Assembly (NCBI RefSeq): GCF_009834535.1
Contig: NC_045696.1
Coordinates: 86,182,001-86,246,000, forward strand
Origin: Camelus ferus
Taxonomy: Eukaryota
DNA length: 64,000 bases
Direction of reading: 5' to 3'
In this document: piece after piece, positions 1 through 64,000 of the stretch
Position numbering within the stretch: position 1 is the first letter of the stretch
Layout: each line of letters starts with the position of its first letter
Program-made: the position numbers and the translations under genes
Notes under the pieces: generated by a model
Seen by the model: only the letters and a program-made list of their open reading frames with translations
Database searches by the model: none
What the model was told of the DNA's origin: nothing

Positions 1-1001
1 CTGCCCAAGTCTTCTGACCCAAATTGTAAGTTTAGGGCTTTCTCAGAACCATCTTTGGATCCAGTACTTTGCTAGCTTCACAGAACTCACTGAAAACTGT
101 TATACTAATGGTCACATTTATTACAGGGAAAAGATACAAAGTAGAAATAATCAAAGGAAGAGACGAAAATGGAGAAATCTCCTCTGAGGGTTACAAATGC
201 AGTTTCCACCCTTCTCCAGGATGCAGCACCATCTAGAATTAATGTGTGGCAATACGCATAGATTATTGACAACTCGGAAAGCTTACCCAAGCTTTAGTAT
301 CGAGTTTGTTTATTGAGAGTTAATACATAGATATAATTGTTTGATTTGCTCAAGTGACTGAACTTAATCTAAAGCCCACTCCAACACCTTCCCCAGGTGA
401 GATAGATGTCACAAGACCCAAAGCCTCAGCCCTCTAATCACATGATTGGTCTTTCTTCCCTGGTCAGCCCCCACCCTGACTCATCTTTTTCCCATAAACT
501 ATTAGATGTGATCTAAGGGGCCCACCATGAGTAACAATGACACTCTTAGCACTCAGGAAATTACAAGAGTTTTAGAGGTTACTTCCTAGAAACCCAAACA
601 AAGGCAAAACCTCTCTTTAGGGTACATATTCCTTGCAATACATAGACTGGCCACATGGGCAGTCAACCATGTCTAAGTGACCAACTCCTAATAAAAATCC
701 TGGACCCCAAAACTCAAGTGAGTTTCCCTGATGGGCAATGCTCATTTCACATTGCCAAATATGGGGCTCAAAGGAGTAAGTACTGTCTGTCTGCACACTC
801 CACTGGGAAGGACAACAGATAAATCCACACCTGGTCTTCCTGGACCCTGCCTTATGTATTCTTCCCTTTGATGATTTTAAACTGTATTATCTTATACATT
901 TTTAATAAAATGTAATTTTGAATGTGATGGCTTTTCTGAATTCTGTGAGTTCTTTAAATGAGTCATTGAGCCAGAAGGTGGTCATGAGGACCTCCCAAAC
1001 A
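1..1001 (+). mobile_element. MER21-family LTR (solo, 5' part outside window)
   Basis: Matches recalled MER21 motifs: 'cacagaactcactgaaaactgttatactaatggt..tttattacagggaaaagataca', 'gtgagtttccctg', and the end 'ggtggtcatgaggacctcccaaaca'. Confidence 0.75.
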
Positions 1002-1609
1002 GAGCAGTGAACATGTGATCTGAGGTATGTCTTTCTCATGGCTTGATTTTGAGGATGGGGAAGAAGATGAGAACTATCACTGTACAGTGATTCTTTTGGT
1101 TTATCTAGGAGTTATAGAAGCTATAATTCCACTAATTATTTTATTGTATCATGATGACACAGAAGGTAATTCATTGTCCTGAATGACAATGCAAACTCTC
1201 ATATTTCCCTTTTAGAAGTGATATAGGAGAACCAAATCAATCTGATAAACCTCCGAAGGTTTAGTTTTGGCAAACTGCGGATATTTGATTTGCTCACTGT
1301 CCAGTGAAATTTAATGACAACACACATTTTCTACCATTCCTTAGCAATAACAAGAACATTCGAGTCAGAGATATCAGGATTTTTCCTCATAGATATACCA
1401 AAGAATGTTTCCTAAACTATAAACACGAAAGGAGAGAGAAAATTTAAGCCTAACCTAAAAAATATGGTAGATGTGAAAACACAGACGATATTAATTTAGC
1501 TTCATCATATTATAAGTCCATATATCTATGTTATCTATAAATATACAAATAGGTACACATAAAATAGTGTTTGTTATAAATATATACATATAAGTAATAC
1601 CTTATACCT

Positions 1610-2130
1610 ATACACACACCTTTTAAGCACTTCACATATATTGATTTATTTACTCCACACAATAATCCTATGCATTAAGCTCTATTATTATAAAGCTTAT
1701 AAAAATAAGCCTTGTTTTATAGAAAAGATAAACATAGAGGTTAAATAATTTATCTCATTATTTCATGATACACAGATTATTAAGTCATAATGTTGCAATT
1801 TAGTTTAAATCTTGCCAGCTTGGCCCCAGAGTATAAAATAACCATGTTATGGTGAAAAAATATACATATATATAATTTGTAAAAGCAGTAGCATGAAAAT
1901 TAAAAACAGGGCTCTGAATTCAGAGAAATGCTTGTTTGTAGTTGGAGCTAGGTGATTCTGAGGTATATGTTTTGGGAAATGATAACAACCTCACCATTTC
2001 TCAGTTTCCTCATTAATAAATAGGTGCAGTCATTGTAATGACCTCAGTGTATACCATAATGATTCAATGAGCAAATGCATGTCAAGCACTTAGAACTTTT
2101 CCTGGATTATAGTAAACACTCAGTAGATAT
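1610..2130. mobile_element. Two degenerate MIR SINE fragments
   Basis: MIR core-like motifs 'aagcacttcacatatattgatttatttactccacacaataatcctatg' and 'tctcagtttcctcatt..aatgcatgtcaagcacttagaac'. Confidence 0.6.
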
Positions 2131-4516
2131 TATACTTAACAATTTTATAGCTCAAATTTACAAATTGTAGATAATTGTTAGACAAGAGTCTGGTATTAAA
2201 GTTACCTCATATAAATTTATTCACATTTTATACAATAGGAAGAATTCGAATCAGAATATTTGTAATGTTTTATTTAAATTGAACTTTAAATATGGGTGTG
2301 CATATCAGGAAAGGCTCCCAGCACTTACATTATTTCTATATTATACAGATTACAAATGGTAAGGACACTTCAGAAGCATCTGTGCTCCATCGCTCCTATG
2401 TGTCCTTCCCTGTGTCCTTAGAGCGCTCTTGATTGTCTTCCCTGCTTTTGCGCACCCAGCAAGAGATTGCCCGTGAATGCTGCTGTCACCTGTCACTGAG
2501 GTGAATCAACCCCAAGAACACAATTGCTGAAAGGGCAACTCCACTGCCAAGAATGTGGCTGTATTCTCAGAGGTGGCTAATGTAGTGGAAGTGCCACAGG
2601 ACTTGAAGCAGGATTTCTACCTCTGTTAAGGTTAAAACTCTTAACTGGGCCTGTTAATTTCATCACTTTAACTTCTTTGAGCCTTCCTTCTTGCTATTTC
2701 AGGAGTACCAATTTCAAAAAGTGCTTCAATTAATGGTACATGGAATTTGCAATAAAGATAAGTTTTCTGGCTTTGTCTATAAAGAATTCCCTGAAGAAGA
2801 GTACATATGAAATGATTATATCTCTGTTTTACTTGAAGCAGCTTCATTTTGTTGTTGAAGTTTATCTATAAAGTGTGTGTATTACATTAAAATTCATTGA
2901 TTGATAGCCTTCTGTAAAGATATATACCAAGTAATTGCTATATATTAATAGCAATACTATAATAATCCTGTCAGGTAAGCATGAATGATGGGCTATTATT
3001 GACTTTAATGATATGGTTGGCAGAAACTGTCAACATTTTATTCAGATCTATGAGTGGGTTGTGTGGGCATACCTAATTGTTAATCATTATGGGTTATAAG
3101 ACTTCTCTAGACTGCACTTAATCAAAGTTTATACCACAAGTAACTACAAAGTATTAAATAAATAAGCATGTCAAAGCTCCAAAATGCTCCAATTTTCACT
3201 GCTAGCTTTTATCATGCTGCAGAGTTTTGCACCCAGGCAAAAGAGAACTCAATAGTATCCACAGGGGAGTTTTTATTCTCTGTGTAGACAGTGCAAAAAG
3301 CTCTAGTGGGTAGTTTACTGGTACTTTCACAGGTCAAAAGGGTGAAGTGCAAAATTACTCCAAAGCAGAAATACACATGGAGGCCGTATTTCATGTCACA
3401 ACCTGTAGCTCAGGATTAGAAAGGTCATTTTTCCCCTGATTTAAGGTCATACTTAGCTTATAGTCAATTTTTCATTTGCATGGAATCTACTTGTATGCTG
3501 AAACTTCTATAATTTCAGTTTTCTTTGATTATGAAATAATTGTGCATTGTGCATTAGTGTAATACTCTAAATTGCTATTTTTCATTGCTTATAATTCCAT
3601 TTCTCTTAGGGAAAAAATTATCATTATATCAAGAGACAATTTTCAATAACTATCCCATGAGTACCTCAACAGAGATGATAAAATAGCATATATATTGAGG
3701 CATATACTAATAGTTTATAGATTAAACATATATTATTCCTTAAAAACGTATGTTTTTCAACTATCTTTAATAAAAATATACAGAGTAACTGAAAGAATTC
3801 TGAGGTAATGATTTTGTACTCCATATACTAAAAATACAAATATATGCCAAAATTAAAAATGTTACTGAGATAAGAAAAATCCATCTAAGGAAATATTTTT
3901 CCCACCTAGCAAGAAAGGGTTAATAAAATATTTCTATTCAGTTCAGTAAAAATAATGTTCCAGTTTCCTCTTCTTAGAAAAATACAGAGCAGTTTCTATA
4001 TAATAACATTCTTGAGAAACTCTCACAATATGAAAAGAAAGGTTTATTTTTTTAGCTTTGCATCTATTTTAAAAATAACTTGCCTTTCTATATATATAGA
4101 TAGATAGGCAAATGTATATCTTATTGCTACTTTCGCATTGGTTTCACTGCATACATCTTATATTAAGCATTTTTTCTGTGTTGCTTTGTGATGTTCTTAG
4201 ACTATCATCCATAAATAGAAGTGCCACTAGGAGAAACATGTGTTAAGGATTTCTGAAGGAGCAGCAAATAGGATTTCCAATACATGGAAATTGGAAGGCA
4301 CATATTGAAAAATGAAAAAAAAATTATAATTTAAGTAAACTGAAGGTTCCCCATCTTTCTAATATTTTCTTTGCTAGGAGATGCATTTTTGCTAGGAGCA
4401 GCAGAGAAACTTATTTTCGAAAATAAACTTAATAGTGATGGCTAGCGTGTTACAATTTACTTAAATGGTAGAGTTTAACTTCTAGTGTGGATGGATAATC
4501 CAGAGGAAAATGCAAT

Positions 4517-4667
4517 ATGTGTGTGTGTGCGTGTGTGTGTGTAATGGAACATAATGGAATATATAGGATTTATCTGTCTACCTACCTATCTATGGAGTTA
4601 GATATATTCTTACTCAAGGATGTTTCATGGTTGCTATTGGATATTTGTGTGTGTGTGTGTGTGTGTG
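4517..4667. repeat. Two (TG)n microsatellites
   Basis: Directly visible TG runs at about 4517-4541 and 4646-4667. Confidence 0.95.
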
Positions 4668-5226
4668 CACGTGCACAGGGAATAAAGAAGGGAAAAAGTA
4701 AGTATTTTTTTTTTATGGGAGAACAAGCATTTAATATGACTACTACCAATGATTTGTTATTAACAACAAGATATACTGGCATTGCATTATTTTCAGTAAC
4801 TGATTAACTTTCTATGTACATTTGATAATTTATAGAATCAATCAAATGGTTCTGCCTATCTGGCTAGAAAGTAAAACCCCAAAATATTTTGCCCATAGCA
4901 CCATTAAACTTCTCTCATTTCTAACTATCTTGAATGGAATCCATCCTGCTTGATACAATTCATGTCCTAATCACCAAGTAACATGACTGAAGAGCTCATT
5001 TCTTTAGTGACAAAAATTGCCTTATGAGTTTGTGAAGTATAAATAAAATGGTTTGCCAAAGCATGAACGTCATATTAAAGCAATGCAATGCCATTAGTAT
5101 GCCACACTTTCACCTTTTTCAGATGAGATCAAGCACAACTATAAGAAATACAGCAGAAATCATTTTAATTGAATATATTAAAACTTTCTTCATAGAAAAG
5201 ACTTAAATAATACAAGTAGGGAGTTA

Positions 5227-6104
5227 TCAATTTTTTTAAACACTTTTTATTGAGTTATAGTCATTTTACAATGTTGTGTCAAATTCCAGTGTAGAGCATA
5301 ATTTTTTAGTTATACATGAACATACATATATTCATTGTCACATTTTTTTTCACTGTGAGCTACCACAAGATGTTGTATATATTTCCCTGTGCTATACAGT
5401 ATAATCTTGTTTATCTATTCTGCATATGCCTGTCAGTATCTACAAATTTTGAACTCCCAGTCTGTCCCTTCCCACCCCTCTCCCCCTTGGCAACCACAAG
5501 TTTGTATTCTATGTCTATGAGTCTTGTTTCTGTTTTGTATTTATGTTTTGGAGGGGGGTTGTGTTTTTTTTTAGATTCTACATATTAGCCATCTCATTTG
5601 GTATTTTTCTTTTTCTTTCTGGCTTACTTCACTTAGAATGACATTCTCCAGGGACATCCATGTTGCTGCAAATGGTGTTATGCTGTTTTTTATGGCTGAG
5701 TAGTATTCCATTGTATAACTCTACCACATCTTCTTTATCCAGTCATCTGTTGATGGACATTTAGGCTGTTTCCATGTCTTGGCTATTGTAAATAGTGCTG
5801 CTATGAACATTAGGGTGCAGGTGTCTTTTTGAAGTAGGGTTCCTTCTGGATATATGCCCAGGAGCAGGATTCCTGGGTCATATGGTAAGTCTATTCCTAG
5901 TCTTTTGAGGAATCTCCGTACTGTTTTCCACAGTGGCTGCACCAAACTGCATTCCCACCAGCAGTGAAGGAGGGTTCCCTTTTCTCCACAGCCTCTCCAG
6001 CATTTGTCATTTGTGGACTTTTGAATGATGGCCATTCTGACTGGTGTGAGGTGATACCTCACTGTAGTTTTGATTTGCATTTCTCTGATAATTAGTCAAT
6101 TTTT
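5227..6104 (-). mobile_element. Young 5'-truncated LINE-1 (ORF2 C-terminus plus 3' UTR) with 9-bp TSD
   Basis: ORF 5721-6080 reads [56 protein letters not shown], the L1 ORF2 C-terminus with its CCHC motif. TSD tcaattttt at 5227-5235 and 6096-6104, in a TT/AAAA context on the minus strand. Confidence 0.95.
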
Positions 6105-7219
6105 AATAATAAGTAAACTGCAATAGTCAATACAATGCAACTCACTGAAAAAATTTGCAAGTTAATCGTAGAAATGAATGTTTTTATTTTTATAATTCTC
6201 TATTGCTGCTTTCTCTACACGTGAACAGCAAGCTTGCATGTATTGCAAGTACAGGGATTACTACTAAACTATATTAAAAACAATTGCTTTGATATACTAA
6301 ATAATTTTAATCAGCAACAAATTATTTGGGAAAGGGGAGAGACAGACTGTATTCTTGAAATAAAACAAAATAAAACCCATTTGATAATATTTTATAGGCA
6401 ATATTCTCATATTTGGCAAACTTTTCCATATTTTATATAATAAATGGTTAATTACCTTTCTGCTCATCAACTGATGAGGAGGTTATTCCTTTTAATATAC
6501 AAGCTAAAGCAATGAATTCTTTACAAATATTCTAGTAAACCAATTCAGTCGGTTATATTTTTTTATCAACTTAAACACACAACAATAAGCCATAAAAGAT
6601 TCTTTCCAGTTCCTTATTTAACACAGAATGAAAAAGGAGTGACTTTAATTCCTACCAGGCTAGAAACTGAAAGCAAAATCCATATGTTAGCATTTAACAA
6701 TATAAATGTATTGCTAATAGTTGAAGTTACCATGTTAATAGACAGTAGGTAAATTTGTCCTCACATCTGTTCATTTTACACACAAATGTGCACACACACA
6801 GACACACACACACTGAATAGCTAAGGATGTGCTATTTGAGTGTTACAAAAGTATTACAGGTCACAGTTACTAGTCTTCAATTGGTTTATAAAGTCGAGTG
6901 AAATCAACTTAAAGGGAATATATAATTAAATTATCAAATATAGTCATTTACTGTGAACTATATTGTTTCTGCTTGGAAAAGAGATTGCAAAGGTGAACTA
7001 GAGACTGAATACTTTGAAGTATTCAAAGGTTAAAACTATTAGAAAATTTGAAAATATCAAAGATTTCCCAGCAGAGAATCCCTATGTATATATGGCCTAA
7101 CTACATGATATTTTAGTGACGTATATCAGATATTAACTTCCATAAAATCTAGAAGTGAAATTTAATTTATCATTATATCAATGTCACCTAGTAAAATGAC
7201 AGATAGTAGACACTGGTCC

Positions 7220-7690
7220 AAACCAGTGTTGATAATTCCTTTTTAGGAAACTGTACCCTGATCCTCAAGGGTGGCTCCTCATAAGCCATGTTGGTATCTT
7301 ACTACCCACCACTCCTCACCCCCAGCCCTGAGCATGACTAACGGATTTGGGGTTACACTTCTTACTTAAACTAGGCCAGTTAGAATTACTCTCTCTGAAC
7401 TGTTTAATTAAAAATTTTAGATTGAGTTTGTGCTTAATGGAGACATGGGAATGTAAACAGGAAACAAACAACAAAAAACGAAGGAGCCATGGGATAATCA
7501 TATTCCTCTATTAATTACAGAGAGGGACAGAGAAGGCCGATGATCTGAGAGGATTTACAGTTCCTAATTCCAGTCTCTTCCTAGAATCTGCCTACACTGG
7601 AGAGCTAGAGGTCTGAGAAGAACATATGCATTTTTATATTCAGTTCTCCTTTGGCTCAACTACTTAAATGGTTTACATTATTTGCAGAAA
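7220..7690 (+). mobile_element. Ancient ERVL-type LTR fragment (LTR33/LTR16-like)
   Basis: Degenerate similarity to recalled LTR33/LTR16 motifs ('ctaggccagttagaattactc', 'ttcctaattccagtc'). Confidence 0.4.
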
Positions 7691-8199
7691 AAAATGTAAG
7701 ATTATCCAACTCAGTAGTGAACATTATGGCTTTGGTACAAAGATCTAGTGGCCTAATGTTAGTAGTAGGTTGGAGAGAAGACAAACGAGATAAGTGTAAT
7801 TAAAATCAGGTAAGGAACTATTAATTCTCTATTATGAAATGCCTATTCTCTCTCTTTCTGTATATTCCCACCCCAAGTAGGAGTCTATGATTGGACTCCA
7901 TTTGAGTATGGAGGTATTTTATATTTCCTTAAACTATTTTAATAGTAAATAATTAAGCATCTTTATGTCAAACAAAGCAAGTAAAACTAGGTTCAATTCC
8001 TTTCTCCTTCTATTACTTGGAAGCTGTACAACCTTAGGAAACTGTTTACCTAGTCCGGGTACCCTTTCCCCTAACTCTGAAATGAAACATTTGTTTACAA
8101 TGATTTAAGTGGCTTAGAAGAGGTAGGGTTAATATCAAAAAATTAGATAAAGCCAAAGCTAATTACTGATGTGATTATTTTGTAAAGTTATTTCTCAAC

Positions 8200-8435
8200 A
8201 TTGTTTAAATTAATTAAATTTTTAAGATGAATTTTTGGTTTACAGAAAAATCAAGCAGAAAGTACAAAGAGGTCCCATATACCCAGTCTCCTCCCTGCAC
8301 AGTTTCCTACTTTATATCTGCGTTAGTGTGTTACACATGTACAATTGATGAACAAATAATGATACATTATTATTCACTAAAATTTAAACTTTATATTAGG
8401 ACTCATTCTTTGTGTTGTACAGTTCTATGGTTTTT
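8200..8435 (-). mobile_element. Old L1 (L1MB/L1MC-type) 3' end fragment
   Basis: 'ggtttacagaaaaatcaagcagaaagtacaaagaggtcccatatacc..gatacattattattcactaaa' is a typical antisense L1MB/MC 3' UTR. Confidence 0.7.
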
Positions 8436-8592
8436 AAAACTTTTAAATAACAACTTTGGCTCAAGGTAAATTCTTAATAATCCAGTCTAAAAAATAACAT
8501 CCATTGAATATTTCAGTTCTCCTTGTCTTTTACTAGAGGCTGAATTGTTTGTAATGGAAAATGTTCACAATGGGTATTGGAAAGCTCTTGAG

Positions 8593-8596
<4 letters not shown>

Positions 8597-8638
<42 letters not shown>
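8597..8638. repeat. (TG)~21 microsatellite
   Basis: Directly visible. Confidence 0.97.
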
Positions 8639-8641
<3 letters not shown>

Positions 8642-9930
8642 TCATTATGGGGAAAAAACTTTTCACATCTGCACTTAGCTTTGTCTCACATAATTTGTAT
8701 AAATATGATTTCTTCTCCATGTATATTCTTGAACTAACAGATATTTTAAAAAAGTGACTTTTAAAAAAAAAATTCCAGTAAGAGAATAATATATTGAAAA
8801 ATAACAGTGGATAACAAAATCTCCTTGGATTCTCCCATTGCCCCATTTCTTTTCAGCCTAGATAGCATAACTGTTCAGAACAAAAACAAAACATAGCAAG
8901 AAAATCTTTGGTATTTTTTAATTCAGTTCTTTTCTTTCACCCTGGGACTTTCTAATGACCCTAGACATTATAGCTTAAAATGCTAAATATCATTATTATT
9001 GAATCTTTTGTGAACTATTTAATCTGTTTGAAAGCTGAGACAAATGAGGCCATCAGTACTTAAATGATTTCTATTTATTCCACGTGGTGATTTCAACATG
9101 AATCTGAGCTTACATTTGAGGATCTGAACCATTTGCCATCACAGGCTCAGCAGATCAACAGGGGAGAATATATTGTTGCAGTTGAGGTGTGTTTGAAATG
9201 AGGAACATATGATAGTGACTCTGGCAGAGAAAGGGGAAACTCAGATTTTCTGGAGATAACCTTTAGTTAACTGCCTCAGACAGGATATAAAGAAGGAAAA
9301 TATTTGGAAAACTTTTATGTGTGGTAATATTTTTTATATTTTATATAAAATTTAATATTTTGTATTTTCTCAGTACTGTACATGAATATACACTGCTAAG
9401 CTGTAAATATTTTCCCAAAACTTACAACATTGCTTCCTTGCCTCATGTTCTTTTATTTTTGTATTTCAAACAGGTTTTCAGTGAGGCATGAAATAGAGCT
9501 GAGTGTGCACTACTTTGGAGTCACTTATTGATTAACACATAATACTGCTTAATGGAAACATTTATTATGAGATTTGACAAATTTGGGATCATTCAACATA
9601 TCATATAAAAATGTTTAATTATAGAAATTTCTGTCATTTGTTCTATATTCTTGTTTTCTGCTTTTATTAGATTTAAGTATCTTTCCAGAAATTCTTATTT
9701 TAATGTGTCTATATCTAAAATTTTCCAACTGATTATGAGATTATCCTTAAGCATAGCAATCGGGTTTTACATTAGTTTTAATTTTTTTCCAAGTCATACA
9801 CAATACCTCGGGTGCTGTGTTAAACACTGACTTAATGAATGGAATTGAATTACAGTAGCAAAAGTTTATTGCTAGCTTTATAGCTATTATTAGATGATTC
9901 AATAATGAATATATCGTATTTTGCCCTAAG

Positions 9931-10965
9931 TGTAAGGGAGGAAAAATGATTTCCCTCTGCCTCTCTAGGTTCTTGACTGAGAACCCCCTATAATAAAAGA
10001 CAGACTAACAGGAGAAAAGAAACAATTTTAACTGTGAACATACAGAAGCACCACAAAGATATAAAATATAAGGCTCAAAAGACAGCCAGAGGATTGATTA
10101 TATACCATTCTGAGGTAAGGAAAGGGGTAGGTAAGGGACTAGGGATTCAAAAGAGGAAAGGCAATTCACAAGAAGGTGAGGAAAGGAAATGTTTGTAAAC
10201 ATGCAGATAATTCTCTCAGGTGAAAAAGTCACCTAAAACTAAAAATATAACTACCCTAAGACCCAGCAATTCCACTTCTGGGTATGTATCTGTAAAAAAC
10301 AAAACAAAACAAAACACTAATTTGAAAAGATGCATGCACCCCAATGTTCATAGCAGCATTGTTTACAATTGCCAAGTTATGGAAGCAACCTAAGTGTCCA
10401 TCAGCAGATGACTGGATAAAGCACACACACACACACACTGGAATACTACTCAGCCATAAAAAGAATGAAATTGTTCCATTTGCAGCAACATGGATGGACT
10501 TGAAGGGCTTTATGCTAAGTGAAATGAGCCAGGCAGAGAAAGACAAAAATACTGTATATATCACTTATATGTGGAATCTAAAAAATAGAACAAACTAGTG
10601 AATATAACAGAAAAGAAGAGAAGTCATAGGCAGAGAGAACAAACTTGTGGTTTCCAGTTGGGGGGTGAGAGAGTAAGAAGTACAAACTTTTGGATATAAG
10701 ACAAGCTTAAGGACAGTAACATGGGGAAAGAGCAATATTTTGTAATAACTGTAAATGGATAAAAAGTAACCTTTCAAAATTGTATTGAAAAACACAAATA
10801 TTATTTTTGAAAAAAAAAACAAAAAAGTTATCTCTGGTAATAGCTCTTTTTCTGGTGCCAAAGGGTACCTTCTACTATGTTTTTAAGTTGCTTCTTTGTA
10901 ATTTCTCAAAATAATACTTATGCCAAAGAGATATATTTTGGGGTGGCACATTCTGCTAACCTTTG
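9931..10965 (-). mobile_element. MER34/MER39-like ERV1 solo LTR interrupted by an L1
   Basis: The minus strand starts '..agcagaatgtgccaccccaaaatatatctctttggcataag', a MER34-type 5' end. Flanked by 4-bp TSD taag (9927-9930, 10966-10969). Confidence 0.75.
10223..10833 (+). mobile_element. 5'-truncated L1 3' end nested in the LTR
   Basis: ORF 10344-10598 reads [29 protein letters not shown]-rich tail at about 10810-10826. Diverged TSD aaaaagtcacct / aaaaagttatct. Confidence 0.9.
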
Positions 10966-11053
10966 TAAGAATTCAAATAAATAATATATAATTAAATATA
11001 TGAACATATGTAATAGATTATAGCTAGAGATTACCTATGTATCTAGAATTATA

Positions 11054-11606
11054 CGTAGTGGGGGAGAAACAAAACCTTTCCTCTGCCCTTTCTGGATTCT
11101 TTTGGTGGCCTAAGAGTTAAATTGACGTTAGACAGATTAACAGGAGAAAAACCGAATTTAATTATGTACACACAGGGGCTCCATAAGAATATGAGGCCCA
11201 AGGACAAGTTAGGCAATTGAGGCTTATATGGCATCTGAGAGAAGGAGATGTGGTTGAGGTTTGGGACTTCAAAGGGGAAGAAGGCAACTCACGTAGAGAC
11301 GGAGCAACAACTCTGGTAAAAATGTTTGCCGTGCTATGCAGAAACAGTGAGACACAGAGGAGACTTAGATCAATGAAGGCCTTACTAAGTTCCCCCTAGT
11401 CTACCATACCTAGTTCATATTTTATTTTAGTTATCTAGGGTGATCGTTCTTCTCCCTGAAACCGACACTTTGTCTAAATTATTTTAGGCAGTTAAGGGGA
11501 GAAGGTAAAGTTCTTCCTGAGCTTTTTGTTTCTTAAAAACAATCAGCCCAAGATAATGCTGAAAACAAAGAGACACATTTTGGTATGGCATGTTTTATTC
11601 CCTTAT
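11054..11606 (-). mobile_element. Second MER34-like ERV1 solo LTR
   Basis: Shares 'agacagattaacaggagaaaa', 'ttcaaaggggaagaaggcaactcac' and the terminal 'gagacacattttggtatggcatgtttt' with the 9931 copy. Confidence 0.75.
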
Positions 11607-13237
11607 AATAGCTATATCTATATCTACACCTATTTGTACTTTTTTTTCATCTATTATTTCTACTTCTGATTCTGTTTCTTACATGCGAGGGAGGATGTGC
11701 ATTGTTTGTTATATTGACCCAGAAGTCAGCAGATCCATGCACTCTTTTCATTTCAACAGCAATTACATTCTTTGATTTATAATCTTTTAGTCCGATCCTA
11801 TCTACAACATATGGGTTAGAGACAAAATTTTATTCTAAAGATTTACTAAGACTGTGGGTTATAACTAACCTTTTATAAAAGTGTAAGAAGTAAAATTACT
11901 TTGGGCCTGATATAAATATATAACCTCCTGCTTGCTGAGTTCTGGACACTGAAATATTGTAAATATTAGTTTCCTCTTTTAGGCTCACTGTTAAAACACA
12001 TGCCAAATATTTCAAAAGTATGGTGTCTTTTATAAATCTTAATAATTGTACACTTAATCAATATAACCATGGTATTTAAATATACATCTAGCCTGATATT
12101 AAAATGTTGTCTTCAAATCAACTATATTTAGAGTCATTTGCAATACAGATATGTATGAGACTTTTTCCTCTTGTCACACAAATTTAAAAAAGATTTGTTG
12201 GTAGAGCCAATGTTTAAAGCAATCCCATAGATCTTTAGATATTCTAGAAAATGTTTTTAAAAGGTTTATAATTCAGATTGGACAAGAAATGATAGCCTGA
12301 GAATGACTTTTGTAATGTATCTTAGGTCTTCTGCATTGCATCCCATCTGTAACCTAAAAATCATAAAATTTCAGAGAAAATAGAAAATTTACAATAACTT
12401 TTCTTTGTAAAGTAAAATGGTGACTGAAAATTTAAGAGAATGAAAAAATAACAGACTAGCATTTAAGCTTGACAATAATACAGTTGCCTAATTACAGTTA
12501 TTTCATTATATCACTGGAGTCAGGTATGAGGGTAAATAATAATTATAAGGAACTATAAATTCCTTATAAATATTTTAATAAGTATAATGTTTATTTTAAA
12601 AATAGCGTAAAGTACTCTGCAATACTTAAACATTTTGAAGTCGTTTTACAAGATCATGCAGATTGATAAGTGCCCATTATTGCCAAGCCATCATTTAAAT
12701 CTAAGATTACACATACAGATTGATTTCTTTTTTATTATTAAAAGAAAACATTTGTGGTGAGATGCTAAGATTCTTTTTCTTAAGTTCTTAATTTTGACAT
12801 CATGTGTTCATATGTTTTGAAAAGCTAACATCTGAATAGTACAAAGGAGGACAAAACAACCAGTTTTGATTTCGTTAAGGTTGTGAATTCAAGGTCAGAT
12901 AAAGCTTTGGATACTTAAGAATAAACCAAAGTTGGAGACTCAGGCTTTTAAGAGTCATTAAATATTTAACAGTTATTAGCCGAAAGCCTCTAGAAATTTT
13001 GTTTGCTACAAAGAACTTTCCTTCAGTGGCTCCATATAAAACTGTATTAGGAGTTTTGATTGATTTATTTAGGGTGACTTTGGTTTATTTAGGAGAAACA
13101 GTAACATAATACCTATGTCTAAGTTATTGTTTGAATTTATACAATGATACAGTGATATTATGGCTTTAAGCAGTCAAAAGTATACAAATAAACACCATTA
13201 GAGGACATAGTCTAGGGTAGAAAGTATTTTTATTATA

Positions 13238-14970
13238 CAGGCATACCTCAGAGATACTGCAGGTTTGGTTCCAGACCACAGCAATTAAACAAATATTACA
13301 ATAAAATGAATCACATGAATGTTTTGGTTTCTCAGTGCATATAAAAGTTATGTTTACACTGTACTATAATCTATTAAGTATGTAATAGCATTAAGTAAAA
13401 AAAAGTACATACCTTAATTAGAAGTACTTTATTGCTAAAAAATGCGAATCATCATCTGAACCTTCAGTGAGCTGTAATCTTTTGCCAGTCTTGCTTTGAT
13501 CTTGATGGCTGCTGACTGATCAGAGTGGTGGTTGCTGAAGGGTGGGTGGCTGGGGCAATTTCTTAAAATAGGACAACAGTGAAGTCTGACACACTGATTG
13601 CCTCTTCCTTTCACAAGCAAATTCTCTGTAGCATGCAGTGCTATTTGATAGCATTTGACCCATGGCAGAACGTCTTTCAAAACTGAAGTCAATCCTCTGA
13701 AACCCAGCTGCTGCTTTAATCACCTAAGTTGTGTACTATTCTAAATTATTTGTTATCATTTCAACAGTCTGCACAGCATCTTCACCAGGAGTGGATTACA
13801 TCTCAATAAACCACTTTTTTTGCTCATCCATAGGAAGCAACTCCTCATCTGTTAAACTTTAATCATGAGGTTGCAGCAATTCAGTCACATCTTCAGATTA
13901 CTTACAATTCTAGTTCTCTTGCTATTTCTATCACATCTTCAGTGACTTCCCCGAGTTCTCGAACCCCGCAAAGTCATCCATGAGAGTTGGAATAAACAGA
14001 TAATTCTGTCATCCACCTCAGGCAGAATAGATTGAGCATGAAATTCTGGAATGGTAAATGAGCACTGGCTTTCACTTAAAGTCACCAGCTGCATTAGCTC
14101 CTAACATAAGAGTCAACCTGTCCTTTGACACTTGGAAGCAGGCAATGACTTTTCCTCTCTAACTATGAAAGTCCTAGCTGGCATCTTCTTCCAATATAGG
14201 ACCATCTCATTGAAAATCTGTTGTTTAGTGTAGCCAACTTCATTAGTCGTCTCAGCTAGATCTTCCGGATAACTTGCTGCAGCTTCTACATCGGCACTTG
14301 CTGCTTCGACTTGCACTTTTATGTTACGGAGATAGCTTTTTTCCCTTAAACTTTATGAACCAATGTCTGGTAGCTTCGAACTTTTCTTTTGTAGCTTCCT
14401 CACCTCTCTCAGCCTTTACAGAATTGAAAAAAGTTAGGGCCATGCTCTGATTAAATTGTGGGATAAGGGAAAGTTGTGGCTGACTCGATTTTCTAATAAG
14501 ACCACTAAAGCTTTCTCCATATCAGCAGTAAGGCTTTTTGGGCTTCATATCATTTGTGTGCTAATTAGAGTAGCACTTTTAACTTCTTTCAAGAACTTTT
14601 CCTTTGCATTCTCAGCTTGGCTAACTGTTCGATGCAAGAGATCTGGCTTTCAACCTCTCAGCTTTCAACATGCCTTCCTCACTAAAGGCATAATTTCTGT
14701 CTTTTGATTTATAGTGGGAGACATGCAACTCTTCCTTTCACTTGAACACTTAGGGGACATTGTAGGATTATTAACTAGCCTAATATGAATATTATTATGT
14801 CTCAGGGAATAGAAGAGCCCTAGGAGAGAGAGAGAGAGAATAGCTTCTGTAGGTGCAGCAGTCAGAACACGTGAATATTTACAGATCAATGGGTGTGGTT
14901 CATGGTGCCCCAAACACTGATGTTACAATAGTAACATCAAAGATCACCGATCACAGATCACCATAACACA
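13238..14970 (-). mobile_element. Tigger1 DNA transposon, decayed, lacking its 5' end
   Basis: Starts TA|caggcatacctcagagatactgcagg (Tigger1 3' TIR). Transposase remnants read [39 protein letters not shown] and KAAAGFQRIDFSFER..LSNSTACYREF. Confidence 0.93.
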
Positions 14971-16075
14971 ATCATCTATGCAGTTAATGTTCTTTGGCAT
15001 GTTTAATTTCTACCCATTAACTTTAGCAGACGTACTCTAACTATATGTTATATAAATATATAATAAGCATGTGATACAGTATGTAAATATGTTAATATAT
15101 AATATAGAATACATAATTTTATGTAAAATTGTATATTTGAATTAAATACATCTTAATTTTATTCTTATTAAAATAAAAGAAGCTACTTCATAATCAGCTA
15201 TAGACATTAATATCAATGTTTATTCTTTTTACTCCTTTGTTTTTATTAAACCACATTATTTAAAAAATAGTAGCTCTAAAAATTTTAATTTTGGTCTAAA
15301 TTGGATTATTTTAATAATAATAAATATGTTACTTCTTCACTAAAAAGTATTAACACAAAGTAATAGAAGCTAAGTAGGTGACACCCATTTATTTGCAAAT
15401 AGATTGAATTTTAAGAATGACTATTTCAGGTGAATCAAAATTAATACTGTCAATGGTTAGATTTTTTCATTCTTTAGAGAAAATGAGTATGGCACAAACT
15501 CAGTATGAACAGTTTTTTTCTCTTTTCTTTCTTTAACACTTAACATCACTTTTAAGGATGTGAGCCTATAACACTAAGTAAAGTCTGAATTGTAGTTGAA
15601 ATAGCACTTCACTGATGGAAGTTTATTATGTACCCTACATCATACCCACATTAAAAGAAAACAGTAACTAGACATCATCCAAAATATAGAAGCTTTTTTC
15701 TCACTCTTACATTTATTCTACTCAGAACTTAATGTGCATGTGCCCTGTGATCTTTGGTATCTCTTTTTAACATTAAAAAGAATTGCACAGGAAATGACTT
15801 GACCTGTTTGGCCGAAGTGGGGTCCTTTTTTTTTTTTTTTTTTTTTTTTCTTTTTTCTTTTCATAAGATGGCTCCTAAAAGCTTGGCATATGGCATAAAT
15901 TTAACAAAAGATTTAAGAAGTTAAGGATAAATACATATATTTAGGCATCTGATACACAGTGCATCTCAAACTGAACTAATTACACATCCCCCAAATCTTA
16001 CTGTGTTTTGTTCAAATGGTCTGGAATCTCTAGTTGACAGGACTTTCTGATTTCTTCCAACAAATATAACCTCTC

Positions 16076-16520
16076 TGTGGACCTGCCAGAGAAAATCAGA
16101 GCTGGACAGTTGTTAAAGTGGTAAAACAGATTTTACTCAAGAACTATTGAAATAGGGGGGAAAAAAGACTTCAGTATAGAACTGGGCTCAGTTCTAAATA
16201 CAAGACAAAGTGGGGGTTTATAGCCAAAGAGCAAGTCGGGTGGTCAATGGAGGATAAAATTTTGCCTAAACTGACAGGATTCTTGCTGAAGGCAGGCCAG
16301 TGTGATCAGGTATCACCTGGGAGATGGTAGAAGATGAGAAATTTGATTAAATATTGATCAGATATCTAGGCAGGAGATTTTTGCTAAAAGGACTTAGCAG
16401 GATTTTTGCTAAAATCAGGCAATATAAAGACAAACACGAAAGTCCAAAGGTTGAGGTGTAGTTGGAAAGAAGATACACAGGAGCCTGACTAGAGCTCGGT
16501 CAAGCAGAGTGTCTTTGTCA
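16076..16520 (-). mobile_element. MER31-like ERV1 LTR
   Basis: The minus strand begins tgacaaagacactctgcttgaccgagctctagtcaggctcct, matching the recalled MER31 5' end. Confidence 0.7.
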
Positions 16521-16617
16521 GAGCCACACCACTTTATTAATACTGCTTCTACGGTTTTGGTCTCAGTGATTTGATTAGATGCTATGTTCCTCATTGTGGT
16601 GAGAGGTTGCTGTAGGT

Positions 16618-16815
16618 CAGTGGTTCTCAATAGGGGGACAGTCTTATGCCCTGGTGGACATTTGGCAATATCTGGATTATTTTTGGTTGTCACAACTGGC
16701 CCTTAGTGGGTGGAGGCCAAGGATACATTAAACCTCCTACAATGCACAGGACAGACCCTCACAACAATAATTCTCTGTTTCAAAATGTCAATAGTGGTGA
16801 AGTTGAAAAACTTTA
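16618..16815. mobile_element. MER20 (hAT-Charlie)
   Basis: 'cagtggttctcaa..ggacatttggcaatatctgga..tggttgtcacaactgg..caatgcacaggacagaccc..caaaatgtcaatagtg'. Confidence 0.85.
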
Positions 16816-17109
16816 TAGTAGATCAAGCATTGTGTCTCACTGTCATGTTCTTGAAACTTCTGTGTGTATGTTTCATATAAACACTTTCTAAATTTTAAAC
16901 ATCAGTGCTTGAGGAAACTGTAAGCTCAGCAGTCTGCTAGAGGTGGCTCATGGCGTCTACATACTATAACGTACCTTATACAGGATTATTTACCCACTTG
17001 ACTTATGTGGTTCTTTTCTTATAAAATTTTTAGAGTACTGACTTCTAGTCTTTTTCTCCTTCTCTAAAAAAATGTATTAGTTTATTAATTATCCAGATAG
17101 TTTTTACTA

Positions 17110-19000
17110 TTTTTTCATGGACAACATTTTTTGTAAGTGAATATTCTTCAAAAGTAATTAAAGGCTCTAATGACTACGAAGTGTTTCATTGTAAAATTTT
17201 GGTATTATTTTCTTAACCATTAGTTCTTCATAGATATATCAGTAATTTCTTATGATTCACTGCTGCATAAATTACTAATGAGCATCTTCTTACACAGATG
17301 CATCCACCTCTAAGATTATTTCCTAAACCAAAATTCTTAGAAGTAGAATTTGTGGATCTAATATTGTGTTTTGTAAAAGTCTTAAGGCATATTGCCAAAT
17401 TGCTTTTCAGAATGGTTATACCAATTTATCCTCCACCACCAACATGGGAAGCTGTACACTTGACTAAATCTTTGCCAACAATTGTATTACTGCTAAAATA
17501 AAATAATTGTCAGTTTGATAGAAGAAAATACATCACTTTTTTCTTTTTAAATTACCCTTCTAAGTATTATAGTTAATATATTTATGTATTTATTGGCCTT
17601 AACTTACTGTACTTTTAAATAATTATTCTTATCTTTCTAGATAATATTTTTTTCACTGTATGAGAAAAGAGTAGTGTCCTTAACTTAAATCAATCAGTAT
17701 ACCTGAAGACCAAGAATATATCTCTAAACTACTTGCCTGTTCTACCCATTCCACCCACCCTCCAAATTCCCAGACATTTCCAGTGAATAAAGGAATACAA
17801 GTTAATAGTGGTTGCACCAATTTTATTATTCTCTCATTAAAGTTTCTCTTGGCAGCTCGCCTCCCTATTGTCCATAAAGGATTACCTAAAGTGATCTAAA
17901 GTAGGGGAAGTCTCTACATACTTCATGAAATGAATACCACAATAAGATTGGTGAACAACTATCTTCTCAAACAGATACAAAATAAAAGAAAAAAAAATTT
18001 TCCCTTGTAATGAGAACTCAGGATTTACTCTCTTAACTACTTTGTTATAACACAGCAATATTAATTAAGTTAAACACATTGTACATTATATCCCTAGTAC
18101 TTATTTCTCTTATAACCGCACATTTATATCTTTTAACCACTTTCATCCAATTCCACCTCTTTCCAATCCTTGCCCCCAGTGACCACAAATTTGATCTCTT
18201 TTTCTGTGAGTTTGTTTCTTTATTGTGTTATGTTGTGTATGTCTGTTAGCAGGCCCATAATGTCTAGTGGTCTCTCTCTATTCATGTCAGTGCCATCTGT
18301 GTACAATACTGCCCAGACATTAAATCATTAGGAGTTTCAATATGACAATGTTCTAGTTCTATTATTTCTTATTCATTTAAGTGCTGTATTATTTTTATAA
18401 AAAAAACCTCTTTATAATTTTCTTCTTTTTAATCTCAGGTACCAATCATATAGAAAAATGCAGGGATATGTTTTCTTTCTTTTTAAAAAACTAGTTAAAG
18501 GATTGTGTAGTTTTCCAAAAATCTTCCAAATGAAGTTTTATTTCTTTCATTTTTCTTCTCTTTAGAATGTCATTTAAATCATGTGTTAACTGTATGTCTT
18601 TCAATCATTTTAAATATATATACAGACAGATTGTATGTATGCATATATATGTATATGTGTATATTTATAATATAATATATGTTCTATATATAAATATTTA
18701 TATGTAAACTGATATAAATACATATATTCATTGCTTAATTTTTGGAAAGTTGGCTCCTGCATCCTTTTGATATGTCTATTATTTTTTATAGTTTCATAGT
18801 TTTTTATATCATATTATATTCCAAGTTCATCTTTATTTCCTACCTCATACTTGTAATTAGCAATTTACTCAGGGAGTCCTGGTTCCTCTCAATAGAAACT
18901 AGTATTTTGAGACTGTTCTGAGCACTCCGTGCTATCAGGTCCATCATTGTTTCTTGTTTTTTTTAAGAAAGATCTATGAAATATTGTTAAAGATTAAATA
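17110..19000 (-). mobile_element. Cluster of old antisense L1 fragments (L1ME/L1MC, with a younger L1MA-type 3' end at about 17920-18230)
   Basis: 'cattgccaaattgctttcagaatggttataccaattta' and 'gtaatgagaactcaggatttactctctt..tacattatatccctagtacttatt'. Confidence 0.6.
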
Positions 19001-19839
19001 TATCATGAGTTTATACCAAGACTTACAGTACACAAGTGAGACTATATAAAGTGAAAAAAAAATTGGGGAAGTCTCTGGGAAGACAATAGTTAAGAGACAG
19101 AGAAACTAAATTGATTCAGTGCAAGAATGGATAATGATTGATGTACTAAAACTGTGGAACCAAATCAAAGAACAAAGCAGCATGAGTTTGGGACCAAAGC
19201 ACTAGAAACCCCCATGGATATAATCAGTTTGCATTCATGATATGTTAAGTGGATGGGGTCTGAATGCAACAAGCTGACTTTAGATTTTTCAGAATAGAAA
19301 GAGAAATTAATATCCTAAGTCATAACTATCAGAAAATCAATGTATTATACTTTTAATTAGAATTATTTACTCTTACTGTTTGTGCCAAATTATTTCTCAT
19401 TGTTAATAGATAAGATGAATTATTTAATGTTTTGGCTGATATATAATAATAAATCCTGTATGCATACTACATGTGACAGTAGAGTCACATGATCATAATA
19501 AGATTAATTCCACAGCTGAGCATCAATTTTATATACCACTCCATAGTTTTATCATTTATGCTCATTCATCCACTTCTGGCTTTTTAAGAAGTAATGTTTG
19601 CTGGAACTCATGGCAATTTCCTAACAGAATGACATTTATGGAAACTTTAAATTCATACAAATTCTGATATAGTACAAGAACATTTAGAATTTTTCTAGGT
19701 ACATTACTTACTACGAGCTAATGAAAATAATACTTGAAAGTGAGGAAGCAGCTCTTGCAGTAAAGGAAATCTTTTTTTTTTTTTTAGCATATTATGAAAA
19801 TAACAGCACTCTTTAAAATACATACATACTTCAGGTCAT

Positions 19840-22010
19840 TTTCTCGAGAGAGAGAAACTGACTTTCCAGTGTCCAATTTTTTGCATTGGTATTTCTGCAG
19901 AAAATCAACTTTATATATGTAAGTTATTTTCTAGATTCTCTATTCTCTTCCTTTGATTTATTTATCTATCCTTTGCTAATGTCTCAAGTGGTATAGCATG
20001 CCAGTAAGTTCTGAAGTCACATCATATTCTTACTCCAATTTTGTTATTCTTTTTCAAAGAAGTTTCAGGAGTCATTCTAGGTCCTTTGCATGTAAGTTTT
20101 TAAATTAGCTTGTCAAATTCTATAAAAAGAGCCTGACAATTTTGACTGGGGTTGAGTTACTTCTATAGATTACTTTGAAAAGACTGATACCTTAAGCTAC
20201 TGAGTCTGCCGTGTTTTATATGATATGTAGCACAGTTTTTATTAAATGCATGTCTAAGTGCTTTATGGTTTTTGATGTTATTATACTTTTTAAATTTCAT
20301 TTTCATTTTTTGCTTTTATTTAGAAATACAGTTGATTTAAATTTAAATTGTTTGTATACTTTTAAATTTACAGAAAAGTTTCAAGGATCATTCAAAGAAT
20401 CCTTTACCAGATTCTTTTATCCAGAATCCTTTACATTTTCCCCCCATATGTTTTCTGAATTTTTCCAAATAATTAGAGAGTAAATTAGAGATAACTTTGC
20501 CACTTTCCCTGAAATAATTCAGTATGTGCTTCCTTAGAACAAAAACACTCTTTCATATGACCACAGAGCAATCTTCGAAATTAGATATCATAGATACAAT
20601 GCTATTATCTAAACTCAGTCCATTCTCCTATTTTGTGAATTGTACCCCCATTAATGCCCTTAATGGCTGTTTGTTTTCATGATCTAGGATCATGCATTAC
20701 ATTTAGGTGCCATTTATTTTTAGTCTCATTTAACCTGAAATACTCTCTCTCTTAACCTTGACATTTTAACTGTACAGACTACTACTTTTCTTTCTTTTCT
20801 TTTCTTTTCTTTTCTTTTCTTTTCTTTTCTTTTCTAAGAATGTGTTTCAGTTTGGTTTTCTCTGAAAATCCCTTATGATTGAATGCAGGTTACGCATTTT
20901 TGGCAGAAATACTACATAAATGATTTTATGTTCTTCTCAGAGTATGATATCAAGAAACATGATGTTGGCTTGTCCCTATATTTGTACATGTAAAAAATTA
21001 AATCACTTGTTTAAGACAGTGTCTGCCAAGTCTCTTTACTGTTAATATTATTTTTCCTGGTAATTGATGTATTTTGTTGAGGAATATTTCAAGGCTACAT
21101 AAATATAGCTATTTTGAGAGTATGTAAATACCCTGTACTTCATCAAATATTCACTAACTAGTTTTAGGATCTACTAATAACTTTCTACTTCCATTATTTT
21201 TTCATCATTACCAATTGACATTCTACTCTAAGAAATAGTTTTTTCTTTTTTTTCCTATTTGTTTATGAACTTATTTCTATCCAGATGGACTCATAGAGTC
21301 TATGTTTCATCTAAGGGGTTATAATTCATTGTGATCATTATTTTGGTGTTCATGTGTTCCAGATACGACCAGCAGGAATCCTTCAAGCTGGTTCTCATAT
21401 TATTTAGGTATGATTCTTCGTTCTTTCAGAGCTCCTTTACTTTTGGATATAATGAGATTTCCCAAATTCATCTCATACATTCCAGCTCTGGAAGCAACCT
21501 TTTCTCCAAAGCGTCCTGGTTTCTTTTAGTAAGAATTGGAATTTAAAAATCAGAATCTAGGTTCTCTGTATATTCATTGCTAATGGTATATTCTTGCTTT
21601 TAGGTCTGTGCTGTCAAAAATAATAGCCATTAGCAAAATGTAGCTATTTTAATATAAATAAATATTTATTACAATTAAATATAATTAAAAGTAAGTTTCT
21701 CAATCATACTAGTCACATTTCAGGTATTTAATAACCAAATGTGGCTAGTAATGTGGTTGACAGCACATATATAAAACATTTCCACCATTATAGGAAAATT
21801 CTCTTAGATGATGCTATTCTAAACTCAGTGCAAAAAGATTGAAGATGAATACACACACATGTAACACACACAATAAACATACTACATATGTAGCTATGAT
21901 TTCAGAATTCCTACTAATACTTCAATTACAAGGTATATCCTAATTTGCCCCTTTCAAATGTTTAAATTCCTATCTCTAATAGTGAAAATCCCATCTCCTG
22001 TGATCCTTGA
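19840..22010 (-). mobile_element. Old L1 fragments (ORF2 remnant plus L1MC-type 3' UTR)
   Basis: 'ctaggtcctttgcatgtaagtttttaaattagcttgtcaaattct' and 'ggttacgcatttttggcagaaatactaca'. Contains (TTTTC)n at about 20785-20835. Confidence 0.65.
21606..21816 (-). mobile_element. MER3 (hAT-Charlie MITE)
   Basis: 'ctgtgctgtcaa..tagccattagc..ctagtcacatttcaggta..atgtggctagt..acatttccaccattataggaaaattct'. Confidence 0.75.
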
Positions 22011-22019
22011 TTCTTTACA

Positions 22020-23530
22020 CTGGTATCTGCACATTTGAGTAATGGGACTCCTTTCCCAGACTTTACAGGTTTGCTTTGAGACAGTTCACAGGTCATCTTA
22101 GTTTGGGTTTCTGAGGGTGTCTGGTGGTAAAGTGCTTGGGCAGGTGGAGCTTGCCATTATGGTCTATTTGGGGTCAAGGCAACTGGTTGAGCTTTGAGGA
22201 TGGAGATGAGGAGGTGTGCCACTAGCTGAAAAAGTTGGACAGGACTGCTGATTCGGGTCCTGCCCAAGTGATGCTGGAGGGTGAGCTCCACAATTCCGAC
22301 AATCTCTGGTCAAGCATCCTGGGTGGTGGACTCTAGGTACTATGCTCAGTGGTGAGTAGGACTGTGAATAAGAGTCCCTGCTCTGGCAGGTGAGCATGTC
22401 AGTGCCCAGGCCCTGTACAGCTTATTGTCTGAGGGCCCCAATCAGGCCTAAGTGTGTACTGAATTCCTTGGCCAGGTGAGGCCACCTGTTTTGCTCTGCT
22501 CCGTGGGCTATGCTCCAGGGCTACTTTCCATAGCTCTGTTGCATGAGTGGCCTGGCTTTCCGTGCGCCCTGGTTAGGTTCCCTGGCTGGCCAGGCTGAAG
22601 ACTGTGTTCAGAGATGAGCAGCCACACAGATTAGGTTCCTTGCCTGGGCACAGCTGAAGAGGCACCTCTAAAACCGGTAAAGCTCTTGGTTTGTTATCTT
22701 AACTCAAGTTGATTCACACTCCAAGTTCCCTGGTCAAACAGGGCCACTGGATTTGCTGCACAAATGATCAGTTCTGTCTGCCCTTCCCTCAGCTTGGGCA
22801 CTGCTGGATACAACAGCTTCCAGGAATTGTTACCAACCTTTCTGGTCACATGAGGCTAGAAATCATTCTCCACAGTGGGTGGAGGTGTGACTCAACACCT
22901 TGTCTGAAGTTGGTCAAACCAGGCTCTAGGGCCAGAATAACTCCTAGTTTGAGGATCCAAATCAGGCAGATCTGGACCTGCCAAGTTTCCTGATTGGAGT
23001 GCACCACTGACTTGCTTCTGAGTATGAGCAAAGCTGCTGGTTGTGATTACTACTTGGGCACTGCGGGTAGGAACTTAGGTCTGCTAAGATCCATGTGCTG
23101 CTGGTTGCAAGCCCTTCTCACCTTCCTCCTCAGAGTCAGATTTCCGGTAACTGGGACCCACAGATTCTCCTGCAGTCCCTGTGGTGCAAGATCAGAACAG
23201 GGGCTCCCACAAAACGACTCAGAATTCTCGGGGAGGCTGGTTGTCTCCCTTGGGTTTTCGTTTCCCCCGGAGGAACCATTGGCTTAGGGAAGACCTCTCT
23301 GTGTGGTGCCACACTGTCCTGGGGGAGAGCAATGTGGTCAATGTGAAGTCACTTGTCTTCTCCTTCTAATGCAGTCTTTCTTGGTCTGTGTGGCGAAGAG
23401 AGATGCTTCAGTTTTACCCCCACATTCTAGGAGTCCTTCGGTAGTATCTTGTTTTTGAACACGTTAGTTGTTATTCTTGTGAGGGGGAGCAAGAGCAGGA
23501 ATGACCTACGTGGCCATCTGGGTGATCTCT
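22020..23530 (-). mobile_element. L1M2/L1M3-type 5' UTR (GC-richer)
   Basis: Ends 'gttattcttgtgagggggagcaagagcaggaatgacctacgtggccatct', the recalled antisense 5' terminus of L1M2/L1MA-type elements with a YY1-like agatggc. Confidence 0.75.
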
Positions 23531-23818
23531 CTCTCTGTCTCCTAGTTTTTTTTATTATATTCCAGACATAGTGTAGAAAAGAACAGTGGAGTCTGAAGTA
23601 AAATTTTGTTTTTCCCACACAGTGTTAATTCTTTCATTCTAGGGGGTAGTTGGTACAAGCAAGGGTCCAGCTGAGTTGGAGGCTGGCCAGCATCTTTGGT
23701 TATAGTGAATTCACATCTGGTTAAACTAACTTGCAGACTGTTCCTTTGATCTTGACAGTGTTTAAGCTGGAAGGTAGTTGGGCAGTAGTTTTACACACTT
23801 TTGCTCTACATGTAGTTT

Positions 23819-24281
23819 TGTTGGGAAAAAAAATTTTTCCTCCTACACTTCTTTGGCTAGTCTAGGAATTAAATTGACATGAAACAGATTTACAGGAGAA
23901 AGACAAATTTAAGGTCATACATATGAGAATCCCTTAGAATATGGAACTCAAGGGTAAGTCAGGCAGTTGAGGTTTATAAGCCTTCCTGAGCTAAGGGAAG
24001 GGATAGGGGTCTGGGGCTCCAAAGGGGAGGAGGATAATTCACAAGACAATAAGAAGAGCAGGATGCTTGGTAATTAGATATTGTCCTGCAAATTAGATAG
24101 GTCATGCAGATGATAGTTATCTTTGGTAATAGCTCTCCCTGAGCCAGACCCCCATCTAAATTCTTAAGGGAGAAGCAGAAGTTTTTCTTGAGTCCGCTGG
24201 GTGTTGATTGCCTTCAGATTAAACAACCCACCTGCTAAAGTGGTGTAGTTTGGGGTCATGTAGGTAGTCTGGTCCTCTTCA
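23819..24281 (-). mobile_element. Third MER34-like ERV1 solo LTR
   Basis: Same family as the 9931 and 11054 copies ('aattaaattgacatgaaacagatttacaggagaaa', 'gttatctttggtaatagctc'). TG..CA ends with near-TSD gttt/gctt. Confidence 0.75.
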
Positions 24282-27200
24282 GCTTCATCCCTGGAAGGGC
24301 CCAGGAATTGAAGCACCATAATGATGTGATAATGAGAACATTGAATAAATTTTCCCATTTCTCTCCCTTCCTTGAATTCCAATTATTTTGTAAATTCTTG
24401 AGTTGGAAAGGATAAAAACTTAGGGAATTTAATGATGTTGTCTTGTGTTCAAGGCACTGTTAGATTTCACTTTTCCCCAGCTGTCCACAGTTATTAGACT
24501 TCCTTGATTTCTCTTTACCCGCACAATGTCCCCTTTCCTACTGAAAACACTTCTCAGCCTGTCTACATCCTAAATATGATTTTTCTCAGCTTTTGCCAAC
24601 AGGATTCTCCATTTAACTAGGGAAGTCTAGCATTTTCTGTAATTCAATTCATTAAGGCTTCCTTACATACCAATAGCACCAAAAGTACTGTAGAAAATAC
24701 GGTTTGGTGGTTGGTTGTTTATTCCGCAGAGACAAAGATCTGTCCCATTTTTCTGTATACTGAACAGTGTTTGAAGTTTAAAGTTACCTTTATAAGGTAA
24801 AACTGACAGCTCATTATTAAACACTACACTAATACTGCTTCACATGACCACCAAAAATCTTATTTTTCTATTTTCTATCATCGAGTCCTATGACCCTCTA
24901 AGTAAAAGTATTGTTATGTGCACATACTGAAAATTTCAAATATTTGAACAAATGTAACTCTGATTTATATTAAACTTTGTTTTGTTTATTTTCATAGCAG
25001 AATTGAATCAAAATTATTTTTAAAAGTTGGGCATATGATTATTAACATCTAAATTAGTGTAAGTATTCTCATTAGTAACCACATTTTCCAGTATAACTCA
25101 ACCTTATCAATATTGTTTAGTCTCAGTTCAAAAATACTCCAACACAATAGCTTTAAAAGATTTGATTTAAAAAATAAATGCTTGCCTGGAAACAGATGAA
25201 AAATATATTTGAAGTAAACAATCATGTTTTGAACATCTAATTCAGGAGCATTGCCATTAAACTCAATAGAATTAAGAAGTCAGTTTATGTAATGGAATTT
25301 ATTGTCATATCTGAAGTCAGGAAGACTCATAAAGTCAATTTCATCTATAAGGCTTAGAGATGCTCTCTTGAATAATTTATATACACTAAATTATCTGTTA
25401 ATTTAATTTTAAACTGACAACATTTACTCAAAAGATCATTTTAAACAGAGAACTGGAAACAGCTTCATCTATGTCTTATTCTTTAGCCTTACAATTTAAA
25501 AATTAGTATTTGTCATGGTACCTTCAATAAATAACAAAATGCAATTTACAGTAAAAGTTATAAAACATAATTAGCTAGTGATGTACTGAACTGAGTGTCA
25601 TTACGCCTCCAGGACATTTCCTAAACTCAGTTAAACTGGATTTACTGAATGACCACTTGCCTCTCTCTCGTATAGTTTTATTCATAAGTTCTCAATAGTT
25701 TTACTTAATATGATATTCTACATAATCCTTGAGAGCTTATGAGTTATTCATATAAAATAATCTAAATATTCACATTTGATCAAGTGTAACGATATGAAGA
25801 TGTATAATGAGAAAGCTAGTTCTCTCTGCTCTCTCCCATCTTCATCCTCCCTGCAGCCGTATATCAAATATAAAACTAGCAATCTGGTTATGCACTTCTG
25901 TGTACACACACAGCCTCATCTGTTTATCCTAGCTCAAATGTAGGGACTTAAGTTTTCTTGTGTGTAGCTGGTGACATGATTTATTACTGCTTAAACATAA
26001 ACTCATAAATCTGCAACTTGTTATTTTTATATAAAATATGCATTGAACATCTCTAAATCATGTATACATGGATATACTCATTTCTTTTACATCTCAAATT
26101 GGTGTGCATATATGTTATATGTAAATGATATTTATTAACACATTCACTTAATCATAAACACACAAACACTCCATACAGATTTATGGGCCTGCACACTAAT
26201 ATACAAACCTTGGCTTGGTGCACAAAAATTCTCTTGGTCTTTCCTTTATATATTTTACATGATAGTCTTAGGGTGGTAGTTGAAGCTCCAGGCCTAATAC
26301 TGGAATTTTAAAGCAAAGAATGGGAAGGCCAGGTACCAGCATACCTGTTCTTTTCATCCAGATAGTGAAAAAAGGATAAGTGTAGCATACTTCTGATTTA
26401 ATCCATTCCAAACTGTATCATATGGTGACCTACACAGGTAAAGGAGGCAGAGAAAGTGAACTTTTCCATCCTCCACTCTCTGTTGTAAATAAAGATAGCA
26501 AAGGAGAAGCATGGTGAGCATATATGTTTGCTTAGCCAAAGAAAATCATATTCCTCATCATCTTCCTAGTTTGGAAAATTTGAAAAGCTCTTGCTTATTA
26601 GCATTTTCTAGTGTCTTTCTCAATTTTCATTATTGGTGTTGATGATTATTCTGAGTGTTTATTTTAGGTCACCATGCGCTAAGAACAATTTATACATCAA
26701 TTAAACTGCACTTCTTCTTATTAATTAGATATTGGCATCCCAAGTTTGGAGATGAGCTATATGAGGCTCAGACATGTTAAATTTGTCACTTAATACACAG
26801 AATTAATAAATGAAAATAACTGATTTAATTACCAGTTCTTGTTTAAGTTTTCAAAGACCAGAGTACTGCTTTTACAGTAGCAATCCAATAAAGCATTTCT
26901 AAAAGCACAGTATTTGAAGCCCAGACATATTAAATACCTCACTCAATTCACAGAATTAGTAAATGGGAATCAACTGTGATTCATTTACCAGTTGATCTGA
27001 CTCCAAAGACAAGGTATACGAATGCATATAGTTGAAGATTTTTCAGTCCATCATTGACAATACAATTTGATCATTTATATCATCATTATCAACAGAATTG
27101 TCAGATATTAATATGTATTGGTTGCAGTGATGTTACCAGAATGTGTAAATGCTCATGAAAAGCACTGCTGAGCCATTATTCTTCAATGTTAAAAAGGAAA

Positions 27201-27625
27201 AGCTGAGTCCAATGTTGGATTGATTTGGTCTCAAAATATAAATTTATTTTAGTGATATCTACTACCACCAGCGGCAACAAACTGCACCTCAGATCTGACA
27301 TCAAAAATAGAATATCAATTAGAATTTGGTTAAACAAAAATCTTCAAACATTTCCACTACTTCCATTTGTAACATTAAACACAGTGATAATGTAATAATA
27401 ATATTGAGTTTCTTTGTTTGCTTTGAAAATGATTCTAGTTTAAAATATACACAACAGGGAGTTCTAACTTTAACTTCTAGTACTTTCAAAGGTCATTGTC
27501 TCTTCTTCATTATTGGAAGGATTCTGAATTTGACACTCATCTTTGTATGTATTTGCATCGATTATCCTCTCTGGAGGCTCTGTAATGTATGACATGAGTG
27601 AGTTTATCTTACACTGCGTAATCAG

Positions 27626-28322
27626 TTTAGGTCCTTTGCCCATTTCTGGATTGGGTTGTTTGTTTTTTTGTTATTAAGTTGTATGAGCTGTTTATACATT
27701 TCTGGAGATTAAGCCTTTGTCAGTCGCATCATCTGCAAAAATTTTCTCCCATTCTGTAGGTTGTCATTTTTTTTTTTGCTTATGGTTTCCTTTGCTCTAC
27801 AAAAGCTTATAAGTTTAATTAGGTTCCATTTGTTTAGTTTTGCTCTTATTTCTATTGCCTGGATAGATTGCCCTAGGAGAACATTACTAAGATTTATGTC
27901 AGAGAATGTTTTGCCTGTTTTCTTCTAGGATATTTATCATGCCTTGTTTTATATAATGCCATATGATATCACTCATATGTGGAATCTAAACAGGGAAAAA
28001 AAAGGACACTATGAACTCATCTATAAAACAGAAACAGACTCGCAGACATAGTAAACAATCTTATGGTTACTGGGGAAAGAGAGTTGGAAGGGATAAATTT
28101 GGGAGTTTGAGATTTACAAATTTTAGCCACTCTATATAAACGTAGATTTTAAAAAGTTTCTTCTGTATAACACAGGGAACTATGTTCAATATCTTGTAAT
28201 AACCTTTAGTGAAAGAGAATATGAAAATGAATATATATATTTATATGCATGACTGGGACATTGTGCTGTACATCAGAAATTGACACATTGTAACTGACTG
28301 AACTTCAATTAAAAAAAAAAAA
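27626..28322 (+). mobile_element. L1 with inverted 5' segment
   Basis: 27626-27950 is antisense ORF2 sequence. 27951-28322 is sense 3' UTR ending in poly-A. Confidence 0.85.
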
Positions 28323-28699
28323 CCCTATGGTGATATGGGCTTTTGTTGTTACACTACTGTGGCAGGAAACATGAACTTTTCTCAAGGAAAATATTTGTAC
28401 CATCTCTGGTTTTTCTTTGAGTTGATTCCAAGGTCAGTAAAATATTTTTGTTGGTAAATTCTGGTAAAAGGTGTTTTGTTTGCTATACTAGAAGAACAAT
28501 AAATGGAAAAAAATGTTACAATTCATTTTCTTAAAAAAATTTACCTTTCAAAGATAATTTTCCAATATTAAAATTTTATTTTAAGACAGCAGTGATCATG
28601 TGCTTCCACATTGGCAAGTGTTATGAACCTTAATGGGTAGAAAAACAGAGAAAGTTAACAACCTAACAGAGTCTCCACTTTCCAAGTCACTATCTATAG

Positions 28700-28912
28700 T
28701 AGAATTGGCAGACTTTCTCTAGAAGTGGCCAGATAGCAAGCATTTTCTTCCATGTTGGCCTTAATTAAGGTCTCTACCTTAATTAGTCAACTCTGCCTTT
28801 GTGGTGCAAAGGCAGCCACTGATGGGGTATAAATGTGTCCTAGTAAAACTTCATTTATAAAAACAGGCTGTGGACTGGGTTTGGCCTATGGACCTTAGTT
28901 TTCCAGCCTCTG
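28700..28912. mobile_element. MER58A (hAT-Charlie)
   Basis: 'ggcagactttctc..ggccagatag..tcaactctgcctttgtggtgcaaaggcagcca..aaaacttcatttataaaaacaggctgtggactgggtttggcc'. Confidence 0.8.
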
Positions 28913-31227
28913 ATGTAGATGATCTGCTTCCACTGTCCATCCAGAAGAAGGGACTGGTGGTGTTGGTTACATAGCTACTTGAACCAGAATACTCGGTCAC
29001 TCTGTACACTGGAGTGAATCGATGTTCATTGATTCACTTAAAGCATATAGGCTCTCTCTTAAATGGCTGACCTCATCTGTATGCCTGTTTTTCTTTACTA
29101 TTGCTTTTCAAATTGCCTTTTCAGAAGGAAATTTTCACTGAAAGAAAAGGAGGCACAATGGATATTGAAAAGACTCTTCCTCCAGGTTATTATACATATT
29201 ATCAGTCAGGACCCATAAGCAAGCATATCCCTTTCTTGTTCTGCACTGTCCTGAACAAATCTAAAAGGGCTTTTATATTGCCCAATTCTCATTTTCCCTT
29301 GAGTAAAATGGTAAGCTTGATATGCACTGTGAGGTATTTTTATGAGGATTAAATGAGATAACATCTAAAGACTCAAAGCAATGTGTTTGGCGCAGAGCCT
29401 ACCCTTTTTTATACATAAATTGCTATTTTCTATCTCATTCCTACTTTTCCCACTTTAAGTATTTTTCTCTCTTCACAACTAAAAAGCTCTTTTAAATTTG
29501 GTCTACCTAAGTGTATTCACATTTTCTCTTTATTTTATTCTTGATTATGTATTCATTTAGCAAATATATTGTTTACTGTGCTCAAATATGTGATATATTT
29601 TACACTTACCTCCAATTATGTGTCACATCTGATTTCCCACATTACTATCCTATTTAGATATGTACCTAAAAATTAATACCAATGTTTTCAAATAATTCCA
29701 TCCCTTGACATGGTTTTAGAAAAATATTCTCCATTGGATTTTTAGTTATCAGTTGTATCAGGAAATAATATATATGAATACTTATAATTTAAAATGAAGG
29801 AATGCAAACAGTAAAGAAATCTTGACATTTATCTTTTCTATATCCTTAATTTTTTTTTAAAGAAAGAACGAAACTTAATGAATTTGGGAAATTATGTCCA
29901 TCAAGCGAGCAGATAGAGTTAAAAACTACAATTCAATATGTAATTTAGTGATTCTTGCTATTTTTAAAAATATGATTCCTCTCACATAAATATCTAAAAC
30001 AACAGGCATTAATGTAGAAAAGAAAATGTCTTTTAAAATGCAGTTCAGGTCTATTTATATTAGCAAAGGATATTGTCTTTCTTATCCAATATTCATGTAA
30101 CTTGCTAAATTTTATCTGATTGTTCTCAAGACTAATATGGTTGGTAAGTTGTTGGTGATAATAGAGGTTAACTATATATGACCTCTTGTTTCTCGGCCTT
30201 AATTTCTCATTTCAAAATCACTTCCTCTGAGGTTTCCATTTTAAAGGAGTGAAGAAATTTATTATCACAGAACAGACATTTTCAATATCCTTAATCCTCC
30301 GTATGACACATAGCTTTGTTGATCCTGTAAGATTTTTTTCTGAGAAATTACTTTTTTTTAAAATGAGAAGTCAGACGCAGTTAAAATTTCAGTGTATCGG
30401 AAGTCCTCCTTGAGGCTTGAAGGATGCATGCAATTATGCTAATGGAACATCAAGTCCCTATTGCTAAGAAAAAGCTTGAGAGGTAGCTCAAGCCGGAATA
30501 AGTTGACCTCTCCAGAATAAAAACTAAGGATTTTTTTTCTCTCATATTTCCTAAAGTAATTAGCGAGGTTGGCAAATCTCATGAATTTGATTTAAACCAA
30601 ATGATACAGTGAATTCTACTCCAATAAAACTTCATATATTCTTTAACAGAATGAAATGTATTGCTTGTACACTCCAGCGTGTAATATAAAGGAGAACAGC
30701 ATATGGTGCCTCGCTAGAAATATTACCTAGTGAGCTCCAATAATAGTCAACAGAGTGGGCAGAGGTTATTTATTGCGAGAGCAAATATTTAGGGACTTTC
30801 CCTTTTAGCTGGAGGGTAGCATACAGAGGATTTGAAATCTCTATTGCCTCATTTTATTATCTTCATTATAAAACACTGCCAGTTTATTATGCTAACAGTG
30901 GTCAGGTTTTTTGTGTTTGTTTTGTTTTGTTTCCAGATAGGAAGAGTTAAGAATAAAGTAACTCTGTAAATCAGTAGCTGACAATGGAAAATGTGCAAAA
31001 TAAAAGCTCAGTTTTTCATTCTCACTTCCCCTGAGTGTCCTTACACAAGTTTACAAACGTATAATCAGAGAATGGAATTGGGGTGGGTTGAGAAAGATTA
31101 TCTGTGATTCAGTTTCAAGTCTATAATTCAATTCTCTCTCACATTTCTGGTCTCATGGGTCCCATTTCTCCATTTTCAAAGCAGTGTTAGGCCACATCTT
31201 TTGGGGTTATTTGTTGCTGTTTCTAAG

Positions 31228-31458
31228 GGTCTCTCGCCTCTGCCTCCCCCTTCCACTTATAAGGACCCTTGTGATTACATTGGACCTCCCTGAATAACAG
31301 AGGATAATCTCCTCATCTCCTGGTCAGTTATTAGCAACTTAATTCCATCTTTCCATCTCCAAACTTAATTTCCCTTTGCCACGTCATCTAACGTACTCAC
31401 AATTTTTCAGGCTTTAGGATGTAGACATATTTGAGGGGCCACTGTTCTGCCTGGCACA
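31228..31458 (-). mobile_element. MLT1 (MaLR) LTR fragment
   Basis: 'ttataaggacccttgtgattacattggacc..ggataatctcc..ttgaggggccactgttctgcctggcaca'. Confidence 0.8.
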
Positions 31459-34400
31459 AAGGTCTATGTTCCACTTTCACCTCTTTCTGCAAAAAAAGAT
31501 AACTTTTTGGAAAATGAGTTTATGAGCAATAGAAGGTAACTCATAATAGTACTGTCACAAATATGCATCAAACAATGATCTACTAAATCATAATTCCACA
31601 CATATAGAATTGGTCATAATTAGGCCACATTTGAAATTGAAATATTAATTATAGTGGTTACATATTCATTCTCTGTAAATTCTCCAATGATTATTTAAAA
31701 ATAATAGAAGAATAAAAATGTATTCTACTTTTAATTTTTGCATATTATAAATAATATGGCCTCTATGATTTACAGGGAAAAAAATCCCACAAATAATGAT
31801 ATGAAGCAGTAGAGTGTTCTGCTTAGAAATTAGTGACAAATAAAGGAGACTACAGAAAAAAATGCGTATGAGTTTAAGAGAGGTCATATTTTTAAAAAAA
31901 AGCAACAGATACATGTTAAAAAAATAAGAAAAGTATTAAATAAAAACTATCTACTTATCTAACTATGTATCTATCTATCATTGTCATCTGTATATTATCT
32001 TTCTACCTGTGATTCATTACCATCATCTGGTGTGCTCGACCTTAAGCATCCTAGGCTTATGAAATACATTCACACTAACTGTGCATATCCACATGTATTC
32101 TGATTTCTTCAGTCTCATGATCCTTAATCAAGCTGGGGTCTGGATATCCACAAGACTTTCCTTGGCTATTTCTGGGAGTCCAAAAGAAATCACAAACAGT
32201 ATATCTTATTTTCCCTTTCCTAATCTTGCTGCCACTTGAAAACGATCATAACCCTGCCAATATTTAGAACACCATACCTATGCCAAAAGAATCTCTCCAG
32301 AATCTCCCCAAACTTCCATTGTCCCTACAGCTTAAGAGATTTTTCACCTACCCAAGAAGTGATACCTTTTCTCCGACTGTGCCACAATTTCCCCTGAATC
32401 TCACAGAGTCTACATTGAAATATTCTTCCACCTTTAGGAGACTACTCCCTCACTGAGTATCTCATCGTATGTTTCCATGAAAGACAATTACTAAGTTTTT
32501 CTGTCTCACAAATTAAAACATGAGGACAAAACCTCAGTCAGAGTTTCTAGAGAGGGAAGGGGTTGCAACACCTCAGTGCTCTCCTTACTCATCTAACCTA
32601 AGTTCCTAGTCAGTACTCCCTCCATCCCAAGTGTGCATGCATTGGTGGTGGTAGCACATAGAAGAGGTTTTATATCCCATTTCATGCAACAAACAACTTT
32701 CTGGTGCATCTCCACCCATTCTCAACCCCCACATATATATTCCAGAAAGGGAAAAGCCTAAACTTACCACCAATTGTTAAATCTGGATATTGGCATTAGA
32801 GATTATATTTTTCTTTATTTGTGTCTTTTTAGATAATTTCCAGAAATGCATGCATTACCTTTCTAGTTAATAACAAAAGCATACAAGTATAATATAAGTA
32901 GTTTTGAATAAAATCATATCTGAAGAGAACTTGACAGATTACTCAGAATGGAAGACACAGAATTTTGACATTTGTCAGATGTTTAAAATCTAAAACAATG
33001 ACAGAAACTTTGTTCTCTTGCTTTCTCACACCCACCAGCTTCAGCAACATTTGATGCTGTGAAGACTTAGTTTCATGTATCTCCTTATTTATACTTATTT
33101 GCCATTGCATGATAAGTGTGTACAGTGAATAATTAGGTCTGACAGTGTTTTGGAGATAAAGAGTTACATAATGCATTAACAGTGTCATTGCAGTTGCAAT
33201 GAAGGCTTCATTGAAGTTCTGTTTCAAAGCATTTTTCTTATCAACTCCTGAAAGCTTTCCAAATTTCCATACTTACTCTCCATTTTGTAATTGACCAAAA
33301 AGTGAATGTCTGGCAAGCTCAGAGTCTAGCTGATCTGGGGTTCAGTATCTGTTTTCATCAGTGTTGACAGAATCCGCCTGGCCTTATTGAGGTGATGATT
33401 TGCCAGATCAATCTGTGTTCCAGCAGCTGCTTAAGCTATTCTTGATATAGACGAGGTACACTTCTAAGTACCTTAGCTCTTTACAGAGCTTTGTCTTTCA
33501 TATTTATAAACAAATACATATATATAGATATCTCCATTCAAACTCAGTTTTCAGATTCTCCCCTGTAATCTTTCCCTTACCTTCTTTAATTGCCTTCCCT
33601 AATTAACCAGTACAAATAAATTCAATATATCCAGTAATGTCCAACTTAAAAATATTCACTAAAGGCCTTTGTTAGTTTGATTTGCTAATAAACAAATTAC
33701 ATTATTACAATCACTGTTGCACTTAACATTAACTTAATATTAAGCATATTATCACCCACTGTTTTAACAATTTAACAAGGTGGAATGTAGAAGAAAGAGG
33801 AGGAAAGGAGGAATAGAAACAACGCAAATGTGAAGAGACAAGAGATTCTTCCTTTATACCTAAAAATGTGAACTCACTTTGAGTTGCTGTTGTTTTAGAT
33901 ATCAATAAGGAAAACAAAGGAAACATGGGGATAATGTAGGAGAGAAATTGGGAGTTTGGTTTTTATTTTTAAACAGGTAATATCACTGCTTTATGTAAAG
34001 TGGTTTTAAGACCCTTAAGTGAGGGAGGAAGTCTGTACTGTGTACCTGACATGTTAGCACCTTCTCTAATCAGCTGAACTCTATCATTCCAAAAATAGTT
34101 GTCAGCTGTTTAAAGAGACAACAGAACAAGGAGACAGTAATAAAAATAAGAATTCACATTTTCAGAGCTGAAAATATACCTGAGAGTTAATTGTCTTCAG
34201 AGATTTCTCAATATGCTATTACTTTAACATTTTTATTGGAGAAATCATTATAGTAACAACCTCTGTATCTTAGTTTTCTTGACTGTAAAATGAGAATAAT
34301 AATGTTGAGTCACAAAGTTTTTTAAATAATTGAATAAAATAATACATCAGCACTTGTAAAGCACTCAGCAAATATTAGCTATTATTTGAGTTACACAGAT

Positions 34401-35039
34401 CAAGCACTGCTAGGGTCCCAATTAGTTTACAAAATTGTAAGCATTATAAAAAAGGAGCAAGGAGAAATTTCCAGGAAGAAATTGTCCTAGGAAAAATACA
34501 GTAATGTATGTGAGTATGGCTATTTTAATAGGTGGATATGCTTAGAATAGTATTTTTTAAACTCCTTCCCCCAATATGCAAATTAAATGGCATTGCAGAA
34601 TCCTATTTTAAACAGAAATACCTGCATAAGAAAAAATTTATTTACCTGCATAATAAAAAAATGATAGCTGTAGATCCTAATATTCAAACATTATACCTTT
34701 GCATAATCGAACACATACTTTAAACTCTTCATAGTATGTGAGGAACAATAATTGTGTCAGCTACTGTTCTTAAGTCAGGGCATAGTTTTCCCTGACTCTT
34801 GAAGGGTCTGTTTTGAGAGCAGTACCTCTGCCCCATGATATGACTGCTGAAGTCACCAGACAGGAAGAAGTAGAGGTCATGGCAGGTTTCATACTATGCA
34901 ACCAAATGTTCTTTCGTGTTCTTTCAATGAATTCTGAATCTTGGGAAAGGTGGCTTGAGAGGAGGTGCCATGTCTTACCCCAGAACTGTTTTGGGGCCAC
35001 CTGTCATTTCTCTAACAGTAGTAATAATAATGATAATAA

Positions 35040-35280
35040 TTTCAATAGAACAGTTGTATTTACTACAGCTCGCAGTGCTAATCTCTTCTATGCACGACTT
35101 GTCATTTAATCCTCACAGTATGGTGAGTTAGATGTGATCATCACTATCTTACTAATGAGGACCCTAAGGCTTATAAGTAAGCATCTCCCCCAAGGTCTCA
35201 TAGCAAGCAATTGATAAAGTTAGAATTAAAATTCAAGTATGCCTGTCAAAAACCTGTGCTTTTTCCACTGTGTTATGCTA
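35040..35280. mobile_element. MIR SINE
   Basis: 'tcatttaatcctcacag..cttactaatgaggaccctaaggctt..cccaaggtctcatagc'. Confidence 0.7.
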
Positions 35281-38200
35281 CAGTGGCTGCAAAGTGCAGA
35301 GTCATGGGGAGTGTGAGATAATGCCACCTCCTTTCACCTCTAATGGGAAGGAGAAAACCAAAGACATTTATTAGGATAAGCAAGAACAGGCCTAGTGTAG
35401 GGAGCTCCCTGTTTTTCTCTTCTATTTCAATTCACTGGAAAATTTCAGATTTTTATTAAGAAATAAAATGGTCAATGGTTTTCATCCTCATAGCTTGTAT
35501 TCTTGTGATTAAAATATAATGTGTTAGATTGATTAAAATATAATTTATTAGCTTATAAAAAATAAGCATCAAACTTCTGACACATTATAAAAATAAAATT
35601 AATAAAAAGGAAGAACACATTCCAAATCTAACTAAAATTTAAAAGTATTTATTAAAACAAAGAAACAAGCAAACAAAAAATTAGATTTAACTATGGGCCC
35701 ATAGTATGCTTTTCTTACCCCCAAAATAATTGGGATTACTTGTAAAATTTCTTACAAATTATTTTTATACTCTTGAAATGGAGCAGTAAGGACTGAAAAT
35801 TATAGAAAGCAGTTATTAAGTAAGATTTTATAATGTCATAAATTAATCATATATTCAACATCTTTTTTATTTTTATATTTCAGATATTTTAAGAATCTAT
35901 TTTCCTTGAACCTATCCAGAACAGAGAAATGTAAGGGTTTAAACACCTTTATTTTTTCCAGTGGAGGTGCAGGGGTCAGAAAGAATCTTTATTTAGTCTA
36001 CTTAGTTATTTTAAATTCTTTATCCCACTAAAAATGATATATGGCTAAAAGATTACTTTCAGTAACCTCAGGATAAAGCACATGCCATCAACTCATTTTA
36101 TGTAATTAAAGGAGTTAAATTTTACAGTCTAGTTACTTTTTCTTATTCTCTATTTTCTATTTTTTTAATTTATTTTTTCTCTACTCTGTATTTTAAAAGG
36201 CTTTCTTGTAAAACAAAGCAAAACTTGTCCTATCCTATTTATATATTGTAACCCAACTTATTTTTATTTCTGGATTCCAATTTTGGGGTAATTAACCTCA
36301 ACAGAAATGTAATACAATTTAAGAGATTTGAACCAAAATGTCAGAGTTTGATTATACTTATTACAGACTGTGTGTATGTGTTTATTAGACTTCTCATATA
36401 ACTTTATGCAAAAAGGTACTATAAACTATTAGATATTTTATATTTGGGGTTGGACATTCTGTGTTAGACATTATAGTAATAAAGTTTACTGTGATCAATG
36501 TTCTAATTTTAACCTACTTGTGACTACCATTGGAATTCTTATATACCTGGTGAGTCAGGATGAAGGAAATTTATATAAGTACTAGTCTCTTTTTTAAATG
36601 TGTTCTTTAAAAAAAAAACTAACTATTATTAATAGGGAACAAAGAGGGCAATTATTTCATAATTTTCCCAGTAAACATGTCTATATGTAATTTTATATGA
36701 TAAAAAAAGACATTAAATTTGTACATTAAAATTTTAATTGATTTACATTTAGAAAATAATTATTAATTGTATGCTATGAAAGATGACAGATTTAGATTCT
36801 CTAAAATAATATTTTATGAACATTTTTCAGTCATACTCAAGTGTCTTTGAATCACAAAGTACAGTGTTGCTGAAAATTCTAACACAGCCTATGCTGGTAT
36901 TTCTGTTTCTTAATGTAAAAGAGAAAAAAATTAGAGTGAGAACTTTCCTACTGTATAATGATAATGTATGCAAGAAACAGTATTCACACACCTGGAACAA
37001 CATGAAAAAACTGTAACTTATACTTAACCAATTTTGAAATCAATATTTTAAAGATATTTCAATATAGATATCTTTTTTACTTTAGGAAAGAAACACTTTT
37101 CCCTGAGAGAATGTATCTAAATAAATGTCTATATGCTTAATGTTAAAATAAAAAGATACATATAAAATATACTGAAGATACTTTATGCATAAAGGAAACC
37201 TAATATTCATTATCACTGTATCACATGAACATTTCATCCATAATCTGTAAAAATTTCAATTTGTTTATTTATTTATTTTGCTTAAGCATACATAGTAGTG
37301 CATTTATTTGCTAATGTTCTGCTATAGGCCAAAGTGACAAAGGTATTTACTTTCTGGTGTTAAACCACCATATCCTTTTCAATAGCTACAATAATAAGTT
37401 TCTTAAAGTACTTTGGAAATTTATAAACTTGAAGAGTAATATGAGTGATGAAGCCTTCTAGAACTGAATGATTTTTCCTAATGTATTTTCCTAATATATA
37501 AAATGTCAAAATTAGAGAATTTTAAAGAATTATGTGCACCCCTGTAGATATACTATGTCCTGTAGATTTTAAAATTGTTAATATTTTGCCACATTTGCTC
37601 TAGATTATTCAACCAGCTTTAGTCATATCTTCAGCTATTACTAATAGTGTTCCCATGAATAAACGGGTAAGTTTTGATTTCCTAAAGAAAAATGTGAGTA
37701 TTGATTTCAATGAAAACTTTTGAGTATCAGGTTTTCTAAATTCATAAGTAATAAATTACAGGGAAATTCATTAAAGAAATATTTATGATCAAAAATATGT
37801 CACTGAGAGCATAATTCTAAGAATTGGTATAGTAGGCTTCTTCAATTACATTAATTATAAAATAAAAAGAACTCATTTTTATGGTATATAGAGGCCTGCT
37901 GTGTTTTTCAGTAATTAAAACTTCAATATATTTGCTAAGTATTTTTCTGTATTTATAATGAGCTCATAGTATTATGAATAAATATTACTTCTTGCAGTCA
38001 CTAAAAGTCAAAGAAAATAGCACTTAAAATAAAACCCTCATAGAGATTTAGTTTTTATTGAAGTCAACATTTGTGTCCAGTAACCTGTGATTTACAAATT
38101 AATTCCAGTTTGGTGCAGCCTGACAAGTAGCAGAGAAAGTAATAACAAATAAGGCTTAAACATAATGCTAAATCAAACCTTGAAAATTCTACAACTGATT

Positions 38201-38974
38201 ATCTCTGGGTTTCACTTACTAGTCTTTGGACATTTTCAGACATTTATGTTTTACTTGTTCAGTAAGGAAAAGCTGATAAAATATTGTGCTTTTACCAAGC
38301 TATAACTTACAAATTTATTTTGTGCAATTATTTATGTCATTTTTAAAAACCTATGTACAATTGTGGGAGTTATAGTAATATTAGCAACAAAATATATTAA
38401 TTACACTGTTTACTGAAATATATATTTATTGTCTTTTTAGATTTCTTCTGTTTCTCTTCTGTGTATATTTGTCAGATTCAAATTTTCATTTTGCTTATAG
38501 ATGACAATGCTCAAACTGAAAAAGTGGCATTTATGCATTTTAACAACCGTTTCTAGAGATATTATTTGGTTAAAGTGCAGTTTCAAGGAAGAGATTATAA
38601 TAAAGAGCACCTCTGTGATAAAACGCCCACATTGTAAATGTGATACATGTTTAATTATTCTTATACACCACTAGATCATAACTGACACACATGTTTAGCT
38701 ACTGTATTTTATTGTGATTCATTTTTTTGTCCTAATTTTGTATGATCATATTTGTTAGCTAGGTTTGTTAACTAGGTTTCAAGCAGCACTTTTTTTCCCC
38801 TGGAAATTCTATTTCAAATAATACAGGACAGATAGTTTTGTATTTACTTGATTGTAAATTCATACATTTGAGAATCATTTCATTTTTTTTCCCATGAAAA
38901 TTGCCAATTTTTAATGGTGGAAGTTTTAGCAATTTGTCAACTCAGCCACTTAATTATATAATTATTCCTCTAAC

Positions 38975-38977
<3 letters not shown>

Positions 38978-39010
<33 letters not shown>
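38978..39010. repeat. (TA)n microsatellite
   Basis: Directly visible. Confidence 0.95.
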
Positions 39011-39011
<1 letters not shown>

Positions 39012-39984
39012 CTTAATATTTGATAATATTTCTATATATCTAGAAAGGAATATGACACATAAATGTTTCTATGCTCTCATGGATTTTAAATATCTGAAAC
39101 ATTTTCCCAAAAGCAGTAGTGAAAACTACTTGTGGGGACTGTTGTCCACACTCCCATCATCAGTAACAACCTTAAAGGGGATGGCAGAGCAGCATCAATT
39201 CAAAGCAAAAATTCAAGAAATGGAAATGTTTTTATCATTGTGGGAGAAAAGAGTGAAGTCCTAGTCCTAGGAAGAACACAGTGACACGTTGAAATTTCCT
39301 TTTTGTATTTTCCTTTCTGGAGAGGCAGGTGTCTCTTTGATAGTGTCCTCTCTGGGAATGGAGTGTAAAGATCCTAAAAAAGCCAGGTATGATTAAGGAA
39401 AGATTGTCTACTCTTACACCCGTAATTTATGTAAATAAACTCCCTGGGTGTGGTGGCTTTATTTTTCTTTAATTTTTTGTGCTGTTCTTGGTTTTTCACA
39501 GTATTCTGATGAAATGCCATGATCTTTCAGAATTATCACAAAATATATTTCATGTATTGCTGAAGAAATTGATAGTTATTCAGTATTTTGTAAATCTCAA
39601 GATGGAGACACTATATTAGATCAATAGAATAGAAGCCTTGTACATAATGATTATTTACTTATATTTGATCAATATTTTTAATATTAATGTCAATGAAGAG
39701 GTTGTATTTCACAATCTACATATTATAACTGCATTTATTATTCTTTATCAGACTAAATTTTTTCATATATAAGGACAATAGGTCAAATATATGATCTATA
39801 GAAAACATTTTTCACCAGATTTGATTGTCAGTTAGTTCTTCAAAAATTCACTATGCCCTTGAATGCTATTAATCTGAAAACTGAGCCTCAAAATTTCTTT
39901 TAAAAGAGTAGTTGGAAGAAAGGGATTGGAGGATAAAGATTCCATAGAGAATTTTTGTAAAAAGAAGATTTGGAAGCTTAGCAA

Positions 39985-40245
39985 TAATAGCTATTGAACT
40001 TTTAATAAATGCCAGACACCTTCTTTCAGTGAGCTTTACATAGATTTCTCATCTTTACAATTTACAAAATGTTTATTTCAATCCCCTGGAAAAAACCCTA
40101 TAATATAGTAATATTATCTCCATTTTTCAGATGAACAAAACTAAAAAGTTATGCATCTTGCCTAAGATCACATAGCAGCAACTGTGAAAACCAGAATTCA
40201 TCCAAGTCTACCTGACAGCAGAACCTATGCTTTTATTCAACATTG
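39985..40245. mobile_element. MIR SINE
   Basis: 'attatctccattttcagatgaacaaaact..cttgcctaagatcacatagc'. Confidence 0.7.
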
Positions 40246-40267
40246 TGCATTACTGGTTGCTTAACTA

Positions 40268-40757
40268 CTTATTACTCAGGGTTCTCCAAAGAAACAGAAC
40301 CAATAGAAGATAGATATATAGCTATATAGATGTGGGAGAGAGAGAGATTTGTTATGGGGAATTGACTCATTTGCATTGTGGAGAATTCCTCCATCTGCCA
40401 TCTGCCAGCTGGAGACCCAAGAGGGCTGGTGGTAGTTTCCAATCCTAGTCCAAAGGCCTGAGAACCAGGAGAGAGCTGATGGTTTAAGTCTGTCCAAGGG
40501 CAGGAGTAGCCTGCTGTCCCCGCTCATCAGGCACAGAAGGAATAAACTCTTCCTCAGCCCTCTTGTTCTCTTCAGGCCCTCAACAGATTGGATTAAGTTC
40601 ACGCCTAATGTGGAGGGCAATCTGTTTTCCTCAGCCTACTGGTTCAAGTGCTAATTTCATCCAGGAACACCTTCACATTACACCCAGAAATAATGTTTAA
40701 CTGAATTTTGGGTACCTTGTGGCCCAGTCAAGTTGACACACAAAATTAACCATCACA
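40268..40757 (-). mobile_element. MLT2 (ERVL) LTR
   Basis: 'cagggttctccaaagaaacagaaccaatag..ggcccagtcaagttgacacacaaaattaaccatcaca' gives the canonical MLT2 termini. Confidence 0.9.
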
Positions 40758-43700
40758 ATGGCCAACTGTTAAACCATGCAGAAATAAAGTTATTTGCTTC
40801 TCCTTCCTTAAGGAATATAAAAGTTGTGGGTGTCAAGAAAAAAAAAGGAAAATATCATTGACAAGAAAAATACTTCATCAGTGTGCTCTCAAATATAAAT
40901 TCTGATACGCTCCTGCAAATACAGACACTAGATTAAGCACTAGTAGTAGGAGAATCTAGAGAATTTAATCTCTCCATGCATTTATATTCTTGTTGTAAAA
41001 GAAGGAGGCTAGAAAAACAACACACTTGTGAAGTTTGTATATTATAGCCCTATACACATTAAAAATCTAATCTCTTAATTCATGTGAATAAACTTAATGA
41101 CACAAGGTCATCCAACTAATTTTTGAGCTGTGAATATTCAGCTAAAAGTATACAAATATGTGAATTCCATTAAGATTTTCTGATTAATATAGAGATGAGG
41201 TGTATAACTAAGGAAAAGCCATGATGATATAAATGGAAAATTTCTCAGTGAGAGTTGACAGATTTCTATATCTGAATCTCAGGTGTTTTAAAGGTACAAT
41301 TATTGGAGCAACAGTGACAGAGAGCTGTGGCACTTCTGCAGTCTAATCACAATATGTTGATATTCTCAAGTAACTTTGTAGTTGATGACAGTATCACAAC
41401 CAGCCAGAGATGGTCATCAAAAAAAAAAAAATTTAGTAGAGAACTTAAAACCTATTCAGCATTTATTTTAATTCTTGGATGTTTTTCTCTCTTTAAACTA
41501 AAATATCTTTTATAATCTATGAACAGTACTTCAATGTCTTATTTTCCTTATTATAATGGCCAGCCATAAATTCTATCTATTAAGAGCACTATTAAAATGT
41601 TTTGAATCAGAAACACTTTTAAAAGCTTTAACAAATACATGAAAATACCCCAAATATTTATATCTGGAAAACTGTCCATTTTCACACTGTAGTAGGAATG
41701 TTCTTTGAATTATCTCAACACAAGATCAAAACTTTTAATAAATTTACAGTCTTTGGAGTAATATCCCTCTCCTGTTCTAGGAAACATACTTTTACATTGT
41801 GTGTTTTAAAAAAAGTGAATTCATTTATGAGTGTCTGCCATTTACCTATTTAATGACTATAAGATATCAAGGAAGCCAGAGTGGTGGAAGGGAGTAAGCA
41901 AATGAGGCGATTCAGTTGAGGTAACCAAATCTCTATTAATGAGCCTTCAGTTTTTCCCTTAGTGATATGGAAAATGATTATAATTCAGTTTCAAGCAATA
42001 GAATTTCTTTATTCTTTTCCAAACAGCCCTAAGCAGCATGACCTATCCCAACATCTGGGAGAACTTACCAGAAAATGTGGGCCACTTCCCACCCCATCAT
42101 ACATCACCAACCACACAAGAATACTAAAATAAAGAAGCAGTCCCATGAAAATAAAATCAGTTGCAGAAATAGAAGAATAAAAAATAATTTACAAATATCA
42201 CTGATCTAAGTGACAAGTCAAAAATCCTAGTAGAATATCCAGAAATAATGACATATGGGTATAAGAAACAGATTAGGATCTATTCCCCTATTTACTAAAA
42301 GCTGTATCCTAACACAAAGGCAGAAGAGGATTCTTGAGCTTGATTATGTGATGGATAATATGAATTATATGTGTAAGAATGAGTTGGTTACTCTGTGGTG
42401 AAGAGACTGCGTGGGGCTACAGACAGGAGCAGAGAGACTTGCTAGGAGGTAAGAGAAGATGGTGACTTGGATATGATAAAAATGATCTGAACATTCAAAT
42501 TCAGCACATATTTGAAGTGAGAGCCCACAGCACTGGTTGACAGATTGGATGCGGGAGAGAAAATTGTGTGACTTTCTTTCTACAAATAATCATGTTTTGG
42601 ACTACACAACAAATTGTAGATCTGAAAAACTGGTGATGCTTGGCTCCTAGTAATTTGCCCATCTTCATCAGAATTATCTCAGGAAGTGCTTGCACATGAA
42701 ACTGTAGGTTGGACGAAAACTGCTAAGGCTACAGTGAGAAGGGTGGAATATGAAGATTAACACAGAGTGATCACGTTCTATTTTTTTCTTGGTTCAAAGG
42801 CCAAAATTGGATTCATACTTCCTTTTTTTTTAAAAAAAGACAATTAATACCCTTTAAAAATATTATTTTGTTTAATACACTTAAATTATTACATCTTTTA
42901 AGGGCTTTTGAAAAAAACTTATGTGTTCATAGATGCTCTACAGCGTTTCACAAAAAATACATGATTTCATTTCAAATTATTAGTTGATTAAAGTGATGTC
43001 CACTGAAGTGAAAAAACAAAATTTCTTGCAACTTTTGAGACTTGCAGAAATTGAAAAAAAAAAAAGAAGTAACACATGGATTTTTTTTTTTAACTCACTC
43101 CTTAGTAAATGTTTTATAACCCACATAGGAATGTTAAATCTCCTCATATAGGTTTTCTTTCAGTGAAAGAAGTTAAAGTATCCATTATTCAATTTTACAG
43201 CCTCTTGCATCCAACAAAATATGATTTGTAGGATTGCACCAGGCTATTTTATGTATACATGTAATTCTCTTCAATCCACCAATTTCTAAAGTATAGTCCA
43301 AGAGAAATATTTTATTTGAACTCTTAAGTGTGGGAATTTAATATACTGTATTAAACTATTTAAAAGATGGGAAAGAAAGAAAGTTCCCCAAATTTTATTT
43401 TGAAAATAGTTCTTCATATGGCAAAAAATTCTAATTTTGTGAATCAGCTTAAAAATATTTGTCTTTGTTTGTAGTAGCCACATCATCTGCATATAAATTA
43501 AAAATAAATGCTGCCACTTTTTATGAATGCAATTTCCTACATCCTTACAAATAAACATATTCAGGCCAATGCATGCACCATAAAATCTTGGTGTGTTAAA
43601 ATTAACAACTTCTGCAACATTTCAAGAACAAGACTAAAGTTTATTTAAACCTAAATGTCTGATTAAATATGGTGTTTCACCTATTTTTAGACAATTAAAA

Positions 43701-45013
43701 TATCTAATGTCTTGGTAGAATCAGGTTTTATAAATGGGGAATTAAGAGTTTAACTTTTCATATTTTTCAGTCAGTTTTCAATACCTTGTCTTACAGAATA
43801 AATAGTATTAAAATCCTTTTAAAAATAAAGCTTCTATAGTCAATTTTTATCAGTTCAATTCATCATATTTATACATATTATCAATTAAGTGTAACTTGAC
43901 AATGATAATCCTTTCTCTATACTTGTTTAGATCTACTTTAGAATTAATACAGAATTTTTAAAAGCAGATTTATTTAAAAGATAATATCTCCTATTGTCTT
44001 AGGAGACAAAATAATGTCAGTCCATTTTAGATTTTTCTTTCAAAATACCTCAAGATAGTTTTTCATTTAGATTGCTTGTAAACCAGATTTCTACTCTGAT
44101 TCACTATTAAACCATTAGCAGAACAATTTCAATTTTCAGAATAAAGGAGAGAAAATACTCTGGTTAAAATTTTGGAAACATCTCCTTAAATCAAACGTAG
44201 TCTTAGATTCTATAAGGCCTGATGATACATTTAATTACATTGCAGGTTTATATGGTTTTTAATTTCATGAACTCATGAAAGAACATCTGGTTTGCTATAC
44301 TAAAATCATATTTTTATTTCCCCTTTCTTCTGTAATGGAGTTGATTTAATGGTGGCAGTTTTTGCTTTTATACTGATGGACTATTTTACCTTGTCATATA
44401 CCTTGTCATACACCATATGGTGCCTAGGTGACAATGATGCAGTATTTAAAAAATGAATTGTGACAACCAATTGATTTAATATCTGACATCTTAAATTAGG
44501 TTAGTCAGCAATGAAGCTTTTTTAGAGCTCACTTTTTGTAAACTCGATTCCTTATTGATACTGTTACTTATTCTTTTCTTTCAGGTACCTAATCATCTCT
44601 TTATCCAACAACATGGTAGAGGATCATGTGATTTAGTGATAGCTTCAACTTGACTTTCTTTATATATGTATACATAGCATAGATATGACATTTATATATT
44701 TTTGAAAGTTTTAAAATAAAACAAATTAAAATAAAAACCTTTCAACTCTTCATAACAATCTTCCTAATTTTTGGTTACTTGGTATTTCAGACACTCATGA
44801 ACTTACTTAATATTCTGTTCCATATCAAATAGTTTTATAGCTTTGATACAACATATTTATTATTATAACAAAAGATATGAAATGTTTTGATTTCCAGTTG
44901 CATTTAGAACACAGAAGCCCATAACCTAGTGTGAAATAAAGTTTTAGTCATTGTTTCCAATGATATAAGTTGTGCATTATGCTAGTTTCACTTTTTAAAA
45001 AATTAGTAATAAT

Positions 45014-45401
45014 GCTGTAGCAATTTATATTCCCACCAACAGTGTACAAGGGTATTCCTTTTCTCTATTATCCTTATCAGCTCTTGTTATCTTTTGTCTT
45101 CCTGATAAGAGCCAGTCTAAAAGGTGGCAGGTGATGTCTCATTGTAATTCTGATTTGCATTTCCCTGATGAGTGGTGAAGTTGAGCACTTTTTCATATGC
45201 CAGTTTGTCATTTGTGTGTCTCTTTAGGGAAATGCCTATTCAGATCCTTTGCTCATTTTTAAATCAGGTTATTTGATACAGCTATATGGAAAACAGTATG
45301 AAGGTTCCTCAAAAAATTAAAAGTAAAACTACTTTATGATCCAGCAATCCCTTTTCTGGGTGTATACCCAAAGGAAACGAAATCAGGATCTCAAAGAGAT
45401 C
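45014..45401. mobile_element. L1 ORF2 fragment with twin-priming-type inversion
   Basis: Antisense ORF2 at 45014-45274 joined to sense 'gatacagctatatggaaaacagtatgaaggttcctcaaaaaattaaa'. Confidence 0.85.
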
Positions 45402-47480
45402 CAGTGTTATAGTCATTAAGTCCAAATGTAGTCATGTTACAGGAAATTCCTCCTGAAACCCACTGCTGGGAAGATACATCTCTCCTTCTGTGTAGAGGTA
45501 GTGAAATTCTCTTTCACAGTACTGCATTAGCTAACTAGATATGTATTGTTAAAACTGAGCTCTCATAAGGCAGAAAGTCTGATGACTTACTTTCTATATA
45601 AACCGTCTGAATGCCCTGATAAGTATCTGAGAAGAAAAACATTCCCTAAAATTTAACAGGGGAACTCAGAATGAACAGGTGAAAGTCAACAGAGGTATTC
45701 AGAGAGAACATGGGAAATATTTAACTCACGACTCTTAGAGGAACATGAGATTCAGTTGGAAGTTTCTGTTCCTTTCCTGCCCTCTTTATTGTTCTGTAGC
45801 CCCCAGGAGCTGGCGGCTTTCTCCAGTTCTCAAGGTCCTCCCTGAGGTACAGAACAGCACTGAGTAGTTTCCCGCAGTGGCATCAGCTTCCATTCCAATG
45901 CACAATAAGATTATTTAGGATTCACCTCAAATTCACTGACTCTTAAAAGCTTTTGCTGGTAAGACTGGAGTATCTGTGTTTATAAAAACTTAGGTCATGG
46001 GAAATTTATGCCCTTGGCAAAGAATCTTCAGTTTAGAATTTTTTTCTGCTTACTTCTAACTCAAAATGTACTCATTTACTGTCTGTTAATGCCACAGCTT
46101 GCTATTTGCCAAAGCCCAGTTGCAATAAAGATGAATCTGTACCAATGTGCTTCCCCTCTAAGGTGATGCATTAAAAGTCCATTTTCTTGGAAACACCATT
46201 AAGGAACAACATTAACTGACAGAAATTTAGGCACTGTGGAAATATAATGAGGCAGATAGTTTAGGCCAGGTGATTCTTTTAAGGTTCCTGAAAATACAGC
46301 ACATGGACAGCTATCATTCTGCCTTATATAGGCTCTAAATATCACCCATGTGGAACGATTTAGTTTCTCTCTGCCAGGGGCATTCAGAAGAAACTCTTGG
46401 GTTAAAAAAAGTTAAAATGACATAAATGCCTTCCACTCTTGCCTTTCAATTTCAAATGCCAGTCAGAGTAAAGGTAGATGAGTGTGAATCTTTTCAAGCA
46501 AAATCATGCTGCAAAATAATTTTCCTGCATGATACTCATAGAAGTATTAATGAGATGAATATATATATGATGGATAGTTTCTGATAGGCAATGCATGGCT
46601 TACACAAGTTAATAAATTTAAAGAGATGTATTCATTAGACAAAATTAAATAACCTGATAGAGTTTTAAAATGAGACACTTAGAGTGAAATAAAAATCTAA
46701 AATCATATTGAAATATATAGTACATTTACATCAAATATTTGCAAAAACTTATATTTGTGGCCAAAATTCATTGCTTTGCAATGCCTCTCTAGATTATGAA
46801 TAGAAAAGGCTTCACACAATTTGTTTTCTTATGTTACACATTTATACCCTTGCGTCCAAAGTAAACAAAGAGTAAATCTCTTTCTTGAAGTTTAGAAATT
46901 TGCTAATTCTGGAGAGACAAAATTTTAACAATAAAGATGACTCATGTGTATGCATATTATTAAACATAATGTAAACTTTCAATCGGGAGTAAGAGTTGAG
47001 ATTTTATTTAGGAGAGACAAAGTATATGCAAAATTTTGATGAATATGATGAATATTGTATAATCATAACAATACAAATATTATTTTTTGACATTTCCAGG
47101 TATGAATCTGGAAAGACATTTTGGAAGAGGGAATTTGCATCTGACCATCAAATTAGGAATGGTGTCTATATTGGTAGAAATTTGATGTTTGTAGATGGAG
47201 GGAAAATTCTGCAGAGATACATAAGTGAAATATCGTGTTAACTTCAGAGGTATATGAAGTGGCTTTGGTATTGGGTAAATAAAAGTGAATGAAGACATAT
47301 GGGTGACAGGGAGAGATATTTGATTTGGACATTGGTTCATGATGCCAACCCAACAATGAAACATTTAAAATCCTACTCTGTCTGGATCATGCAGATTCAC
47401 TACTAGTAAGTAAATCATATATTTGGAAAATACCTTGGGCTCTTTAGGATTGACTCTCATGCTACTTGCTATATGTGTAA

Positions 47481-47605
47481 AGTAACCATGTATCTTGGTT
47501 TACCTGGGACAGTTCTGATGTACATCCATATGGTCAGATAGATAATTATTAATAGTTTTTCTTTCCCTCTCAAGCATATACTGGTTTGTATGATATCTTT
47601 ATCAC
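47481..47605. mobile_element. MER94-like hAT MITE
   Basis: 'gtaaccatgtatcttggtttacctgggacagtt..ataattattaatag..ccctctcaa' resembles recalled MER94. Confidence 0.6.
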
Positions 47606-50081
47606 AGGGTTTGTTGAATTTCTTAGTTTCAGTTTCCTTAGCTTAAATATGGATAATTGTCCTAACTACAATGTGACATTGTCATGAGCAGTAAACGATA
47701 TAGTGCCTGCAGGGCACTTAGCTCGGTGACTTGAATAGAGCAAACAATCGATAACTTAGTTATTATAATTTAATCATTAATTTAAAAAATGATGCCAAAG
47801 GTTCAGTTGATTCAAAAATCAGTTGAAATGCTAAGCATTTAAATGATTTTTAAACTTCTAATTGACAAGAATATTGACTGTTATACATAAGCCAGTAATT
47901 GCAAAAAATTTTGTTTTCTCTCATTCAATCACACATACACACAAAATCTATGAGAAATTATCTTCTAGTGACACTATGCATTGAATATTATTCTAATAAA
48001 TGGAAAAGTTTATTCTTACCTCCCAATTGATCACTTAAATATATGTAGCTCTATGGGAGAATATAAGTCAAGAAATATAAACAGGTAATCAAAATGACAG
48101 TGATGCAGCATGTCTAATCTGTTTTCTCAGATACAAATTGAATTCTTTGATAAAAGCAATGTATAGCCTGCACTGACTTTTAAGGGTATTTAATGAATCT
48201 TTTCAGTCCTTTCATAAATGACACCATACAAAGATTTCCTAAACCCAAACCAATCAAAGTGTTATCTTTAGCATGATACTTTATATGTTTCAGTACAAAG
48301 ATGATTTCTAGATTCGTGAAGACATTAACATATAACCAGCTAAGGAATAAAGCTCTCCACCAGCTAATAAACTCCTGCCATGTAACAGAACATATACAAA
48401 GGTTTTCTGGGATAAGGACATGGACATATTTAGGAATCCATTATTTTGCCGACCACAGTTGTAAATTAAACAGTCTTCCAGGAAGTATTTTGTTTATTTT
48501 GCTTTCACTCATAATATGATCAAGTTGATAACCCAACTGGGTGTTTCAGCTGCTGCTGCTGAGGACTCTACATGTCTTGAGAGAAACTAACCTGATTCTC
48601 TTCCTCTGCAGGTCTTTGATCCAATTACACTTCCTATGAAAACACATCCAGAGCCTGGTGAGATTTGGGCTATAAAAATCATCATTCATTTTATAATATC
48701 ACTTTGATACATTTTAGTACACACAGGTAAGGCATTTCCAGGTTAGAGATCAGAATGTCTTGTAGAGAAACAAGAGTCAAAAATAGAGTCATACGCTAAG
48801 AATACTCATGAGCCAGTAAATTGTAGGAAGGTCTGGTTGGAAAAATATAATACTCACCATATAACAAGAGATTGCTGGCATGTCTAGTCCAGCAGGCAAT
48901 GTCAGGAGATCCAACTGAGAGAAATTGGGTGTCTCTACAAAAATCATAGTAAGGAATTCAGAAGTCAAGGCCAAAAGCATTAAGAGATTCAAACAGACCA
49001 GACAGGCAGTTGCATCAGAGATGTTTATATGCTCTTATCAGGGTCTACAGATCAGAGTGGGTCCGTGCAGGGAACTTTAGAGGTAGTTGCAAGTTCCAGA
49101 CGAAATGGCTTACGATAGGCAACCAAAATAGGGACTGTTAGTAGAGGAACTTCTATTTTCTAAAAGTGAGAGTAAAATTTGGGAAAATGGAAAAAGTAAA
49201 AACCCAAATATTGAAAGTGAGACCCTAAATCAGAACAATTCCAGCAATATACAGTGCCCACTGCATCCTGAGTAGTGGGTTAAAATTAATTAACTTCGTC
49301 CAGTTTAAGTCAAATACATTTGAGAGACAGAAGTTAAACTGCAGCTTATTCCAAGAATGGTAGATTGGGAGTATTTAAAAAAACAGATCTTCTGGGAATA
49401 AAAGGCTGCAACTAGAATCTCAAACAGAAATTTCACTTTAGGCATAGTATACCTTATATTATCATTGTTTTGTTTACTTATTTTGTTTACAAATTATAAC
49501 TTTCAGAGCAGTAGCCAAGTCTTTTTCATCTCAATATTATAGTATCCAGGACAATGATTATTCATGCAAGGCAGATGTTTGTAATCTTTCAGTTTGTCCA
49601 TAGATATTGTACCTCTCCTAATCACTTTTTTCCATATTAGGTGGTTAATTAAACATACATTGGCCCGACTTTTAACCATGGGTTGCTGAAGACAATTAGT
49701 GATATCTAAATATAAGAATTCCAGGACAGAGAGGAGAGACCATGGCAAACTTGTAAAGATATTATTTGAGGATAAAAAGAACTTTTAGGATTTGCTTATT
49801 CGTGATTATTAGGCCACCTCTTTTTATTTCAGCTATGCCTGAAGTTTATTTATTCTCTGTCACCTGAGTTCTTCAAATTTGAAAAATCATATATTTACTA
49901 TCTGCTATTTTCTAATCCTCTGCTAGTTGCTCTAACTTGGGAGTGGTTCACTCTGTTTCTCCTTATGTAATTTCATATATTTGCTTGTCAATCCAACTCT
50001 TTTTTTTTTTCTTAAACAAATACAATTTTACTTGCTCTACTAGACTTTTTCTGTCATAGTACAGTTTAATACATATTAAAT

Positions 50082-50263
50082 ATTTATTTTTTATTGAGAT
50101 ATAACTGACACATAACATTGTATTAGTTTGAGGTGTACAGCACGATTTGATGTATGTGTATATTGTGAAACAATCACCACAATAACTACTTAACATCCCT
50201 CACTGCACATAGTTAGCACCTTTTCTTTCTTGTGATAAGAACTTTTAAGATCTACTCTTTTAG
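50082..50263 (-). mobile_element. L1MA-type 3' terminal fragment
   Basis: 'ttttattgagatataactgacacataacattgtattagtttgaggtgtacagc..aagatctactcttttag'. Confidence 0.85.
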
Positions 50264-53200
50264 TACAGTATATATTTTAACCTGTATCAACAAAAGTCCA
50301 ATTATTTAATTATTTCCCCCTTGTACTGATCTTTTAATATCCTGGGCCTTATATCCATTCTGGTTCCAAGACAGATGAGAGAAAGATAGGTAGGTAGACA
50401 GATAGCTAACTAGATATAGATTCATTCATTGTATAAATGTACCAGAAATCTCCAAAATGTAAAATAATACTTGTGCATATGGATGACCTAACCCTCACTC
50501 TCCAGGGACTTATAATCTAAACAATACTGGAAAGCATATAGATATAGAACAAGTACATAAAAAAGAAAAGCACATGATGAAATGAGATACATTTAGAATA
50601 TAAAAGCTTTTCCTTTTGGTTTACCACATACTTCCTTTTGCTTTAGGATATTTGATCCTCACCATCTCCTAATGTACCCTTGTAACTTCTTTTTAAGGTA
50701 AGATAATGACATCAGCTAGTAAATGGCAGAGATAAAATTCAGACTGTCATTTAACTACAATGTGTGTGCTCTCTCATAAATATCTATTAATTGTGTAGAA
50801 GGAGAAAAATAGTATGCGAGGCTCAGAAGAATGTAAGCTTATTGGTTTATTTACTGATGTAGCAGAAAGTAATTCAACAAAGACATGCCACTTGACTTAG
50901 GCTTTAAAAAGTGGATGTAATCTGGATACTGGGAATTATATAGGCATTCCAGGTACAGAACAGTATAAGCAAAGGCATAGAGATGAAAGTTAGCTCAGTG
51001 TGTTGCTGGAACAGTAAAAAGCAAGTGCAAAATCCTGATTGAATCATTCTACCCCATATTTGTTTATTTCAAATTCAGTGCTAAACCTTTATCCAATTGT
51101 CCTATCAGGTCCGGAATTACTTTCAGAGGAGACAAATTACTTTTACCTAGAATAGAGTTTCAGAACTTAATGCCAGAGTGGTTTGTTTTCCTTCATTTGT
51201 AAACAGTACTGTGTCCTGAGGAAGGAATATTGGATCCACACTTTATGTGGGAATATATTAGATTTTTAAATTACATGGTGGTGTATATGTCACACTCCAG
51301 CAGGCTCATTCCTGAAAGGATAAAATTAGTCATGGAGAGAACACTTCCACTAGAAACACAAATGCCTGATGAATATACAAGGGTAAATAAGTGAAATATA
51401 TCTTGCTGAAATGAAGACGGAACTCAAATTATACAGCCTATCAAGGAGACAGAAAAGGCTTCTCAAAATTCATTATTTATTATGGAACTGTACAAATGGT
51501 CATCTTTTATTGTACAATCTAGCTTTTATTTCATTTGCCACGAGGGTGGCCATCAGCAAAATGTCTATTTTGACATATACCACCCAAGTGTGAAAGGAAC
51601 CTTTGCTTCAATCCTTTATTTAAGAACAGCCTGGTGTTTTTAATTGGCTAGTGCTGCCTTAAAATCTGCAGTCTCCAAAAGGATATAATACTTCTAAAAA
51701 ATAGCTTTGTTTTAATTTCTTCCATTTTACTGCAGCTTAATATGAAATCTGTCTTGCATCCCAGTTGTAATTAGTGACTATAATCAGTGTAAAAATTTGG
51801 TAGTTGCAGCTGCAGTATGCTAGATCTGTGAACATTTTGAATATTATAAAAATATTATTCCCAAATCAAAAAGAGATATGAGTGCCAAATACAGTTGATA
51901 TGGAGAAGCTGATTTCCAAAAATATTTCTGGTAACTATAAATGTTCAAATATTTATTTAGCTAATTTTTATTTTGCTCTATTTTGTAATTTCTCCATTCA
52001 GTTTCTAACAAAATAATCAGGTACTTTTTTTGTTCCTATTCAGCACATTAGATAAAAACAGTCATTGTACTGCTGAGAAAACAAATAATTGAGACATTTG
52101 GATAGTTTCCAGTTTAATTATCTGCTTTTAAAATTAGAAATATAGACTATAAATTATTTTAAAATTTCACTTATGTTTAAAGATGCATTTCAGTTGAACA
52201 TTGAGAAAGATGAAGAGAATAGTAATAGGAGACGTCCTCAGTAACTGATTCTGGGACCTAAAATTCAGTTTCTGGTAAACTGTATTTGTTATATTCAGTT
52301 GTTGTGGATACCTGAAAAGATTATGTATTCTTTTTTTTTTTTACTTACTTTGAAATATTTATAAGTTATCTTATGTTTTAGAATCACTCTTTCTACATAA
52401 GAAAGATTTTCCATATTTTCAAACTAACAACCTAAAAATGATCAAAGAAATAAATGTTTATTCTGTATGAAAGTATGAACATTGTGTAGGTACCAAGTGC
52501 ACTTATTTATAAAATTTAGACCTTGTGCATTGTAAAGTATTGCCAATCTTCAAGTCCCCCAGCCATTCAAAACTTTTAATTACCTTTTTTATTTTTTTGA
52601 AAGAGTAAACCAGCCTCGTGGTTACATGAATTACTAAGACTGCACTTAACATTTTTTCTTAAGTTTAACTCTTGTATTTTGCTGTGAAGCGCTTAGCACA
52701 GAGCTGTCACCTACCACAAAACTGCACATTCCCAGCTTTACCTTGAGACTCAAAGGAGTCTCAAAACAGAAGAAAAACCAAAGGAAGTCACCACCAGTAA
52801 AAGGTCCTCTTACACTTCTTAGATATTTAGACACTTCCTCACTGAGATTATCCTTTGAGCTCAGATACATGGCAAAAGGACCAGATTCCAATCAGGGCTG
52901 CAATATACAACATGGTTCAAATCATCTGGAACAGATGTATTTGTTATTGTTAAATATACTGAGGTTTGGGGTGAGATTGGGAAAAGAAGTAATTCTGCCA
53001 CCTTTATTTTTAAGTTACTAGGGATCAAAAAAATGAAGCCTCAAATTTCCAAGTCTCTCTACATCAAATATTAGTTTATGAGAGTTATTCAATTTGATTT
53101 TGTAGGAACCTGATTGTTAAAACAACATGTTATATATTACTAAGGCACCTCTTTCATATTTAAAAACATGATTATGTAATTATTGAATAAGTTCATATTC

Positions 53201-53280
53201 ATAAAAACAATACCTTGAAGATTTTTAATCATGTGTAACATTAAAAGTTTTTTGGAATTTTTTTGCTTTGTTATTTTGCA

Positions 53281-53649
53281 TACTATTATGAACTGAAAAT
53301 CTGTGTCTCCCTAAAATTCACATGTTGAAATTCTAATCCCTAATGTGATGTTATCAGGAAGTAGTGCCTTTGAGAGGTACTTAGGTCATGAAGGTGGAGC
53401 TCTCATGAATGGGATCACTGCCCTTAAAAAAAAGGACCCCAGAAAGATCTGTTTCCATTCTGCCATGTGAACATAAACTGAAAAGGTAGCCGTCAGTAAA
53501 CCGGAAAGAGGGCCTTGACCAGACACCATATTTGCTGGCACCTTGATCCTGGACTTGCCAGCCTCCAGACCTGGTGAAAAATATGTGTTTGTTGTTTAAG
53601 TCACCCAGGCTTTGGTAAGTTGGTATAGCAGCCTGAACTAACTAGGACA
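53281..53649 (+). mobile_element. MLT1A/MLT1A0 (MaLR) LTR
   Basis: 'aaaattcacatgttgaaattctaatccc..ggtggagctctcatgaatgggat..gctggcaccttgatcctggact..tatagcagcctgaactaactaggaca'. Confidence 0.9.
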
Positions 53650-54847
53650 CATCATCTTTGGAAATGTTTATGAAACTTAATATAAAAATACACTACTAAT
53701 ATTTTATTTAGATTATAAATAAAACATTTGGAAAGTCGAATAACATGTGAAAACCACATCAAATTAGCATAGACCTTGTGTCATCTCTAGAGTATGTTTA
53801 AAAAGTTTATATTTTAAATTTTATTTCTGTTATTTGTTAAAGTTGCATTACAGTATTTGTAAAATTTTATGCAGTTCTTTTTATCCTACTTATTAGAGTC
53901 TAAATATTTTTAAGAGAATTTTTTTTATGTTTTATTTTTATTTATTTATTTTAAAAATATTTTTTGAAAATATAATTTTAGGGGAAACTATTAATAAAAA
54001 CAAAAATACTTTATGATCACTATAAAAAATTAGAGAAATAGATGCAACAAAATTACTAACAAACTCAAAATTTAGGTACAGTAATTCAATTTGGTATACA
54101 AATGCAAACAATACAACTTTATTAACATCGAATAATATGCTTTTGTAATCTGCCTTATTGTTGGTTCACTTCTGTATCATAAGCCTATAATCATGATGTT
54201 TTATTATCTTTTAAAGTCATATTTTAATGATCATACAGTTTTTATTTAAGATACAATATTTTACATATATACATTGTTAAAAATTTAATATTTTTCTGAT
54301 TTTTTAATCATGAATAATTCTGAGATTAATATTTTTACTTATAAACTTTTGCCTACAGTTCTTTCACTGCAATAAATTTAAGAAGGGGAAATAATGGATC
54401 AAAATATATAAATTAAGGCTCTAAACATATAATATTAATTTGTCTTTCAGAAGAACTTTACCAAATTACATCTTTAACAGTATACTAAGGCACCAAACAA
54501 ACACTGGAGTGTTTCAAATTCATGTTTCCAGTGTTTCACATGATGAATATCTTCTTGTTGCATTAACTGAATTTTTTATTCTGAGACATGTTGAAAATTG
54601 CTTATCAACTGGTTTACTTCCATATTCTGATATGTTTTGTCAAGTCCTTGTCATAGGGTCTGTAGTATTTTGATATCACCACTCATAAATTATATATAAA
54701 ATAAAAACAACCTCTTTGTTATCACATTCTTTGCTATTTCTCTCCAAGATTATTTGGCACTTTAATTTTGTTATTTTTAATATACAGAAACTTTTATATT
54801 TAGCAAAATTTTAAATATTTTTACTATATTTGAATTGCCTCAATATT

Positions 54848-55167
54848 TGTTTATTTCTGAAGTATAGTCAGTTTACAGTGTGTCAATTTCTTGTGTACAA
54901 TATGTTTCAGTCATCCATATACATACATATATCCCTTTTCATATTCTTTTTCGTTGCAGATTACTGCAAGATATTGAATATAGTTTCCTGTGCTATACAG
55001 TAGAAACTTGTTGTTTATCTGTTTTATATATAGCAGTTAGTATCTGCAAATCTCCAGGTCCATCCACGTTGCTGCAAATGACTTTATTTTATTGTTTTTT
55101 ATGGCTGAGTAGTACTCCTTATATAAATATTCCACAACTTCTTTATCCAGTCATCTGTCGATGGATA
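54848..55167 (-). mobile_element. Young L1 3' end with internal deletion, nested in old L1ME sequence
   Basis: Homologous to the 5227 L1 3' UTR, but jumps from 'tatctgcaaatc' directly to 'tccaggtccatccacgttgctgcaaatg'. Confidence 0.8.
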
Positions 55168-55989
55168 TACATACTATATATTATGTAATATAAACTCTAT
55201 ATTATATAATAGTGACTATGTCAGGTGATTTTTCTGTTTCTCTGATCTATTTTTGTTAGTATTATATCAACATTTTCTTTATTCTTGTTTATAATTGCAT
55301 GTTCTAATACCTATAGGAATAACACCTATTTTTTCTTCTATTAATGTTTTTGAGATTACTCTCAATTTTTCTTCTATATAAAGTTTCTACTATTTGTAAA
55401 GTTAAAAGAAAATCCTCAAAACTATTTAATTAAAATAGATTGGAATTAATTTTGAAGATACTTATTTCTTTATGTTTTTCATATGCATATATGCCTCCCA
55501 TGTGTTTGTAATTTTTGCTTCTATTTTCTATGTTTCATATGTGATATTGCTCTAGTGTCAGAATATATAGACATATAGATAGATACAGACTTAGATATAT
55601 TCACAAATATCTTACCATCTATATTGTCAGGGAATATTCATTCCTGATGACTGACAGAGAAATGATATACATATAAACAAATAGATACAATATTACATGG
55701 TATATGTAATTACAAATGTATATGGAAAGTGCATAAAAGGTATTGTACATAGAGGCAGTATAACAGACTGTGAAATCAGAAAAAGTTTGAATTTCATGCT
55801 GTCTTTACTACGTCCTAACTTTGTAATATTAGGTAAGTTTTTAAATCTCTTAACCCTCAGTTTTTTCAACTCATATAACATTAGTATAGTAATATAATGT
55901 GTATAGAGTGCATAACATGGTTTTATGAATGCATGCTTTAAAGGTAGCAATGATGATGCAGATGATAATGACGACAGTGATGATGGTGA

Positions 55990-56460
55990 TAAAGGTATCT
56001 AAAAAGTGAGTTGCAGTTATATGCAATCTATATTGCTTTGTAGATAGCAATAAAGACTAGGGATTGGTTTTGAAAAATAAGAATATTCCAGATAAAAGAA
56101 GGTACACTTAGCATACAGAATAAAGGCTAGTCAAGGGCTGTAAGTTTACATAGCCTATATGAGGGGATGTTGGGTAGCTACGAGATGGCAATTTGTACAG
56201 TGGTCAAATGGAGTACGAGCAAAGGGCATGGAGATATCATATTTTTGTTTTGGAAAGGTAACGTACATGGCGGTGTGCAATGTGGATTTAAAAGAAGAAA
56301 ATTCTGATAGGGAGTTCTGTTAAGAGACTACAGTATTGAAATAACCCAGGAACGGAGGTGAACTGGAGCCTAAATTATTTGTCAATTATACCTCAATAAA
56401 GTTGGCACGACTCCTGAACTGGAGTGTTGGTAAATAAAACAGAGGAGAGAGAAAAACAGG
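55990..56460 (-). mobile_element. L2 fragment, left of the GC-rich block
   Basis: Purine-rich L2-like sequence 'gggagttctgttaagagactacag..cctgaactggagtgttggt..gaggagagagaaaaacagg'. Confidence 0.55.
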
Positions 56461-56499
56461 TACCTGCCGGAGGTTAGGTTTCCCAGACGTACCACACCT

Positions 56500-56690
56500 G
56501 TGGCTCGAATTCTAAAGCACGCCAAAGCTGTGCGCCTGCGCAGTTCCATCTTTCGCGGCTTGTTGCCGTTTCCGCTTCGCCGGCAGGATTTATCCTCCAG
56601 CCTCTCTTCTGCTTCTCCGGCTCAGCGCTCTCCTGTCTTCTCGGAGCTGATTTTACATCGTTCTGAGTTGAGAGAGAAGGAGGGTAAGTC
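56500..56690 (+). promoter_or_regulatory. CpG-rich promoter / candidate first exon with 5' splice donor
   Basis: NRF1 TGCGCCTGCGCA (56531-56542), YY1 CCATCTTT (56546-56553), E2F-like TTTCGCGG, ETS-like TTTCCG. CpGs are retained in a CpG-depleted window. Donor AGG|GTAAGT at 56683/56684. Confidence 0.65.
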
Positions 56691-56696
56691 TACAAA

Positions 56697-57997
56697 ATGG
56701 CTTTGGTTTGGGTGCTGTGGCTTTCTATCTCCAGTACTCTTGGGCTTCTGCAGAGGAAACGGCGCTGATGCTCAAGCGGGGCTGTGTGAGCCGGCCCCCC
56801 CTCCGTAGGCGCCGGCCGCCCTCCCTAGGCTCCGGGCCCACGCTTCTCCCTCCCCCGGTTCGCCCAGGCCTTGGTGGAGGGTGCACCATCAACTGCTGGG
56901 TGGGAACAGTGAAGTAGAAGAGGGGGATGTGGGGAAGGCAGCGTCTCCAGCAGGCCCAGCCCTGGCAGCCTCAGAAACAAGGGCTCCGGTGTTCCCTCGC
57001 ACTCCCTGGGCCCGAGGTACCACCTCTGGGCCAAGGCCGCCTTCTCAGCCCTCTGTGCCTGCGTGCTCTGTGGACCAAGACTTGGGCAAGACCAGTGGAG
57101 CCCAGCAGTTCACATTGGGAGATGGCACCTTGGACTACCTGGCAGGAATGATGCCCTCTGCCACCCAGTGCCGGGACACCAAGTCTGGGCCCTCTCGGTG
57201 GAGATGGGCCTGGACATCCTGCTCTGGTGGCTGGGCGCTTGGTGGGAGTACCATGCCTCTCGGTGACTCCCGCACCGCAGTCGGCAAGATTATTTGGGGT
57301 GTCTGCCAGGCGGTGGTTTAGTGGCTGGGTCCCTGCCATGTGCGGGCTTCCTTCAAACGGGTGGGTCTCCGGGTCTCGGTGGCCGCTTTCTGTAGCCCTA
57401 CAAGGCGTCTCCAACTGGAAGGGCCCCATTCTGGCCCTCAGGGATTCCATCTTGTCCTACTGTGAAGTGGAGGGGACTGGTACTCATTGGTTCTGCAGGC
57501 TGTGGTTGTCTGGGAGGTCCTTTTTAGAGTCAACACAGGCTGGCCTGGGGGTGCCACCCACCACTGCCACCATCACCAGGTACACTACCACCCAGGACAT
57601 CAGGGTTGGCTCGTGGGTGGCCTAGACTTGGAGGCATGTTGTTTGCAGGAGCATAGAGAGTAATTGTACATGGAGGTCAGACTAACCACTGCTCCCGTGG
57701 TTGATGAAAACCCTTTGCAGGTGAGCTAGGAGCATCGCAGGTGTGGCAAGGATTTAATCTGGGCTCTTGATTAGCCCTGGATACCGCAGGTAGTTCTTGT
57801 TGCCGAGGAGCCGCTGGTGTAGCCTTTGTGAAAGGAAATGACACAGCTGTGACCCACCCCCACTCATTTCTGCCTACTTCACCTGTAATTGTATATGAGG
57901 ATGAAGAAGAAGGCTGCGGGAATGGGTGGCTCCACTGGACTGGAAGAGGGAACTGGAGCAGCCAGGGTACTCAGAAGAAGAGGAGGAAGGGAGGCGA
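56697..57997 (+). pseudogene. PIF/Harbinger transposase-derived (DDE_Tnp_4, HARBI1/ALP1-like) gene, frameshifted
   Basis: Stitching + frames gives collinear family motifs: RYHLWAK..DQW..QQFTLGDGTLDYLAGMMPSATQCRDTK/VWALSVEMGLDILLWWLGAWWEYHA/SRTAVGKIIWGVCQAVV../ALQGVSNWKGPILALRD..SY/GDWYSLVLQAVVVWEVLFRVNTGWPGG../SD*PLLPWLMK/PFAGELG..FN../RSRWCSL/KGND..ISAYFT..EDEEE..EW..LEQP. High GC3 in these frames. Candidate start aaaATGG at 56697. Confidence 0.85.
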
Positions 57998-58824
57998 GAC
58001 AAGGATTGGTGGGGATACAGTACTTGGAGGGTAGGAGTGAGGGATGAGAATTGAGTACCTGCTTGAATCCAAAGCTGAGCTGTCCATAGGGGAATGAAAG
58101 GAGCAGTGGGGATGGGCACCATCATAGCCCCTCTGGACTTTAATTTTGTTGGAGTTCAGGACAGAGATGCCCCAGGCCTGCAGAAGTTAAAGATTGAGAG
58201 GGTCACAAGACCACAGCTGTGCCATCCAAGGTTTTCTGTTCCCTTCCTCCTCGCCCTGTATTTGTCCCCTTCTTTACTCTTCCTTCTTCCCTTCTAAAGC
58301 ATAGCAGGAGGCCTCATCCTCTTCCCCTTATGTCCTCCACTGTCTTTTAGCTTTACCTCTCCTCCACCTGGGACTGGGTCCAGAACTCGAATCTCAGTCT
58401 GGGCTTGGAGCTGGACACAGAGCTGGGAACCATTAGTCCTAGTGTAGTCTCCTATCGGCGCCTTGGGGACTGGGCTAGGACTTAAAGAGGGTGGAGGTGG
58501 GCTTGGATTGGGGGAACTGGTGGAGGATCCTTGGCTGGTGGCAGTGCTTTTGCTTGGTGGATGAACTGCGGCATTTCCATGTCTGTTGGTGGTAGCAGGA
58601 TTGTGAGTGGCTGTTGTGGACTCATGGCAGTGGTGCCTATTGTAGTTCCAAGTGGTGGTTCTGTGGCTCTTGGTAGTTCTGTGGCTGTTCTAGGGCTTCG
58701 TGTGCTTTCTGTAGCTGTATATGTCACCGTGAAGGATGGTGGCAGAGTGGCTGATTTTTTATGACGATAGTCATTCCTTGTCCTCTGAGCTTTCAGCAGG
58801 AGAAAGACTGGTTGGCAACTCAGG
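57998..58824 (-). pseudogene. CD68: Unspliced CD68 (macrosialin) gene fragment: intron 1 end, exon 2 (58357-58789), intron 2 (58178-58356), exon 3 (58059-58177), intron 3 start
   Basis: Translation AQRTRNDYRHKKSATLPPSFTVT..TEST / SHRTTKSHRTTT..TTATHNPATT..HGNAAVHP..PPPPSLSPSP..IGDYTRTNGSQLCVQLQAQTEIRV..GGGE | AWGISVLNSNKIKVQ..GAHPH / LLSFPYGQLSFGFKQ matches recalled CD68. GT-AG boundaries are intact. Both exons carry frameshifts. Confidence 0.93.
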
Positions 58825-59020
58825 GCAAAAATAAACAAGTAGGACTACATCAAAGTAAAAAATTTCTGCACAACAAAGGAAACAATTAACCGATTGAAAA
58901 GGTAACCTGGAATAGGAGAAAATATTTGCAAACTGTATGCCCCATAAGGGGTTAAAATCCAAACTATATAAGGAACTCATACAACTCAGTATCAGAGAAA
59001 CTAATAATACAATTAAAAAC
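58825..59020 (+). mobile_element. Internal L1 ORF2 fragment fused to the CD68 piece
   Basis: 'gcaaaaataaacaagtaggactacatcaaag..tctgcacaacaaaggaaacaat..gagaaaatatttgcaaac..tataaggaactcatacaactca'. No 3' UTR or poly-A. Confidence 0.9.
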
Positions 59021-59023
59021 AGG

Positions 59024-59400
59024 AAACTGTTTAGAGGAGGAAGAAAAGATATACAATATAAGGAAGAACAGATTTTCTAAAAATGGCTGTAAGATGTAGT
59101 GGCTTTAGAAAAGGATTTGGGATTTTATAACTAGTAATTACTAGCAAGAGCAGTTTCAGTGCAGTTGTAAGAAATAAAGGCAGATTCTAATATGGTGAGT
59201 AATTAATGTAAGTAATGAGGGGGAGAAAAAGTGGACTTTTTTTTTAATGTTGGGTATTAAAAAGATAAAAGAAAATTGATGGGATTGTTTATATTAAGAA
59301 CCTTAAGGATGTTTAAAGCCTGCAAGGAAGGTGTCAAAAAGGAGAGAGGGGAGGAAGGAGAAAAGGGTAGAGGAAAGAGAGGAGAGAGATATTAAGATAC
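59024..59400 (-). mobile_element. L2 fragment, right of the GC-rich block
   Basis: 'gcaagagcagtttcagtgcagttg..ggcagattc' is a typical antisense L2 motif. Confidence 0.55.
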
Positions 59401-60284
59401 TGTCTTAAAAGTTTAGGTGTTTCACTTAGATGAATTTCACTTTTACAAAGTATAAGAAACCTATGGCATTAGGTTTCCAGGATTTAGACTAAGTCAAGAC
59501 CCAATGCCCTTTATTAAAAATCTTGAAATTTCTGTAATCTCTTATGCATAATAAAAGATAAAACTTGGGTGAAAAAAAGAAAATGCTACACAAGAAAAGA
59601 TTAGTAACTTGTTTAAAATGCCAGTTCCTAGTAACATTCCGATTTATAACTTCTGGATTGTAATTAAAGAGTTTACATTTTAATACTAAAACAGGCATTA
59701 GTTTTTAAGATTGAATGTAATTGTAATATCCAAACCCATTTTTATTATTAATAGCAGTGAGGAAGTTTTATCTGTGTTAACTTTCAAAAGTCATTAATAC
59801 ATCTTTCAGATATACTTAGAATCTGTGTGTGTGTATACATATATATAAGAATATATATATTATTATATCAAATATATAGACATTTAAATATATACACTAG
59901 AATATATATATAAACAAGAATATTCTGATATACATACACATATATGTATATATTATATGTATTCAGTATGGGGTCACCTCTTTGTGGAGAGAGATGGGGC
60001 AAATGTGTAGGGGCGCACAGAGAACATCATCCGTTGTTTTTTTCCCCCTAATTTATAAGCTGGGTGACAGTACATGAGTTTGATTTGCTACTTAAAAAGA
60101 AAACAAACTCTACCCATACTTTATATGTTTTTGTATATAATTAAAGAGTTGAAGGAAAAGTCAAATTGAATATATACACTGTCATATATCTTCTCAAGAT
60201 ATGGGCATTTACAAGATATAGATATCATGATACCAGTAGAACAAGACAAAGTAGTAGCTCTTTATCAGAGTTTTGTGTTTGAAA

Positions 60285-60790
60285 TCAACTGAATCCCATC
60301 CTGGCTGAATGAGATAGAACACAAATTTATTAGCGGACCCTGGGCAACTCTCATAATTTCTGAATGGACCACAGAATCAGGTTGTGACTCCAGGAACAAC
60401 CTTCCAAATCACATTGCATAACAGTTTTGGTGATGGAAACCTTGCAGCTGCCAAGAACCAAAGATCAGCTTGAACTGCAGCACAGCCAGGCCTTAGCACT
60501 GCTACTGCATCAACTCCAGGAAGCTGGCCTTCCTGTAGCTGTTGCCAGAGGCAGATTTTGGCCATCCCCAGTTGCTTCCATCACCAGATACTAATTCAAG
60601 GTCTGGGTGGATTATTTTACTGCTGTTGAGCCAATGCCATATGACTATGTTTTAGGTGCAAGGATAAGGTAATAGCTGACATTTTTAAGCTCCTGCAATT
60701 GGAGGCTTTCTTAGTTTTTCACTGAGAATCATAATGTGGGAATTTTCCTATACACAGAAAGGGTTTTCAGATACTGGGCAGCCAAAGTAA
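60285..60790 (-). mobile_element. Old MaLR (MLT1-type) LTR fragment
   Basis: Degenerate MLT1-like motifs ('gagccaatgccatatgactatg', 'gatactgggcagccaaag'). Confidence 0.4.
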
Positions 60791-60919
60791 GAGCAGCACA
60801 GGAGAGAGAGAAAGAGAGGTTTACTACAAGCTTTATTCATGTTGTGAACACTATCTAGATTCTCAAGAAGAAATTAACTGCATTGAATATATTGTTTTCC
60901 CTGTTCATGTCTATAAAGC

Positions 60920-61141
60920 AGAGTTTCCCAGTCTCAGCACTATTGACATTTTGGGCCAGATGATTTTTTTATTTGGGGATCTATCCTTTGCGGTTTAGAA
61001 TGTTGAGCATCATTTCTGGTGTCTGCCCATTTGATGCCAGTAGCCATCCCCTACCCATCCCAGATATGACAACCAAAAGTGTCCCCATTCATTGACAAAT
61101 GCTTTTTGCGAGGGCAAAATTGTTCCGACTGAGAACCATTG
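60920..61141. mobile_element. MER20, opposite orientation to the 16618 copy
   Basis: 'cagcactattgacattttgggccagatgatt..gatgccagtagc..tgacaaccaaaagtgtc..gagaaccattg'. Confidence 0.85.
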
Positions 61142-61794
61142 CTATAAAACTATGCTAATGCATAGCTTCATCATAACAGACAATGGGAGAATATAACATG
61201 AAATTCCAGTCCATAGCACATATGTTGGTAAACACAGTTTAATCTTCAAGTCACTTGTATAGGATTTTTATTCAAATACCTTATCTTCAAATAGGTTTTA
61301 ACTTTCATAAGTTAAGAACATCCATCTTTTTATGGCATGGTCATGAAGTAAGTGCAAGCAACATACCAGTAAGTGCAACATCCTACTTAAAAGTTTAGAG
61401 ATAGATCGCACCCTCCCAGATACTGCTTCTCTTTTATTATCTGTGTGATGGGGCACGTATTACTGTACCTCAGTTTTGCCTAAAAGAATGGAGGTCTAAA
61501 AAGTAAACATAGTAAACTCTTATTATCAGAAACAAATGAGTAATTGCACATATGAACTATGTTGTGTGTCCATTTGGTGTGACTAATTATTGAATGAAAG
61601 ATTAAATCTGAGGAGACTTCGTGTTTTGGAACTGAGTTTACAATCCTCATTTGTCTCTCTTACCATTATCTCTCTTACTACTCTTTTTCCTTAGTCTTGC
61701 CTGCTATTTTTCGGTAAAACAGCATTCTTTTTGTTTTTGAGTCAGCCCTGCTGCTCTGCGCAGCTCCAGGGGGCATCAGTCATTCTACATAGGC

Positions 61795-62172
61795 TATGCC
61801 TCAGGCCTTTTATTCAGCTGCTCTTCCATCTGAAAGAGGCTTTTGTTGACTGGCTTCTGTCAATCAGATATTTAAATGTTACCTCTCAGAGAGACTTCTC
61901 ATAATCTTCCAAATATATATACCTACTTAGTGACTGTGACATAATTGTATTTTAACTTTATGCATGCTATATACTCATTGTTTTTAATGTGTGTGTGTTG
62001 TGCATGTATAAATTAGTCGATTTATTGGTTTATTATCTTTATCCCTGAAGTAGAATTTAAGGTCCATTAGAGGAGGAAATTTATCTGGCATTTTCACAGA
62101 TACCCTAGGTGCTTAGGAAACTGTCAGGCACGTGGTAAGGCTTAGTAATGTTTTTTGAGGGAATGAATGAAA
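61795..62172 (+). mobile_element. L2 3' end
   Basis: 'aatgttacctctcagagagacttctc..gtcaggcacgtggtaaggcttagtaatg..gaatgaatgaa' includes the L2 (TGAA)n tail. Confidence 0.75.
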
Positions 62173-63088
62173 AAATGAGGGTTAAAAATCTCCTGAAGAA
62201 CTGAGAATGTTTTTCACAGTTACTAAATTCTTTGATATCCCCTTATCAAAAAGAATTTTATCTAGAGAGTAACTAAGTGGCAGTAGAACCCTTTGATTTT
62301 TATAGACTAGGAGGAAAAATCAGTAACTAGCATATGATTTCTGATACTTAATTTACGGAATGAAAACAAATGAGACAAATAATCCAAATTATCATTTATT
62401 ATCACCAAAATGTAGGAAGAACATTATCTTTAAACACAGGGCAGTCTTTCAGTTTTAATAAATATTGTCATATAAAGAACTAATTACATTGATTCTAATT
62501 TTTCACAACTTTTTCCCTTGCAAACTAGGGAAAGCTTATTTATAGACCAATTGGCAAACTTTGTAAAGTGTTGGTTTAAAGCAGAGAATAGAATTCTTTA
62601 GTCTAAACTGAAAGCTTGTCAGTTTCAGGTACTTTTTACAGAGTTGGCCAGAGTAGTAAAGTGTTCTCCATGTCTGACACAGGGGGCCGGAGGCTTTGTG
62701 TAGCCATTTTTACATTTTCTGCCTTTGAACTTTGCTTTTCTTATTTTGAATACGTCGGCTTTTAAGGTGTTCCATTAATACCCACTAATACTAGTTGCTA
62801 ACATCAGTTTTGACTCTAGTCTGGATGCAGAACATGAAAGCAGTGATGGCTTTTGAAAAAGGTGACCATGGCCTTAGCTCTTGAAGTAATTAGGAAATAA
62901 TCAGATTTGGAGAAGGATGTAATAGATATTCAACGGGCAGACAGAGGTATTGACATGTGCAAGACAGAGGTGGAACGTAAGGAGTCATATATGGGAAATG
63001 ACTTAGATATTTACTTGCCAGGAGAAATCAAGGCTTAAGATTAAATTTCTATTTATTTCTTTTCTGATTTATATTCTCTGTCCAGAGT

Positions 63089-63092
<4 letters not shown>

Positions 63093-63138
<46 letters not shown>
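63093..63138. repeat. (TG)~23 microsatellite
   Basis: Directly visible. Confidence 0.97.
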
Positions 63139-63142
<4 letters not shown>

Positions 63143-63344
63143 ACACAGACATCAAAGAAGAATTCTGTATGGCCCCTTGGTTCTGATTTGTCTTGTGATA
63201 CAGCGTTCCAGAATTACTGTCCAGTGGAGAAGTTTCCTTCATGTCCTCACAAGGGGAACCGCTTTACACTTACACATCACTTGAGCGTGAGACGACCGGT
63301 TTTTTCAGAGTTAGCTGAAGCAGGTTTCTCCATTCTCGTTACAG

Positions 63345-63584
63345 TAAAGAGGATTTGAATGCTTTACCTCTCACTGCTTAGATAGCACACACACATGAGC
63401 CGCCGCCGGGCTCCCGCTCTCCAGACTGAAGAAGAAATAGATATATTTGATTTGTGATGGATATCACTTACAAATGTTATGTTAACTACTGCTGTAGCTG
63501 TCGCTGTTTCCTTAGCCTCTTACACACTCAGGGATATTTTTTTTCCTGAATTGAATATCTGAATATGATTTTTCACAAGAGCAG
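63345..63584 (+). other. Candidate non-coding or 5' UTR exon of an unidentified downstream gene
   Basis: Apparently unique sequence with local CpG retention (gagccgccgccgggctcccgc). Acceptor-like ttctccattctcgttacag| and strong donor GCAG|GTAAGC. Confidence 0.3.
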
Positions 63585-64000
63585 GTAAGCAAAAACCAGC
63601 ATGTTAAAATCTTTTATTTTTAGAAATACTCTTTTAGGAAAGAATGTTCTTTTTCTCTATGAAAATGCAAAAATTTTGAGACCACTGTACATTAATTTAT
63701 CTTCTTCTGATACGCACTTAGGGGTTAGGACTGATTTAAATATTGTCAGGATTGCCTTATATATCCTCCTTTGCTTCTCTGTGCCATTTTCGAAGGCCAC
63801 GTTTCTTGAATGTAGCAGCATTTAACTAAAATTGAAAACTCGTCTGACGTCTTTAATAAAAATATAAGCACAGGAAGGAACATTCTTGTCAGTGCCAGTA
63901 TCCATCCATTTACTTCTCCCAGGTAAAATTAAAGAGTCATTCTTTTCTTCATGGTTGTACTGAACTCTGTTTCACAAAAGCAGTTTGCTGTATTTGTATA

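What the first reader, a model, noticed from the sequence alone, without database searches (positions are those of the whole stretch)
57998..59020. Intron-retaining CD68 fragment fused to an L1 piece truncates the Harbinger-like gene
Seen: antisense CD68 exon 2, a 179-nt GT-AG intron and exon 3, with partial flanking introns. It joins directly to an oppositely oriented internal L1 ORF2 fragment with no poly-A. The Harbinger-like frame ends at 'YSEEEEEGRRD' where the insert begins and does not resume afterwards. Knowledge: processed pseudogenes lack introns and end in poly-A, and CD68 normally lies in the gene-dense EIF4A1-MPDU1 region. Inference: capture of pre-mRNA or genomic DNA during break repair (endonuclease-independent insertion or L1 template switching) with deletion of the target's 3' end. 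It could be the inactivating event or a datable marker after it.
Basis: partly seen in the sequence, partly recalled or inferred. Interest (0 to 1): 0.72.

Follow-up and report, generated by a model that had tools for sequence, protein, structure and literature searches.

The report
Antisense CD68-Harbinger retrocopy fused to L1
A dead transposon-like gene and a backwards, intron-containing piece of the immune gene CD68 sit side by side here and also at a second place in the same genome, so they were most likely copied together as one block, probably from an antisense RNA by the LINE-1 machinery, rather than CD68 landing in and breaking the gene.

Summary
The anatomy is real: antisense CD68 exon 2, 179-nt GT-AG intron, exon 3, then a tailless L1 ORF2 piece. 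The reading 'CD68 inserted into and truncated a Harbinger gene' is wrong. In 2 of 2 DNA runs laid, one paralogous contig carries the Harbinger-like sequence and, 1,311 nt further on the same strand, the CD68 piece: they are neighbours at the source locus. The junction is a ~1.28-kb internal loss. The whole block 56467-59014 (CpG-rich leader, Harbinger fossil, antisense CD68, L1) lies between 15-nt direct repeats (13/15; chance about 0.5%), so no target deletion is needed. Best model (inferred): one old L1 insertion, primed at an internal A-tract, that switched to an antisense read-through RNA of the CD68-MPDU1 interval; introns survive because they are on the other strand. The Harbinger frame already carried a frameshift shared with the source locus. 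Copy and source differ by 15% or more. The side result is the more interesting: a Harbinger-transposase fossil beside CD68, where humans have MPDU1-AS1, not found in my literature searches. The scan holds no look-alike of this DNA; an unchecked note describes a similar antisense exon-plus-intron retrocopy (NPNT) in this genome.

The parts
56452..56466 (+). Left copy of the candidate 15-nt target-site duplication
   Evidence: 13 of 15 identical to 59015-59029, the only + strand match within 2 mismatches in the window besides the right copy; coincides with the GC change point 56457, support interval 56391-56484
56467..56696 (+). CpG-rich promoter-like leader carried inside the insertion
   Evidence: 16 CpG in 231 nt, observed/expected 0.95 against 0.13 for window 1-55900; homology to another organism's contig is shown only from 56646 on (P0025); that 56467-56645 comes from the source locus is inferred from its place inside the repeats
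56697..57997 (+). Decayed Harbinger/PIF-type transposase frame (copy of the fossil that neighbours CD68 at the source locus)
   Evidence: Aligns to PF13359 proteins from L015/L016 over 57165-57941; source contig matches 56956-57967 in pieces at 82-96%; loose end continues the likeness to about 57997 (21 of 30 letters, counted by eye); start codon at 56697 is a reading from the sequence, not tested
57998..58002 (.). Internal junction: about 1,276 nt of the source (Harbinger 3' end and, by inference, CD68 exons 4-6) are missing
   Evidence: Joint 57967 to 58003: 35 letters in the window, 1,311 in the source contig, in X3 and X9
58003..58058 (-). 5' part of CD68 intron 3
   Evidence: Follows the exon 3 donor; matched by the source contig, 11 differences over 58003-58083
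58059..58177 (-). CD68 exon 3, frameshifted
   Evidence: tblastn to P0007/P0008 in two frames; boundaries
58178..58356 (-). CD68 intron 2, 179 nt, GT-AG
   Evidence: read-through match to P0005
58357..58789 (-). CD68 exon 2, frameshifted
   Evidence: tblastn in two frames; boundaries
58790..58815 (-). 3' end of CD68 intron 1; join to L1, possibly with a few letters of overlap
   Evidence: Acceptor at 58790; extent judged by eye against the intron-1 read-through of P0005; overlap not shown
58814..59014 (+). Internal L1 ORF2 fragment ending at an A-tract, no poly-A
   Evidence: 69% to another L1 copy at 27846-27650 whose frames read as ORF2; likeness stops at 59013
59015..59029 (+). Right copy of the candidate target-site duplication
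   Evidence: Begins 2 nt after the independently found L1 end

Best explanation
The block 56467-59014 matches a second locus where the Harbinger-like sequence and CD68 are neighbours, and it is likely one old L1-mediated insertion copied from an antisense read-through RNA of that locus. Steps: (1, shown) Harbinger-like sequence and CD68 lie tail to tail on one source contig; (2, inferred) an RNA from the CpG promoter at the MPDU1 side ran through the dead Harbinger frame and on across CD68 in antisense, so CD68 splice sites were never used; (3, inferred) L1 endonuclease nicked an A-rich target, the T-rich end primed on an internal A-tract of an L1 RNA, about 200 nt were copied, and the reverse transcriptase switched to the antisense RNA at CD68 intron 1 and copied it to its 5' end; (4, shown as sequence, inferred as TSD) second-strand completion left a 15-nt duplication; (5, shown as a gap, timing unknown) about 1.28 kb between two purine-rich stretches was skipped during copying or deleted later. 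The copy encodes nothing; it may still be transcribed from the inherited CpG leader.
For: Source contig with both parts in the same order and strand in 2 of 2 DNA runs laid. A 32-letter piece at 58054-58085 has depth 37 and 152.5 against 15.2 and 81.4 for the source contig, about two copies per genome. P0009 is the source ORF: 52 of 55 residues after applying the differences against 30 of 52 for the window. Direct repeat 13/15 at two boundaries found independently; 0.5% of arbitrary anchors have such a match within 25 nt. L1 end coincides with the A-run that opens the repeat, as described for tailless retropseudogenes (PMC5322556, passages). All CD68 splice sites unused; L1 in the same sense as the Harbinger frame; 15 of 17 human mRNA/lncRNA-L1 chimeras are same-sense (PMC13174262, section 13). 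The 5' end of the block falls about 230 nt before the putative start codon, in a CpG island. Human has a transcript antisense to MPDU1 and CD68 (PMC11603882, table row). In RNA run X15 the copy's contigs start at 56654 and the source's contig starts 296 nt before the 56956 match, the equivalent place.
Against: The strand of the template is not shown: contigs carry no strand, and the one raw-read RNA run gave 1 read. The human antisense RNA overlaps CD68 by only 137 nt, whereas the model needs read-through to intron 1. The cut site reads AG/AAAAA, not TT/AAAA. About 190 nt upstream of the apparent RNA start are inside the block, which needs an upstream start. Published mRNA-L1 chimeras mostly have near-full-length L1 with poly-A; this has neither. 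The full source sequence was not obtained, and that it is the working CD68 locus next to MPDU1 is inferred. An empty-site test inside the window gave nothing convincing (best across the join E 0.068).
Confidence: 0.5

Rival explanations
1. Twin priming: the same single insertion, but the second nick primed on a sense, unspliced read-through RNA running from CD68 (or the gene upstream) towards MPDU1, so that RNA lies opposite to L1.
For: Horse has MPDU1_CD68 read-through transcripts (PMC9602388, passages). It explains why the promoter-like leader is inside the block. Antisense-oriented mRNA/L1 chimeras are ascribed to twin priming (PMC13174262, passages).
Against: Needs intron 2 and parts of introns 1 and 3 unspliced in an RNA already 2-3 kb further on; the left end falling just upstream of the Harbinger start would be coincidence; CD68 is a macrophage gene, not a germline one (recalled).
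Confidence: 0.17
2. Cis read-through: an L1 once sat in CD68 intron 1 on an allele since lost; the antisense RNA ran into it and was primed at its internal A-tract, with no template switch.
For: Gives the same order and orientation; the lost-allele model is discussed for human chimeras.
Against: Intron 1 is short and L1-free in the one unspliced CD68 ORF seen (26 codons in P0005); needs an extra unobserved allele.
Confidence: 0.12
3. DNA-templated capture: the end of an L1 cDNA invaded the CD68 locus and copied genomic DNA before the insertion was closed.
For: Explains introns, promoter and absence of poly-A without any RNA; no splice event in the block is shown.
Against: Does not explain why the block ends near a transcript start; 3.6 kb of source span is long for such a capture (own judgement).
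Confidence: 0.13
4. Plain segmental duplication with an unrelated adjacent L1 scrap; the direct repeat is chance.
For: The repeat has 2 mismatches and a non-canonical cut site; the window holds 4 matches on both strands where 0.53 were expected, so A-rich 15-mers recur.
Against: 0.5% chance at the boundary; L1 end and GC step both meet the repeat.
Confidence: 0.06
5. One reading: a CD68-L1 piece was inserted into a resident Harbinger-like gene, deleting its 3' end.
For: The frame does stop at the junction and does not resume.
Against: Both parts are neighbours on one source contig at similar divergence (15-18% and 14%); it would need the insert to land by chance in a copy of its own neighbour.
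Confidence: 0.02

Closest known systems
mRNA/lncRNA-LINE-1 chimeric insertions (PMC13174262; passages and section 13 read, Table S5 not read)
   Same: Cellular RNA 5' of an L1 piece inside one target-site duplication of about 15 nt; same sense if the template was the antisense RNA; 5' piece begins near a transcript start.
   Different: There L1 is mostly near full length with poly-A and often joined at a splice site; here it is a 200-nt internal, tailless piece, and the cellular part keeps another gene's introns in antisense.
Tailless retropseudogenes by internal priming (PMC5322556; passages)
   Same: No oligo(A); 3' end at an internal A-rich site that matches the start of the duplication.
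   Different: Those are single-RNA copies; target consensus TT/WAAAAWW is met only in part (AG/AAAAACA).
Retrocopies that inherit a parental promoter (PMC4772013; passages)
   Same: Parent-like CpG-rich sequence upstream of the apparent transcription start; about 3% of expressed retrocopies in that study.
   Different: The parent here is a dead transposase-like frame or lncRNA, not a coding gene; transcription of the copy is suggested by unstranded contigs only.
HARBI1 and other Harbinger-derived vertebrate genes (PMC9392472, PMC5753468; passages)
   Same: Single Harbinger-type transposase frame fixed in a mammalian genome.
   Different: Broken in the window, in the source and in other homologues; sits beside CD68; no named HARBI1 among the 7 hits; CD68 and MPDU1 do not occur in the main text of PMC9392472.
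Human MPDU1-AS1, ENSG00000233223 (PMC11603882; one table row)
   Same: Antisense to CD68 and MPDU1, the position and direction of the source Harbinger frame.
   Different: Overlaps CD68 by 137 nt only; sequence homology to the camel fossil was not tested; 'Harbinger' does not occur in that paper's main text.

Membership tests
Processed pseudogene of CD68 | Introns removed | tested here: not met
   Intron 2 whole, parts of introns 1 and 3 kept
Processed pseudogene of CD68 | Poly-A at the CD68 3' end | tested here: not met
   CD68 part ends in intron 3 and joins the Harbinger frame
L1 TPRT insertion / RNA-L1 chimera | Target-site duplication around the whole chimera | tested here: met
   13/15 direct repeat at both boundaries, chance about 0.5%; no outgroup empty site seen
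L1 TPRT insertion / RNA-L1 chimera | Endonuclease motif TT/AAAA | tested here: inconclusive
   AG/AAAAA at the left repeat; the site is old enough to have changed
L1 TPRT insertion / RNA-L1 chimera | Poly-A tail and L1 3' end | tested here: not met
   L1 likeness stops inside ORF2 at 59013
L1 TPRT insertion / RNA-L1 chimera | Cellular RNA in the same sense as L1 (template switch or ligation) | tested here: inconclusive
   Same sense as the Harbinger frame, opposite to CD68; template strand not shown
Tailless retropseudogene | 3' end at an internal A-rich site that matches the target | tested here: met
   L1 end at 59013 runs into the five A's that open the repeat
Endonuclease-independent insertion with target deletion | No duplication; flanking DNA lost | tested here: not met
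   Candidate duplication present; the 1.28-kb loss is inside the copied block
Harbinger/PIF transposase (PF13359) | Homology over the HTH and DDE region | tested here: met
   Score 95 and 69 against two PF13359 proteins, shuffles max 48 and 54 of 40 each; direct Pfam scans of the broken frames found nothing
Harbinger/PIF transposase (PF13359) | Open frame with intact catalytic motifs | tested here: not met
   5 frameshifts, 5 stops; first and last catalytic motifs not aligned as identities
Harbinger transposon (mobile element) | Terminal inverted repeats and a Myb-like second gene | tested here: inconclusive
   No inverted pair bracketing the frame among the 25 longest of 103 shown; the source locus, where they would lie, was not obtained
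HARBI1 retrocopy | Closest relative is HARBI1 | tested here: inconclusive
   7 hits among 1.84 billion representatives, none with a name or a transposase domain; the query was one broken frame and no HARBI1 sequence was on hand
Orthologue of human MPDU1-AS1 (source locus) | Synteny and sequence homology | not testable with these tools
   No mammalian genome held; two scans for mammalian CD68 DNA in metagenome contigs were empty

The most novel reading that the evidence does not exclude
The source locus is a second domesticated Harbinger transposase gene of vertebrates, distinct from HARBI1, that lay head to head with MPDU1, lost its frame early in placental mammals and survives as the lncRNA MPDU1-AS1; the camel insertion is a fossil of its long antisense read-through RNA, brought its own CpG promoter into a gene-poor region and is still transcribed in reproductive tissue, making RNA complementary to CD68 exons 2-3.
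Probability: 0.25. Interest if true: 0.7.

Novelty: new variant of a known kind. Interest (0 to 1): 0.45.

Why it matters
It shows how an intron-retaining 'pseudogene' can arise without genomic capture: the template RNA ran on the other strand. It joins three known but uncommon features in one event (RNA-L1 chimera, tailless internal priming, inherited promoter) and gives a presence/absence marker for camelid history. It also points to an overlooked Harbinger transposase fossil beside CD68; Harbinger transposons are described as absent from mammals apart from a few domesticated genes (PMC9392472, passages), so a second, lost transposase gene under a human lncRNA would be of real interest and is directly testable by synteny.

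Tried and rejected
Own first idea, an 11-nt repeat at 57979 and 59033 as the duplication around CD68+L1 only (D18): rejected, because the source contig continues across 57979. Own second idea, that 56684 is a splice donor of a host gene whose intron holds the insert: dropped, because P0025 aligns colinearly from 56646 to 57238 (first 60 residues score 51, shuffles max 42 of 200) and the region lies inside the repeats. Pfam on broken frames: 0 relevant families in 10 and 8 queries. Word-based protein searches with P0002 and P0004 178-292: no hit. Plasmid blastn and tblastn: nothing meaningful. Motif scans of viral contigs: 0 and 12 loci, none a transposase; of 6 genome-contig loci 4 gave long transposase frames, 2 used (L015, L016), 2 near-duplicates and 2 short frames left out. 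Atlas look-up of P0009: one hit at 0.76, uninformative. Rfam 55500-60000: 0. Empty-site search within the window: inconclusive. Raw single-cell RNA run X24: 1 read in about 1% of the run, no evidence either way. A canonical splice at the 1.28-kb gap could be neither shown nor excluded. Literature searches that found no description of this locus or of a Harbinger fossil at CD68/MPDU1: 10 papers, listing only; 16 listed; 3; 1; 1, unrelated by title and abstract start; the library lacks most subscription papers, and no supplements were read.

Full report
Setting. No genome is held for this window. The window is AT-rich (GC 0.25-0.41 per kb) apart from 22-24 kb and 56-59 kb. Other notes of the scan call the genome camel and place IFT80 2.8 Mb and GBE1 56 Mb away (unchecked); in human those genes are on another chromosome than CD68 (recalled).

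Observation. On the minus strand lie CD68 exon 2 (58789-58357), a 179-nt GT-AG intron (58356-58178) and exon 3 (58177-58059), with the end of intron 1 and the start of intron 3. Named macrosialin proteins match both exons, each split over two frames. An unspliced CD68 ORF from another organism, P0005, matches through the donor into intron 2 (94 of 161 identical), so the spacer is CD68 intron 2. The next 200 nt on the + strand match another L1 ORF2 copy in the window at 69%, ending at 59013, without poly-A. The upstream frame is Harbinger-like: Pfam misses it, but a frameshift-aware alignment to two PF13359 transposases taken from genome contigs scores 95 and 69 against shuffle maxima of 48 and 54 (40 shuffles each), covering residues 48-318 of 352 over 57165-57941 with 5 frameshifts and 5 stops. 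The last 45 residues are not found after the L1 (236 and 240 of 300 shuffles score as well).

The region is real DNA. Of 24 runs listed, 14 DNA or unlabelled runs of two organisms hold 0.98-1.00 of 310 sampled words, 9 of them flagged as possible source; 2 RNA runs hold 0.82-0.84. Four runs were laid on 56400-58821. An RNA-library contig spans 56999-58085 with 3 differences, bridging the Harbinger-CD68 join.

The deciding result. At 80% likeness, both DNA runs gave one other contig (13.6 and 15.9 kb) that matches 56956-57967 and then, 1,311 letters on and on the same strand, 58003-58083. The Harbinger-like sequence and CD68 are therefore tail-to-tail neighbours at a second locus. A 32-letter piece at the exon 3 donor has about twice the depth of that contig (37 against 15.2; 152.5 against 81.4), fitting two copies per genome; the simplest reading is that the contig is the native CD68 locus, though its CD68 exons 4-6 and MPDU1 were not seen. 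The window has 35 letters where the source has 1,311, so the 'insertion junction' is an internal loss of about 1,276 nt; the source's loose end keeps matching to about 57997 (21 of 30 by eye). Pooled difference is 119 of 774 letters (15.4%, Jukes-Cantor 17%), a floor because only pieces above 80% were counted; with a recalled rate near 2e-9 per site and year this is some 40 million years, a rough inference.

The Harbinger frame was dead before the copy. P0009, the best of 7 hits among 1.84 billion representatives, is the source ORF: 52 of 55 residues agree after the differences are applied, 30 of 52 before. In the window, P0009, P0010, P0012 and P0021 the GWPG-type motif and the following DIR-type motif are in different frames (read), a shared lesion. 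The organisms behind P0010-P0025 are unnamed, and their position next to CD68 is not known.

True boundaries. P0025 aligns colinearly from 56646 to 57238, so the CpG-rich 5' part belongs to the same unit. GC steps up at 56457 (support 56391-56484) and 56467-56697 has CpG observed/expected 0.95 against 0.13. A 15-mer at 59015-59029, two letters after the L1 end, recurs with 2 mismatches at 56452-56466. Allowing any of 21 start positions on the right, 0.5% of arbitrary anchors have such a match within 25 nt. Two mismatches in 15 fit the age. Against it: the cut reads AG/AAAAA, A-rich 15-mers recur more than shuffles predict (4 against 0.53), and no empty site was seen.

Mechanism. A duplication around the whole block, with L1 at the 3' end stopping at an A-run that opens the duplication, is the signature of target-primed reverse transcription with internal priming (PMC5322556, passages). 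The rest needs a template that holds leader, Harbinger frame and unspliced CD68. An RNA in the Harbinger direction does so naturally, since CD68's splice sites are then on the wrong strand, and it puts L1 in the same sense, as in 15 of 17 human mRNA/lncRNA-L1 chimeras (PMC13174262, section 13). Human has a transcript antisense to MPDU1 and CD68 (PMC11603882, table row), although it overlaps CD68 by only 137 nt. In run X15 the copy's contigs begin at 56654 and the source's at the equivalent place, hinting at a shared start; these are unstranded contigs, DNA carry-over is possible, and no silent control stretch was laid. Inherited promoters are known for about 3% of expressed retrocopies (PMC4772013, passages). 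I put about 0.92 on one block from one source, 0.8 on one L1 insertion, and 0.5 on the antisense template switch in particular.

Novelty. Each ingredient is known; the combination in one event is an unusual variant. Searches found no account of this locus or of a Harbinger fossil at CD68/MPDU1; PMC9392472 and PMC5753468 (passages) name only HARBI1 as transposase-derived. Supplements (such as Table S5 of PMC13174262 and Table S2 of PMC9602388) were not read and may bear on this. Verdict: observation largely real, interpretation to be replaced; interest 0.45, carried mostly by the source-locus fossil.

Noticed in passing
window 56669-56706 (records 2, 6, 9): A third contig (3.5-4.1 kb, single-copy depth), separate from the CD68-linked source, matches this stretch at 31 of 38 and keeps some likeness beyond it (about 21 of 29 with one gap, by eye). 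It may be another paralogue of the Harbinger-like gene's 5' end; it is also present in RNA run X15.
   Followed up: no
source contig, equivalent of window 56660-58120 (record 3; P0009 cluster): The source Harbinger fossil appears as a 1,444-nt contig in a reproductive-tract RNA library, and its 284-codon mixed-frame ORF P0009 is on record from 14 short contigs; it may be a transcribed lncRNA.
   Followed up: partly
window 56467-56697: CpG observed/expected 0.95 has survived an old insertion in a 33% GC region while the CD68 part fell to 0.15, which suggests an unmethylated, possibly active orphan promoter.
   Followed up: partly
window 57555-57600: An ACC-type repeat of varying length lies between two transposase motifs in the window and in P0009, P0010, P0012, P0021, always leaving the same frame offset.
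   Followed up: partly
window 55990-56451 and 59030-59420: Both flanks are purine-rich on the + strand (0.62 and 0.65) and look like consecutive parts of one old L2 element (recalled likeness, no library on hand); about 56346-56405 looks like a short L1 3' end.
   Followed up: partly
L015, L016, L017, L018: Four contigs of bacterial metagenome-assembled genomes carry eukaryote-type Harbinger transposases (PF13359, for two of them), probably host DNA binned into the assemblies.
   Followed up: no
window 22000-23500: A second GC-rich stretch (0.45-0.51) that looks like an antisense L1 5' region (recalled likeness).
   Followed up: no
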